A stretch of 63,461 nucleotides of DNA, filler included, from Octopus bimaculoides (lineage: Eukaryota), in the NCBI RefSeq assembly GCF_001194135.2. It is 8 parts of 7 records of this genome, joined end to end, with 100 filler letters (N's around TTAATTAATTAA, not from the genome) between each part and the next. Parts side by side here need not be neighbours in the genome. Positions count along the whole stretch, not along the records: positions 49,902 to 62,063 come from NC_068989.1; positions 62,164 to 63,461 come from NW_026387744.1; 6 more parts are not named here. One strand, 5' to 3'. The notes below the pieces were generated by a model. That model searched no databases. It was not told where the DNA came from and worked only from the letters and a program-made list of their open reading frames with translations. Positions 1-63,461 of this stretch are shown in pieces (position 1 is the stretch's first letter; every line of letters begins with the position of its first letter). The position numbers were made by a program, and so were the translations under genes.

Positions 1-231
1 GGACTGGCTTGTGCGGGTGACACATAAAAGACACCATTTCGAGCGTGGCCGTTTTCATGCAGGTGACACGTAAAAGCACCCACTACACTCTCTGAGTGGT
101 TGGCGTTGAAACTCTGCCAAATTAGATTGGAGCCTGGTGTTGCCATCCGGTTTCACCAGTCCTCAGTCAAATCGTCCAACCCATGCTAGCATGGAAAGCG
201 GACGTTAAACGATGATGATGATGATGATGAT
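1..231 (+). mobile_element. 3' end of an RTE-type LINE (3' UTR with (GAT)n tail)
   Basis: Ends CCATGCTAGCATGGAAAGCGGACGTTAAACGATGATGATG, nearly identical to the 3' end of the RT-bearing copy at 2190-2233; shares the GGCAC(A/G)TAAAAGCACC motif. Confidence 0.8.
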
Positions 232-304
232 CAGCCGTTACATTGACTAAACCTACTGTCTCTTGAAAACCTTTAGAAAATGTATTTAACCTGTTTGTAA
301 GATT

Positions 305-400
305 ATGTACCCATATATGTACCCATATATGTACCCATATATGTACCCATATATGTACCCATATATGTACCCATATATGTACCCATATATGTACCCATAT
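305..400. repeat. 12-bp tandem repeat (ATGTACCCATAT)x8
   Basis: Eight perfect copies read directly; source of the spurious MYPY/HIWV ORFs. Confidence 0.97.
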
Positions 401-579
401 ATAAATATGCAAGTATTTTGGCAGTTGCCAGCTGGCAAGTTTTTACACAAATCTTTCAAATGCTGTAAAAAGTTCCTACTCTTCTTTCCAAATCCACAAT
501 TTTAAGGCTATCTCAATCAATATGTATCATACAGTTGTCAAAACAAATAGCTAATCCCTCTGCTGTGTTCATGTAGGGT

Positions 580-2233
580 AGATTTCCTTTCTTCCATTTT
601 GCATGCCATGTACAGAGACACTATCAATAAGGTGAGGGTTGGCAATGAATACAGTGAATAATTCCAGGTAGATGTAAGGGTCCACCAAAATTCTGTCCTC
701 AGTTCCCTCCTATTTATCATAGTCCTCCAGGCAATAACAGAGGAATTCAAGACAGGATGCCCCCGGGAGCTCCTCTATGCTGATGACCTTGCTCTAATTG
801 CTAAATCACTATCAGAACTAGAAGAAAAGTTTCAGGAATGGAAGCAAGGATTAGAATCAAAGGGCCTAAGAGTCAACCTAGCTAAAACCAAAGTCCTAAT
901 AAGTAGAAAGGCAGACAAATCACAAACAACTTCAGGTAGATGGCCCTGCTCGATCTGTAGAAAAGGCGTAGGTAGAAACTCTATAAGATGTACCCAGTGC
1001 AAGCTATGGACACATAAGAGGTGCAGCAACATCAAAGGCAGGTTAACTAGGAAGTTAGTTTTTGTATGTGGCAGATGTTCAGGTGCAATAAAGACTGTAA
1101 ACAAACAGGAAACAACTTCTATCACATTCCAGGGAGAAAAACTAGACGTAGTTGATAGCTTCCATTACCTATGTGACCAAGTTAGTAGCGGGGAAGGGTG
1201 CTCTGAAAGTGTAGCTGCTAGAATTAGAATAGCCTGAGCAAAGTTCAGAGAGCTCTTACCTCTGCTGGTGACAAAGGGCCTCTCACTCAGAGTAAAAGGC
1301 AGACTGTATGATGCTTGTGTACGAACAGCCATGCTACATGGCAGTGAAACATGGGCCGTGACTGCAGAGGACATGCGTAAGCTTGCAAGGATCAAAGCCA
1401 GTATGCTCTGCTGGATGTGTAATGTCAGTGTGCATGCTAGACAGAGTATAAGTGCCTTGAGAGAAAAGTTGGACCTAAGAAGCATCAGATGTGGTGTGCA
1501 AGAGAGACGACTGCACTGGTATGGTCATGTGGTACGAATGGATGAGGATACCTGTGTGAAAAAGTGTCACACCCTAGCGGTCGAGGGAACCTGTGTAACA
1601 GGTGGACCCAGGAAGACCTGAGATGAGGTGGTAAAGCACGACTTTCGAACATTAGGTCTCACCAAGGCAATGACTAGTGACCGAAACCTTTGGAAATATG
1701 CTGTGCGTGAGAAGACCCAGCAGGCCAAGTGAGACCATAACCCATGGCCTATGTCAGTGGTGTAGCCAGCCCATTTAGGCATACCTTTCTTTCATTGGAC
1801 ACTAAACTATGCTTGTGAAGACCTGTTGAGGCAAGTGAAATTGAATTCGATGACAGCACCGCATGACTGGCTAGTGGAGCACTAAGAGCACCATCCAAGC
1901 ATGATCGTGGCCCATGTGCCGGTGGCAAGTAAAAAGTACCATTTGAGCGTGATCGTTACCAGTGTCGCCTTACTGGCACTTCTGCTGGTAGTACATGGAA
2001 AACACCATTTGGGCATGGCCATTGCCAGTACCACCTGACTGGCCCTTGTGCTGGTGGCACATAAAAGCACCCACTACACTCCCGGAGTGGTTGGCATTAG
2101 GAAGGGCATCCAGCTGTAAAACTCTGCCAGATCAGGTTGGAGCCTGGTGCAGCCATCTGGCTCACTAGTCCCCAGTCAAACCGTCCAACCCATGCCAGCA
2201 TGGAAAGCTGACGTTAAGCGATGATGATGATGA
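580..2233 (+). mobile_element. 5'-truncated RTE-clade LINE: RT remnant with inserted Cys/His finger, repeat-bearing 3' UTR and (GAT)n tail
   Basis: Conceptual translation: ...VHQNSVLSSLLFIIVLQAITEEFKTGCPRELLYADDLALIA...KGLRVNLAKTKVL, then ORF 1268-1621 (KGRLYDACVRTAMLHGSETW...RLHWYGHVVRM), typical RTE C-terminus. In-frame stops present. Confidence 0.9.
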
Positions 2234-2239
2234 TTCTCC

Positions 2240-3400
2240 ACATTTGATAGCCTTTCATCGTATCACTTCCTTGCTTTTTTTTTTCTTCTGGAGTCCCTGA
2301 GTGCAAACATACTATTATCCATCCATACACATTTCTCTCCCACATCTTGATTCTTGCTGACACACTGTCTAGCAATCTGGAACATCTCAAGATTGTGATC
2401 TTCGAACTGTGAGACATTGGCAAACTTCTTCCTGTCTTCTTTTGCATTTGCTAGATAAATGTGTCACTTAGCTTTCCTCAGGTTACCCGAAATAGCTCTT
2501 TACTATCTCTATCTTTCCAATCTTTTCAAACCTGCCTCTTCACTTGTATGGCCCTATATACCCCACTGTTCTGCCACCAAGTCACTTTCCATCTGGCAGA
2601 GACTTTGCCCCAGCCACAGAAAGGTTTCTCGTAAGAATTTTCAAATGTCCGCTATGTTATATGTCACAACCACCTCCTCTTTCTCATCAAATGCTTTAAT
2701 CAGAATGTCTCTAAATCTATGACTGTTTGATGGATCTTTGAGCTTCCATAATTTCCTTTTTCAAACTGGTTTGCATCGCTCTGTCTAACTAGCTCCAAGT
2801 CTGAAGTCACTAACTTCTAACTTATGTTGAGTTTTACATTCCTCAATGGGAAAGGACTTTGCATTCACATGCATCTATCTGTCCCTGTTTCTCATGAGAG
2901 TATAGTCAATATGGCTTGTGTGTTCACCAGATTGATAAGTGATTAGGTGGCTGGCTGGGAGGTTTCCTGAAGTCAGTGTTGCAAACCAGCAAATCATTTG
3001 CATCACAGAACTGCAGAAGCCTTGTTCCATTCTCATTCCTCGTGTCAAAGCCAAAACCTCCTTGCACACCATAAAATCTATTGGTGTGTTTCCCAACATA
3101 TCCACTGAAGTTACCAGCTACAATAATAAGGCCATTGTCCTTCATTTTCAAAGTAGTCCACAGAAGGGACTCATAGAAATAGTCCTTCTGTTCATACTCT
3201 AGTCCAGCATGTGGAGAATATGCAGAGAGAAATGTCACTGTTACATCATATAAGACTTTTCTTAACTTGATAATCCTATCACAAATCTCAGTCACCTTCT
3301 CCGCCAAAAGTATGCCTACCCCACCTTCTGCATCACTACTCCCTATCCAGAAGAATTTATGTCTATGCTCCTTACCTACAGGCAATCTAACTGAGGTTCC
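2240..3400 (-). mobile_element. RTE LINE fragment: AP endonuclease and downstream linker
   Basis: ORFs 2924-3385 and 2875-3105: GGVGILLAE, SAYSPHAG, IIVAGNFSGYVG, RNENGTRLLQFCDANDLLVCNT, SHIDY = APE motifs, frameshifted. Confidence 0.85.
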
Positions 3401-3639
3401 CTGCCATTGTACTGCTTACATACAGCAAACATCCACTCAAGCATTTCAAAAATCTCACCAGACAACCTTTGATAATACCTATATTCATCGCTGTTCTAAG
3501 TTTGCAAACTTCAGGAGAGTGTAAGAGCATGTGAGGATTGTGTTTGGTATTTGTGGAAAAGAAAAGTATTTTTTCGGGCATGCCTGAAGCAGTGGGTCTT
3601 TGCACATGTCACTGAAAGCAGGTATAGATATAAGTATAG

Positions 3640-3838
3640 ATATATGTGCCCCATGCTTATGGAAAATAAAAAGCACACAGCACACTATGTTAAGTGGTTG
3701 GTGTTAGGAAGGGCATCCAGCTGTAGAAACCATGCCACAAAAGGCAATTGGAGTCTGGGCAGCTCCCAGCTAGCCAGCTCTATGTCAACCTGTTCAACCC
3801 ATGCCAGCATGGAAAGCAGATGTTAAATGATGATGATG
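3640..3838 (+). mobile_element. Short non-autonomous element sharing the RTE 3' tail
   Basis: GTGGTTGGTGTTAGGAAGGGCATCCAGCTGTAGAAAC...AACCCATGCCAGCATGGAAAGCAGATGTTAAATGATGATGATG matches 2085-2233 at both ends with a different middle. Confidence 0.65.
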
Positions 3839-4449
3839 TGTAGGTAGATATGCATATGATACTCAATGTTCACAGTCACCCTCCAATCCCTCAATTCTTC
3901 AGGAGCCAGCCCCAGCAAAAATAAGGGGGATGAGCAGGTGTGGGTAGGGCAGTCATTAGTCATCAGTCAACTTCTAATGATACTGAAAGTTGGTAACATA
4001 CATATGAAATACAACATGCAGCCCAGTACTACCTGGCTGGGTCATTGGCAACTAAACTGACAACCTCACCAACCTTGCTTAGTGAGGAGGGTGGTTTTGG
4101 ACACGCTGCGGGACTAAAAGCAATGCTCAACAAAGTGTGGAGGAACACATGAGAGTCAACAGCCATCCAATAATATGTTCATATGTCTATGATAGACCAC
4201 TCATAGATGGTGAGTTGTGGCATCAGCCAAGGGTGGGGTTAAAGAAACTTATCATTCAACCAGCCACTGCTGTATGACACTGATGCCAGCATGTCTTGGT
4301 CTGTCCTTGCCTACTGGACAACATTCATGTTGTAACAAGAGAGTGATGCCAGCCAATTACAAAAGCTTCATGACTTTGCAAGCAATTCTGTAGTGAATGA
4401 AATGACAAAAGCAAAAGATTCCCATACCAGTTCAGTCATTGGCACCCAG

Positions 4450-6910
4450 TGAAATGTAAGATAGGATACAGGAAAACTATGAATATTACTGAAGGAAAGA
4501 AGATTGAAGGGAAGCTGGCGTTGGTCTCACAATGAGAAACTGGAGAAAGACTCGACAGCAGTTAATGACAGGACCATGACAATGAGACTACCACTCCATA
4601 AAAAGGTCTATGTCATAACTGTCAATGTCTACACACCCACAATGAATAACCCTTGGGAAGTGAAAGAATTTTATGCTAAACTGAGAGAGATGATGTGCAA
4701 AGTTCCCCACAAAGACAAGCTGATAATCGCAGGAGATCTCAATGCAAGAGCAGGGGAAGATGCTGCCAGATGGCCTAGTGTGGTAGGCAAACATGGCATA
4801 GGCAAGTGCAATTCAAATGGTGAGCTTCTTTTAGCCCTCTGCTCTGATTTCAACCTGGTAGATACAAACACTGTCTTCAAACACATAAATCATCAAAAGG
4901 CCACTTGTATACACCCTGGCTCAAAGCACTGGCACTTGTTAAACTAAGTAGTTACCTGGAGATGAGATCAGAACAATGTCTTGGATACAAGAGCCATGAG
5001 ATGTGCAGGCTGCGCTACTGACCACCACATAATCAAATCAAAGGTTGCTTTTTCCTTCAGGAAGCAAAGCATGAAGACAACAGGCCAACCAAAAAATAAG
5101 CTAAACACCACAAAACTCAGAGATCCCAAAGTGAAACAGGAATTGCAGGAACACCTGGATATGGCATTGAGAGGATAAGGAAAACAAAGGACTTGATGGA
5201 AAATGGAACATATTGAAAATAACTACATATGAGACAGCTCAATGAGTCCTTGGCAAACTGTTGAAAAAACATTAAAATTGGTTCAACGAGAACAAAATCA
5301 AACTACAAACCCTGCTAGAGGAAAGGAACATCATAAAGGCAAGGCAGCTAAATTACAACACAAGATCAAACAGAGGAAAACTAGTAGCAGCAGAAGAAGT
5401 CACAACAGTATATTAGGAAACTGAAATCAGATTGATGGGAAGCCAAAGCTGAAGAGCTACAGCATTATGCAGACAAAAACAATATGAAAGCATTTTACTA
5501 AGAACGTCAAAAGGTATTGGTCCACAGAGAAGTACAACAAAACTCATAGCTCTTGCTGACAAAACAGTACTCCAGGAAAAATCAGAGATCCTTGATAGAT
5601 TTACCAATCACTTTGACAGCCTGCTTAATAGCCCAGGCATCGTGCACTATGCTGCCCTCAAAAATGTTTCACAACAGCCAACCATCAAATCCTTAGATTA
5701 CAAACATATTTACAAGGAATGCAATAATGCTATCAAACAAATGAAAGAAGGTAAAGCACCTGGCAGATGCAGCATACCTGCTGAAATCCGGAAACGTGGA
5801 GGTGTAAAGCTTACTGAAAGCCTGTATAACATTGTATTCTAGATCTGGGAGATGGAAATGGTTCCACAAGACTGGAGAGAGGCAGGTATCATTCCTATCT
5901 TCAAAAAAGGTTGAGAGGACTGTGGAAACTACAAGATCTTGACTAGTATTCTATTAAAGAGACTAAATTAGTATATCTGTCTAAACGTCTTAACTTGAGA
6001 CTCAATGTGGCTTCCATTGCAGTAGAAGCACTGTGGACATGACCTTCTGTCTTTGCCAACTTCAGGAAAATTGCATTGAGCAGTACATGCCTATGTATTC
6101 AGTGTTCATAGACTTCACAGTCTTTTGACACAGTATCCTGTGATGGACATTGGGTGGTGTTTAAGAAATAAGGCTGTCCTCAAAGGTTCATCAACTTGGT
6201 CAGGTCCCTCCATGAAGAAATGCAGGCATTTGTAGTACGAGATAGCAATACCTCAAATGAGATTGTGATGACAAATGGAGTTAAACAAGGGTGCGTACTT
6301 GCTCCCTCAATCTTGCAGAAGTGTTGGAAGTTGCCTTCAAGGAAGTTGGAGGTGGGATTTACATCCAGACATGGCATGATGCAGATCTGTTCGATGTTGC
6401 ACAATATAAAGCCAAGACACTCTACGAGGGCCTTAGTGTGAGAGATGCTGTTCACTATTGATAGTGCACTGGTTGCCCACAGCACTGAAGGTGTGCAGAA
6501 ACTGGTAGATAACTTTTTCAACTGCACAACAGTTCAGCTTAAAGATTAACATCAGAAAAACTGAATGCCTTTACCAACCTGTGGAAAACCTAAATGCCCC
6601 TGTAACAGAAGAAAACATAACAATTGGACATGAAAGGCTGGTTCTGTGCAAAGCATTCAAATACTTACGTAGCACCATTTCAAATAATGCACAACTTGAC
6701 CAGGAAATCACATACATAATAAGCAGTTAGTGCTTCTTTTGGCAGATTGGAAGAGAGACAGGGAAAATAGACACATTTCCTTATGTGTCAAAGTGCTTTC
6801 CTCCTTGCTGTATGGAGCTGAAACCTGAACAATCTCTAAATCTCAAGTAGACAAGTTACATGCATTGATAGCAATTTACATTGGTTGGGCCACATACACA
6901 GGATGGACAA
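4450..6910 (+). mobile_element. Decayed RTE (BovB-like) LINE: APE + RT
   Basis: ORF 4504-4947 (LIIAGDLNARAG, GKHGIGKCNSNGELLL, HPGSKHWHLL), DTRAMRCAGCATDH, KEGKAPG, NGVKQGCVLAPS; many stops and frameshifts. Confidence 0.9.
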
Positions 6911-7142
6911 CAGACTTCTCAGACAAACCCTTTACTCCTAATCATGCAAGGCGAAAAGAAATTATGGAAAACCTAGATTAGGATTCAAAGATATAGCAAA
7001 AAGGAACACGAAGTGAAAAGGAATTGATTATAATAAATGGCAAACCCAAGCAAAAAAAAAAAAAACAGCCAGTATGGAGAAAGTTTATCAAGTCATGCCA
7101 AAGCTATGAACATAGTCATGACAACTGACTGCAGATAATAAT

Positions 7143-7732
7143 ATTAAAGGTCTGTAGGTATGTGACACTTTGTTATGTAAATACAGTATATTATGAAGTA
7201 TACTAAATGTTTTTTATGTCAGTACCATGTCCTGCTGTGTCAGCAGTGCTTGTTACATTATTTTTAAGGTTGTTTCTACAGATATTCTATACAAACTATA
7301 TTCAGCACTGGTTTTTGCTTCAACATTTCGTATTGAGACATCAGATGTAAGTAAGCAATGAGATCGAGACAAAAGTTGGTAATGAGTGTATATGCCATAT
7401 TTCGGGGGGTTGTTGCCCCTTCATCGGCACTCATCTAACCCACTTCTATCTCCAAACACATTGCTTATACAGCCACTGCATACAGCAGTGTTACTAGATA
7501 TACCAATTTACATATTAGACACATTCCTGGAACTGGTATGTAAACGTTAAAGGCTTGTAAGTATGTTGCACTTCGTTATGCAATCACAATATACTATGAA
7601 GTAAACTAAATGTTTTTATAAGACAGTACCACTTCTTACTGCATCAGCAGTGCTTGTTACATTATTTTTAAGGTTGTTTCTACAGATATTCTATACAAAG
7701 TATAGCCAGCATTGATTTTTGCTACAAAGTTT
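7143..7732 (-). repeat. Two ~185-bp direct repeats (~7143-7325 and ~7547-7732), pLTR-like
   Basis: Shared core CAGCAGTGCTTGTTACATTATTTTT(T)AAGGTTGTTTCTACAGATATTCTATACAAA with diverged flanks; hammerhead motif between them and a Penelope-like ORF remnant adjacent. Confidence 0.75.
7382..7434 (-). ncRNA. Type I hammerhead ribozyme, core U4C variant
   Basis: Minus strand: ATGAGTG-CCGATGA-AGGGG-CAACAA-CCCCCC-GAAA-TATGGCATA-TA|CACTCAT; 7-bp stem I, near-palindromic stem III; CUGAUGA reads CCGAUGA. Confidence 0.65.
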
Positions 7733-7797
7733 CATATAATGTTAAATGTGCTTTATCTTTAGTCTGAATGTGTCAAAGATTTTCTGGCTAATAATTT

Positions 7798-8200
7798 TCA
7801 GATTGATTTTGATGAGTTTATTAGTTTAATGAATGGGTTGTTATTGAATTTGGGTTCATGGTCCTTGAAACAGATATATGGGCATTTGCATGTTGAGATA
7901 TCTTCTCTTTCTTCAATTTTTAGGACGTTGGTTATTTTCTGTTTTGTTTTGTCTATAGAGTTTATGTTGTTTAAAGGTGCCTTTAAACAACACAATGCCT
8001 TTATGTTATAGAGTGTGTTTGAAAGGGGATGGTTGTAAGAAGTTTTGACCTGGTAGAGATTGCTACTCATGTCTGATTTTAGTTTTGATGAAGTCAATTT
8101 TCTGCTTCATCTCTTTCTACAATGTGTTAGTTTACTTGTTGAATATTTATTCTCTTGATCATTGCAAATAATACATATTTGAAAGTTTGTAGTAATAGAT
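7798..8200 (-). mobile_element. Penelope-like element fragment (region upstream of RT)
   Basis: ORF 7798-8097 PYICFKDHEPKFNNNPFIKLINSSKS is homologous to INLKDHKKNFQENPTVRLICPTKS of the PLE at 15375. Confidence 0.65.
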
Positions 8201-8469
8201 TAGGTGATAGACATTTGACTGTCTTAAATGTATAGTTGTTCATGGAATTTTCATCTTCTTTGTCTTTTTTCTTATGATTAAATTTCCCATTTTAGTTGTT
8301 AGTTGAAACTTTTGGTTTTTTTGCAGTAATATTTCTAGGTAATGTTTCATGTTTGGTATTGTGTATACTTCATGGAGACATGTATAGAATATTGCCCTAT
8401 CTTTTCCTTTACTGTTTTCAGTTAATATTAGGAAAGCACTCATTCGCATTAGAACCGAGTCATATTAAT

Positions 8470-8900
8470 AGTAATGTTTATCACCACATCAATATGATTG
8501 TTCAATGTTACCACCATTCTTAACCCCAGTAAAATACTCCTTGAGCTGGTTATCAATGCAATCTACACTGGTATACATTGCTAGCAGACAACAAAATCAC
8601 CAGACCGAATGGTTTTGGGTTACCCATGCCCATTATCTGTGCTGAGCACCTGGCTGCCAGAGACAGCAGGAATTTACTCCAGCTCATAATATATACAAAA
8701 CCAAGTGACAATCAGTCACTGATCTTGCAAAAAGTAAAGTAGCTGGTCAGAAAATCTCTATAAGAGATGAAAGTAGTAACTATACTGAGAAGTAATGTTT
8801 ATCACCACATTAATATGGCTGTTTGATGTTTCCACTGTTTTTAATCCCAGGAAGAGCCTCCTCCAGCTGGCTATTGATACAATCTGCACCCGGTATATAT
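8470..8900. repeat. Two ~110-bp diverged direct repeats (~8470-8580, ~8791-8900)
   Basis: Both begin AGTAATGTTTATCACCACAT(C/T)AATATG and end ATCT(A/G)CAC(T/C)-GGTATA(C/T)ATTG. Confidence 0.7.
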
Positions 8901-9289
8901 TGTTTGTTTTTATGTTACGTTATATATAACAACAATTGAACATTAAACTTAAAGTTTACTCGATACTTTATATTACACTATGTATTTATTAACTTTTACA
9001 ATGAAAACTTTAATATTGACTTCAAAGTTTCAGTTTGCTTACCTTCATCAGACTGGTTTACTTGGTTTCTTTTTGGTTTTATACAATTTTTGTCAAGTTT
9101 TCTTTGAGTGGTGGGAGCTATGTGTATGATCATTAAGTGTGGTGCATATAGACTGTGGAAGTAGTTGTATAGGAAGAGAGATATAGAAGGAAATGTGTTT
9201 GTAGGGTGTGGATTTGTGAGGGAATTTATATAGAAACTTAGTTTATATTGTAATCTAGTGGTTACAAAATAATGTTTGTAGACAATTCA

Positions 9290-10645
9290 GTTGGTCACAC
9301 TGCATATGTCAGGCTGAGGTTGCATACACATATGGGCACACGCATATATGTGTGTATACATATATGAACATGCACACATGCATATGTATACAGGTGCATG
9401 TATGCATACTAGTGTATTTATATCCATGTGTATGCATATTGTGTGGATGTATACGTAAATGTATGTATATGTACATACGTATATGCATGTATTTATACTC
9501 ATGTGGTATGTACAAGGAGTGGGAGTATGCAGGTAGGCAGGCATGATAAAGTATTGGGGATTGGTGGTCCTGCTCATGGAGGTTAATTGGTGATGGTGAC
9601 CTTGGTGCAGATGGAGCAGGGCAGCAGCTGGAGTTAAGGAGGTATATCTGGATTGTTGACAGCCAGTGGCTTGAAATTTACCTGAAGGGCATACCTCTGG
9701 TGACAGCAATAGGATAGGTCATATTTCTTGCTGGATACTTCTCGTTAGTAGAGGATATACAATTTTTCATAGAGGTAGAGCTGACAATTAAGGGCCCCGG
9801 GTGAATATGGTGGTGCCCTGTCGACAGCAGTCCACTTGATGCTAGCTGTTTCATCTCAGAGGTCACAGAGTTTCCAGAGAAAGCACAACAGGGAAGTGCC
9901 TCTTGAGAAGCTGGAGCCTACTAGAGGGTAGGACTGTCAATCATCAATTCCCAACGCTTTTCTATGCCTGCCTACCCACATACATTCACCCCTTGTACAT
10001 CACCACACGACTATATATACATGTATGTACGTGCATATACATTCATGCGCATATACATCCACACACAATATGCATACATGTGTGCATGTTCATGTATGTA
10101 TACACACACATGCACCTATGTGCATGTGTGCACATACACACTTATATTTGTGTACATGTACTCATGCATGCGTGCACACATATGCTTATATAAGGAAATA
10201 CACACACATGTATGTGTATGCATGTATATGTAGGTGTATGTATGTACGGGTATATATGTGCGTGTGTGAGTGAATGTACACCTATGCACACATACATACA
10301 CTCGTATAAATACAGATACACACACACACAGATACATAAGCCTATATACAAGCACATTTATGTATATACTCACAGATCTATCGCCCCTTCTTGCTTTCTC
10401 CCCAACCATGCCACTGATTTCCTGTCCACTATGCAGTCGATTTCCTGTTCACCATGCAGTATTTTCCAAGTAATTGTTGTTACTGAATTACCAACATGAA
10501 GCTATGACACTGCATGACCTTTTTCAACCAATCGAGGGCACCATCCAGTAATAAACATTGACTTTCTCCATTCAAATATTCAACAGCTGAGGGTTAGCAT
10601 CGAAGTACCAAGGAGTTTGAATCAAATTGTTTTGATCTATATATA
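9290..10645 (-). mobile_element. 5'-truncated Penelope-like element with inverted pLTR
   Basis: Minus strand ~9900-9670 gives IKWTAVDRAPPYSPGALNCQLYLYEKLYILY (PLE GIY-YIG C-terminal tail); ~9330-9575 is the inverted copy of ~9930-10130; same UTR family at 51840-52275. Confidence 0.7.
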
Positions 10646-10649
10646 GAAT

Positions 10650-11900
10650 ATTAATGTTGTCTACATACTTACAGTTAAGCAAAACGGTTGTGGATTGTTT
10701 AAGTTTTCTGTCCTACCAGGTCATGAAGAGGCCAGCCACATCTCCAGCCACACTGACATCAATGGCTGCACAAAACTTCCAAGCACTCAACGACAATGTT
10801 CCCACACTAAACAGGTTACATAAGGACCATAAACCCTACGTAAACTCCGTTATGGAGCAAATATCTCCAACAATTATAGGCTATTCTACTTCCTTTCACA
10901 GGTGGTATAGCCACTCATTGAAATGTCCCCAGATGTCTCTGTAGGCATGGAGGATCTCCTAAGAATCAGTAGTTGTGTAGTGGGCAGTATGGATGTAATT
11001 TCACTCAACCCATCTATAGACATAGATTTTGTTATGAAAAAATGCATTGAGATTATCTGTGAGAGTGCAGTAGAGTTCCACCAAGTCAACACAAAGGAAC
11101 TGGACCTCCTCCTTAAACTAAACTATGACTGTGATTACCTAGACAATCATGACTTTAATAGATTTTGCCCTGCCAGGTCACAGCAGTGAAGAAGAGCACT
11201 GTAGAGTGCTGGAATGGCTAGACCATACCCACCAAGGACCCTGAGAACAACAGTCAGGTGAAAAGAATGATTATACATGCAGGTTCAAGGTGCATCCATT
11301 GGTGTCTGTGTGACTGGAGATGTGGCCGGCTGCTTCATGACCTGGTGGGACAGAAAACTTAAACACTCCTTAGCGGAACAATTTACAACTGTTTTGCTTA
11401 AATGTAGGTATGTAGATGACATTAATATTCTAGTTAGGACAAAATATAGTAACTGTAATATAAAAACTGAGAGGAGCCTAATGGAGAACATCCAGCACAT
11501 AGCTAACTCCATCCACTAATATATCAAGGTAACTATAGATTACCCCACTAAGCACCCTAACAATAGATTCCCTGTCTTTGATACTGAACTTTGGTCAGAG
11601 ACTGAACAACAGAGTGCAATTCCTCCACTCCTATTATATGAAACCCATAGCTTCTAAATATGTTGTTCACAAGAACTCAGCTCTGCCACACAACATGAAA
11701 ATCAACATACTGATAGCAGACTTAGTTAGGATAATGAACAACATGTCCCCACTATGAAGCGAAGAAACATGTACAGAACTTCATGCACTGCATGCAATTC
11801 TCTCGTTGTGACCAGAAAGATAGGGTTTGGTTTTACAGGGGAGCTAGAAAGAAGTTAGATAGTTTAGGAGAGTGGGTTATATATCATTAGATATACACCT
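10650..11900 (+). mobile_element. Penelope-like RT fragment preceded by an inverted duplicate of its own RT segment
   Basis: GSMDVISLNPSID, QVQGASIGVCVTGDVAGCFM...CRYVDDINIL, NNRFPVFDTELW, YYMKPIAS; ~10650-10770 is the reverse complement of ~11295-11430. Confidence 0.8.
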
Positions 11901-11919
11901 AACTTTCCTATATTAAATT

Positions 11920-12662
11920 AGAAGTGAACTGAATGCAGAAACTCCAAACTGATCAACAACAAATATTTATTGTACGGTGGAAAATAAAACAGCTTCCAAT
12001 TGTCCGGTTTTAGAGTAGCCTGAAATGTAGATGTACGGTTCCTCGAGCTGGTGTCGTTGTAGAGACAACTTGGTTCAACCACACTCAAATGGGAGAGCTT
12101 GCTTAGACGTCTTGCTTGGTTGCTGTCAGGCCTGGTAAAGAGGCAGACTAATAGCGGGAACGCTTCGATGTTGAANNNNNNNNNNNNNNNNNNNNNNNNN
12201 NNNNNNNNNNNNNNNNNNNNNNNNNNNNNNNNNNNNNNNNNNNNNNNNNNNNNNNNNNNNNNNNNNNNNNNNNNNNNNNNNNNNNNNNNNNNNNNNNNNN
12301 NNNNNNNNNNNNNNNNNNNNNNNNNNNNNNNNNNNNNNNNNNNNNNNNNNNNNNNNNNNNNNNNNNNNNNNNNNNNNNNNNNNNNNNNNNNNNNNNNNNN
12401 NNNNNNNNNNNNNNNNNNNNNNNNNNNNNNNNNNNNNNNNNNNNNNNNNNNNNNNNNNNNNNNNNNNNNNNNNNNNNNNNNNNNNNNNNNNNNNNNNNNN
12501 NNNNNNNNNNNNNNNNNTATCAAACACTCGGTTTTATCTTCACTGTATGAGTGGGACATCCCCTCACGGAAAATAGCAAGAGCCAACCAACTAGGATACC
12601 TAGTACCAGGTAACAGGTTGAAACTAACATCCGACGCTCAACTATAGCTCCGCAACTGACCA
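11920..12662 (-). repeat. Probable 3' LTR of the Gypsy element (gapped)
   Basis: Follows the pol stop on the minus strand; purine-rich GCGGGAGG tract then TG at ~12662; AATAAA near the far end (~11970); interrupted by N. Confidence 0.45.
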
Positions 12663-12797
12663 CGACCTCCCGCGTATGGACATTCCAAATTTCCTTGTGT
12701 AACTTTTTACGAACCGGATACATAGTTTTTTTTTTTTTGAATGGAAGAAAAATGTTCAATAAAAAAAACTGAAATTGTCCAGTAAAAACACAATAAA

Positions 12798-15040
12798 TTA
12801 AACGTAAATAATTTTTTCCAATTTCTTGGGCCAATGCACCGTCCTGCCAAACCTAGTGACATAAGGTTCGCTAAGATTCCTTTGCAACGACGAAGGCGGT
12901 GTAATTGTTGGTGTGTGTGATTGTGATGGTGCTGATGTTGGTGTATGCATTGGTAAAGGCGTTGACAATGTGTGTGGCATTTGAAACACGGGCACGTCAT
13001 CCACGGGAGTTGAAGGTTTGTCAAGGTACGCTTTTTTCAGACGGTCGACAGACACAATTTCTGTATGACCATTAGCGTCGACCTTGAAAAACTTTGGAGT
13101 GCGAGAAAGCACACGATAGGGTCCTTTGTAGGGGTCCTTTGTAGGGGTCCTTTGACAGAATCATCCCTAATAAACACATGAGACCAAGACTCAATGTCTG
13201 CTGGCACTCTAAAGGGAGGTGACTGTTGTCTGGGGCCCATAGATGGAAGATTGGAGAAATACTCTCGCAACCGAGTAACATAGGACTCTGGGTGTGGTGG
13301 TTGTGATGAGTCTGGTACCACCATNNNNNNNNNNNNNNNNNNNNNNNNNNNNNNNNNNNNNNNNNNNNNNNNNNNNNNNNNNNNNNNNNNNNNNNNNNNN
13401 NNNNNNNNNNNNNNNNNNNNNNNNNNNNNNNNNNNNNNNNNNNNNNNNNNNNNNNNNNGAACGTGCCTATGGACCTTCGCACTCTGGCACTTCATGCAAG
13501 AGCGTGCCCAAGTGGCAATTGATCGCCGCATATTGGGCCAGAAAAACCGAGCAGTGATAAGCTTTACTGTTGCTGAGATGCCCGGATGTGACAAAGAATG
13601 AAGGGCATCAAACACAGAACGTTGATGGTTCGTAGGTACTAAAGGCCTAGGAGAACCTGTGGATGTGTCACATAATATAGAGCCCTCGGATGAAGGGAGC
13701 GGAAGATAAGCAAATTTACAGTTGCTGAATTTTGACGAAGTCAAATCTAAACTTGACAAAGAAGGTTGCTCCTGCAAAATTGCCAGCAAATCAATTTCCG
13801 TTGGAGTGGAAATAGAATGCACAGGGAGTCGCGAAAGAGCATCAGCTGGGATGTTCTCTTTCCCTGGCACATGACGAATGTCACCTGTAAATTGTGAGAT
13901 AAAATCCAGGTGACGAAAAGCACGAGGAGAGAGCTTGTCCGTTTTAGAGGACAGAGCAAATGTGATGGGCTTGTGATCAGTATAAATCACAAACTCTCGT
14001 CCCTCGAGCTGGTGTTGAAAATGCCGAATCGACAGATAGATCGCCAATAGCTCACGATCAAAAGTACTATACCTGCGTTCGGCAGGCTGTAATTTACAAG
14101 AAAAGAAGGCCAAAGGTTTTGTTTGATTGTCTACAGTGTGCTGCAAAACAGCACCAACCGCAGAATCGGAAGCATCCACATATAAAGAAAGCAGAGCATC
14201 AGGAGCGGGATGTGCAAGAACAGGAACGGAGGATAACTCCTGTTTCACAGACTCAAAAGCAGATAACGCCTCATCAGTAAGAGTGAGTCCAGCATCCTTC
14301 TTAGAATTGCCTTGCAGTAGCCTCGTCAAAGGAAGTAGTTTGTATGCACACCGGTCAATGAATCTCCTGTAAAAATTGACCATGCCTAAAAAATGGCGCA
14401 ACTGTCACAGAGAGGTTGGAGGTGCGATGCGTTGAATTGCATCGACTTTAGCAGGAAGAGGTTTGATCCCATTAGAATCAACCAAGTGTCCCAGAAAATT
14501 CAGGGATGACTGCCCAAAAAGACACTTGTCGGGATTAATCTTCACATTATAAGTGCGAAGACGCTGAAAAAGTTGCGACAAATGGTGGAGATGATTCTCT
14601 TCCGTATCACTAGCGATGAGTATATCATCGACATAAGCGAATACAAAAATCAAGTCCATGAACGACCTTATCCATAAACCTCTGAAAAGTGCTAGTAGCA
14701 TTACGCAAACCAAAACTCATAAATAGAAATTCAAAACAACCGAAAGGTGTAGTGATGGCTGTTTTAGGGATATCCTCTGGATTTACTGGTATCTGATGAT
14801 AGGCCCGTACCAGATCAATCTTAGAGAAAATGGTGCATCCATGCAGGTTCGCGGAGAAATCCTGCAAATTCCTGATGGGATAGCGATCAGCTATCGTCAC
14901 AGCATTTAGTCTCCGATAGTCCCCCACCGGGCGAAAATCCGAATCCCCTTTACGGGCCAAATGTAGAGGAGTAGCCCATGGGCTGGTGGAGGGGCGAATG
15001 AGGCCGAGTTGAAGCATGTGCTCAAACTCGGCCTTGGCCG
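12798..15040 (-). mobile_element. Ty3/Gypsy LTR retrotransposon pol (RT, RNase H, integrase zinc finger and C-terminus), disrupted
   Basis: [87 protein letters not shown]...CMKC; frameshifts, a stop, and a short tandem duplication at ~13119-13152. Confidence 0.97.
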
Positions 15041-15140
15041 NNNNNNNNNNNNNNNNNNNNNNNNNNNNNNNNNNNNNNNNNNNNTTAATTAATTAANNNN
15101 NNNNNNNNNNNNNNNNNNNNNNNNNNNNNNNNNNNNNNNN
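15041..15140. other. Artificial scaffold linker 44N-TTAATTAATTAA-44N (also 17948-18047, 37009-37108, 38989-39088, 46033-46132, 49802-49901, 62064-62163)
   Basis: Seven identical 100-bp spacers; the 12-mer is a palindrome placing TAA in all six frames. Confidence 0.97.
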
Positions 15141-15185
15141 TATATATATATTTGAAGAAAAGCAACAAAAATGTATTAGGTTGTA

Positions 15186-15273
15186 GCAGTACGTACGTTT
15201 CGTACAAGCTTCATTTATTTATGTAGTGAGAACACCACATAAGATGTGCAATGAAATTGTACTCCTCAGCTGC
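15186..15273 (-). ncRNA. Intact type I hammerhead ribozyme, antisense and upstream of a PLE ORF
   Basis: Minus strand: GCAG-CTGAGGA-GTACAA...TTGTAC-GAAA-CGTACG-TA|CTGC; 4-bp stem I, 6-bp stem II base extended by TTCATT/AATGAA, palindromic stem III ACGTACGT, GUA cleavage triplet. Confidence 0.85.
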
Positions 15274-15339
15274 ATAATGGAAGTTCATTTCAGAATGCCG
15301 TTTTGTGAATGTATGTAAATACATGAGTAGGAAATTTAT

Positions 15340-17650
15340 ATAGAATTGACTACACCACCTACAAAAAACTAATAATGAAAGGACTCAACGGCAAATATAA
15401 GATAACTTCAAGAAAAGCATTATCGGATATCAATTTGAAAATCAAAAAAATTATGATGGAATATGATCTAACTGATAGAACTGAACCACTTACACCTTGT
15501 GAACCTAAAATTAATTTAAAGGACCATAAGAAAAACTTTCAAGAAAACCCTACTGTTAGACTCATTTGCCCAACTAAGTCTGATATTGGAAGACTAAGTA
15601 AGCTTATTCGTGATAACATTATACCTTTTATTATTCCTAACCTTGCTCTAAAATTATGGATTAATACAGATGAAGCACTTAATTGGTTTAGGTCTGTTGA
15701 CAATAATGATAATTTTTCCTTCATCTAATTTGATATTAATAATTACTATTCCAGTATTTCCCCTATACTCCTTAACAAAGCTCTCATCTTTGCCAAAAAT
15801 AGATCCCTAATTACTAGAGAAAAAAACAGATATAATTCTTTTAGCTAGAAGAACCATCATCGAATTCGAAGATAGACTCTGGACCAGATCAGACACCCCA
15901 GATAACTTTGATATCCCAATGGGATTGAGTGATTCAGCTGAAATCACAGATCTGGTTGGAGCATATCTTTTACATTGCCTAAATAGGGAAATTCCTGAAC
16001 TTCAAGGGGGTCTTTACAGAGGGAAATTCTTGAACTTCAAGGGGGTCTTTACAGGGATGATACGTTATTTATCATCCCTTCCAACGATAAATCAGCCATA
16101 GAGAGAATGAGAAAAAATATTAGAAAATTCTTTAAAAGCTTTAACCTTAGCATTACTTTCGAATACGGTACTAAGATTGCTAACTTTTTCGACACCACTC
16201 TTAATATTACCTCTAAATTACACTATCCCTATAGAAAGGAAAATGAAGTCACTAAGTATGTTAGTAGATCATCTAATCACCCCCCAAATGTTTTAAAATC
16301 CATTGTAAAAAACATTTCCGAAAGAATAACTAAGCTGTTCTCAAAATATGACTTCTTTAATTCCAATTCACATTACTACAATGAAGCTTTATCTAGAGCA
16401 GGTTATGACCAAGATATCTCTTTCCTCAATCCTAGTAAATCCATTAAATGTGATAATAGCAACAATGAAAATGATACCAATAATAATAATCTAATTATCT
16501 TAAATAATGGTAAGAAAAAACCTAATAATAGTCTATCCTGCTTAAGCAATAAGAATAAAAATGAAATATAACCTGATAAGTGTCTACATAATCATATTAG
16601 CACTAATAGAAAACCTAGGTTAAGAAACTATAACAATGGCCATATGAGCAGGAAAATTATTTTACATAACGAGATAGATCCCAATAAGAAAACTACAAAT
16701 AGTAGTAGAAGCAATAATATAACCATAAATTCCAATTATATCACAAATTTAAAAGAAAAATTTCTATATGGCTCAACATCCCTTACAACTATGCAGTATC
16801 CACAAACATTTATAAGAAGTTTATTGATATCTTACAAAAAAATTTCAACCCTAACCATAGATATTATAAAATATTTTCTCAGCACACAATCCTTATCTCA
16901 TACTCTACTCTCCTCAATATAGGATCTATCATCAATAAGTTGAATAAAAAGAACATAGAATTAGCTAGGACCCTTGAAAATAAGAATTGTCTTATTATTG
17001 ATGGCAATATAAATAACTATCAGGCAATTGATAATACCAATGCTACCAACAATCATGTACATGATAATACCAATAACACAGTGAATACTAGCAAAGAAAT
17101 TCACAATGAAAATCCCAATAATAATTCAATAAATAACAACAATAATTCTAATGACCATTTAAATGGTAGTGATGATAATACTCAAAACAGTTATTATGAA
17201 ACTGATTATAACACATCTAACCCCTTAAACATTAATCTTAACCTAATGAACATAATAATACTTCAACTGTTAACATAGCTGATGAGATAAATTTTCCTAG
17301 CTCAAACAATATCAATTGTATATCCAGTAATACAACCAACAATATTGATATAATCAATTTTGATAATTGTATTAACAATCAGCATAATAATATATATATA
17401 GCTAATAATCCCCTTAATTGCAATTGTAGAATTAAGGCCCATTGCCCGGTATCTGGCTGTTGTTTAGCCCGTAACGTGGTCTATAAACGTACAGTAACTA
17501 CTACAACTAATAATTACATTTATGTTGGTTGCACAATCAATCTTAAACAGTGATTATACAATCACTTATCATCGTTTAGACTTAAACATAAGGCCAATAG
17601 TACATCATTATCTAGTAAAATTTGGGAATTGAAGGATAATGGTATTGATT
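15340..17650 (+). mobile_element. Near-complete Penelope-like retroelement (RT + Cys-rich GIY-YIG endonuclease), inactivated
   Basis: FDINNYYSSIS, MGLSDSAEITDLVGAYLL, LYRDD (16050s), NFFDTTLN, YPYRKEN; CNCRIKAHCPVSGCCLARNVVYKRTV...YIYVGCT...SSKIWELKD at ~17418-17640; Asn-rich linker between; 35-bp duplication at the YRDD motif. Confidence 0.88.
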
Positions 17651-17947
17651 TTAACCCTTTCGTTACCATATTTCTAACCAAATTACACCCCTTATGTGTT
17701 TCAATTAATTTCTAACATAATCATAAATTTAGGCTAGTTTCATTAAACAACTCTAACTTTTTTATTTATCAACATATTAATGTGATTTTTGGAAGATAAA
17801 TTAACGAAAGGTTCTCAACCAATTCTATACCAAAATTTTTGTCACAAAGTGACTTTAATTACAGGTAAATACAGGTAAATTCAACAAAATATAAAATTAT
17901 TAAAATTTTTGTTCAAACATCGCTACAGAAAATGGGTTATTAGCTAA
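17651..17947 (+). mobile_element. Possible piggyBac-like non-autonomous element end
   Basis: Starts TTAA-CCCTTTCGTTACC exactly where the PLE reading ends; other end lost in the gap. Confidence 0.4.
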
Positions 17948-18084
17948 NNNNNNNNNNNNNNNNNNNNNNNNNNNNNNNNNNNNNNNNNNNNTTAATTAAT
18001 TAANNNNNNNNNNNNNNNNNNNNNNNNNNNNNNNNNNNNNNNNNNNNTTCTTGACACATAAATGTTACTTTATATATATATAAT

Positions 18085-18275
18085 ATATATATTATATTAT
18101 ATTATATTATATCATATTATATTATATTATATTATATTATATATTATATTATATTATATTATATTATATTATATTATACTATATTATATTACACTGTATT
18201 ATATTATACTATATTATATTATATTATATTATGTTATATTATATTATATTATATTATATTATATTATATTATATT
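18085..18275. repeat. (TATTA)n pentanucleotide microsatellite
   Basis: Read directly; source of the YIILY ORF. Confidence 0.95.
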
Positions 18276-18582
18276 AAAGGAAAAAGCAAAAGCAAGGCAG
18301 AATGAATATCTCAAAGCATTTAGAATAATTTAATTGGGGTAAGGTGAATTTGATGTCTTACAGCTGTTTCTGGGATAAGCGAAGTGGTAAGTTGGCATAT
18401 CCACGCACCGAGTATTCTCTGATGACGAGATACCCAGTGCGTGGACATGCTAACCTACCACTGGTGGTATCCCAGAAACGGCTGTAAGATCTCGAATTCC
18501 TCTTACCCAAATTAAATTATTCTAAATGATTTGAGATACTCGTTCTACTTTGTGTTTGCTTTTTGCTCTAATATAATATATA
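18270..18582. mobile_element. ~310-bp imperfect palindrome (foldback) centred on a hammerhead core
   Basis: Left arm ...ATCTCAAAGCATTTAGAATAATTTAATTGGGGTAAG...CTTACAGCTGTTTCTGGGATA...GCACCGAGTATTCTC is inverted in the right arm; central loop TGATGAC. Confidence 0.85.
18410..18493 (+). ncRNA. Type I hammerhead ribozyme with long stem II
   Basis: TCT-CTGATGA-CGAGATACC...GGTATCCCA-GAAA-CGGCTG-TA|AGA; stem I TCT/AGA plus GAG/CTC; two mismatches at the base of stem II. Confidence 0.65.
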
Positions 18583-18722
18583 CCTGCTATAACGGAACCT
18601 TAATACGGATCCCTGGATCCAGCCTCGGCTGTGAACTTGGAACCTAGCGTACGACCAACTGTAGCACCTTCTCAGTGTACATATTCGTTTAGATCACAAG
18701 TCAACTAAACCGCTCATTTCTC

Positions 18723-18764
<42 letters not shown>

Positions 18765-20029
18765 CACCAAAACAATTTCAATTTAAATTTTCTGGAATGT
18801 CTCAAGTAACATAAATTATTTCCAAAAGGTAACAGCTAGGAAAGATAAATTTTGTCTTGACATGTGTAATTAATCATCAGCTATACGTGTTTTTTTTGTT
18901 TTGTTTTGTTTTTTTTTTCTATTTCGGTGATCACCCTTACGACCTCCCTCCTGCAAATGCTCCCTTTAAGCGACCAATTGTGGAATCACACAATATTGCT
19001 TACATATCTTAATAATATATGTCATGTTCTAAAGAAAAACTATATCCACTGTCTGCTTGAAAATAAATACTTGATTTTTCTTACGACTTTTGAATTTTTT
19101 ACCTCAGTTTTCTACTGTATATTTTCCCAGTAGTTATATATTTTGTGTCGGTTAATAGCAGCATCTAACAAATCTTATTTAGCCAAGAAATGAGAATGTA
19201 TGTTGTGTAAGTATATCATTACTACTGTGTTTGTGAGTATTTACGGGAGCATATTCATGTTTACGCCTTTTAGCATGAGTTAACCATATGATTGTAGTTA
19301 GCTGTCAATCCAAAGGTGATTTAGTCTTTCTTCAGAGCAAGAGATCCTATTACTGATAATATATCCTAAAGTAAGTTATACAATTACGGTCAAAGGGCGC
19401 TAGAAAAATCAGTTCAACTATAAGAACACCGGAGTTGAATGAAAATTATACCATAACGAAAAGAAAGATGGATGGCGTTTTGAAAAATATATTTATGAGT
19501 TAACTCTTTTATATGCCGAGTTGCCTGCTAAGCTATGAAAATATTTATTTAGGTGCTGCCCATAAACGTTTTCTCGTTAGATAATAAATTTTTGTTTCAA
19601 ATTATGGCACAAGGCCAGCAAATTCGTCTTGGCGGTATTGAACTCAAAACATATAGACAGACGCAAAGCATTTTGCTCAGCGTGCAAACGATTCTGCCAG
19701 CTCGCCGCCTTTCTAGTTGACATAAATATTAAGTGAAGCAAGCAAATGAAAATATTTAGCCATTTCGTTCAATATTTGGAAATAAGTAAAATCAAAGGGT
19801 GTGTTCAAAGCCTACAGAAACTGTTTGGAATTGTATTAAAATGTTTGATAAAGTTGAGAACTTTGAAAATACAACAGTTAAGTCAGTCATGCATAAATAT
19901 ATAATCCGATCTGTATTTTCGCTTGAACTGAAATAGGTTTTCGATTGTTACGCAAGTAGGTATTTTTGGTTTGTGGGACCATTTTTGCCAGAAAATCGAT
20001 TAAAGTATATATTGGTTTCACGTTTTGGC

Positions 20030-20225
20030 AAAAGGCCAGTAATTTCGGAGGAGAGGTGAGTCGATTATTTCAGTCCCCGTGCTTAACTGGTAATTATTCT
20101 ATCGACCCCGATAGGATGAAAAGCAAAGTCGACCTCTGCGAAATTTAAGCTCTGAACATAATGACGAACGAAATACCGCTAAGCATTATGCCCAGAGTGC
20201 TAACGTTTCTGACATCTCATCGCCC
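20030..20225 (-). mobile_element. tRNA-derived SINE, family B (degenerate)
   Basis: Carries ATCGACCCCGATAGGATGAAAAGCAAAGTCGACCTC, the reverse complement of the family B core. Confidence 0.75.
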
Positions 20226-20434
20226 TGATTAAAGTCTATACTAATTCAACACTACTACTGGGACAGCAAGCTTCAACGAACATTATATCTACTATATATC
20301 ACCACCGAGACCGACCTTGAAGACACATCTTTTTTTTTTTTACCATTTATCATACTCACGTTCTCTAATGAGAATGCACTGGGCAGATTTCCATAATGAC
20401 TTCTCAATATCTGTGAATTGCAGAGTTATTTCAT

Positions 20435-20612
20435 TAAGGCGACGAAATGCTTCGTCTGTTTTTACGTTCTGAGTTCAAATTCCTCCGAGGTCGACTTTTC
20501 CTTTCATTCTTTAGCGGTCGATAAATTAAGTACCAGTTGTGTACTGGGGTCGATCTAATCGACTGGCCCCCTCCCCAAAAATGTTGGGCCTTGTGCCTAG
20601 AGTAGAAAAGAA
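20435..20612 (+). mobile_element. tRNA-derived SINE, family B
   Basis: B-box GAGTTCAAATTCC followed by GAGGTCGACTTTTCCTTTCAT...GGTCGATAAATTAAGTACCAG. Confidence 0.8.
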
Positions 20613-20848
20613 TTACAGAGTTATTTCATTAGAAAATATTATGTTTATTAATATAAATGAGGCTAAAACTAGAACAGTTGTTACCTTATTCCAAAGATCT
20701 GTCAGATCATTATGAAATATTAAAACAAGCATGTATCTATACAGATATGAATATGAACTGACCTGCATGTGCATTATGTACGAACATAAATACGTGTGTA
20801 TGTTTTAACATATATACAAGCATGTGTGTGAGTTTGTGTGTGTGTATC

Positions 20849-20901
<53 letters not shown>

Positions 20902-21319
20902 GCGCGCGTGTGCTTGTGCACGTGGATGTGTGTGCGTGTGTATATGTATACGCACACGCATAAGTGTATCTGTAAATATACACATATGTAAAATAATATT
21001 CTTGGTAATTTGTGCAATCACCGCTTTAATTTAATGTAATTTAAATTGATTTAATTTAATTATAAATCACAAACTGGTAGTTATATATTTGAAGGTGTTT
21101 AACTTAAAGAAATATCACTTGAACAAAGTTAAAGTATAAATTATATATGAAATTATTAATTTTCCGCTTTAATGTTAAATATGTTGCACTTAAAGATCGT
21201 TTTAACCGATTATGTATATACATGAAAGTCGGTTTACTGCAATGTAATAACATGCCAGAGTCTAAATGAGCATTTAATTACCGTTGATTTATCCATTGAT
21301 GTTTATTCGTCAGTTCTTA

Positions 21320-21469
21320 GTCACCAACCTCATGGATCCGGGATCAGTCCCACTGCGTGGTACCTTTGGCAAACGTCTTCTTCCGTAGCCTCGGGCTGAC
21401 CAATACCATGTACGTGGATGTGGTCGATGGAAACTGAAAAATGACCGCCGTATATATATGTGTGCGCGC

Positions 21470-21505
<36 letters not shown>

Positions 21506-21690
21506 GTGCGTGTTTGTGTGCGTGTGCGTGTGTGTGTGTATGTCTGTATGTATGTATGTATGTGTATGTATGTGTGCGTGTTTGTGTGCGTGTGTGTGTG
21601 CGTGTGTGTGTGCGTGTGTGTATGGTTTTGTTTGTCCCTCACTGCTTCTTGACAACTGGTGTTTCTTTGCTTACATACCCGTAACTTAGC
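21320..21690 (+). mobile_element. tRNA-derived SINE, family A (degenerate, internal GT microsatellite)
   Basis: CAGTCCCACTGCGTGGTACCTTTGGCAAACGTCTTC...GGAAACTGAA-(GT-rich)-CTTGACAACTGGTG...CCCGTAACTTAGC. Confidence 0.75.
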
Positions 21691-21849
21691 ATAAATTTAA
21701 TAAAAATGAGATTAATATTACAAGCGTTGCAAGTATTTCCTATTCCTTCTACAAATGTTTTTTATGCAAAAAAACATGTATACATATTTCAAGTCCCAGG
21801 AAAGAGCAATTATAAATACCTGAAGCGAAGCTTTGCAGGCACCAAAGAT

Positions 21850-22560
21850 CCATCATGTATGTAGCTTCTGTTTTTAATCGTTCAAATTCTTCCTTTCATA
21901 CAAAGCTCCATCGTTGGAAGGTAGGTAACGAAAACATTGTCATATTTTAAACCTGAGAAAACACTTGCATAGTCTTACTATTCCACTTATAGATTATATT
22001 AGTAATGTGCGAATCAGTTTATTTCTTTTTAAATCAAAGCTTATCTAGACTAACACTTAGGCTGTCTATGTATGTATGTATGTATGTTTCTCTTCTGTGT
22101 TTAATAACTTAAATTCTTCCTTTGAAGAAGGAGCCGGTTTCTAACAAACAGACAATGCTCTATCATTGGAATGTAGATAACGAAAACAATGTCACATTTC
22201 AAACCTGAGAAAATTCTTGCATAGTTTTACTGTCTCACTTAGAGATTGTATTTCTTATTTCTTTATTGCCCACAAGGGGCTAAACATAGAGAGGACAAAC
22301 AAGGACAGACAAAGGGATTAAGTTGATTACATCGACCCCAGTGCGTAACTGGTACTTAATTTATCGACCCCGAAAGGATGAAAGGCAAAGTCGACCTCGG
22401 CGGAATTTGAGCTCAGAACGTAACGGCAGACGAAATACCGCTAAGCATTTCGCCTGGCGTGCTAACGTTTCTGCCAGCTGACCGAGATTGTATTTCTAAT
22501 GTGCGAGACAGTGGGATGGTTTCTTTTTGTGAAAATCCAAGTTTATCCAAACAGACAATT
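21850..22560 (-). mobile_element. Two tandem 3' UTR copies of the R4/Dong-like LINE, each ending in (CATA)n
   Basis: ~21855-22060 and ~22070-22255 plus 22484-22560 align with 24400-24640 (AAATTCT(T)CC, AAC(C/T)TGAG(A/G)AAA, CACT(T/C)A(T/G/C)AGATT). Confidence 0.6.
22256..22483 (-). mobile_element. tRNA-derived SINE, family B, with 14-bp target-site duplication
   Basis: Flanked by GAGATTGTATTTCT at 22242-22255 and 22484-22497; minus strand has A-box-like TGGCAGAAACGTTAG, B-box-like GAGCTCAAATTCC and 3' AATAAAGAAATA. Confidence 0.9.
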
Positions 22561-22998
22561 AATACATAAATATGTATGTATGTATGTATGTATGTATGTG
22601 CCCTTTCCTCAGCTGTTATCTGCAGTTTGTTTCTTCCGAGTGATTGGATTTCATATCACCACCCCAGCATGTGCTTTTTTCCTGGTTGTTGGCTTATTTG
22701 GAGTACGAGGGAGTTCGACATTGCTGTAATCGTCTGTACTTCTTTCCGAGACGACGGTTTGTCTGGTATCGAGCATAGGAGACTGGCCAATTGCTTTTCA
22801 TTTTGTTTATTTTATTTTATATATTTGGTAGAGAATTGAAGACTTGGGGACCTTAAACTCTAAGCTTTTGCAGTACCCGGTCCTCACTTTAACTGAAGTG
22901 GACTGTAATTTTGAGACTGCGCAGTGACATCAAGTACCGGCATTTGTATAACTCTTGGAGCCGAAGTGGGAATTAACTTCAAAAGAGTATGTGTGTGT

Positions 22999-23050
<52 letters not shown>

Positions 23051-23204
23051 NNNNNNNNNNNNNNNNNNNNNNNNNNNNNNNNNNNNNNNNNNNNNNNNNN
23101 NNNNNNNNNNNNNNNNNNNNNNNNNNNNNNNNNNNNNNNNNNNNNNNNNNNNNNNNNNNNNNNNNNNNNNNNNNNNNNNNNNNNNNNNNNNNNNNNNNNN
23201 NNNN

Positions 23205-23242
<38 letters not shown>

Positions 23243-23975
23243 AAGTGTAAAACAAAACAGAATATAAAATATTGTTAAAAGGATATGTAGTTAAGCCATC
23301 TTTCATACTTATCTTAAACGTATTAGATACATAGTGCAAATTACATATATGTATATATTATGAAATTCCTGCACGCCTTGGTGTTCGAACCTGGGAACCA
23401 TGATACCCAAATCTGAAATCATTCCTACTCAATAAATTTACATCCGTTGACATGTCCCACTACTTTTATACTCCCTTGCTTTTCTCTCCTAGTCCCCAAC
23501 CTTTCTATCCTTTCTTTGTTCTTTCTTTCGTTCTTTATTCCCGCCCTCCCTCCTTGCACATTAAGATAGATGAGTGAGTAAATTTATGAATACCCTTGAA
23601 TATATAAATATCTATCTATCTGCGCGTGTGTAAGCATGTACTCATATGCGTTTGGGTACATATTTGCGTGTGTGAATATGTGTGTGTGTATAATAACCTT
23701 TAAAAGCTATAAATCTCCAAAGAACTGTCCAACCTCATTAGAAATTTCTCATCTTCCACGATCTTATCTTCAGCTATTTCGATATTCTTCAGTATTCCTT
23801 AAGATAACAAGAGCCTACTAGAGGCATTACCAAGATAGGAAAATAATTATACTAGTTATTCTTGGCAGCCCACACCGGAAACATTACCTTTGGGGTTAGA
23901 TGGCAACTATATTTGATCCTCAAAGAACATCTATGTTATACTTCGTGTGTATTAGATTAGGTGTGCTTATGTGTA

Positions 23976-24035
<60 letters not shown>

Positions 24036-24055
24036 NNNNNNNNNNNNNATACATG

Positions 24056-24091
<36 letters not shown>

Positions 24092-24394
24092 AGTGTGTCT
24101 ATATATGTGTATATGTATATACTTACATATCTATATATATATATATATATATATACCCAATGAGATGTTCACATAAAAATGAAAATAGATCTATAATATT
24201 CATATTTGGCTGTTAGTGAAGGAAGTTCACCGTCAATCGTGTCAAAAAAGAATTAAAGTTCGTTCTCTCTGCGCAGCAGCTTAAGCAACGATCTTGGATG
24301 TTATTGCACTTTCAGGTACTATTGACGCCTTCTGATTTATACACTCATATATAATGAGTTTGTACATACATACATACTTACGTATGTATGTATG

Positions 24395-24890
24395 TAATTA
24401 TGTATGTATGTATGTGTCTCTTCTATTTTTTAATTGTTACAAATTCTCCACAGAGGAGGGAGCTGGGTTCCAACAAAGATACAGGGCTCCATCTTTGGGA
24501 TGTAGTTGACACAGACAAATTCACATTTGGAACTTGAGGAAAGGTTTGTATATTTTTAATCTTCCACTCACAGATTGGACTTGTACGAATTAGCCGGTCG
24601 ATTTATCTTTCTGAAAATCCCAGTTCATCCAGATTCTCCTTTAGGCATTTACGAACAAAATCTAGTGCTCCAATTATTAATGGCATGATATAGAAGCTGG
24701 AGGTTTCGAAGCAGTTGTCCATAGATATCTTCTTTTTCTTTGATTTTCAAAGATATGCATTATATCTGCAGGGCAGCTGACCTCTATGATGGTACATACC
24801 TTTGCCCCTCTGTCCCAAATAACAATATCCGGCGTGCTATGTTTACATTTGACAGATGTTTTGATGGGAATATTCTACCAGTATTCCTAT
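24395..24890 (-). mobile_element. 3' end of an RLE-type non-LTR retrotransposon (R4/Dong-like) with (CATA)n tail
   Basis: Minus strand: KCKHSTPDIVIWDRGAKVCTIIEVSCPAD...KEKEDIYGQLLRNLQ...PLIIGAL = PD-(D/E) restriction-like endonuclease. Confidence 0.8.
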
Positions 24891-24945
24891 GACTGTGTGG
24901 AGGCGCAGGTGTTGCTGTGTTAAGGTGCAAGCATGGCTGATTAGA

Positions 24946-25350
24946 GGCGCGGGTGTGGCTATGTGGAAAGAAGCTTGCTTCTCAATCACAAGGAATCGGG
25001 TTCAGTATCACTGCGTGGCACCTTGGGCAAGTGTCTTCTACTATAGCCTCGGGCCAGCCAAAGCCAAAACCTTATGAGTGGATTTGTTAGACGGAAACTG
25101 GAAATAAACCCGTAATATATGTGTGTATGTATGTATCTTTGTTTGTGTGAGTGTCTTTGGGGCTGTATCTGTATCTGCCCACCCCCATTACCACTAGACA
25201 ACCGGTGTTGTTATGTTTATGTATCCGTAACTTAACGCTTCAGCAAAAGTGACAGATAGAATAAGTACTAGGCTTTAAAAAATAAGTCCTTGGGTCGACT
25301 TGTTCGACAAAAATCCTTCAAGACGATGCTCCAGTATGGCCGCAGTCAGT
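24946..25350 (+). mobile_element. tRNA-derived SINE, family A (full length)
   Basis: GGCGCGGGTGTGGCTATGTGGAAAGAAGCTTG...GGGTTCAGTATCACTGCGTGGCACCTTGGGCAAG...GCTCCAGTATGGCCGCAGTC; homologous to 37128-37632 and 58345-58690. Confidence 0.85.
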
Positions 25351-25382
25351 GGATATGTATATATAATATGTGTACATGTACG

Positions 25383-25454
<72 letters not shown>

Positions 25455-25455
25455 T
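25383..25455. repeat. Compound (GATA)n(GACA)n microsatellite (similar tracts at ~51525-51591 and ~60375-60450)
   Basis: Read directly. Confidence 0.95.
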
Positions 25456-25484
25456 ACAGATGTATATATTATTATATGACTTAT

Positions 25485-25695
25485 GAAGACGGTGGGCTAG
25501 CTGAATAGTTAGTACGCCGGACAAAATGATTAGTGCCATTTTGTCTGTTTTTATATTCTTAGTTCTAGTTCCGCTGAAGTCGACTTTGCCTTTCATCTGT
25601 TCTGGGTCGATAAAATAAGTACCAGTTGCGTACTGGGGAAACAATGTAATCGACTTAGTCCCCAAATTACTGGTCTTGTGCCAAAATTTGAAATT
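25485..25695 (+). mobile_element. tRNA-derived SINE, family B (degenerate)
   Basis: GTCGACTTTGCCTTTCATCTGTTCTGGGTCGATAAAATAAGTACCAG core. Confidence 0.75.
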
Positions 25696-26281
25696 ACTAT
25701 TATACGGTTGTATATTTAAATTCACTTCGGAGGACTATGGTTTCGGGCTCGAACCACATCGTGGCATCTTGAAATATATTTTTCTCCCATATTCTAGAGT
25801 TCAGCAAAAGCGCATGAGTGAAATTTAGTAGATGGAAATCCCCACGAGAGAAAATGTTCCTGTTCTTCAACCATAATCCGTGCCCCGTTTTTACATTACT
25901 ACCTGGTAAGCATTTATTTGAAATTATAGCCATTCCTTCCTTCCGTCTCAGAGTAAGAGTCTTTTTAAATTACTCATCTGTATAAAACTCCATCCACAAG
26001 GGATACCAAGGGAGAACATTTATCAACTCAAATACTTTCTCTAAAGTGGATGATAAATAGGTAGATATATTATTTTCTCGAAGACAGGTGTTCAGTACAT
26101 GACGCCTGGCTTCAAGAGTATATTCATAAGTTTTAAGTTGATATTTTTTGGCAATTAGTCTGAATTTATTAATAAGAAATAAAAGGTACCAACATTTTTT
26201 ACTAGATGAACCCACCTCGTATGACTCATGGCTTATCTAATATAATACAGACATACACACAGAAACACACACATACACATA

Positions 26282-26362
<81 letters not shown>

Positions 26363-29027
26363 ATAATTGTTTTTCTTTTTTTAAAACCAATATTTTGCTC
26401 ATATATCTTCCTGCAACATTCCGGGTCTGAAAGTACTTGCTTACCTCGATGTGATATGTGCGCGTGTATGTTCGTATATAATATATATACCTGTGTGTGT
26501 GTGTGTGCATGTATGTGCGTTTGTAAGTATGTACACACTGCTTAGCCCCTAACATCTTATGGTTACCTGATAAATAAAAATAAGGAAAGAGGAAATTTTC
26601 TAATTTGGAAATCATTGCACAGATATGTTTAATTTAATGGTTCGAGTAATCTCCTTAGTAGAGATGCATTGACAAGAAAGAGTCAAATGAGATAAATTAC
26701 GATGCATGTAATTTCTTTTAAGATTATTCACTGCTGAGATTAATGACAGAGAACTTTCGTTTAATACTATGATTTATTCTTTGTTATTTGAAACATTGCA
26801 ATGAATCATAGATATGTCAAAGAAACTAATCACTTGAAATGATAACTTCCTACGAGGTAGGAATAATAAGAATACTTCAAGATTGATCATAGGCATGTAA
26901 AAGACGCTAATCACCTTCAAATGATAATCTGCTAAGTAGCAGTAGCAGAAAGGTGAGAAAGATGTTTAAAATGTTTTGTAGTATCAGGATTTGATACTTT
27001 GAAGAGTAAGTAATTTATCATGAATTCAAGGCATTACACTGTAATTAATTTAGCATTCGTTGAAAGGCTGGGAGATTTTCTATAACCTCAAATTTTGCAC
27101 TCTTAGAACTCACCATCAATAACGAGTAAACATAACACTCCTAACTATCTTATTTAAACAATTTGCTAAATATATATGTATTAAATGGTTTACGATTGAT
27201 ATAACGTTTAGTGAAACTAATAGTGAGCTCAATTTATGACTTTCACTTTGTAGCATCCATCTACTTATGCAGTAATAAAATATTTAGGTTTCTGTTGATA
27301 ATGAGTCCTTTTTACAAAAGTAAGAAAGATAAAGTGAATAAAGATTTTGAAAAACGTAAACTATGAATTTCAACAATGTACAATGTAAAAAAGCGCTTGC
27401 ACTGCTGGCATCTAAAAGCTATATGCTAATCTTGAAAACTGTGAGTCTCACGATTCGGTGGATCGTAGGGTCAGCAACAAATTTTTCGGTTTCATGTTGT
27501 ATATATAATGCTTTGCAGAATTTATCTGGATTCTTACATTCTGAATTCAAATTTCGCCAAGTCCAACTTAACGTTTCGTCTATATGAGGTCGATAAATAA
27601 AGCATCGGTTTAGAGCGGTGGACGAGCGAAATTGTTAGAGAATCGGAAAGGATGCTTTGCTGTTTTTATACCAGTTTTTCTTTTTTTTTTTACATTCTGA
27701 ACTCAATTCAAACACCACAGAGGCCTAGCCGTCAGGTTTAACCACACCCTTTGGTACCTTTAATGGAACCCACTCTTTTACAAAATCTTGCTATTGGTAT
27801 CAAATTCAAGACAATTTTCTCTTTTTCTTCTTCCCACTTTACTTAGAGGCCATGGCTGGGTAGTGGCCATGACACTGAAAAAGATCGTGGCTACTAAACC
27901 TATCCTGACTTACCAATTACAACTTACCTCATGGTAGCTATTTACAGCTTTACACTGTCAAAATTCTTAGCTATCAATTATTACTTGCAGAATCAATGCC
28001 TATTATCTGTATATAGTATTCATTGATTCCCCTCAGTGGGAAGAATTCGGAACAAGTCTGTCTTATTTGTCATTTATTTTCTCATTTTACATTTAATGTC
28101 AATCAGGAAGACGCGATGTATTGTATATTAGTGTGTGGAATCTAGATTTTGAAATTAATATGATACTATCTACATAATCATACGTCGGACTTCAAATCTG
28201 AGACAAAACTGGACAATACATTCAAGCAATCACCTTTCAAGTAAATATCTTTCCATTTTATAGGCTTATTGTACATGGTCAATCCTTGAATGATTGCAGT
28301 GGCATATCAGTTTTTTCTCTGTGAAGATATTACTAGAGTTTCACCTAATCCCTATCCATTTCTGTGGTAAAAGGCATTATGAGTTGTCATGCATAAATTT
28401 TGTGATGGAAACGAGTCAATTTCAAAAGAGAGATAGAAGCGAAAGAAAGAGAATGGAGAAGACTCGATCCAATACTGGACTAGTTCTTTATTTATCGATG
28501 CCAAAAGAATGAAAGTAGAAGGACCTACGTATATATAACAAGGAATGTTGTCGGAGATTCTAACGATTTCGTTAATTCAATACCCTACATGAAAAATAAA
28601 AATGAAGTATCAGAACTAACCGAAAACAACTTCAGCGCCGAACCTACACTCATACACAATTAACACAGCACACAAAACATGTACATACAAGATCAGAGAG
28701 ATATGCACACATACACAGATAAAACAAGCACACTGTACGCTAAGCATGGTTTTCAGAAACAATAGTAAACTTACATATGTTTTACGAGTAAAAAGCATAA
28801 CATATACAAGCTGCAAATATAGAAACTATTCTAATATCTTAAGTAGTCTTGTGCACAGAAAAGCAAAGAGAAACGCTACTGAACCAAGGCTTCGGAAAAG
28901 AATGTTAAACAATTGAAGAAAAGATAAAATATATATCTTCGCAGAAAATGTAGATTCGTTACAAGAAAATGGTATTAAAGGTGGTTATTTACAATTCTCA
29001 GGTGAGTTGCTTAAGAAGGTAGAAGGT

Positions 29028-29102
<75 letters not shown>

Positions 29103-29275
29103 TATGCGTGTGTGTATGCACACATAGAGAGAGAGAAGGATAGAGTAAGAGAAGGAGAATAGAGAGAAAGGGAGAGAGATTATGCGTTTCAACCCAAACG
29201 CTGTGGCTATCACATTGTCAATGCCCCTTTTCATGTGGTTGGCTGTTGGTGATGGAAGGAGCCTAATATTGCTGC

Positions 29276-29307
<32 letters not shown>

Positions 29308-29406
29308 TTATATATATCGTCAGTGTATCATATATCCGAGAAAGAAGCACACTCTAAGACATAGAGCAATAATGTATATATATGAAGTTAATTATATATC
29401 CAGCCA

Positions 29407-29470
29407 TAGAGTGACCAATGATTTCGCATCCATCAAGGGCTTGGCTCTCTGGATAACTCGTCAGACTCTA
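29407..29470 (-). ncRNA. Intact type I hammerhead ribozyme
   Basis: Minus strand: TAGAGT-CTGACGA-GTTATCCA...TGGATGC-GAAA-TCATTGG-TC|ACTCTA; 6-bp stem I, 7-bp stem II with one bulge, GUC cleavage triplet. Confidence 0.85.
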
Positions 29471-30431
29471 AAACTGAAGGCCATATAGTTCCTCAGCATT
29501 GCGGGTAGACATCCATTAGTCAGTTAGTTAGTCAGTAAACAAAGAATAAATTATCCGGGTCGGCAAGCACAGATTATCTCCGTTAGACCAGTCCATATAA
29601 GCCAAAGAAGGTGCCCGGAGAACTCCGTCTTTAGGTTGCTTTTAGTTCGTAAGAACCTTTGCGGATCTAATCGATGAATGGGGGAACCCATGCCTACAGC
29701 AGGTACCGTTTTAAATGGATGCAGGCGCTGCAAATTTCTTACCGGAAATTCAATAATTCTGATTCCAGAAAGTCTTTCAGGATCCTTGTTCGCTCAGTTA
29801 TGAAAGCTTAAAATGGATCATATCCCATATAATTTCTTGAAACCTGGAAGAGGACAATAAAAGGACTAAAACATCCAGTTCTTCAAAATTTTATTAACAC
29901 TAGACTGTTTGCATATATGCTATGTTTTACGTATATGATAGCGAAGTCACTAAAATATTAATTGTTGTGCATGTGACAATTTGAACGAATGTATGACAAA
30001 TATTTGTGTTGACAAATATAAATGTTGACAAATATTTTTGGTTACAAGTTTTTACATTTCTCCTTTTTCCAGTTAATTGAATAATCAGCAGCGTCAAATT
30101 CAGAATTAAAACTCAAAAGGCTTACACTACCAATGAGTGTGTGTCCGTGCGTGCGCGCGCGTAGGTGTGTGTGAGTGTATGCATGTATGATTTATATGCG
30201 TGTGATAGATAGATAGATAGATGGACAGACAGATACATAGAGAGCAAGAGGGAGAGAGAATACATGAGAAAGACTGGCTAAAGAGGCTGAATGCTGGAAA
30301 TTGAAGTCCCTGACGGCCTGAATTTAATTTTACTATAAATTTAAGTGCTCCATTGTTTTCATTAACTCTTCTTTAAAATAATTAACCTAATTTAACAATA
30401 AAACAAAACGTATATATATATATATATATAT

Positions 30432-30835
30432 ATTTAAAGAAAACAGAAAATGGAGATAATATTGATGAACAACAATTCATTTGCATCAATTATTATTTAT
30501 TAATTATTTACAAAAAGACTGCACCATCTCACTGGGGTGATGCACACGCAACATGACTTGATTCTCATCATATTCAGCTTTTCCTTCTTTTCTTGTCTCC
30601 TCTTTTTATCTATTTACATATTTTCCACACTGAAGAATCGCTATGTTTCAAATCGGTTTTATTACCAGCTATGATATATATTTTTAGCATAATAATAGTG
30701 ATACCAAAGAACATTGGCAGCAGAAACAGCTGTAAGATTGGATGCAGTATTTTTGAAAATAATTAATAAATAATAATTGATACAAATCAATTGTTGTTCA
30801 TGAATATTATTTCCATTTTCTGTGTTCTTTAAATT
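30432..30835. mobile_element. ~400-bp element with ~95-bp terminal inverted arms and hammerhead remnants
   Basis: TTTAAAGAAAACAGAAAATGGAGATAATATTGATGAACAACAATT...GACTGCACCATCTCAC is inverted at ~30735-30835; internal CTGAAGA (30630) and GAAACAGCTGTA|AGA (30723-30737); preceded by (TA)n. Confidence 0.75.
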
Positions 30836-30986
30836 TTGATTCCTGCTAAACTCCTGTTTATCCCTGTCTTTACTTATAACTTATGAGCATAACATGTTTG
30901 CCCATGTTTAAATATAGGTAATATACCGGTAGTATAATGGATACTTTTATTCCTTATACTGTTATTTTAACCTCTTACTCAACTAA

Positions 30987-31029
<43 letters not shown>

Positions 31030-31330
31030 CACATACACACACATGTATATATACATACATACACACACACACACATATATATATATGTATATATATATGT
31101 ATATATATATATGTGTATATATATNNNNNNNNNNNNNNNNNNNNNNNNNNNNNNNNNNNNNNNNNNNNNNNNNNNNNNNNNNNNNNNNNNNNNNNNNNNN
31201 NNNNNNNNNNNNNNNNNNNNNNNNNNNNNNNNNNNNNNNNNNNNNNNNNNNNNNNNNNNNNNNNNNNNNNNNNNNNNATATATATATATATATATATATA
31301 CATATATTATGTTTCATACTACATGCATTA

Positions 31331-31380
31331 TAAGCGCTACTAATTGTTTCACGTACATAAGTACGTTCATCAGGCGCTTA
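31331..31380 (-). ncRNA. Intact minimal type I hammerhead ribozyme
   Basis: Minus strand: TAAGCGC-CTGATGA-ACGTAC-TTAT-GTACGT-GAAA-CAATTAG-TA|GCGCTTA; perfect 7-bp stem I and 6-bp stem II. Confidence 0.92.
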
Positions 31381-31503
31381 TTTGAATCTAGGTGAACATG
31401 AAACTATTAGTAGCGTATATAATGCGTATAGCATGAAACATTTATAGTAATATTAGACTCTCATTAGATGGAGTACTCTACTTAATGATTTTTACACAAA
31501 TTA

Positions 31504-31542
<39 letters not shown>

Positions 31543-32176
31543 ACACGCACATAGACACATAATCATATACATACTATTACACATATACCCACCATTTGCT
31601 TAATACTTTTCTTATGTTTGTACACGAATATCACTTTGCGTATATGTGCGTGCTTTATGTTCGCATGTCTGTATTCATGTCTTTGTATGTACGTATATGT
31701 TAAATATAAGCATGCAGAAACTAACTCTGATGTTGGTGGAAAGACGAAAAGGATTAAATGCAAGTAAAAGCCCAGTATATCTTTGTATTTTATATACAGA
31801 ACAGTTTATTTTTGTTTTGTGAGTGTACTACGATGATGCCTTAATATCTGTCATTATCTGTCTCAAAGATGTTATTTTTCTATCAGACATATTCTCCTTC
31901 TTTAGAGAGTCTATATTTACTATACTATTCTGTGCGGTTAGTGAAAAACGTGTGTCACCAAGCAATTTGTTTTAACGGCAGCCGCCTTCATACATTTTAT
32001 TTTTTATGTCATTTCTTATTGATTTCATGGGTCACTGCATGTAACTCTATGATAGAATCCAAACAACTTTATCCAGAGACTTCCTAAATTGTTTGCGTTG
32101 TATACTTTTTAAAGAAATATAGAAAATAGGACATAAGACAGAGAATGCTGTAAGAAAAGAAGACAGTTATATAGGT

Positions 32177-32296
32177 GAAGAAGAAGAAGAAGAAGAAGAA
32201 GAAGAAGAAGAAGAAGAAGAAGAAGAAGAAGAAGAAGAAGAAGAAGAAGAAGAAGAAGAAGAAGAAGAAGAAGAAGAAGAAGAAGAAGAAGAAGAA
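32177..32296. repeat. (GAA)40 trinucleotide microsatellite; second (AGA)n tract at ~33766-33856
   Basis: Read directly; produces the poly-K/F/R/L ORFs. Confidence 0.97.
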
Positions 32297-35159
32297 GGTG
32301 TTCGACGTATTAGTTGAGAGGCTGAGAGAAGCCGTCATAGTATCAATAGAGGAGACAAATAAGTGAAATGGGAACTCTGTTTCTTTTTCTGGTGGTTTGT
32401 ATTATGTTGATTGAATCTTTACTAGCAGATGAATATTCCGGTTTCTTTCGTTTGCTTGTTTTTATATTTGTGTCAAAATATATAGTTTTCTATATTAATA
32501 TGTATAACAGCAAAGCTGTCCCAGAAATGTAAGTAGCCCATCTATAAGAATTGCTCTTAGGCTTTGTTGAGGAAGATTTTTCGGTTTACTTTCTTTTACT
32601 AATCTCCTTTCATTTTCTTCCCACATAAAGAGGGTGTATTCGTCTCCAAGACGGATGAGATTGTTAACGATGATTTTTTTTTTTTTTAACAGCTCTAAGT
32701 CCACGACTGCAGCAAATTCAAGAGAGCAGAGCTTAGTGGTTAGTGCGCGACTTGAGAGGAAAACTTAAAATAAGTGATGGTAAGTGAATTAAATCGGTAG
32801 AGGAGGCTCGTGAGCAGTCAAATCAGATCAGAGAATATTATAGATACGGTAGAAAAATTAGAGTGATGTGAAAAGAGAGTGCATGTTTGGGTAAATCACG
32901 AGCTAAAATATTTTGTGATCTTGAAAAGAAATCTTAGGCAACGCAAATTATACGTATAAATATACCGTAAGAGTTCAGTAACGAGTGTGAGGACTTGCAA
33001 AAGTTGCTGGTTTTGAGAATTTAGGAAACATGAAGCCAATTAAGCTTCTGTTTGTGGATTCATCATTATAGCCGCTCTTAAGTCCCAGGTAAACAGTCTA
33101 GTGTAAAAAAAAAATCAGCAAAAAAATGTAGCAAAGAAGCATACACATCATGCAAGAAATGAGCCATTTAAAAGACTGATAGGGAGCACTGTTAAGTTAT
33201 CTACATACTACCCAGGAGAGAATGTATCACCTAACATTGAACGTAGGCTATGCAAAATCAAATCCGAGCTATTAACAACACCATTGCTAAATGTGAGAAG
33301 TCGCACTCTAGGTAGCAACTTACCATGAAGCATGTTGTAGCCATCTGAAATAGAATATAGTATGTATATAACAGCAAAGCCAAAAGCAAAAAAAAAATGA
33401 ATGTATTGGCGCTGGTGGATTACAAAATGTATTGGTTGAACCCAAAATCTGTAGCCAGATTAAAAGATAGCTACTATTTTTGTTCTCCGGCAATACAAAA
33501 TAGAGACATGTTTTTAATGGAAGTCGGTTGTATACTTGATATCAATGTCATAGATGAGTAGCCTGCAAATCTAGTCACTGCAATACATCTTCAGAAGGAC
33601 TGAGCATCAGGACATCCATCATCTTACTTGTGTCAAAATGTAGATGAACTTGATTCACTAAGAAAAACGTTGCTCCTTAATACATATGTTGTCATAGTTG
33701 CAAAGAAGAATGATGATGAGAGGAAGAGGCAGATGAGAAAAAGAAGAAGGAGGAGGAGGAGAAGGAGAAGAAGAAGAAGAAGAAGAAGAAGAAGAAGAAG
33801 AAGAAGAAGAAGAAGAAGAAGAAGAAGAAGAAGAAGAAGAAGAAGAAGAAGAAGAATACAGGGGCTACTGATATGAAGTGTTGGCAGGCAACAGAAATAC
33901 AAAGAGGGGAAGAGACGAACAAACAAGCAAAGGGAAAACGGAGCAAGTGAGAAAGAAATTGACGAAAATGGTTTTGAGAGTGAAAGGTTTATTGATAGTA
34001 AGAGAGATTCTAAAATGAAAGTCTAGTATGTCGATGATATGGTTTATCTGCCACCATCATTTATCTACTACTCTTAGAGAATTGAAGTGAGAAACATTTC
34101 CGGTGATAATTTCACATGTTACCGGATGGTTATAATATTGATAGCGTAAATCTTGTTTTACATAGATATAGAACACCAGCCAAAGAAGTCATAAATTTGG
34201 GTGCAAAGATTTTTGTAAATAAGGGTACGTACTAATTTTTCTTCTTAATCTGTTTCTGCAGAAAATTCTATAATGGATTGGGATACGTGAGAGTATATTA
34301 ACTGTTATCTTATTTCTTTATTAGGAAGACTGACTAATAGAGTTTGAAATACTAGCTGAAAAGCTGTAGATTGCTAGGGAGGAGAAGGAGGTTTGTATTT
34401 TAACGTTTAAACAAGAAGGAAAGGCAATGATGACATATTTCAAGGAATGATAGACTAGTAGAAGAGCGCGGAGAAGATATCCGCAAACCGTAGACCCTGC
34501 TCCAATACTTCCATTAGGTATACTCCGCTAAAAGTAGACAAGGACACCGTGGTAGAGTTGTAGATTAAGTCAATTAGATGGCAATTAGATGTATATACAA
34601 ATGCATAAAAAAAGTACGTAGAAAAGAGTAAACTGAAATTTGAAAATGAAACGTCTGTGAATTCTGTGAAAAGAAAAACAGAAATGTCAATAACACAAAA
34701 TTGGTGTAAGTTCCACAATATGCATGTGATGGTAGGACAAAGTTCACGAAAGAGATAAAATAACTGTGATGTGGTAGTTGGTAAAATTGTCTTAGAAAAT
34801 ATAACTGTGATGTGGTAGTTGGTACAATTGACGTAGAAAGTATACCTGTGATGAAAGGTATGCAAAGAGAAACGTAATGCATGTGATTTAGAAGACAAAT
34901 AGTGCAGGAGAACAACGTTGATCTGTTTTGAGTGAGAAGCGGACAATAAGAAAGAAGTAACAGAAAGTTTGCATCTGTGCGTATGAGTGTTGACAAGCTG
35001 AAGAGTGAGTAAGAGTCAAACAGAAGCGACAAGTTGAATTGTGGGGAAGGATACCTTTTAAAGCTTTCGATGAAAACAGGAATACCGAACTTGTAATACA
35101 TATATATATATATATGCATATACGTATGCATGTATATATTAGGTCATTGATATATATCG

Positions 35160-36375
35160 ACAAGAAGAGGGTTTACCTATGAATTCGCCATTATCACGGA
35201 TAATAGCCAATATATACATGGAATACTTTGAGAATTTGGCTTTAGGATCAATACCACTGAAACCAACCCTATGGCTGCGATATGTTGATGACACCTTTAT
35301 TCTCTGGCCCCATCAGGAAGATTTCCAAATGCTGTTAGATCATGTGAACTCAATAAAGCCATCCATACAGTTCACAATGGGAAAGGAAAAAGACAATCAG
35401 CTAGCATTCCTGGACGTATTAATAACACGCAACAAGTACGGATTCAGGACATCTGTATACCGCAAGCCGACCTTCACTGGACGATACCTTAGCTTCAATT
35501 CCCACTATCCATACAGTATAAAGAGAGGAATTGCTCAGTGCCTAAAACATCGAGCAAAGAATATCAGTAGCAATCGTGATACCCATCACGAAGAAATGAT
35601 CAAGCTCAATAACAATCTATTAAGCAATAACTACCCAAAAAACATACTATCTACTCCAATTATGAAGAAAAGAGAGGATGTAACCAATAAATTGTCTACA
35701 GTCTGTCTACTCTATGTGAAAGGCCTCTCTGAATAGATACAAAAGATATGCGGCCCATATAATATCAGGCCAGCATTCAAGAGTAATACAACACTTCGCA
35801 AATATCTCCTTCAGGTAAAACCACCAATAGAAGAGAATATATATAACCAAAAAATACGTGTACTCCATCCCATGCAGCTATGGTAGATTATACAAAGGCG
35901 AAACATGCCGCCCCTTCAAAATAAGGGTAGAGAAACATCGCAAAGCTGTGACACGAGGAGATATTGATAAATCGGTTATAGCTGATCATGTATGGAAAAA
36001 TAGAGACCACCTCCCTCTGTGAGATGAAGTTAAAATAATAGACAGATAACACCACTGGAAAATACGAAAACTAAAAGAAACAGCACATATGTTAGGACAC
36101 AACGACCTCCTAAGCAGACCGAGTGCAGATATGAATAGCAAATGGGAACCGGTATTAAGGAAGGATAGGAAAATATTAGATTTATAAACCCTAAAATTCA
36201 CTCCATAATTGCCCACGGGCATATGGCGTAGTGGTTAAGAGCGCAGGTTACTAACACCGAGATTCCGAGTTTAATTCCAGGCAGTGACCAGCATAATAAT
36301 AAGAGGAAGAAGAACATCGAAAAATACCTTAGGAATGAGAACCCATGTTCGAAATTTCTCCAAGACACCTGATGA
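35160..36375 (+). mobile_element. 5'-truncated Penelope-like element: RT, GIY-YIG, 3' UTR with tRNA-like segment and truncated hammerhead core
   Basis: QEEGLPMNSPLSRIIANIYME, WLRYVDDTF, LAFLDVLI, VYRKPT; YVYSIPCSYGRLYKGETCRPFKIRVEKH...KLKETAHM; 3' CACCTGATGA at 36365-36374. Confidence 0.92.
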
Positions 36376-36964
36376 GGACAAATATCCGTCAAATGTAAAT
36401 AATGTAGAAAAGGTGAAATTACAAGGAATATCGCAATTATAAAAACGTAATAAAAGAGAATGAAAGAGAAATATGTAAAGTGGTTTTATTAACTTAATTA
36501 CCTTAAATATGGGACGATATGTACGAGAGGAAGGCGATGGAGCTGGGAGGAGAAGGATTATTGTTTGGAAGATGAATTTCTTTCCATTAGAAAGAACAAC
36601 TTCTGCTGTTTTCTCTCTCATTTAGCTTAGTTTATACCTTTTGGATACACGAGTTTCACTTTTCTCACTTGCATGTCGTTTCATTTCATTAGAAATAATA
36701 TATATATAGTTATATACACACACACACACACACACACACATGTATATATATATATTTGGGGCCAACCAGATTTGAACAGTCTGAAGTGTAACCGGCTGAA
36801 ACTGTAAGGATAATTTGGAAACATGACTGACTAGAGAAGGCTGCGAATAACCTGTTCTTTGTTTTTCCTGTCCGTCTTTTCCTTGTTTCTCTGTCCGACT
36901 TTGTATCGTCTATCTGTTCGGATGCTTTATTTTCGTCTGTTGCGTTCTTGTTCCATTTTTGGGA

Positions 36965-37008
<44 letters not shown>

Positions 37009-37127
37009 NNNNNNNNNNNNNNNNNNNNNNNNNNNNNNNNNNNNNNNNNNNNTTAATTAATTAANNNNNNNNNNNNNNNNNNNNNNNNNNNNNNNNNNNN
37101 NNNNNNNNATATATATGTAAATATACA

Positions 37128-37282
37128 GGCGCAGGAGTGGCTGTGTGGTAAGTAGCTTGCTTACCAACCACACTGTTCTGGGTTCTGTCCCACTGCGTGG
37201 CACATTGGGCAAATGTCTTCTGCTATAGCCTCGGGCCGACTAAAGCCTTGTGAGTGGATTTGGTAGACGGAAACTGAAGATA

Positions 37283-37325
<43 letters not shown>

Positions 37326-37335
37326 NNNNNNNNNN

Positions 37336-37376
<41 letters not shown>

Positions 37377-37632
37377 GTGTGTGTGTCTGTATGTGTGTGT
37401 GTGTGTATGTATTAGTGTGTCTGTTTGTACTTCCACCATCGCTTGACAACCGATGTTGGTATGTTTACGTCCCCGTAATCTAGCGGTTCGGGAAAAGAAA
37501 CTGATAAAGTAAATACTAGGCTTACAAAGAATAAGTTCTGGGGTCGGTTTGTTCAACTAAAACCCTTTAAGGCGTGCTCCAGCATGGCTGCAGTCAAATG
37601 ATTGAAACAAGTAAAAGAATAAAAAATAAAAG
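37128..37632 (+). mobile_element. tRNA-derived SINE, family A (full length, internal CT/TA/GT microsatellite)
   Basis: GGCGCAGGAGTGGCTGTGTGGTAAGTAGCTTG head; tail GCTCCAGCATGGCTGCAGTCAAATGATTGAAACAAGTAAAAGAATAAAAAATAAAAG. Resembles described octopus tRNA-SINEs (family name not verified). Confidence 0.9.
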
Positions 37633-38434
37633 TATACTGAATTTAGAACAGTTTAAGTTAGATGTAGTTTGTTGCGATGGAATATTTCCTTTAAAAATTT
37701 TAAAGAATAAGTTTTGGATTTTTGTTTTCACGTGTAAAGAAAATGGAACGTTATACCAAGTAATATTTCATTTTCTACTTATTCTAGAGCTATGTATTGG
37801 TAGGGTATCAATACATTAAATAATGTAGTTGTGGGGAAACAAAAAATAAGAAAGGACGAAAATCTTTGGCTGATGAAATAAAAGAAGGTATGATTGTATT
37901 TGGTGTTTTGATGAAAAGCCTGCTGGGACAGAATTAATCTGGAAGCGAATAACAGAAGCAGGGACAACGTTAACAACGTAATCAACAGCGAAGCAATGGC
38001 AACGGGAAACCAACGCGACCAACAGAACAATAACAACAACAACAAAACAAGGATAAAAACAAAAGCAAAAATAACAATTACAGAAGAACAATAACAGACA
38101 TAAAGACAATTACATGGCAGTAACAGTAACAAGAATAATAGCAAGAAAACAATGGGAATTACAATAACAACAGCAACAACAACAACAATATTCGAAGAAC
38201 AAAATATTGTAGGAATTCAGCCCAGAGAAAAGAAAATGAAAGAGAAAAAAAAAGAAAAGGACACGTTAAAAGTAATAACGTAAAAAAAAAAATAAATAAA
38301 CAAATGGTTATGAAGACGATTGAGGTTACCATGGAAACATTGAAACAAACAAACAAACGTAGCAAAATGTATAGCCTCGATACCCACAATTAACAGCAAA
38401 CCGAAGGAAAACACTAATAAATAAATAAATAAAT

Positions 38435-38845
38435 GAAATGGTAGTCCTTTCTACCAAAGGCACTAGACCATGAAATTTTGGGGGAGGGGACTTGTCGATT
38501 ACATCGACCCGAGTGTTTCACTGGTACTTAATTTAACAACCCCGAAAGGATGAAAGGCAAGTCGACCTCGGCGGAATTTGAACTCAAAACGTAGCAACGG
38601 GCGAAATACCTATTTCTTTACTGCCCACAAGGGGTTATACACAGAGGGGACAAACAAGGACAGACAAACAGATTAAGTCGATTATATCGACCCCAGTGCG
38701 TAACTGGTACTTATTTAATCGACCCCGAAAGGATGAAAGGCAAAGTCGACCTCGGTGGAATTTGAAATCCAAACGCAAAGACAGGCGAAATGCAGCGAAG
38801 CATTTTGCCCGGCGTGCTTAAGATTCCGCCAGTTCACCGTCTTAA
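38435..38845 (-). mobile_element. Two tandem family B SINE copies with different 3' tails
   Basis: Core CCCCGAAAGGATGAAAGGCAA(A)GTCGACCTCGG(C/T)GGAATTTG occurs at ~38540-38580 and ~38722-38762. Confidence 0.85.
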
Positions 38846-39088
38846 ACAACAGCAACAACAACAACAACAACACCAACAACAATAGTAATGTATGAAAATA
38901 GCTCGGTTGTAGCTGGGAGGTGGCAGCACCGACTTAGGTACGTCACTGCATTTCTGAAGATTTTCTTTTAATTCAAAGAGAGAGAAATNNNNNNNNNNNN
39001 NNNNNNNNNNNNNNNNNNNNNNNNNNNNNNNNTTAATTAATTAANNNNNNNNNNNNNNNNNNNNNNNNNNNNNNNNNNNNNNNNNNNN

Positions 39089-39121
<33 letters not shown>

Positions 39122-39699
39122 TATATATTTATTTATATAGTGAATCCAAACAAAGAAGAAGAAAAGCAAAAACAAACAAAACTATAACGCGAGTATGTGG
39201 TACAAGTATTGTATTATCAGATGATCTGGAAAGGAAGGAAAGAGGATTTAACATTACAAGCCTTGCTCTTCTTTAAAAATAGAGGACTGTCCAAACGATA
39301 CACACACGGTTACATTTTGAAATGACCGGAAGGGAATGGGTGAAGAAAAAAGTTCTTTCTAAGAAAGGAGATCGCAAGAGAAGGAGATATGTGTGTGTAT
39401 GTGTAGGTATGTGCGTGCGCGCAAGTGTGTGTGTATGTGTAATAATAGCACGTGTATATGGGATATCATTACTATACATTTACCAATTGTACCCTACAAC
39501 TTTTTATTATTCCAAATTGAAGGAGCCCGTTTTAACAGCACTTTGTACATACCCTCATAAATGCTACTCGTCATAATTGACTATTTTGCCGAAGGGTTTC
39601 TGCATGTCAAAACAAATCAGAAGCTCTCTATATCATTTACGTGTTAAACTGAGCAGATGCTACATAAACTTTTGAAATGCTCGAAACCTCTTATGGATT

Positions 39700-39920
39700 A
39701 CGTTCTTTGAGCCGTGCATCAATTTGTGGTCGGCACAAAAAGCCAAGCAAAGCATGTCCTTCGGGAAGCTCATGGTAATCTTCTTCAACAGTAAGGGAAT
39801 CATCTACATCCTCGGGGCTGACCCTAGCCAGACAATAAGCAAAGAGTACTTTATGGAGGTTATGAGGGAGTCCAGGAAGAGGCTTTGTCCAGGACATATG
39901 CACCAGTCCACAATCCTATA
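39700..39920 (+). mobile_element. mariner transposase fragment
   Basis: KAKQSMSFGKLMVIFFNSKGIIYI...QTISKEYFMEVMRESRKR resembles the mariner KxMxxVFWDxxGII...TINxEYY segment. Confidence 0.65.
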
Positions 39921-42900
39921 CTGGTTACCAACTACTTGACAGACATTAACTTCTACTTCTAAAAGACCAAAAATATAAGAAGATTCCAAATCTCCAGACT
40001 ATAAATTACTTGTGAGCCTACTTTTTACAACAGCTAACGAAGTAGCCCCTACGTGATTATTGACCCTGTAATAAATTACATTTAAATATACCTCAAACGG
40101 ATTTAGAGAAGCAACGCGATAATTTATAGAAACGAATATTTGCAAAACATTGTAAAAATTAGCAAACGTGATTTAATCGGTTGCCAATATTAGAAATTCA
40201 TTATGTATCGACTGTTTCATGTTTAAATGCAGAACACAATATCATCAATAAATATGCAAAAATATGTGGTATTTCTTACATATGTCTATTTTTGTATGTA
40301 CATAATACACGTAAACAAGAAAAATCTAAAGATTTTTTAGTGCTTAATAAAGAAATTATTTATTCTTAATTAGATGACTATCAGTGTTTAAGAAATCCAT
40401 TATACATGAAATAAAAAATGCAACCAAATCGTTGCTGGAAATTATTCAATAAATAACGTCGAAAAAATTTCTGCAATATTTCAGCGATTCCGAGCTTTTG
40501 TTTCTAATTTCTAAAGGCTATAATAGAACGTGTTAGTTCTCGGAGACGAGTGGCCAAATATACTTGAACAAATGGAGACGTATGTCCTATAAAAGATCAA
40601 TTCCTTTTATAAGTTTTTTTTTATATTAACATCCTTTAAACTCCAGCAATACTTAGAGAATTAAATGACGATGTGTCATTATGAGTGTCTGAATATATAA
40701 ATGTGTTGCGACAATCTCTTTGGACGGATTTTTAGGAAGCCGCATATAAATTATTATTTCTGTGTTGTCTATAAAGGCGACAATTATTTGAAATAATTGA
40801 CAAACTCAATATAAGACCCAGTCTAAATACTAAGTACGTGTAAATCTTTCCTAATACGTAACTGTGTACGAAATGGATTTGATTAATTACGCACAACAGA
40901 GCATAAATTCCAGATTATATGATTACACACGATTGTTTCAGTATAAAAATAAGTTCTACTGCCAACTATACAGCAAAATTATAAGAAGAGAATGATACAT
41001 TTCAAGTCGAGAGTCATTTATCTAAAGAATTTTCGTGATCACTTAACTATAAACTTTTACTAGATGGTACGAAAAATTCGACAAGCATAGAGAACATCAA
41101 CTGGAGCTCGACTTTGGACATATTTACTCATTGTGCAATAAATGAAATTTAAATATCTTTTAAAACACACATTTCCGTTTTAAATAGAGTAGTAAAACAT
41201 TAGATAATGTAGCTTTTCGAACACTTTTAGCTAAGATTGAAACATTAATAATTATAGAAGTGATCGACTGCATACAGCTTGTCTTTATTCAAATTATATA
41301 TTTTTTAATGCAAAACCGCATAGATCACAAGTATTTAAATAAATTCAAATATAAGAAAGACATTAGCTGTGGTGGGAGCTACATGACATTATAAATACAT
41401 TCCTTAGGTCTACGCTTCCGATGTACGGAAAAAAAAAGAGAAAGCATTCTGATGAACTGTATCTCAATTTGCTTCTCGTGTGCCAGAGAACATGTACCCA
41501 ATCTCATGTCAAAGAACAATCTTACTTTTCATATTTAGTTGTGCCCGAAGGAAGAAGAAAATACTCAGGGATTTTGCCTTTACTACGAGACCAGTGAATT
41601 GATGTTATTATTTATGTCCCGCTAAAACTACTGCGATCAACCCCTGCAGAAAAACATGAACCAGGAGGGGTTCCAGAGAGCAGGTTGACGTCTGGGAATG
41701 AAGCACAGGGTGTAGGTTAGTGTAAGTATTGGGGTTAGCACAATATTAGCGATGAAAAGAAAAGAAATGAATGCCCGATTGCAGGTGGGACGAGACCGGC
41801 AATCTCAGAGGAGCAAAGACCATTATAGTAGTGGTAGAGTAGAAAGACAGAAGTGACAGCAGGAATTTCGTAAAGAATCTATAATTGTTGGGGATTGAAA
41901 AAGTTTGTGGTCCTGTTTCACGAGCCTGTTTTTTAAGATGCCTTAGCTAAGCTAAAAATGGGTTTTCCCCAGGAGGGATCCATGAGTACACGCCTTGTGC
42001 AGTTCATGTTCAACTGAGATGATTTCTTTTAGTTTATATGAATAAAGATTGGGTTTTGGTTGTCGAAAGAAAAAAGTAAGTTTGGTATTTCTTTTTCGTG
42101 GATGTTTTCTATGTCTCTGTTCATTAATCTGTGTAAGTTTAGTGTTAGGTGCCTAGATTTCCTGTAGATTGAGCATGTTTGAAGAATGATAAAAAAAAAA
42201 AAAATTGAAAAATGGTTTCATCTATGGGAGAGTGAGCAGTGTTAGCCTTGACAGAACGTAGGCGATTCATATGTATGCAATAGAGAACTAACCTTAAGCG
42301 TAGATTTTGCCTGTGTGTATAGGGCGGAGAACGGAAAGTGATGCATCACATCACACCACAGTAATGTGATATGCACGGAGTCTACCAATCCCAGTGTTAC
42401 TCATACGAAAATACAAACCACGACTGAATGAACTTTAACCAAGTATATTCACCAACAACTACTTTCACACAAACACATTTCGCTACTTCACAACAACCTT
42501 AACGCTGGTCACAATCATAACTTTTTTTCGCATGACATAAAACGCAGGAAACTTAGTGAAGAACAAAATTTTATGCCTATCTACATACAAACTTTGCCCA
42601 TTCAGCCGTTGGGCATACTAATTTTACAAAGTCTCTATTCTTTGACTCTCAATACCGCATTTAGTGAAACACGACAACTCGAACTTTATGGATTACTTTT
42701 CTTGCCTATACTTACGTACCACAAATAAGTTCCCAAGATTCTAAGTTTTCCCGCTTTATCATTATTCAAATAATGCTACTATTCAAACACGAATAAATAA
42801 GGCAAAAAAACTAAACCACGGACAATCAGATCTAGCATACAGGCAATTCCTGTCCACCTGAACACTTGACAGATGAAATTTAGGGAGCCCGATTGTGTGG

Positions 42901-44073
42901 GACAGTCACTAGACATGGTCAATCAACCTTGTTAGGCTTAATTTTCGGTGCAAATACATTGCCACGTGATATTAACACAAGAACGAACACACGTGGTTCG
43001 TGTTCGGCAGGTAACTTCGACCTTTCTATACTTGAGATTTCTCAAACCAATATATAGAAGCCACCATTTTAGTGCGCTATTTTCTTATATGTGGGTGGAT
43101 GTATGCATGTATGTAGGAATGTATGCATATATGATCGAGTAAACTCATGATTGTTAAGTTGTTCTCAAATTTCATTAACCACAGTTCGTTCCAAATATCC
43201 TCCCCTAATCATGCGTTGATTAGTAAAATGAGGTGCAGTATGACAAGGCCATGATGTTTCCCTCGCTATCCAGATCATGTCTACAGCAGTTTTGTTGTTT
43301 CGCTTCAAGTCCCTCATGATTGAATAGACCTATGATCAAACGGTTTCCATTTATAACCATCACATGTGCTTTTAGACATAATGTGTCTGAGACTATATTA
43401 TTCATGTATCATTTTCTTTTTACGACGGTGCCCTGGCAATATCAGGCAGGTTTCACTTCTATTTCTAGGCAGCGTACTAACCACACAGCAACTCTCGGGT
43501 AGTAACCATATCGCAGGCAGGCAAGGTCGACAGCTTCTGTTTTACTGTACTCTACTTATCATTCTTGGTACACGTCACACTACTATATTTGGAGCTAACA
43601 AAGTTACCGCTAGTATTATATAAGTTATAGAGTTTGTCTGGACCCAGTGATAAAAAAAGTCGTGAATTTAGAATGCTTTTGACGAAGCGCACTCGATAGT
43701 AGTTGAAATGCACGAGTATGAATGTAATTGGAGGAGCTGAAAGGCTTGAAGATTTCTGCAGTAGGAAACTATTTCCCATCATATGCCATGTTGGTCATTA
43801 CATTTAGATAGCTTTATCCCGTATGTATAATTTTATTTTTAATTAATAAACACATCAATGTCACATAAAAACGCACGTACACACCCATATATGACAGAGG
43901 GAAAATGAATGGGAGAAACAGGGGACTAAAAGTATAATGCACGAGAACAACAAAGCTGAACCACAAAGGAAACGTCGTAAAGAGACACTATTTTATATTA
44001 CACATATGCATGCATTTATATATGTGTGTGTATAAATATACATAAATACATAAATAAACATATATACACACAC

Positions 44074-44134
<61 letters not shown>

Positions 44135-44217
44135 CATATACACATACATATCTACGTACTATTATATATTTACATCTAAATACACATGCACACGTACATA
44201 TATACGTATGTATGCAC

Positions 44218-44248
<31 letters not shown>

Positions 44249-45659
44249 TGTATATGAATACATATAAATACATATAAGTGTGTATGGACGTGTATGCGTG
44301 CGTGTGTCTTCGTGTGTGCTTGAGTGTACATATAATTTTAGTTACAGATTATTATGAAATTACCCAGTGGTCATTTATTTCAGCAGCTCCAGTCTGACAC
44401 AAGATCAGTTGGACTGATTCCCATATATTTAGTCGGAAATAGATAACTGACGAAAACAGATTTTTCTGACCAATGATGAAATAAGAATTGTTATTTCTTG
44501 CACATATTTGTGAAACGAAGTGTCAATCGAAATTTATTCTGTAAAGCTACAAATTGCCTGAAGAAATATTATCTAAAGTTTAGCTGAACAACAGTCTCTC
44601 AATGAGCAACGTTTCATATACTCTGTAAACGCCATTTCCAACTGAGCTATTGATTGCTTGGTTAGAAACATATGATTTTGTTTCATCACATCCGCTCGGA
44701 AATTGACTTTTTCAGTAGATTTATTTAACCAATCAAGCATCTAATATTAATCACGCGACGTTTCAAATACATTAACTCTTATTGTTCAGGAGAATAACTT
44801 TTGAAAATATGAATCAACGAAGTGTTGAAAACCTCAATTTCATTTTTGAAAACACTATGTCTGAACTGATTTTGCCAAATATTAGTTTAGACACTTTACA
44901 TCGTTAAACTTCTTAAACCCGACAAATGTCTTTTTGATTTGATTCATAGTTATTTCAGCTAGTTGCGGTTGCTAATTCTTTCTTCATACGTGAGATACGC
45001 AGAAGACGGAAAGACGTAAATATAAAGAAAATACCAAACTGAAGCAAAACTGCGAAGTTGAAAAAAAAAACAAAAAAGAAACTCGTTAGTAAATTAGCAG
45101 ACGTGACTGATAATACAGGTTTGATAATGACTATTCTCATAGTATTTATAGTACTTCATCTTTATTGTCCAATCTTCAGTTTATGATTACTCTGCAGTGC
45201 TATAAAATCAGTCCATTAAAGTCGTATGTATTTAAAGTGTGGTATCTTTACGACCAGCTATTTACACTGTGCATAGTATTAGAATATACTGTTTCACCAT
45301 CTAAACAAATCTAGATTCCAATTTTATCTACGGTGATTATAGACAGTTGTTGATCCCGAATTCAGTCAAGTTCTCCTTTGTAAATGGGCGTAAGCTGATG
45401 CTGTTCCCCACCAATATCGATTCATTTGATTTATGTTTCAGCAATTAATCGAATACTATTCTTAAGAAATTGGGTTACGTGGAACGAATGAATATACTAC
45501 TAGTCTCAGTGACACATGGATCGGTTTGCGAGTTACACCACTTAGTGAATGATTAAGTTATTTAAAAGTTCTTAATCATACAAAAAATATCAATGATGTG
45601 TCATTTGCCAACAATTGCGATGTTGAACGTTTAATTGTATATTTTCTATATAATTCTGT

Positions 45660-46032
45660 CATTATTTATTTATTTATTTATTTATTTATGTGTTTCAGCC
45701 AAGTGGCTGCGGTCATGCTGGTGCACCACCGTGATTTTCACGTTCCTTGCATGGCTCTTCTCCCCCACCTGACATGGTCCAATCAAGAGTTTTGATGGCA
45801 CATTTGGTGTATAAGAGAATTTGACACAGCTGCCCTGAACTGCGTCTCATTACGAGCCATTGGTTCGTCTGGTATCGTGGAGAGGAAAGCGTCAAGTTTT
45901 GTCTTGAAGACCTCCGCATCCATGTCTTGCATGTCTCTCAAATGTTTTGGCAGGGCATTGAAGAGCTGAGGTCCTCTGAAACCGAGGCTGCTGCAGTATC
46001 TCGTTCTTATGTGAGATGCAGTGGACGGTACC
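45660..46032 (-). mobile_element. CR1-group LINE 3' end with (AAAT)n tail
   Basis: Minus strand: SLGFRGPQLFNALPKHLRDMQDMDAEVFKTKLDAFLSTIPDEP; tail (TTTA)n on the plus strand at ~45660-45690. Confidence 0.8.
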
Positions 46033-46132
46033 NNNNNNNNNNNNNNNNNNNNNNNNNNNNNNNNNNNNNNNNNNNNTTAATTAATTAANNNNNNNNNNNN
46101 NNNNNNNNNNNNNNNNNNNNNNNNNNNNNNNN

Positions 46133-46530
46133 CCAAGGTGAATGGCAAGTTAGCGTCGATTGGAGCCAGCTTTATTCTGTGGATGAGGACCCGTCTGCGA
46201 ATTAGTGAGCCGCTAATCATGGAAACCTCGATTGAATGTTGATGCAAGGCCATCACTTCCAGTCTTGGACCATTGCAGAGTCGATTCTTGATAGAAATGT
46301 TACGAAGAGGCATTAATAATGAGCCGGGTTTTAAACTCAGTTTATGAGGAGTCATCTCTGATTCTGTGAAAGAGTTTAGAAATACTTGTGTTTAGCGCGA
46401 AGCCTCAGCCGGGACATCTGTCAAAACTTCATTTGTACTATAATAGGTGTGGCAGTCACCTGGACATTGTCTCAAAACTTCATTGCTCAAGACGCAGTCT
46501 GAATTCTTTGGCGAAAGAATTACTCTACCA
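46133..46530 (-). mobile_element. Helitron RepHel helicase (PIF1-like) fragment
   Basis: RVILSPKN...FLNS...PHKLSLKPGSLLMPLRNISIKNRLCNGPRLEV...RVLIHRIKLAPIDANLPFTL. Confidence 0.9.
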
Positions 46531-46799
46531 NNNNNNNNNNNNNNNNNNNNNNNNNNNNNNNNNNNNNNNNNNNNNNNNNNNNNNNNNNNNNNNNNNNNNN
46601 NNNNNNNNNNNNNNNNNNNNNNNNNNNNNNNNNNNNNNNNNNNNNNNNNNNNNNNNNNNNNNNNNNNNNNNNNNNNNNNNNNNNNNNNNNNNNNNNNNNN
46701 NNNNNNNNNNNNNNNNNNNNNNNNNNNATCAAATTCAACCATACAGAAGAATTTTTAATGCAGATTCCAATAATTGCCTCACAAGTCCCTGGTGGCAAT

Positions 46800-48780
46800 A
46801 TGAGTAGGACTAGCCTAACATATGGGATGCATTTCCAGAGCTTGGCTCCGTGCAATGGGACGTGAAGGAATCAGAGCCGCTGGATGGGCTCGAGTGATAG
46901 AAGTTCAACTTGGCAATAATACCACAATAAGATCACCGGGACTAGATGGTCTACCCTATGAATTATATAAGTGTATCCACACTTGTTCGAGGACATGTTA
47001 GCATGTGTCTTTGCGAACTGGCAGCAGATGGTTTCATTCCCACACACGTATGCCTGGGAGTAGTGACGCTGGTTAGAAAGAACCTACAAAAAGGGAGTTC
47101 AGTAGATAACTTTGGGCCACTCACTCTGTTAAATACAGAGTTGAAGATTTTGGCAAAGGTTCTAGCGAAAGGTTGGTGCGTGTCGCGGATGGACTCATTG
47201 GGAGAGGATCAAACCTGTGCCATTCCTGGCAAAGCCATTCAGGATAATCTCCACCTTATACACTATACCTCAGAGGGGATTACTAGCAAACCTAGTACGC
47301 GTGGGGTACTAGTCCATTTAGACCTATCTAAGGCTTTCGATAGGGTTCACTATCGGTAACTGGTGTCGGTCCTTGCGGCGTTCAGCTTGGATCCGAAATT
47401 CTGTAGCTGTATCATCGCCATATATGGCAACATCGACTCGATAGTTCGAGTGACCGTTTTCGTTTCGATGCCGTTCTGTATCGAACGCTCGGTTCGGCAA
47501 GGGTGTCCTCTCTCCCTACTTTTGTAAGTGTTGGCTCTCGAGCCATTTCTGAGAAAGCTGGAGACGCTGAGAGAGAGAGCCAAGATATGGAGAATCGGTA
47601 ACAGCGTATGNNNNNNNNNNNNNNNNNNNNNNNNNNNNNNNNNNNNNNNNNNNNNNNNNNNNNNNNNNNNNNNNNNNNNNNNNNNNNNNNNNNNNNNNNN
47701 NNNNNNNNNNNNNNNNNNNNNNNNNNNNNNNNNNNNNNNNNNNNNNNNNNNNNNNNNNNNNNNNNNNNNNNNNNNNNNNNNNNNNNNNNNNNNNNNNNNN
47801 NNNNNNNNNNNNNNNNNNNNNNNNNNNNNNNNNNNNNNNNNNNNNNNNNNNNNNNNNNNNNNNNNNNNNNNNNNNNNNNNNNNNNNNNNNNNNNNNNNNN
47901 NNNNNNNNNNNNNNNNNNNNNNNNNNNNNNNNNNNNNNNNNNNNNNNNNNNNNNNNNNNNNNNNNNNNNNNNNNNNNNNNNNNNNNNNNNNNNNNNNNNN
48001 NNNNNNNNNNNNNNNNNNNNNNNNNNNNNNNNNNNNNNNNNNNNNNNNNNNNNNNNNNNNNNNNNNNNNNNNNNNNNNNNNNNNNNNNNNNNNCTTGTCC
48101 CGATTCGTGGCTGATGAATTTGGAACGACTGCTCTTTCGCTTTTTGTGGAAGGGCACGGGACCACTTGTGACGCGCTGTATCTGCTGCCAACAACCGTGG
48201 TTGATGATGCGCAGACATGCGCTGAGACTGAGGCATGTGGATTCCGCTAGCTAAATCGACGTTTCCCAACTTTACACGCTTTTGTGGATGCGAATCCTTG
48301 GTTTATGGTAATTGTAAATTGGGCACGTGGTACACTGAGTAACGAAAAGTTCTCTTACTTTCCTATCGTTCGAGCAAGGCCGGCTGTGGTGGTTCAGCTG
48401 CGGTACTCTATAGTGGGATGGTAGATTCGAAATGGGATCATAACTTAGGGGATATCCTAGGCCTCGACGATGATCATCTCACCAGCCTCTTCTGAAGAAC
48501 TTTTGAGCCGTGCTCCCTAGATAATTTCCAGTTGTTCCTAGCTTGGTAGTATTACTGAGGAGCCTTACCTGTTCGAGATAAGCTCACAAGGCGTGGCTGC
48601 CCCAGCTCACCGACTTGCCCACGATGCGTGCGGGATAGAGAAAAGATCCTGCATGCGATTGTGCAATGTTCGGTTGAGTCGGATCTGTGGACTTATGTCG
48701 AACGAATTTTGTCAAGTATTGGAATATTACAGCTGCTCCGCTGAGTCAGTTGTAAAAACTAACCCACCTGCCTCCTTGAA
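46800..48780 (+). mobile_element. Tx1/L1-clade LINE ORF2 remnant (RT and C-terminal CCHC)
   Basis: SPGLDGLPYELY, PLTLLNTELKILAKVLA, DQTCAIPG, LDLSKAFDRV, VRQGCPLSP, LERLLFRFLWKG, CPRCVRDREKILHAIVQC; central N gap. Confidence 0.88.
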
Positions 48781-49510
48781 TAAAGAAGGGAAGATTTGTA
48801 GTGGCAGTTGCGAAAGAGATCAAATGGAAGACGCGAATGAAAGGATTTGCGATCGGCAAATTCATCTCTGGCCCTCTACTGGTGACTCTTTTCACTTTTC
48901 ACCTGAAAAGGAAAATAANNNNNNNNNNGGCCCTCTACTGGTGACTCTTTTCACTTTTCACCTGAAAAGGAAAATAAAGCGGGAGAGGAGATGCCTGTCA
49001 GTTGTTTTGTTCTCGAAAAGATGGAAGAGCGTCGNNNNNNNNNNAGGAGATGCCTGTCAGTTGTTTTGTTCTCGAAAAGATGGAAGAGCGTCGTACAGAT
49101 GTCGCGAATGAATGTACTCACATGAATATCCCACAAGAAATTTACGTAAGGTGTCAGTTGTCGAACGGGGCTTGTGAGATCAAANNNNNNNNNNGAACCC
49201 GTTCCCGTACTTCATTGTTTTCTGTCTTTGTTTAACCATTGGAATTACTTTGACATAAATTTAAAGATAAAAAAAACGGTTTTATTATTATATAAAGCAT
49301 CTGACCCCATCAGATTCTACTGACCNNNNNNNNNNNNNNNNNNNNNNNNNNNNNNNNNNNNNNAACACTATGAACGTTCGCTCAGCGACCTTGAATCTCT
49401 GAATTTAAGAAAAGTTTTATACTTGTATACAATTACAACATATATTGAAACATATTTTTACAATATCATGAATTTTATGAGTTTACGCAAAATTCTGAAT
49501 CAGTGCATAT

Positions 49511-49595
49511 TCTCTGATGAAGGAAATGTGGATTACTGAAGTTCAAAATCTTTACCTACATACTACAACGCACATTACAAGAAAGGGCCGTAAGA
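49511..49595 (+). ncRNA. Degenerate hammerhead ribozyme, similar to the 18410 motif
   Basis: TCT-CTGATGA-AGGAAATGTG...CACATTACAA-GAAA-GGGCCG-TA|AGA; stems II and III partly mismatched. Confidence 0.5.
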
Positions 49596-50282
49596 TTCTT
49601 GCGAATTGGATTCATTTCAGGACATCCCTTTTGGATTATTGTGAACTGTCATCTCATCAGCTTGATACGTCTTAATTTCTCTGTATGGATTTATGCAATT
49701 ATCCATCCGATTTTGGTTAGGGGGCAGAATTACCTCATTACATGTATATACATGTATATATATATGTTTTGATATGTTATATGTTCGTATATTTATAATG
49801 GNNNNNNNNNNNNNNNNNNNNNNNNNNNNNNNNNNNNNNNNNNNNTTAATTAATTAANNNNNNNNNNNNNNNNNNNNNNNNNNNNNNNNNNNNNNNNNNN
49901 NTATATATATATATATATATATATTGAAGAAACTTGTTTTTGATGGAAAGCTCATTTGTGCGTCTGATAAAACTCTTTAGGCAATTTGCAATATTTATCT
50001 GCATCACTATATGTTCTGAAATCCAATTCCACAGCCAATATTTTTACTTTTCTCCATCTAGAATTGATTTAATAATTACAAATCAAGTATATCACGCTCG
50101 GTAGATCGATTTACCTATCTCCACTGACAACTGTATCATTGTTTGCGGTTTTAACTCTATTTGCATACTATTTATGTGAGTGCATACACACATATATGTA
50201 CGTACACATACATACATATACATATATATTCACATATACATGTGTGCGTGTGTGTGTGTTTACGTGCGTGTGTGTACATATA

Positions 50283-51505
50283 CAGGATGTCTAGAAAGTT
50301 TCGCCCGATTTTTATTTTATTGTACATTGTATTGTATTATTATTGTATTATCGCAATTTTGTCTTCGCGGCTTCGAGGAACATGGCTTTTAGACTAAATC
50401 GGATTCAACGAATTACTATGAGTGAGGTTCACATGCAGCTCAGACAAACCGTCGCCTCAGTGAAGAATTTCATATTCATGCGGTTCTGTGCAGGAACATC
50501 AAGTCACTCGTTAACAAGTTCGAAACAACGGGCTTTGTAAATGACGCACCCTGATCTGGACGACCCGTTACTGCAACATCTAATGAAAAAGGTGAGCAGT
50601 TGCAAGCTAGTCTAATCCGCAGAAATCTGTTCGGTGCTTATCTTTCTTGAACTCGAAATCAGTCGCTAGAGCATGCATAATTTGTTGCTTAAAAGGAATT
50701 TAAAGCCCTACATTCTTCGCATATTCCATGCTCTACATGATGGAGATGCTGATTGCAGACTTGTATTTTCGGAGTGTTCCTTGTCTTCTTGCGCGATGAA
50801 GAAACTTTACAGGATAAGATTTGGTGATTAGATGAAGCGTGCTTTAAATTAATCGACCACATTAACAGACATAATTGCTCGAATTGGAATCATGAAAATC
50901 CACAAGTGTTATTGGAAGGAAGTTAATCTCCCTGGAGTAACAGTCTGGGCTGCAGTTTCACCCATTGGGATTATCGGTCCATTCTTCTTCGAAGAGCCAG
51001 TCACTGGATAACTGTACCTCAACATTCTTCAAACCTCTTTCTTTCCTCAAGTCCAACAACTAAGAGACATTCGCTTCCAACTGGATCGAGCTTCACCCCG
51101 TTATGCACATTGTGTTAATGAATGGCTTGACATTAATGTTAATGGCAGATGGATTGGACGGCGTGGACCGATCGAATGGCCAGAGCACTCACCCGATTTA
51201 ACTCCTGTGGATTTCATCTTCTGGGGTGTTCTTAATGACATGGTATACAAAGAGAAACGGCGAACCATTTTGATCGTCGTCGAGTTATTAACGGACATTT
51301 TGCCACAGTCAACGTGGAACTGTTCCAAAAGGCTTGTCGCAGAGTTGCTTCGCGTTTACTTTCTTGTATCGAAAACAATGGAGAACGGTTTGAACCATTT
51401 CGTTCTTACTTATCATTGTTGCATCATTGTTCTATACAATAAAATTAATTGGAAAACCTACAATACTTTTCAAAATAAGACTCGGACGATACTTTTTGGA
51501 CACTG
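50283..51505 (+). mobile_element. Tc1/mariner DNA transposon, DD41D (rosa/Visitor-type), full length but decayed
   Basis: TA flanks at 50281-82 and 51506-07; imperfect ~28-bp TIRs CAGGATGTCTAGAAAGTTTCGCCCGA vs CAGTGTCCAAAAAGTATCGTCCGA; DEACF, QLD...41 aa...SPDLTPVDFIFWG counted from sequence. Confidence 0.85.
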
Positions 51506-51538
51506 TATATATACACACACATAGATAGACAGACAGAC

Positions 51539-51591
<53 letters not shown>

Positions 51592-51839
51592 NNNNNNNNN
51601 NNNNNNNNNNNNNNNNNNNNNNNNNNNNNNNNNNNNNNNNNNNNNNNNNNNNNNNNNNNNNNNNNNNNNNNNNNNNNNNNNNNNNNNNNNNNNNNNNNNN
51701 NNNNNNNNNNNNNNNNNNNNNNNNNNNNNNNNNNNNNNNNNNNNNNNNNNNNNNNNNNNNNNNNNNNNNNNNNNNNNNNNNNNNNNNNNNNNNNNNNNNN
51801 NNNNNNNNNNNNNNNNNNNNNNNNNNNNNNNNNNTATAT

Positions 51840-52275
51840 CGATCAAAACAGATGGGCCGAGAAAGGTCACGCGGTTGCATGGTTTGATGTTGGTATATCG
51901 CTAACAGTTCGTTGAAAAATACCGCATGGTGAACAGGAAATCGACCCCCTGGTGGTCAGGAAATCGGTCGGGTTGCTGCCGGGAAAGTAGGAAGAGGTGG
52001 TATGTGCAAGTATACAAGTTGTATATGTGGGTGTGTAGACGCGTTCATATGGTCTTGCGTGCATGTCTCTATTGATGCAAGCATGCGCATCTGTACATGG
52101 GCACGCACGTATCATGCGCGCGTATGCATGAGTATGCACGCGCATAAAAAGGGTTGGGGATTGGTAGGCGTTTGGAATTAGTAAGCGCTGGGGATTGGTA
52201 AGCGTTGGGGATCAGTAATTGATTGTCCTGCTCACAGGATTTGTGGTGGGCAGTGACCTTGGTGCAAAGTAGCAG
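51840..52275 (-). mobile_element. 3' UTR/pLTR of the same PLE family as 9290-10645
   Basis: Shares GATCAAAACA, CATGGTGAACAGGAAATCGAC, GTCCTGCTCA and TGACCTTGGTGCA with the 9-10 kb copy. Confidence 0.65.
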
Positions 52276-52299
52276 ATGATACCTAGGTGGTGTATCCGG

Positions 52300-53040
52300 G
52301 TTTTATTTAATCTAGGTCTCCCGATATTAAGGAAAGCATTTGCTCCTGTTCCACATACTGATATGTATATTGACGCTCTCTCTCCCGATATACCTGACGA
52401 ACTTGCAGCACTGCTGAATTGGTTCGAAGATACCTATATTGGAAGACCAAATCATCGTGGAACTAGTAGAAGACCTTCACTCCTCCACCATAAAATGGGG
52501 AATGCATACGAGAGAACGTTGCCCGGGGAAGACCGGACAAATAACCATGCTGAAGCAGCAAATAGAAGGTTCCAAACAGGGCTGGGAATGGAGCACCCCA
52601 CAATATAGAGATTCATAAATGGGCTACATAAGGTGCAAAGAAACTGAGATGCAATATTTGAGCAACTGATTGGAGGTCATCCCACTACCCCTAAACTGAA
52701 GAAGTATATGAAAGCAGATGATAGAATTCTGCATATTATTTCATCTTTTTCAGAACGATCTCCCACAAAATATTTGAAGGAAATTGCATAAAACTTTCAG
52801 TAAATTTCTCATTTAAATTTTATTCTTGTATTTAAAATGTGTATTTTCTCAATTGCTTTTATTCGAATTTTAAAATTTATGCCATGTATCAAATTAATCT
52901 TTTATAAATACCTGATTATGTTATAAAACGAATAAATTATCTATTAATCAATTTTCCTGGTGTTGAGTTGTCTTGATGTTGAGTTGTCCTGGCTTTGAGT
53001 CGGCGGTGTTAAGTTGGTGGTGTTGAGTTGTCCTGCACCC
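52300..53040 (+). mobile_element. Mutator-like (MULE) transposon 3' part
   Basis: AFAPVP...LLNWFEDTYIG...RTNNHAEAANRRF...HPTI...KKY; subterminal GTTGAGTTGTC repeats ending GCACCC. Confidence 0.8.
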
Positions 53041-53218
53041 ACTTTCAAGTAGGGTTAAAAGATCACATCTTAACATCGTTTTGTTCAAACGTTACATCAT
53101 TTATTAAGTGACAAGTACCTGTTCATATTGGAACCTGCAGTGCCTGAGAATAGCGATTTGAAGAAGCTAATGAAGTAGAACCAATGTACCAGAAATTAGT
53201 GAACAAATACCGGGAGAG

Positions 53219-53450
53219 TACGAGATGGGGTGGGTGGGTGTCTGAAAAGTTTCTGACTGCGTAAAAGAAAATATGCAAAGATTTTATTCAACATATAAGT
53301 GTAGTTTTCATTAAAACTATCTCTCGCACGCACTTATTGCAGTGGTCATTCAGTTTTTCTAATCCCTGCAAAAAGAACCCGGAAGTTTGGGCCACCAACC
53401 AGACCTTTCGCGATGCCATAAAAACCAGAAACTTGTCAGTACCCACTCAT
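53219..53450 (-). mobile_element. mariner 3' end with TIR
   Basis: Minus strand WLVAQTSGFFLQGLEKLNDHCNKCV; plus strand TIR-like GGGTGTCTGAAAAGTTTCTGACTG. Confidence 0.65.
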
Positions 53451-54119
53451 ATATGGAATTCACACTACAAGACCTTAGGGCTGAATTGTAGTGGTTTTGA
53501 AGAGAGACAACTCCACCAAATCCTCAATCGATCAAGCCTTACGGGTGACAAAGAAGAGAACCGTGAAAACCAAGAACAAAACTGCAAAGAACAGAGAAAG
53601 TTTCCTGGTGGATTTAGATTAAAAGGAATGCTCTGATAGTGGTTGCTCACGGAACGCGAGTCGAGGCTTGAAGAACGGTGGACCGGTGACCTGGACAACT
53701 GTCTCTCGTAATGAAAGACTCGAAAACATTTCTCTGATGATTCATAGCAGCTCAACCTAGGAGTATGTATGCAAACACGTCCCCCCACACACACACATAT
53801 ATATATAAATATATATATGCGAGTGAAAATAAATACAAAAAGGTGGGTTTTTTGTATGATTGTGTATAGAGGAATATATTATTTTGTTTAAAAGAGTTCC
53901 AACACTGTCTGTTTTTTATGTTTTATTTATATTCCTGCAGAACCAATGTGGGGTATAGAATATGGAATATACAATATATAATATAATATACAATATATAA
54001 TATGAAATAAAATAAAATAAAAATGGATGGCACCATGAAATAAAGTATTGAATGTAGATGAAATATTGAGTGTTCAATATAAAGGATCAAATATATAAAT
54101 ATAAATATAAATATATAAA

Positions 54120-54159
54120 GGCGACTCGAGTTTCAGGGCTATTTCCCTTCGTCATGGCC
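54120..54159 (-). ncRNA. Minimal type I hammerhead ribozyme with a 1-nt insertion in the core
   Basis: Minus strand: GGC-C(A)TGACGA-AGGG-AAATAG-CCCT-GAAA-CTCGAG-TC|GCC; palindromic stem III ACTCGAGT, GUC triplet. Confidence 0.7.
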
Positions 54160-54219
54160 GGTATGACAGACTTTATTATGCGTATTATATATCTATCCAT
54201 CTCTCTATCTATCTATCTA

Positions 54220-54258
<39 letters not shown>

Positions 54259-54349
54259 ATATATATGTATATGTATGTATGTAAGTTTATGCATGTGTGT
54301 AAATGTATGTATACCCGCGCACGTACTGTAAGTACATTCATTGACAATC

Positions 54350-54640
54350 CTTCCCTCATCTCTTTCATTTTCACATTTCACACTCACTCTCTTCGTCTCC
54401 TTCTCTGTCCCTCTTCTATCTCTACCTCTCTGTACCTCTCTCTTCTTTATCTGTCTTCCTCTCTCCCTCTTTCTCTCTTTCTTTCTCCCTCTCACTTTTC
54501 TTTCTCTACCTCTCTCTCCCCCTCTCTTCTTTATCTACCTACGTCTCTCCTCTCTTTCTTTCTCCCTGTCTCCCTCTCTCTCTTTTTTTCTCCGTCTTTT
54601 TCTCTTCTCTCTCTCTCTCTCTCCCTTACTTTTCTTCACT
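54350..54640. repeat. ~290-bp polypyrimidine (CT-rich) low-complexity tract
   Basis: Almost entirely C/T on the plus strand. Confidence 0.85.
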
Positions 54641-56138
54641 TTCCATGTCATAATCTCAGAATGCAATTTATTTGAAATATTTATATACAAATATTGATTT
54701 AAAAGAAAGCTGCACTTTTATGGTTACGCATTGACAGAAGATATTTTGAGATTTTAATAACATCTTATGAAAATATCTTATTTGGAGCATACTTTACACT
54801 TTAAAAATCCCTTCTAGACTAACATAGTTTGCGTAGAGAAAAATAACTGAATTTTTAGTAATTAAAATACAACTACACCAACGATATAACTTTCAAGTCT
54901 TCATCAAGCCAGTCTGATGTCAAAATAACAGTTTTTTTAAATATTGCTGGCTCATATCAAAACAAGAATTCATAACGGTTCTACTGAAATCTGATAGTGG
55001 TAGGTTCTATTATGTTACCATCAGATGGTGAAGGGAGCGTCAATAGCTTTTTTGCAAATTCTGCAAGCTTGGAAGATAAGGAGATGCAGGAACTAACATG
55101 CCTTGTTTGCTACAGTAAACAGTAACGCATCCAAGATACTGAAGTAACAGCAAACATGAGAGCTGATCCGATCACTCACAACGATGGGAATTTACTAAAA
55201 AAAAACAAAAGCCTCTGAGAGTTAGATGCGGTGTCAAAGCAAACAACGGATCGAGTCACTTCTGGATAGGAGCTAGTCCCTGGCAGAAAACTTTCCCAGC
55301 TTTGTGTAGACACGAGTAAAGTAGACACGAGTAAACGAATAAATTATCAGAAAATCATCGAAGTACTAATCATTGGATTTATACGCCGTTAGGTTTTAAA
55401 ATACATTCAGCAGTGCTTCCTTTTTCTCCTTTTTATAGTTAGGGTCTTAGAGGTCTTGTTCCTACGCAAACCCATTTTTACCTCTGGGAAGAGGTTGTCC
55501 GTATTAGTTTGATTTGTATCATCTTACCTGTCCATTTTAGGGTATCCTAACAGGAACTTGTGCTATACTGGCATTGTGCTCAGGGACATCCAGACAAACA
55601 AGTCACAGTTCTCCCCAAAATAACTGAATCATGAGGTGGACACTTCCTTTAGGTCGCAGTAAATTCGTAGGTAATAGCTTTATAAGCCAACCAATTACAG
55701 TAGCATCAGCAAACTAGAAGTTTCAACTGGAATAAAGGTTTGTAGGATGTGTAATTCCTTTTCTCTAAGTGTTAAAGGTTGTGCTCCTTACCTGAAATAC
55801 TGCAATGTAGCTATTTGTGAGATACTTGTGGGATTTGTGAATATCAGTTTTGGTTAGATGTGAGCTGTAGAGAAAATAAGCGTAAGAAGATGTTTTCAAC
55901 CACTTGCCATGCAGTTTCATATGATCGAGAGATGAAGCATGTGGGAATCTAGGAATAGTAAACATACAACTGGTGGTATTCTGACTAATCAACTAACTTA
56001 AAATTCTTAATACCCGAGAAATGAAGGAGTTTCAGTAAAGATGGCTGATGCGGAAATGTTTATTATCTTTAAGGTATCTGTAGTCCTGTTGAATTTGACA
56101 TTTATTAGATGAGATTAAACGAAATGGTTTTCCCACGT

Positions 56139-56174
<36 letters not shown>

Positions 56175-56229
56175 AATGGGAGACTATAGTTTAGTGGTGC
56201 AATGAATCTTATCATTATGTCCACTTGCG

Positions 56230-57000
56230 TCATTATCAGTTACTGCTATATTAGATATGTCGTTATTTATCGATAAGTTGAATTCTTTTCTCAATGTTTT
56301 TACTAAATTTTTAAAAACTACTGGTTGGGTGACTGGAATCTTTGTTGAGTTAAATGAGATCTTTATTTTCGTTTACTAGACGGTTTATGCTCTTCTGTGA
56401 TTAAATGTGATGACAAAGAATTAAAATGTACTTATATTAATGGATTATTATTTTTTGGCAAAAATACTTGAATTAAGTCACTTTCTAATGTATCTGAGGC
56501 TCATGTTACTTAGGGCCAATCCGTCATCTCTCTATATAACTATGTCTATGGTAATGGATTTATACTTACGTATATCCAGGAAGAAAAGGCCGGCAATATC
56601 ATACATCTTTGTGCCATCAAATAATTCCACGTTGCCATGGAGTGCAGTTGTAGAATTCGGAGGAGAGGCAGGGTTAACCTCCCCCAAAATTGTTGTTTTT
56701 TTTTGCGGGGATCGTGATTTAAGGAGCAGTAAACTTTTCCTCACATGTGTAATGATATCTAAATGAGAGTCATCTATAATGTTGTATTTGTCGGCAAAAT
56801 CTAAAGAAGTATTATCTGTTTTGAAGTGGAGAGGTAATATTCGACAATACAAAAATGAGTGATTTTGCACTTATGTTATTGATTTGTATAAATCACATAA
56901 TGATATTATTTGCATTAGAGTTTTGACGAAGCTAAGTGATTTTCCAAACTCTATCATTCTCGTTATTTAAATGTGCTTGTTAATTCATTTGATATAACAC
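56230..57000 (-). mobile_element. Heavily decayed Penelope-like RT fragment
   Basis: ORF 56532-56870: SLDFADKYNIIDDSHLDIITHVRKSLL...FDGTKMYDIAGLFFL, continuing RDDGLAL; equivalent to the FDGAE..ELVGLY / YRDDGL motifs. Confidence 0.65.
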
Positions 57001-58344
57001 TTATTTTGTTTTAGAAATGAAATTCCCCAAATAGTCTTAGAAAATGATTTACGCTTTGCATATAACTAAGCATTTTAATATATCATCTACTTTTATGCTT
57101 GTGTGCTACAATTTTATCCCTTTATCTATGTTATTGTACAGCTTCGCAAACTTGTTAACTATCAACATTAAGCAATTTTTCATGATATAAAACACCATAA
57201 AATACAACATAGAAATCACTAGTCATACCAGAAAGTGATTCTTCTCGACAAAATTGTATCCGGTTCAAAAATGGATTCTACAGCTCCTTTGCCCTCAGAA
57301 TGGGATCATCGGACATCACAACTATAAGCTTCTATTGACCTTTACACGAAGCTAATATTGTGCTGCTGAGATAGACCATTACTAAATTTAGAGAAGGCTT
57401 AATTTGCGCTTTAAAATTAAAATATCAACTAGCATGAGCGCAATTTACTTCTTAAATTTTATATTCAGTTTATTCAGTTAATTATAAGTTACGCAGTAAA
57501 TCACATACAAACTTTATAAGTATTTGCAAAGATTCTAGCCATTAACCCTTAGTTTTCAAAGGCTAACAAAATCTATTGGGAGCTAAGAGACAGTAAGGAT
57601 GATGAGTGAGTGAATTGACAGACTTAGTGCCACTTATATTTAGAGGACCACAGTGTAGAAGACCAGAAATCATTAGAATAGCGATGAGCACAAAAGCGGG
57701 GAAACATCATATCTGTGAATAAATAATAATATACTGTTGGTAAGTGGGTCTTTGACAATCAGGCATGAGGCCTTTGTTTCGAGGCTGTCTAGAATATAGA
57801 TGTATTTAGCAGTAGCGCCGACTCAAAATTGCAAGCTGTATTTCAATGTGAAATGTATTTGATACTAGTAAAATGTCAGAAACAGGTTAGTTTCGAATCT
57901 CTTTCTCCATCAATGTTATGAATGTGCCTCCTTACAATTATCTAAATTAAATCTACATAGCAGGGTAAAGATCAAACAAAATGCATAAATATGGCTCAGT
58001 ATGGGTAGATCTGTCGCAGAGTAAAGGCTGTGCTAAACGAATTACGTATTATACTCTGTGTTAAATGTTATAGTATAAATAATAAGGTAAGTTAGCAACA
58101 CAATGAGTACTGTAGTTAATTATTTACAGAGGAGTATTGTTGGAAATTGTTAAGGAGTGAGTACTGACTTAAATGAGTTACATTTTGAGTTCTATGTTAA
58201 ATGGGCTGCAACAAGACTTCTGTAACAGCGCAATGTTATAAGTTTTGAATGATATTGGACAACATTAGAATGAAAATCAACTAGATAATCCCACATTTTC
58301 CCCATAAATATTAGATACCCAAGATTACATAATATATTAATTAT

Positions 58345-58690
58345 TACTCTTACTCTTTTACTCTTTTACTTGTTTCAGTCATTTGACTGCGGCCATGCTG
58401 GAGCACCGCCTTTAGTCGAGAAATTCGACCCCAGGACTTATTCTTTGTAAGCCTAGTACTTATTCTATCGGTCTCTTTTTGCCGAACCGCTAGATTACGG
58501 GGACGTAAACANNNNNNNNNNTATATACGACGGGCTTCTTTCAGTTTTTGTCTACAAAAAACCACTCACAAGGCTTTAGTCGGCCCGAGGCTATAGTAGA
58601 AAATACTTGCCCAAGGTGCCACGCAGTGGAATGAACCCGGAACCATGTGGCTGCTAAGCAAGCTACTTACCACACAGCCACTCCTGCGCC
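58345..58690 (-). mobile_element. tRNA-derived SINE, family A
   Basis: Reverse complement of 37128-37632; internal microsatellite collapsed to a 10-N gap. Confidence 0.9.
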
Positions 58691-59509
58691 TACTAATTCA
58701 AACATATTTGCTGGTAGATTCTCTGAGTTATAGTGGATACTTTCATTTTTTTATTCTGATAAACAAATAAGGTTGTAGGTTGTTAGGATTGAATGACAGA
58801 TCTTATAACTATATAGAATTTGAAGGTCTCAGAAGGAAACTTCAAAGTAGTGTTTAATTGTTATAAGATAAATTAGTCTTAAGTTTACTAATGTTATTTA
58901 CTAAACAAACAATTTTCTTATTTTTGTACGTTAAAATGAATATTTCTTTCTCGATTCATGACTAAATAACTTCGCTCCTGAAATAATTATTACTGAGGTC
59001 ACTTCTATTTTAGTTCTACGCTCTGTGATATTGTCACAATAGATTTACATCAGTACTATCAATGGAAGAAATAAATCTTGAAATTTGAGTAACAGATTTA
59101 TCATCTTCAAATTAAAATACCTTAAAGCTAATAATAATGCCATTTGTTTACAATATAACTGTATGGAACCGATCTCAATGTTATTATAATTTATTATTAA
59201 GTGTGATTTCTCAAGAGAACATATAGAAACAAATGATCGAACAATTTGAAAAGAAAATCTATAGAAAACCTTCAACTAATTTGTGTATTTGAATACTCAA
59301 ATATAATATAAACGAATTTTAATTCACTTCGTTGAAAAATTTTAATAAGTTGGCTAGTGTATAAGACAAATACACAGCAGACAACGTTTTAGATATTCTT
59401 TGAACTTCGATTCCCAAATGTAATTTTGACGTTTCGTAATTATTTCTTATTTGCACTTCTGAGAGCAAAGTTAATAAAATTGTGCAAAATTTGACTAATT
59501 ACAGTGCTA

Positions 59510-60350
59510 CACTAGGTATGATCAATAAGTATCCGGACTGTCGCAATAGTAACGAAGCTAAAGTACACAGAGCACACTGAGCACAGATTGACCTAGAACT
59601 CTGCTGTGCATGCGCACTAAGTTTCAATGTTCTAGCTCATTTCCACTGTTTACAGCAATGCAGGGAAAGAAGGTATGTAGCGTGTGATCGTCGCATTAAC
59701 CATGACAGAGAAAGTCGTCATGGAGAAACCTGCTCAGAGGCTATGCAATATTGCAAAATGTGTGTGGGGAGGGGTGCATGAGAATTTCAGACGTTTCCAA
59801 GATGGCCGAAAAAAATGTCGATATTGATGAACATTCTGGGAGACCTGCAACCAGCAGAACTGACAAAAACATTACTGATGTGCATGCAGCTGTGAGGGAA
59901 AATTTTTGAATCACCAACCACGAGCTATCAGAGGATGTGCAGATTAGTTACGGTTCAGTTCAGTCCATTATCACTGAAGATTTGGGTATGAGATGCCTGT
60001 CTGCCAAGTTTGTACTAAAACTGCTTCCAGCTGACCAAAAAGACACTTCGGTTCCAGTTGCACAAGATCTCTTTGATTGTGTCGAGAACGATGAAAACTA
60101 TTTGAAAATTTTGCGTATGCTTCTGAGCAGGTATCGCCAAGATTTTGGCAAAATTTGATGCAGATTCTCTGCTCAACTTTCTCTGTTATTGTAAATGCGA
60201 CGATCACACGCTACACACTTGTGTGTCGCTCATGCACTCCTCTCCACATACTTTCTGCAATATTGCGGAGGCATATGAGCAGGTATCGCCATGACAACTT
60301 CCTCTGTCATGGTTAATGCGACGATCACATGCTACACACCTTCCTTCCAG
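59510..60350 (+). mobile_element. Rearranged mariner: forward 5' half plus two inverted 5' fragments
   Basis: DEHSGRPATSRT...ISYGSVQSIITEDLGMRCLSAKFV (plus strand); ~60110-60230 and ~60230-60350 are inverted copies (EQRICIKFCQNLG). Confidence 0.8.
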
Positions 60351-60404
60351 ATAATTATTGATCAGACCACCTGACAGACTGACAGACTGACAGACAGACA
60401 GACT

Positions 60405-60451
<47 letters not shown>

Positions 60452-60806
60452 GTACACATACACTCATTTACATATATATGTGTGCGTGTGTATGCATATG
60501 AATACACTCACACACACTTACACACACATGCACACACACATACACATATATATGTATATACATACATAATACATACATACGTACATAATTAGTATGAAGT
60601 CATTATTTAATGATTTATCAGTGGCCAGCGTACTAACAAGACCATAATGGTTAATTTATATTTAAGCATAACTAGACTACCCTTGACTCGTTGAGTCACC
60701 GGGAATTCTGAGTTTCCCAGGAACAGAATTTTTTGTTTCATGAGTTTTTTTCTTCTTTTTCATGTTATTTCGCATGCTTTCAAAGTATGTGACATCGAAG
60801 GATATG

Positions 60807-60907
60807 GCTGCTATTTTTTGCACAGCCTGCTACCACGTAACAGGTATTTCGGGTCCTTTATCGCAAATAACTATTACGTGGTAGCAGGTCGTGCTATAAA
60901 TAGCAGC
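60807..60907. repeat. 34-bp inverted repeat with ~33-nt loop
   Basis: GCTGCTATTTTTTGCACAGCCTGCTACCACGTAA versus TTACGTGGTAGCAGGTCGTGCTATAAATAGCAGC. Confidence 0.85.
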
Positions 60908-61556
60908 TAAATCTTTGGAGGTGAGATACGTTGAATGCACTCGAAAAACCCTATGGAAAAATATTATTTCACACCGAGGTTGCGAACGATCTTTTGCGAA
61001 ATGTTTACCGTAATTTTAAAATCATTTTCACTTTAAAATATTTCTTAAATATGCCAAAAAACGTTCGTAATGGTGTTCACTTGAAAATAATTTTAAAAAA
61101 CATAAAAATATTGTCTGTTTAAAGAAGGCTAAAATATAAATACTTACTGTACAAGCAACTTATATTTTTGAAATCATTCACTTAAAAATATTTCTAAATG
61201 ATTAAAATATTGTGTTTAATGAAAGCGAAAATAGAAATATTTACTGTAAAAAACGAATCGTATTTTTAGGCTTTCAAGTCACGGTGTCTAATCGAAAGGT
61301 AAGAGTTACTTCCTTTTCAGGGTTAAGTTATTTTCGGAATATTTTCCCGTTATGCACCGTTTTGGTTATTTATACTCCGAAAACCCTTAATATCTCAACA
61401 ACCACTTATCCGATTTACGTGAAACCTGTTTTATTCCGTTCGTATTCAGATTTCAGGAGTGGCTTAATTCATAGTATTTTCCAATTAAGCGCCAGTTTGG
61501 CTGGATAACATTGCAAGGAAGCAAGATTCAAGCTCACTTCCATGTATTATAGATTA

Positions 61557-62055
61557 TAAAATATAATTATAATACGGGTGCTGAAACGACAACGTTTGAA
61601 TGCTAAAAATAGACCTCACATGGTCTACAAACCATTTAAGTTATTACTCCATTACCACAAGTTTGTATACGAGGAAAATGTACAAAAAGATTTATAAAAT
61701 ATTGTGGACAACTCTGTCTTAAGATTTCATTGTTTACTTCGTATATATGTGTGAAATGCATGTATATGCTTGTATTTGCACGACTGTATATCTATGGTAT
61801 ATATATATATATGTATTTCTCATTTATTTACGATTGGTTTACACTACTGAAGAGTGGAAAACTATTTAAATATCGTAAATAATGAAATCTTAAGATATAG
61901 TGTTGTCCACAATATTTTATAAATCCTTTCTGTCCATTTTCCTCTCATACAACCTTGTGGTAATGGAGTAATAACTTAAGTGGCTTGTAGACCATTTGGC
62001 TCTGTTTCTAGCGTACAGGCGTTGCCGTTTCAGCGCCCTTATTATAATTATACTT
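61557..62055. mobile_element. ~500-bp foldback element, ~185-bp inverted arms, hammerhead in spacer/right arm
   Basis: ATGGTCTACAAACCATTTAAGTTATTACTCCATTACCACAAG is inverted as CTTGTGGTAATGGAGTAATAACTTAAGTGGCTTGTAGACCAT; arms ~61557-61740 and ~61875-62055. Confidence 0.88.
61842..61902 (+). ncRNA. Type I hammerhead ribozyme with weakened stem II
   Basis: CACTA-CTGAAGA-(GT..TATTTA/TAAATA..AT)-GAAA-TCTTAAGA-TA|TAGTG; 5-bp stem I, palindromic stem III ATCTTAAGAT. Confidence 0.7.
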
Positions 62056-62230
62056 ATATATATNNNNNNNNNNNNNNNNNNNNNNNNNNNNNNNNNNNNN
62101 NNNNNNNTTAATTAATTAANNNNNNNNNNNNNNNNNNNNNNNNNNNNNNNNNNNNNNNNNNNNTGGAGAAAGAGGTGCCCCCTCTAGTTTATACGTTTCG
62201 GAAGCGCTTGTGCGTTTAGGAATTAAAGAA

Positions 62231-62300
62231 TATAACGTCATATATCACGTGATATACAGCATATAACCGGAAGTATACGAGCAGCAGCTCAGTTCCTGTT
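62231..62300 (+). promoter_or_regulatory. Putative Pol II promoter of the parvoviral VP cassette
   Basis: CRE half-site ACGTCA (62235-40), 16-bp palindrome TATATCACGTGATATA with E-box (62241-56), TATAA (62262-66), ETS ACCGGAAGT (62266-74), Inr TCAGTT (62289-94) with its A 29 nt from the TATA start; ATG at 62301. Confidence 0.6.
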
Positions 62301-63461
62301 ATGCAGCCGAGGAAGAAGGATCGGAACGCAGACAAAACAATAGAGTTTCACGTGCCGGGCTATAAATTCTTAGGACCTGGAACTGATCTGAAATACAGAC
62401 GACATCAGATCCCAGTAAACAAATTAGATGCCATAGCCAAAACACATGACCTCGCTTACGAAGATCCTAATAAGGACACCTGGGAATCAGACAAGAAATT
62501 CATCAGAAACGCAGTTAAACAAGGACCCACTGGCCTCCTCGCAGCTGGAGCTATATCTCTTAAACATTATAGCGGACTTGATAAAAAGTTCAGAAGCGCC
62601 AACGGTAATTCTAATAGCGTTACTCATAGCGATTACGATCTTAAAAATATGGCTGAAGCATCGACAAGCAACGAAGGCGAAACAGCTGCATCAGCAGGAT
62701 GGGCTGGAAGTAAACTGCAAACGGCATCGATCCCTGAATCCACTGGAAACTTCGGTGGAGAAGTCTGCTTCAAAAGAAGATTCCGACACGGAGTTAAAAC
62801 AACTCAAATGAACCAAGCTAAAGTAGATTTCACGAAATTCCAAGGCAACGAAGCGGGTTATCACAACGTGGGACACAGCTGCTACGGAGAAGTTACTTCA
62901 GAGGACTACATCATCCCTTACTGGTTGACATCATGGGTAAACCCGATACANNNNNNNNNNCCTTACTGGTTGACATCATGGGTAAACCCGATACAATTCG
63001 AACAAACTATAAAAACGGCAACATCTTACAGAATCAAATCCGTAGGTTTCGAAATATCAAACGTGATGGGTGGCGAATGGACATCTAGAAACAACGAAGA
63101 AGTATTCTTACCAAGCCCTTTACCCTATTTCGAAATATGGGTCGACAACGGCACATACGTCGGACACGGTAACTTAAAAACAATTACGAAAGTACCAAAC
63201 AACGGGTTCTCGTCAATACAACCAGAAACTTTCGCTACTATGGAATTACCCAAATACAAATTCGCATACTGCGCACCAACAGCATNNNNNNNNNNACTAT
63301 GGAATTACCCAAATACAAATTCGCATACTGCGCACCAACAGCATACGTAAATCAGCTTAGCGAGTGCGACCTTGACGCGGACACATTAACATGCACCTCC
63401 AAAATAGTGAGATTCCACGACTGGAGAGAAATGCCAAACGTGCAAAAAGTGAGACAAGGCG
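62301..63461 (+). CDS. VP1: Parvovirus/densovirus capsid protein VP1 with PLA2 domain (open at window edge after collapsing two overlap gaps)
   Basis: PGYKFLGPGT (Ca-binding loop), DAIAKTHDLAY (catalytic HD..Y), downstream D in ESDKKF; Gly/Ala/Ser-rich stretch after M117; jelly-roll-like FKRRFRH and IPYWLTSWVNPIQFEQTIKTATSYRIKSVGFEI. After collapsing the duplications it continues YVNQLSECDLDADTLTCTSKIVRFHDWREMPNVQKVRQG with no stop (at least 352 codons). Confidence 0.9.
62446..62811 (+). CDS. Overlapping +1-frame ORF (121 aa), putative viral membrane accessory protein
   Basis: Lies inside VP1u/VP2 N-terminus; hydrophobic run VILIALLIAITILKIWL followed by basic KHRQATKAK. Confidence 0.45.
   Translation: MTSLTKILIRTPGNQTRNSSETQLNKDPLASSQLELYLLNIIADLIKSSEAPTVILIALLIAITILKIWLKHRQATKAKQLHQQDGLEVNCKRHRSLNPLETSVEKSASKEDSDTELKQLK

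What the first reader, a model, noticed from the sequence alone, without database searches (positions are those of the whole stretch)
62164..63461. Apparently intact PLA2-bearing parvovirus/densovirus capsid cassette in a cephalopod-like assembly
Seen: unlike every other coding relic in the window, this ORF has no genuine stop or frameshift. It keeps the full parvoviral PLA2 motif set (GYKFLGPG, HDLAY, downstream D) and the 1.3 kb is A/C-rich, CpG-containing and free of microsatellites. Established: this PLA2 motif in VP1u is diagnostic of Parvoviridae, and hamaparvoviruses lack it, so a Densovirinae- or Parvovirinae-type virus is indicated. Inference: either a very young endogenous viral element or an exogenous virus co-assembled from the animal. 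The segment starts right after an artificial linker, so no host junction is visible on the left. Whether it has already been catalogued was not checked.
Basis: partly seen in the sequence, partly recalled or inferred. Interest (0 to 1): 0.88.

Follow-up and report, generated by a model that had tools for sequence, protein, structure and literature searches.

The report
Intact cephalopod parvovirus capsid gene fragment
This 1.3-kb piece is the unbroken front 58% of a parvovirus capsid gene with its promoter, from a barely described virus lineage that is buried in octopus and cuttlefish genomes and whose relatives carry the capsid gene ahead of the replication gene, the reverse of the usual parvovirus order.

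Summary
Both N gaps are unmerged contig overlaps: exact 35-nt and 49-nt repeats flank them, and every relative has that stretch once. The frame from ATG 62301 stays open for 352 non-redundant codons and runs off the right edge.

- **Identity.** The N-terminus is a parvoviral PLA2 domain (Pfam PF08398, 40 bits, cut-off 23.9) with the catalytic residues. The rest is colinear with 606-621-aa full-length relatives. The predicted fold of one of them matches only Parvoviridae capsids.
- **Relatives.** About 54 protein clusters, nearly all unnamed fragments from read-archive assemblies. The only named ones are hypothetical proteins of Octopus vulgaris and Acanthosepion pharaonis. No subfamily can be assigned.
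- **New here.**
  - Relatives in six lineages have VP followed by NS1 on the same strand.
  - A nested +1 ORF (62446-62811) for a small membrane-type protein is conserved.
  - An internal Met (62649) is present in 16 of 16 relatives.
  - A promoter-like upstream region and a roughly 40-nt element are conserved.
- **Unresolved.** Young endogenous copy (about 0.5) or exogenous virus (about 0.35). The piece has no host junction, and its left edge lies inside the element.

The parts
62164..62300 (+). Upstream non-coding region of the VP gene. The piece starts inside a conserved element (62164-62190, with a 5-bp-stem hairpin at 62171-62185). Then come ACGTCA (62234-62239) and CACGTG (62246-62251) in a palindromic stretch, a TATA-like CATATAA (62260-62266), and an initiator-like TCAGTT (62289-62294) about 30 nt further on and about 10 nt before the ATG.
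   Evidence: Alignments with the upstream regions of L001, L002, L003 and L007. An exact 16-nt core is shared with L001, L002 and L003. The L002 and L007 upstream regions match at 88% over 41 nt. Fold. Reading these motifs as a Pol II promoter is inference.
62301..63461 (+). VP1 (capsid protein) reading frame: 352 non-redundant codons, no stop, cut off by the right edge of the piece. It is read in three overlapping sub-pieces (62301-62950, 62961-63285, 63296-63461).
   Evidence: Colinear with P0004: aa 14-208, 201-306 and 295-348. dN/dS is 0.13-0.19 against L002 and L001.
62343..62600 (+). Phospholipase A2 domain of the VP1 unique region (aa 15 to about 100), with the Gly-x-Gly calcium loop, His-Asp, Tyr and the downstream Asp.
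   Evidence: PF08398, E = 4.6e-10. PDB VP1 hits over aa 2-57. Column counts. Helices 30-99 have pLDDT 76-86 in the window's own model.
62446..62811 (+). Nested ORF in the +1 frame of VP (121 aa, ATG start). It encodes a small protein with one hydrophobic, membrane-type segment.
   Evidence: The +1 frame is open for 79-124 codons in all 7 lineages compared, against 37-51 codons in the +2 frame. Synonymous-codon shuffles reach the observed length in 0-41 of 2000 trials. Alignment A7. No Pfam family.
62649..62651 (+). Conserved internal ATG (Met117), a likely start of the shorter major capsid protein lacking the PLA2 domain.
   Evidence: Met is present in 16 of 16 family rows in an otherwise variable linker. 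Its role as a start codon is inferred.
62748..63461 (+). N-terminal half of the capsid jelly-roll body (from about aa 150 onward). This is the most conserved part of the family.
   Evidence: Identity is 68-86% to the nearest relatives (L001, L002, L007) and 52-58% to the full-length VPs. The corresponding region of the P0004 model is strand-rich with pLDDT 60-88 and matches parvovirus capsids.
62951..62960 (.). Assembly gap 1 (10 N) between two contigs that overlap by 35 nt (62916-62950 equals 62961-62995). No sequence is missing.
   Evidence: Single copy in the relatives.
63286..63295 (.). Assembly gap 2 (10 N) between two contigs that overlap by 49 nt (63237-63285 equals 63296-63344). No sequence is missing.
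   Evidence: Single copy in the relatives.

Best explanation
**What it is (about 0.95).** The piece is the promoter region and front 58% of the capsid (VP1) gene of a deep-branching parvovirus lineage associated with cephalopods.

**How the gene works (inferred from the anatomy)**
- A TATA/initiator-type promoter sits just inside a hairpin-rich genome end and gives a transcript with a very short leader.
- The first ATG gives VP1. Its N-terminal phospholipase A2 domain is the device that parvovirus particles use to breach the endosomal membrane.
- A conserved Met at aa 117 probably starts the shorter major capsid protein.
- An ATG in the +1 frame gives a small membrane-type accessory protein.
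- The sequence from about aa 150 onward is the first half of the jelly-roll that builds the shell.
- In the relatives the capsid gene is followed on the same strand by NS1 (HUH nuclease plus SF3 helicase).

**Status of this copy (about 0.5).** It is most likely an endogenous copy in the animal's genome that is either very young or kept intact by selection.
For: **Identity**
- PF08398 scores above its cut-off, and PDB sequence hits are parvovirus VP1 chains only.
- The piece is colinear with the 606-621-aa VPs.
- The fold of relative P0004 matches Parvoviridae capsids only, at E 1e-8 to 1e-15.
- Parvo_NS1 (PF01057) lies next to VP in relatives, with an HUH-type motif in the NS1 N-terminus.

**Real, selected gene**
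- 352 open codons, chance about 8e-10.
- dN/dS is 0.13-0.19 with saturated dS.
- The nested ORF is kept in 7 lineages.
- Met117 is present in 16 of 16 rows.
- The upstream motifs are conserved.

**Endogenous status**
- The three nearest relatives are all damaged copies.
  - L001: VP has 2 frame changes, and the NS1 part has 1 stop.
  - L002 and L003: 1 frame change and 2 stops.
  - L007: 2 stops.
- L007 lies in an 84-Mb O. vulgaris chromosome with T-rich host DNA starting about 165 nt upstream of the ATG.
- L008 is a damaged copy (2 frame changes and 4 stops in VP) inside a 76.7-kb contig.
- Most of the 54 family clusters are short fragments, and some are multi-copy. For example, 14 near-identical 162-aa members each occur on up to 7 contigs.
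- The piece is a tiny scaffold of three contigs with unmerged overlaps, as expected where near-identical copies or variants break an assembly graph (inference).
Against: **Nothing in the piece shows integration**
- There is no host flank, and the left edge falls inside the conserved viral element.
- The VP frame, the nested ORF with its ATG, the internal Met and the promoter motifs are all intact.
- 5.2% of single-base changes would create a stop. The chance of staying open is only 0.06 after 5% neutral divergence, and lower if indels are counted.
- Any neutral residence in a genome must therefore have been short, which fits an exogenous virus equally well.

**Related evidence for free genomes**
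- Full-length relatives with an intact VP sit on 3.8-4.5-kb contigs that all start 180-340 nt upstream of VP, as free viral genomes would. In L004 and L005 the downstream NS1 is called whole; in L009 and L010 it is an open 559-565-aa ORF that runs off the contig end.

**Limits of the tests**
- CpG content does not discriminate: the damaged O. vulgaris copy also has observed/expected 1.0.
- The jelly-roll fold was shown on a relative (model pLDDT 57, TM about 0.3), not on the window's own partial protein. The window's own model is confident only in the PLA2 domain.
Confidence: 0.5

Rival explanations
1. The piece comes from an exogenous (or episomal, persistent) parvovirus that infected the sequenced animal and was co-assembled with host DNA. 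The gene is fully functional in a replicating virus.
For: - No disruption in 352 codons. The nested ORF, internal Met and promoter motifs are intact.
- The neutral-decay bound allows less than about 5% unconstrained divergence.
- There is no host flank.
- Relatives with an intact VP, followed by an NS1 that is called whole (L004, L005) or is still open where the contig ends (L009, L010), occur on genome-sized contigs (3.8-4.5 kb) with a common start point, in several independent read sets.
- Singleton changes on the window's own branch are less skewed to non-synonymous (25:18) than on the clearly dead copies L001 (43:12) and L007 (67:35). This is weak evidence.
Against: - The three closest relatives are all damaged copies, and L007 at least is chromosomal.
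- The family is widely endogenised.
- A well-covered virus usually assembles into one contig, not three fragments with unmerged overlaps (inference).
- No member was found in IMG/VR or in the JGI metagenome scan.
Confidence: 0.35
2. The piece is an old endogenous copy that the host has co-opted. The capsid/PLA2 gene is kept open by host-level purifying selection and expressed for a host function such as antiviral interference.
For: - An open frame next to damaged paralogues.
- L006 shows a contig with an intact 606-aa VP whose neighbouring NS1 is interrupted by one stop. That pattern fits selective retention of VP alone.
- dN/dS is low.
Against: - The low dN/dS is explained by divergence as viruses, since dS is saturated.
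- Conservation of the nested accessory ORF, the internal start and the viral promoter is what a virus needs, not a host gene.
- No orthologous intact copy at a shared host locus was seen.
- The nearest protein in about 15 billion is only 63% identical.
Confidence: 0.1
3. The piece is not viral: a cellular secreted PLA2 gene or a chance open frame.
For: None found. The window's own model gave no significant structural match of any kind.
Against: - No cellular PLA2 family appears in Pfam.
- PDB sequence hits are VP1 chains only.
- The chance of an ORF this long is about 8e-10.
- NS1 lies next to the homologous gene in relatives.
- The capsid fold matches Parvoviridae capsids.
Confidence: 0.01

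Closest known systems
Parvoviridae VP1 capsid proteins with a PLA2-bearing unique region (best sequence and fold matches: dependoparvovirus, bocaparvovirus and erythroparvovirus capsids in the PDB; unclassified 'Parvoviridae sp.' and densovirus VPs in BFVD)
   Same: - An N-terminal PLA2 domain with the calcium loop and the His-Asp/Asp residues.
- A variable linker with an internal start.
- A large jelly-roll body.
- NS1 with PF01057 in the same genome, and a genome-sized unit of about 4-4.5 kb.
   Different: - Outside the PLA2 domain there is no sequence-detectable similarity to any solved capsid or to any Pfam coat family. Fold matches have 10-16% identity.
- In relatives the gene order is VP then NS1 on one strand.
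- To my knowledge, known monosense parvoviruses have NS first, and ambisense densoviruses have the two genes on opposite strands.
Endogenous parvoviral elements / parvovirus-related sequences of molluscs (Francois et al. 2016, PMC5013282)
   Same: That survey lists an NS1-like sequence in Octopus bimaculoides. It states that mollusc sequences resemble vertebrate parvoviruses more than densoviruses and branch outside all known genera. This matches the mixed but Parvovirinae-leaning structural hits found here.
   Different: The survey records short NS1 fragments only. It does not describe the capsid gene, the gene order, the nested ORF or intact copies. I did not test whether its octopus sequence belongs to this same lineage.
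Octopus vulgaris CAI9735766.1 (OX597831.1, 6.79 Mb) and Acanthosepion pharaonis CAE1233600.1, both annotated as hypothetical proteins
   Same: - They are true homologues. The O. vulgaris locus is 54% (piece 1) and 68% (piece 2) identical to the window protein.
- It is colinear with a full 608-aa VP.
- It keeps the same upstream roughly 40-nt element.
   Different: They are chromosomal and damaged: the O. vulgaris VP has 2 stops. The window copy is unbroken and has no visible host flank.
Small accessory proteins nested in parvovirus capsid genes (SAT of protoparvoviruses, MAAP and AAP of dependoparvoviruses)
   Same: A short ORF in an alternative frame inside the 5' part of the VP gene, encoding a protein with a membrane-type hydrophobic segment. 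This is a resemblance in how it works, recalled from my own knowledge of those proteins.
   Different: No homology was detected: no Pfam family matched. I did not compare it with those proteins directly, so membership is not claimed.
Ambisense densoviruses
   Same: The VP gene starts a short distance inside a genome terminus. Its promoter lies next to hairpin-forming sequence, and the leader is very short.
   Different: In this lineage NS1 lies downstream on the same strand, not on the opposite strand.

Membership tests
Parvoviridae (VP1 with PLA2) | Parvovirus-type PLA2 domain in the N-terminus of the largest capsid protein, scoring above the curated threshold | tested here: met
   PF08398 scores 40.1 bits against a cut-off of 23.9, E = 4.6e-10. 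PDB sequence hits are VP1 chains only.
Parvoviridae (VP1 with PLA2) | Calcium-binding Gly-x-Gly loop, catalytic His-Asp, Tyr and downstream Asp all present | tested here: met
   Window residues G25, G27, H49, D50, Y53 and D64. They are shared by 17-21 of the 19-21 family rows covering each column and are invariant or nearly invariant in A9. Enzyme activity was not tested.
Parvoviridae (capsid) | Jelly-roll capsid body of the parvovirus type | tested here: met
   Tested on the colinear full-length relative P0004. Foldseek gave 185 PDB hits at E <= 1e-3. The 50 best PDB matches listed and the BFVD top 50 are all parvovirus capsids, over 440-790 alignment columns. The model is weak (pLDDT 57, TM about 0.3). 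The window's own partial protein gave no usable model outside the PLA2 domain.
Parvoviridae (genome) | NS1 with an SF3 helicase (Parvo_NS1) and an HUH nuclease in the same genome | tested here: met
   Met in relatives only. PF01057 hits the gene next to VP in L004, L005 and L006. An HUH-type motif is present in the NS1 N-terminus. NS1 homology lies downstream of VP in L001, L008 and L009-L011. The window piece ends before that point.
Parvoviridae (genome) | Canonical arrangement: NS genes at the 5' side of VP (monosense), or NS and VP on opposite strands (ambisense) | tested here: not met
   Eight loci (six lineages) have VP then NS1 on the same strand, 38 to about 160 nt apart, with no NS upstream of VP. 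That this arrangement is unprecedented rests on my own knowledge and on literature searches that found nothing.
Parvoviridae (genome) | Linear ssDNA of 4-6 kb with terminal hairpins | tested here: inconclusive
   Relatives' contigs are 3.8-4.5 kb. L002 1-180, upstream of VP, folds far better than shuffles (z = -7.0), but L001's upstream region does not. The far ends were not inspected, because whole contigs were not fetched. Strandedness cannot be tested here.
Subfamily Densovirinae or Parvovirinae | Placement by NS1 helicase phylogeny (the ICTV criterion) | not tested
   I did not hold a full NS1, and no reference set was available. Capsid fold hits come from both subfamilies, and the PLA2 sequence hits are to Parvovirinae.
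Endogenous viral element | Virus-host junction in a host chromosome | not testable with these tools
   The window piece has no flank, and its left edge lies inside the conserved element. The feature is met for relatives L007 (84-Mb chromosome) and L008 (76.7-kb contig).
Nested accessory proteins of parvovirus VP genes (SAT/MAAP type) | Sequence homology to a described accessory protein | tested here: inconclusive
   No Pfam family matched any of the 7 nested-ORF products, and no direct comparison was possible. Only position, frame and the hydrophobic segment resemble those proteins.

The most novel reading that the evidence does not exclude
The window copy belongs to a still-circulating cephalopod parvovirus lineage whose roughly 4.5-kb genome is arranged as terminus, single promoter, VP (with a nested membrane-protein ORF), then NS1, all on one strand. 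That is the mirror image of every described monosense parvovirus, and it would merit a taxon above genus level. The same lineage would have seeded many endogenous copies across octopuses and cuttlefish.
Probability: 0.35. Interest if true: 0.75.

Novelty: new variant of a known kind. Interest (0 to 1): 0.62.

Why it matters
- **Host range.** I found no paper describing a cephalopod parvovirus. The only literature trace found is one octopus NS1 fragment in a 2016 supplement.
- **What this piece offers.** It is an unbroken capsid-gene front end of that lineage. It ties together about 54 unnamed protein clusters in public data, including hypothetical proteins in the O. vulgaris and A. pharaonis genome annotations.
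- **Gene order.** The VP-before-NS1 order seen in relatives raises two questions. How are replication proteins expressed when the capsid gene comes first? How fixed is the parvovirus genome plan?
- **Uses for dating and health monitoring.** The many damaged copies give material for dating virus-cephalopod association. An intact copy may flag a current infection in animals that are farmed and used as laboratory models.

Tried and rejected
- **IMG/VR viral contigs.** Two protein-pattern scans and one exact DNA scan found no relative.
- **JGI metagenome contigs.** One scan found nothing.
- **Capsid body against Pfam and PDB sequences.** No hit. The family profile against PDB sequences matched only the PLA2 region.
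- **First two word-indexed protein searches.** They returned only 2 hits and a self-hit. The exhaustive profile search was needed to find the family.
- **P0034.** This 1106-aa hit with 9 matched stretches is a bacterial repeat protein (DUF7507, DUF11), a false positive.
- **Structure of the window's own piece 1.** Only the PLA2 helices are confident, and Foldseek gave nothing below E = 4.
- **NS1 N-terminal fragments.** No hit in Pfam or the PDB.
- **Run accessions of the relatives in the paper library.** No paper, so the species behind SRR11869391/94, ERR12945498, ERR3431203 and ERR12921337-41 remain unidentified.
- **Singleton N:S counts per terminal branch.** Too affected by synonymous saturation to decide the window's status.
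- **CpG content as an age marker.** Rejected, because the damaged O. vulgaris copy has the same ratio.
- **Tandem duplication as the reading of the repeats at the gaps.** Rejected, because all relatives have one copy.
- **Replication concatemers or head-to-tail circles as the cause of the VP-then-NS1 order.** Rejected. The spacer is as short as 38 nt, which leaves no room for termini. The order also holds in a damaged copy inside a 76.7-kb contig.
Full report
**1. The gaps**

The piece (62164-63461) is three contigs joined by two runs of 10 N.
- The 35 nt before the first gap are repeated exactly after it. The 49 nt before the second gap are repeated exactly after it.
- Each sub-piece has one stop-free frame in its coding part. 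The repeated stretch begins at codon position 1 on both sides of both gaps, so the same protein frame runs through all three.
- Independent relatives settle what the repeats are. L001, L002, L003, L007 and the full-length protein P0004 all align across both junctions with one copy of the repeated stretch.

The gaps are therefore unmerged contig overlaps, and nothing is missing. As written, the second gap plus its repeat is 59 nt. That shifts the frame and creates the false stop in the mechanical ORF list. I did not build a merged sequence. All searches used the sub-pieces apart.

**2. The observation**

- From ATG 62301 the frame is open for 352 non-redundant codons and runs off the right edge. 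Random sequence of this composition would do that with probability about 8e-10.
- The N-terminus matches the parvoviral PLA2-like domain PF08398 at E = 4.6e-10 and 40.1 bits, against a cut-off of 23.9.
- PDB sequence hits are parvovirus VP1 chains only, and only over aa 2-57.
- The calcium-loop glycines, His49-Asp50, Tyr53 and Asp64 are present. They are shared by 17-21 of the 19-21 family rows that cover each column.

**3. The family**

The word-indexed search found only two fragments, at 54% and 63% identity. IMG/VR and JGI metagenomes held nothing.

An exhaustive profile search with the capsid body found 40 representatives. A follow-up profile search found 54 clusters.
- Nearly all are short, unnamed products of read-archive assemblies.
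- The only named ones are hypothetical proteins of Octopus vulgaris (CAI9735766.1, on an 84-Mb chromosome) and Acanthosepion pharaonis.
- Five clusters are full-length VPs of 606-621 aa. The window's three sub-pieces are colinear with aa 14-348 of one of them, P0004. The window therefore holds about 58% of the gene.

The nearest relatives of the window copy are:

| Relative | Source | Identity, piece 1 | Identity, piece 2 |
|---|---|---|---|
| L002/L003 | SRR11869391/94 | 59% | 82-86% |
| L007 | O. vulgaris locus | 54% | 68% |
| L001 | SRR11869391 | 52-81% | 73% |

The exact window protein is not in the collection of about 15 billion proteins.

**4. The capsid fold**

Outside the PLA2 domain, no Pfam family or PDB sequence matches. 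An AlphaFold2 model of P0004, built with the family alignment, is of modest quality (pLDDT 57, pTM 0.43). The strand-rich region corresponding to window aa 150-352 reaches pLDDT 60-88.

Foldseek nevertheless gives 185 PDB matches at E <= 1e-3. The 50 best matches listed are all parvovirus capsids (adeno-associated viruses, bocaviruses, B19, a crane parvovirus), over 440-600 columns at 10-14% identity.

The 50 best BFVD matches are all Parvoviridae, nearly all named capsid proteins, from both subfamilies. No subfamily can be named.

**5. Genome context in relatives**

The window ends inside VP, so context comes from relatives. I kept flanks short so as not to hold a whole viral genome.

| Locus | Context | What follows VP on the same strand |
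|---|---|---|
| L004, L005, L006 | Three read sets | A gene carrying Parvo_NS1 (PF01057), 38 to about 160 nt downstream |
| L009-L011 | Further read sets | A long ORF with NS1 homology |
| L001 | The window's own subclade | NS1 homology |
| L008 | Damaged copy inside a 76.7-kb contig | NS1 homology |

- The NS1 N-terminus carries an HUH-type motif.
- All these contigs begin 180-340 nt upstream of the VP start, and no NS gene lies upstream.
- To my knowledge every described monosense parvovirus has NS before VP, and ambisense ones use opposite strands. Literature searches found no description of a VP-first order or of cephalopod parvoviruses.
- The only trace found is Francois et al. 2016 (PMC5013282). 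It lists an NS1-like sequence from O. bimaculoides and notes that mollusc sequences branch outside known genera.

**6. Upstream region**

The 137 nt before the ATG align with the relatives.
- The window, L001, L002/L003 and the O. vulgaris locus share a roughly 40-nt element containing a small hairpin. L002 and L007 match at 88% over 41 nt. That is far more conserved than the coding DNA, which is about 67% identical.
- Next come ACGTCA/CACGTG motifs, a TATA-like box, and an initiator-like TCAGTT about 30 nt further on and about 10 nt before the ATG.
- In L002 the 180 nt further upstream fold into hairpins far better than shuffles (z = -7.0). L001 does not show this.
- In the O. vulgaris chromosome, homology stops about 165 nt before the ATG, where T-rich host DNA begins.

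I infer that the VP promoter lies just inside a hairpin-bearing genome end. The window piece starts inside the conserved element, so its left edge is an assembly break and not a host junction.

**7.

*Nested ORF.* A +1-frame ORF lies inside the VP1-unique and linker region (62446-62811, 121 aa).
- The +1 frame is open for 79-124 codons in all seven lineages compared. The +2 frame never exceeds 51 codons.
- Shuffling synonymous VP codons reaches the observed length in only 0-41 of 2000 trials per sequence.
- The products align and share an N-x-T site, a hydrophobic segment of about 19 aa, a Trp followed by basic residues, and an Asp-Gly pair that is nearly invariant (Gly in all seven).
- No Pfam family matches.
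- By position and character it resembles the small membrane-associated proteins nested in other parvovirus capsid genes. This is an analogy, not shown homology.

*Internal start.* Met117 (62649-62651) is present in 16 of 16 rows in an otherwise variable linker. It probably starts the shorter major capsid protein.

**8. Selection and age**

- Against L002 and L001 the window gene has dN/dS of 0.13-0.19 with saturated dS of 1.5-1.8. The lineages therefore diverged under strong constraint.
- 5.2% of possible single-base changes would make a stop. The frame would stay open with probability 0.33 after 2% neutral divergence, 0.06 after 5%, and much less if indels are counted.
- The relatives are damaged.

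| Copy | VP | NS1 part |
|---|---|---|
| L001 | 2 frame changes | 1 stop |
| L002/L003 | 1 frame change, 2 stops | not held |
| L007 | 2 stops | no homology found |
| L008 | 2 frame changes, 4 stops | not counted |
| L006 | intact | 1 stop |

**9. Status of the window copy**

- *For an endogenous copy:* the nearest relatives are dead copies, and one is certainly chromosomal. The family is widely and repeatedly endogenised, with multi-copy clusters. The piece is a tiny scaffold of three contigs that failed to merge.
- *For an exogenous virus:* everything testable is intact, no host flank exists, and genome-sized relatives' contigs exist in which VP is intact and NS1 is called whole or still open at the contig end.
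- *Co-option* is possible but is the least supported.

I put these at about 0.5, 0.35 and 0.1. Only the source animal's reads can decide.

**10. Verdict**

The piece is an unbroken capsid-gene front end from a cephalopod-associated, deep-branching parvovirus lineage. That lineage is almost undescribed. Its relatives show an unusual VP-then-NS1 order and a conserved nested ORF.

I file it as a new variant of a known kind. The window alone shows only the capsid part.

Noticed in passing
window 62446-62811 (+1 frame of VP); also L001 343-663, L002 462-815, L004 409-702, L005 474-698, L006 521-778, L007 1631-1948: A conserved nested ORF encodes a small protein of about 75-121 aa with one hydrophobic, membrane-type segment. 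Its length is significant against synonymous-codon shuffles. In the O. vulgaris copy the frame is still open but the start codon is gone.
   Followed up: yes
L004 228-2654, L005 251-2716, L006 337-2757, L009/L010 182-2617, L011 184-2562, L001 201-2586, L008 about 1023-3412: In every relative with enough sequence, VP is followed by NS1 on the same strand, with a short spacer (38 to about 160 nt) and nothing NS-like upstream. This is the reverse of the canonical parvovirus order.
   Followed up: partly
window 62164-62190; L001 about 50-90; L002 136-176; L007 1357-1397: A roughly 40-nt non-coding element with a small hairpin lies upstream of the VP promoter. It is much better conserved than the coding DNA. 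It may be a cis-acting replication or packaging signal at the inner edge of the terminal region.
   Followed up: partly
L002 1-180: The region upstream of the VP promoter forms several strong hairpins (DNA fold z = -7.0). This fits the remains of a terminal hairpin. L001's upstream region shows no such signal.
   Followed up: partly
window 62649-62651: An internal Met is conserved in 16 of 16 relatives within a variable linker. It is a likely start of the PLA2-less major capsid protein.
   Followed up: partly
L006 (ERR12921337): This contig has an intact 606-aa VP, but its neighbouring NS1 is interrupted by one stop. It could be a defective genome, an endogenous copy with VP selectively kept, or a read-assembly error.
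   Followed up: no
L006 and L009-L011 (runs ERR12921337, -38, -40, -41): Two clearly different full-length VPs (606 aa and 611 aa) occur in neighbouring runs of what looks like one sequencing project. More than one lineage may coexist in one host species. The species is unknown.
   Followed up: no
protein cluster of P0011: Fourteen near-identical 162-aa capsid fragments each occur on up to 7 contigs. This is a multi-copy set, suggesting amplification or repeated integration in some genome.
   Followed up: no
L007 1-1335 (O. vulgaris OX597831.1): The host DNA next to the endogenous copy is extremely T-rich (48% T, 21% G+C), and the composition switches sharply at the element's left boundary.
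   Followed up: no

What the first reader, a model, noticed from the sequence alone, without database searches (positions are those of the whole stretch)
62446..62811. MAAP/X/SAT-like overlapping membrane-protein ORF in the +1 frame of VP1u
Seen: a 121-codon stop-free +1 frame starting inside the PLA2 HD motif region and running past the VP2-like start. It encodes an amphipathic segment (LELYLLNIIADLI), a ~17-20 aa hydrophobic helix and a basic cluster, and is preceded in the same frame by a 2-codon mini-ORF (ATG CCA TAG, 62428-62436). Established: AAV MAAP and B19 protein X are encoded in frames overlapping VP1u, and protoparvovirus SAT overlaps the VP2 N-terminus; all are membrane-associated. 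Inference: an analogous, possibly independently evolved, accessory protein in a mollusc-associated parvovirus.
Basis: partly seen in the sequence, partly recalled or inferred. Interest (0 to 1): 0.75.

Follow-up and report, generated by a model that had tools for sequence, protein, structure and literature searches.

The report
Overlapping membrane-protein gene in parvoviral capsid gene
Inside the start of a parvovirus-like capsid gene, a second reading frame encodes a small single-pass membrane protein that is kept in about ten diverged relatives (mostly decayed viral copies, one of them on an Octopus vulgaris chromosome), so it is very probably a real hidden accessory gene like those of vertebrate parvoviruses.

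Summary
A 121-codon ATG-initiated ORF (62446-62811) lies in the +1 frame of a PLA2-bearing VP1-like gene. It has a 20-residue hydrophobic helix followed by a basic cluster.

It is more than chance. An ORF this long arises in about 0.5% of codon shuffles of the window's VP.

The same +1 ORF, with a hydrophobic segment at the homologous columns, recurs in ten further diverged copies whose VP identity falls to about 35%. Nine are open across that stretch and one is interrupted. In each relative the open run and the hydrophobicity exceed synonymous shuffles.

Over the membrane stretch the VP protein is least conserved (pairwise identity 0.24), yet VP third codon bases are most conserved (0.62) and 52-63% T, against 19-23% elsewhere. 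That is the signature of selection on the overlapping frame.

The protein is an orphan with no detectable homologue. It is therefore an analogue, not a shown relative, of erythroparvovirus X, tetraparvovirus ARF1, protoparvovirus SAT and AAV MAAP. Its membrane segment sits at the VP1u/VP2 junction, which differs from all of them.

The 2-codon mini-ORF is not conserved.

All relatives found are VP-only, mostly decayed, endogenous-looking copies. Expression and function remain inferred.

The parts
62446..62811 (+). Overlapping +1-frame ORF, 121 aa plus stop: predicted small single-pass membrane protein
   Evidence: for the ORF. for shuffles (P about 0.005 for length, 0 of 5,000 for hydrophobicity). 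for the homologous ORF in relatives.
62596..62655 (+). Predicted transmembrane helix (aa 51-70, APTVILIALLIAITILKIWL). It overlaps the variable VP1u linker just upstream of, and including, the VP2-like ATG.
   Evidence: Kyte-Doolittle 19-residue mean is 2.42. AlphaFold2 predicts a helix with pLDDT up to 93. VP third-base T is 63% here against 19% elsewhere, Fisher P = 1e-4. Across relatives, third-base identity is 0.62 while VP amino-acid identity is 0.24. Hydrophobicity is replicated at the homologous columns in five relatives, P = 1.5e-4 to 2.9e-3.
62656..62682 (+). Basic juxtamembrane cluster (KHRQATKAK, aa 71-79). A second cluster, KRHR, lies at 62719-62730.
   Evidence: for coordinates. 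The C-terminal flank of the hydrophobic segment is net positive (+1 to +5) in all ten ORFs, and the N-terminal flank is +1 or less.
62527..62589 (+). Predicted N-terminal helix (aa 28-48, includes LELYLLNIIADLI), moderately amphipathic. It overlaps the C-terminal half of the PLA2 domain.
   Evidence: AlphaFold2 helix 28-48. Hydrophobic moment is at most 0.37. The NII.DLI motif is conserved only in the closer clade, where VP 'KHY.GLD' is also conserved, so it is largely forced by VP.
62428..62436 (+). Two-codon mini-ORF (ATG CCA TAG) in the same frame. Present in the window but not conserved.
   Evidence: Relatives carry other short +1 mini-ORFs or none.
62301..63461 (+). VP1-like ORF (partial; runs off the piece). 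It is read apart in three sub-pieces because of two N10 assembly gaps with duplicated ends.
   Evidence: It is open in each sub-piece. Homologues were found.
62343..62480 (+). PLA2-like domain core of VP1u (Ca-loop YxGxG and catalytic HD). The domain probably extends to about 62570.
   Evidence: Pfam PF08398, E = 4.6e-10, residues 15-60. In P0010 the match covers profile positions 2-79. PDB hits are to parvoviral VP1 proteins.
62649..62651 (+). VP2-like start codon (VP frame) in a strong context (aaaaatATGg), conserved as 'MA[D/E]' in nearly all aligned relatives (one has 'MVD')
62235..62296 (+). Putative VP promoter: CRE-like ACGTCA (62235-40), 16-nt palindrome with E-box CACGTG (62241-56), TATA-like (62262-66) and TCAGT initiator (62289-93). 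Together they imply a leader of about 10 nt.
   Evidence: Motifs were read from the sequence. The block is partly conserved upstream of VP in the relatives. Its function is inferred, not shown.

Best explanation
The +1 ORF is a genuine protein-coding gene overprinted on the VP1-unique region of a divergent, cephalopod-associated parvovirus-like capsid gene. At minimum it was coding in the viruses these copies descend from.

It encodes a small protein of about 60-120 aa. This has a hydrophilic N-terminal part, one transmembrane helix and a basic C-terminal tail, with predicted topology N-terminus outside or lumenal and C-terminus cytosolic.

The most likely route of expression is leaky scanning on the capsid mRNA. 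The predicted leader is very short. The VP1 AUG has an intermediate context, the ORF's AUG a weak one (pyrimidine at -3), and the conserved VP2-like AUG that follows a strong one.

By analogy with SAT, MAAP and the predicted X/ARF1 proteins, it would act at host membranes late in infection, for example in release or spread of progeny.

What is shown: the ORF, its conservation, and the selection signature on the hydrophobic segment. What is inferred: translation, its mechanism, topology and function.

My estimates are about 0.75-0.8 that it is or was a coding gene for a membrane protein, about 0.4 for leaky scanning, and about 0.3 for an egress or lysis-type role.
For: (1) Length and hydrophobicity exceed codon shuffles in the window.

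(2) The +1 ORF is found at the same place in relatives.
- It is open from an ATG through the hydrophobic segment in L001, L002, L016, L005, L006, L012, L015 and L019. It is open without an ATG in L004. It is interrupted only in L010.
- Per-sequence synonymous-shuffle P for the open run is below 0.0002 up to 0.037.
- P for the hydrophobic window is 0 of 5,000 up to 0.07.

(3) Replication test. At alignment columns fixed from the window, the +1 frame of five relatives is more hydrophobic than synonymous shuffles, P = 1.5e-4 to 2.9e-3. The combined P is about 5e-12 if the sequences are treated as independent.

(4) Selection signature.
- Over these columns VP amino-acid identity is the lowest (0.24) and VP third-base identity the highest (0.62, against 0.37-0.47 elsewhere).
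- +1 amino-acid identity (0.35) exceeds VP identity there.
- T at VP codon position 3, which is +1 codon position 2, is 52-63% against 19-23% elsewhere in all six aligned sequences.

(5) The T enrichment has period 3, so it is not a pyrimidine tract. The region has no RNA structure (z = +0.89).

(6) The positive-inside pattern holds in 10 of 10 ORFs.

(7) The AUG contexts and the small number of intervening AUGs fit leaky scanning. A conserved TATA and initiator lie 3-10 nt before the VP1 AUG.

(8) There is precedent. +1-frame ORFs over VP1 that encode small membrane proteins are described for erythro-, tetra-, dependo- and protoparvoviruses (PMC10891878).

(9) Negative control. In 15 unrelated PLA2-bearing metagenome loci the +1 frame is closed by stops soon after the HD motif.
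Against: - There is no expression evidence of any kind: no transcript, ribosome footprint or peptide.
- All relatives are VP-only copies, most with a broken VP frame. At least one sits in a host chromosome. The gene may therefore be a fossil, and the window copy may not be expressed.
- The sequences share ancestry, so combined P values overstate independence.
- Only the hydrophobic segment shows extra constraint. The N- and C-terminal parts show none beyond staying open, and the tail length varies from 5 to about 50 residues.
- The start codon differs between the two clades and is absent in one copy.
- Out-of-frame ATG depletion between the VP1 and VP2 starts is not significant (P = 0.13-0.94).
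- Three relatives have only borderline hydrophobic windows (Kyte-Doolittle 1.5-1.6).
- No dedicated TM predictor was available.
- The parvoviral nature of the host gene rests on the PLA2 domain alone. The capsid part has no Pfam or PDB match, and its AlphaFold2 model failed.
Confidence: 0.72

Rival explanations
1. By-product. The open, hydrophobic +1 frame simply follows from the amino-acid composition and codon usage of a hydrophilic N/S/T/D-rich VP1u linker (T-ending codons read as Ile/Leu/Val in +1). It is inherited passively by related copies and no protein is made.
For: Several +1 features are demonstrably forced by VP. These are the ATG (His-Asp codons), the NII.DLI motif (VP KHY.GLD), the W of K[IL]W (VP2 ATG plus G), the DG.E motif (VP NGW.G) and the terminal stop (VP Met-Asn). 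The N- and C-terminal parts show no extra conservation.
Against: Synonymous shuffles that keep each VP protein and its own per-amino-acid codon pool rarely reproduce the open run or the hydrophobicity, in any of ten sequences. VP residues in the stretch differ widely (identity 0.24) while third bases stay T. At 33-59% VP identity, synonymous sites should be randomised if unconstrained.
Confidence: 0.1
2. Nucleic-acid element. The constrained third positions just upstream of the VP2-like start serve an RNA or DNA signal, such as a splice acceptor tract, a translation enhancer for VP2 or an internal promoter, rather than a protein.
For: The constrained stretch ends exactly at the conserved VP2-like ATG. 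Parvoviruses commonly regulate VP2 by splicing or special initiation (PMC10891878 discusses such elements).
Against: T enrichment is strictly at every third base, with A/G-rich positions between, so it is not a pyrimidine tract. There is no stable RNA fold (z = +0.89). A signal would not explain about 100 stop-free codons, the positive C-flank in 10 of 10 ORFs, or a start codon in 9 of 10.
Confidence: 0.06
3. The +1 segment is coding, but as part of another product. It could be an exon spliced to an upstream exon, or a trans-frame product reached by ribosomal frameshifting from VP1. In that case the ATG-initiated 121-aa protein is not the real product.
For: The start position differs between the clades (about 17 codons apart), one copy lacks an ATG, and only the hydrophobic part is constrained. 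Parvoviruses make many spliced small proteins (PMC12298888 title and abstract).
Against: An ATG in a similar weak context precedes the segment in 9 of 10 copies, and in-frame stops close the frame just upstream in all. No slippery motif or splice signal was looked for systematically, so this is not excluded.
Confidence: 0.1

Closest known systems
Erythroparvovirus X protein and tetraparvovirus ARF1 (Karlin 2024, PMC10891878)
   Same: Both lie in the +1 frame relative to VP1 and begin within the PLA2-coding region. They are small proteins of similar predicted architecture: an N-terminus outside, a central single TM segment, then a positively charged cytosolic region. They start with AUG but no monocistronic mRNA is known. 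Support comes from ORF conservation and synonymous constraint rather than from experiment.
   Different: Here the TM segment overlaps the variable linker after PLA2, ending on the VP2-like start. In X and ARF1 it overlaps PLA2 itself. No sequence similarity was detectable (no named hit in Pfam, PDB, BFVD or the protein databases). The host lineage is invertebrate-associated and known only from endogenous-looking copies.
Protoparvovirus SAT (small alternatively translated protein)
   Same: It lies in the +1 frame of the capsid gene and is a small single-TM protein. It is translated from the capsid mRNA by leaky scanning, and its TM is close to the VP2 start (own knowledge; position confirmed in PMC10891878 section 4.4).
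   Different: SAT starts just downstream of the VP2 AUG and lies wholly within the VP2 N-terminus. This ORF starts 203 nt upstream of the VP2-like AUG, inside PLA2, and is about twice as long. No homology was shown.
Dependoparvovirus MAAP (membrane-associated accessory protein)
   Same: It lies in the +1 frame overlapping VP1u/VP2 and is a membrane-associated accessory protein expressed from capsid transcripts (PMC10891878 section 4.3).
   Different: [quoted passage not shown] MAAP uses a non-AUG start (own knowledge). This ORF has an AUG and a classical hydrophobic TM.

Membership tests
Parvoviridae VP1 capsid gene (host gene of the overlap) | N-terminal VP1-unique region with a viral PLA2 domain (Ca-loop YxGxG, catalytic HD) | tested here: met
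   Pfam PF08398, E = 4.6e-10. The profile of three relatives hits parvoviral VP1 chains in the PDB, E down to 7.6e-5. The motifs HVPGYKFLGPG and HDLAY are visible.
Parvoviridae VP1 capsid gene (host gene of the overlap) | Jelly-roll capsid domain recognisable downstream | tested here: inconclusive
   No Pfam match and no PDB sequence match. The AlphaFold2 model from a 19-sequence alignment has pLDDT 34.5, too poor for a fold search.
Parvoviridae genome | NS1/Rep gene and terminal hairpins beside the VP gene | tested here: not met
   No NS1-like ORF or Pfam hit in 6 kb either side in L004 and L005. No terminal inverted repeats in L001 or L012. This is not testable in the window, which holds only 137 nt upstream of VP.
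X / ARF1-type overlapping proteins | ORF in the +1 frame of VP1, conserved across the lineage | tested here: met
X / ARF1-type overlapping proteins | [quoted passage not shown] | tested here: met
   Kyte-Doolittle 19-residue mean is 1.5-2.7 and the C-flank is +1 to +5 in 10 of 10 ORFs. No dedicated TM predictor was available.
X / ARF1-type overlapping proteins | TM segment encoded over the PLA2 domain, alignable between genera through the VP1 alignment | tested here: not met
   The TM lies at VP codons 99-118, downstream of the PLA2 domain (which ends at about codon 90), and ends on the VP2-like ATG.
X / ARF1-type overlapping proteins | Sequence homology to X or ARF1 | tested here: inconclusive
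   No named hit came back from Pfam, PDB, BFVD fold search, the 5.8-billion protein search or the 1.84-billion representatives (the only hit is a spurious ankyrin repeat).
SAT | Start a few nucleotides downstream of the VP2 AUG, ORF within the VP2 N-terminus | tested here: not met
   The ORF ATG at 62446 is 203 nt upstream of the VP2-like ATG at 62649.
MAAP | Non-AUG start, T/S-rich disordered region over PLA2, no central TM | tested here: not met
   The ORF has an AUG start and a classical hydrophobic helix. The MAAP features are taken from PMC10891878 and from own knowledge.

The most novel reading that the evidence does not exclude
Overprinting of a single-pass membrane protein on the +1 frame of VP1u is not a peculiarity of a few vertebrate parvovirus genera. 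It could be a recurrent, perhaps ancient, feature that also reaches protostome (cephalopod) parvovirus lineages. Either it arose independently again at a new position, the VP1u/VP2 junction, or it shares a deep origin with X/ARF1. A further possibility is that the intact window copy is an expressed, host-retained element whose membrane protein is still made.
Probability: 0.15. Interest if true: 0.8.

Novelty: new variant of a known kind. Interest (0 to 1): 0.6.

Why it matters
Hidden overlapping genes in parvovirus capsid genes (SAT, MAAP, X, ARF1) are few. Most were found late, and they affect how capsid genes may be recoded or interpreted.

This case adds one from an uncharacterised invertebrate-associated lineage. 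The comparative signal is clean: the overlapping frame is better conserved than the capsid frame over the membrane segment.

The position is new. That supports the idea that the +1 frame of VP1u is a repeated birthplace of small membrane proteins.

It also shows that endogenous viral copies can be used to detect accessory genes of viruses that have never been isolated. In addition, it flags a multicopy, VP-only parvovirus-like element family in cephalopod genomes.

Tried and rejected
- DNA search of the piece against phage records: no match, and irrelevant.
- IMG/VR scan with the VP1u profile: no relatives.
- Searches with the +1 protein or its profile: nothing in the 5.8-billion protein set. 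The exhaustive HMMER search of 1.84 billion representatives gave one hit, an ankyrin-repeat protein scored by summed repeats and judged spurious. Pfam, PDB and BFVD gave nothing.
- Capsid-fold confirmation failed: no Pfam or PDB match, and the AlphaFold2 model had pLDDT 34.5.
- The metagenome scan returned 15 loci that share only the PLA2 core. They belong to another family and have a closed +1 frame, so they serve only as a negative control.
- An RNA-structure explanation was rejected (z = +0.89).
- The bacterial promoter/terminator scan was irrelevant.
- ATG depletion as evidence for leaky scanning was tested and is not significant.
- The mini-ORF as a conserved regulatory feature was rejected, because it is not conserved.
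- Literature searches for the run accessions and for cephalopod parvoviral EVEs or densoviral overlapping capsid ORFs found nothing specific. François et al. 2016 report parvovirus-related sequences in molluscs in general.

Full report
**What is in the piece**

The piece (62164-63461) is three short contigs joined by two runs of 10 N (62951-62960 and 63286-63295). Their flanks are duplicated, by 35 nt and 49 nt, so these are unmerged overlaps. I read the three parts apart.

An ORF starts at ATG 62301 and stays open in each part to the end of the piece. Its N-terminus matches the parvoviral PLA2-like domain (Pfam PF08398, E = 4.6e-10, residues 15-60). A profile of it hits parvoviral VP1 chains in the PDB. 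The rest of the protein has no Pfam or PDB match. An AlphaFold2 model of it was too poor to use (pLDDT 34.5). 'Parvovirus-like VP1' therefore rests on the PLA2 domain and on the layout.

**The observation**

The ORF 62446-62811 (121 aa) is in frame +1 relative to VP. Its ATG is made by the His-Asp codons of the PLA2 catalytic dyad.

- The hydrophobic stretch is aa 51-70 (nt 62596-62655), with a Kyte-Doolittle 19-residue mean of 2.42.
- It is followed by KHRQATKAK and later by KRHR.
- AlphaFold2 on the single sequence gives helices 28-48 and 52-92 (mean pLDDT 62.6, up to 93 over the core).
- The 'amphipathic' N-terminal helix has only a moderate hydrophobic moment, at most 0.37.
- The 2-codon mini-ORF is at 62428-62436 in the same frame.
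- The +1 frame has 6 stops in the 45 codons before the ORF, none in 124, then 4 in 47. The +2 frame has 20.

**Chance**

Three kinds of shuffle were run on the 216 VP codons: synonymous, codon order and uniform synonymous. Each gives an ATG-ORF of at least 121 codons in 0.4-0.6% of 20,000 trials. A +1 hydrophobic window this strong appears in 0 of 5,000.

**Relatives**

The VP1u protein has only two hits among 5.8 billion proteins. A capsid profile finds 18. One of these is a 'hypothetical protein' of Octopus vulgaris on an 84-Mb chromosome record (OX597831.1). Another is on a 76-kb ENA contig next to a reverse-transcriptase ORF.

I fetched DNA for twelve hits.

- Most copies have a VP frame broken by stops and/or frameshifts. 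For example, the VP region of L001 is called as five separate ORFs.
- Several diverged copies come from the same sequencing runs.
- No NS1-like gene lies within 6 kb in the two long loci.
- The family therefore looks like multicopy, VP-only endogenous parvoviral elements of cephalopods.
- The window copy is the most intact over the stretch available. Whether it is endogenous or exogenous cannot be told from 1.3 kb.

**The +1 ORF in the relatives**

Two clades appear. Clade A comprises the window, L001, L002, L004, L010 and L016, with 45-59% VP identity to the window. Clade B comprises L005, L006, L012, L015, L019 and the truncated L008, with about 33-39% identity.

- In clade A the ORF starts at the same His-Asp ATG.
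- In clade B it starts about 17 codons further on, at an ATG made by Asp-Glu codons. The frame upstream of that ATG is closed by stops.
- An ATG-initiated +1 ORF of 58-121 aa that spans a hydrophobic segment at the homologous place is present in the window, L001, L002, L016, L005, L006, L012, L015 and L019.
- L004 is open but lacks an ATG, and has also lost the PLA2 catalytic dyad.
- L010 is interrupted by one stop, and also carries one frameshift that affects both frames.
- The C-terminal flank of the segment is net positive (+1 to +5) in all ten ORFs, and the N-flank is +1 or less. This is the positive-inside pattern for an N-out/C-in single-pass protein.

**Is that conservation more than a by-product of VP?**

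Partly it is a by-product. The ATG, the NII.DLI motif, the Trp after the segment, a DG.E motif and the terminal stop are all forced by conserved VP residues. The hydrophobic segment is not.

- Over its columns the VP protein is at its least conserved (pairwise identity 0.24). The +1 protein is more conserved there (0.35).
- VP third-codon bases are at their most conserved (0.62, against 0.37-0.47 in the four other segments).
- T at VP position 3, which is the second base of the +1 codon and the one that makes a residue hydrophobic, is 52-63% there against 19-23% elsewhere. This holds in each of six aligned sequences (Fisher P = 1e-4 to 5.5e-3). It is 45% and 60% in L012 and L015.
- I used the columns defined from the window and shuffled synonymous codons within each relative. 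The +1 hydrophobicity at that place has P = 1.5e-4 to 2.9e-3 in all five relatives.
- The longest +1 open run has P from below 0.0002 to 0.037 in all ten sequences.
- Fisher-combined values are about 1e-11 to 5e-12. They overstate the evidence because the sequences are related, although at these distances synonymous sites should be close to saturation.
- The T enrichment is strictly at every third base, so it is not a pyrimidine tract. The RNA is not structured (z = +0.89).
- In 15 metagenomic loci that share only the PLA2 core, the +1 frame closes soon after the HD motif.

**Expression model (inferred)**

Upstream of VP there is a block partly conserved among relatives. In the window it holds:

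- a CRE-like ACGTCA (62235-62240);
- a 16-nt palindrome around CACGTG (62241-62256);
- a TATA-like box (62262-62266);
- a TCAGT initiator (62289-62293).

This gives a leader of about 10 nt. In L006 the initiator-like CAGT abuts the ATG.

Between the VP1 ATG and the conserved VP2-like ATG (62649, always with a purine at -3 and G at +4), the window has only two ATGs: the mini-ORF's and the ORF's. Both have a pyrimidine at -3. The ORF's ATG has the same weak context in all copies that have one. This fits leaky scanning, as in densoviral capsid expression and SAT (own knowledge).

However, out-of-frame ATGs are not significantly depleted against synonymous shuffles (P = 0.13-0.94). The only suggestive point is that 6 of 7 sequences have no in-frame Met between the two starts. 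The mini-ORF is not conserved.

**Comparison with what is known**

Karlin (2024, PMC10891878) describes X (erythroparvoviruses) and ARF1 (tetraparvoviruses). Both lie in the +1 frame over the PLA2 region and have a central TM followed by a positive region. They are supported by ORF conservation and synonymous constraint.

That paper notes that MAAP occupies the same frame but is T/S-rich and disordered there. It also notes that SAT lies in the VP2 N-terminus.

The present ORF works like X and ARF1 in its architecture, and like SAT in the closeness of its TM to the VP2 start. Its TM is encoded at the VP1u/VP2 junction, which is neither location.

It has no detectable homologue anywhere. I therefore file it as an analogue, a new variant of a known kind, and not as a member of any of those families. 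I found no report of such an ORF in invertebrate-associated parvovirus lineages in the library searched. That search is limited.

**Verdict**

- That the ORF is, or was in the ancestral viruses, a coding gene for a single-pass membrane protein: about 0.75.
- Leaky-scanning expression: about 0.4.
- An egress or lysis-type role: about 0.3.
- The main weaknesses are the lack of expression data and the endogenous, decayed nature of all known relatives.

Noticed in passing
window 62951-62960 and 63286-63295: Two N10 gaps are flanked by exact duplications, 35 nt and 49 nt. These are unmerged contig overlaps. The apparent change of VP frame after the second gap is an assembly artefact, not a frameshift.
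   Followed up: yes
window 62235-62296; L001, L002, L004, L006, L010 upstream of VP: A promoter-like block lies upstream of VP and is partly conserved in relatives. It holds GAGGTGCCCCCTCTAATT, a CRE-like site, a palindromic E-box, a TATA-like box and a CAGT initiator only 3-10 nt before the VP1 ATG. This implies an unusually short leader.
   Followed up: partly
L004 5508-5830 and 8649-8942 (Octopus vulgaris OX597831.1): The roughly 2.8-kb VP-only element (5831-8648) is flanked by direct repeats of about 300 nt, 89% identical overall and 97-98% in the gap-free blocks. LINE-like reverse-transcriptase fragments lie inside and beside it. No NS1 gene is nearby. The origin of the repeats is unexplained.
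   Followed up: partly
L001, L002/L003, L010/L011, L016-L018 (runs SRR11869384/91/94); L006, L014, L015, L019 (ERR12370324): Several copies 45-70% identical to one another come from the same sequencing runs, and contigs of 2.75-2.99 kb are about the size of the whole element. This points to a multicopy family within single genomes. A VP-only unit might reflect a segmented ancestor or amplification inside a mobile element. This was not tested.
   Followed up: no
window 62485-62505 (+1 ORF aa 14-20) and homologous columns in relatives: N-x-S/T sequons (NQT, NSS; NSS/NST in clade B) recur in the predicted lumenal N-terminal part of the +1 protein. They are at least partly forced by the conserved VP 'K/Q-F' codons.
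   Followed up: partly
VP codons 2-116 of the window and homologous stretch in relatives: There is no in-frame methionine between the VP1 start and the VP2-like start in 6 of 7 sequences. This is suggestive of scanning-dependent VP2 initiation, although out-of-frame ATGs are not significantly depleted.
   Followed up: yes
L012 1-161: Four copies of an AT-rich repeat (units spaced 23-60 nt, AAGACATTT.AATTA...) lie directly upstream of the element's promoter region.
   Followed up: no
L021-L035 (metagenome contigs, e.g. Ga0126336, OFEP01): A different group of sequences carries a PLA2 core about 50% identical to the window's. The ORF ends after about 87 residues (…KRMKL stop), and the same unit is seen in many contigs. 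This may be another endogenous or intron-split PLA2-bearing element in marine invertebrate metagenomes.
   Followed up: no
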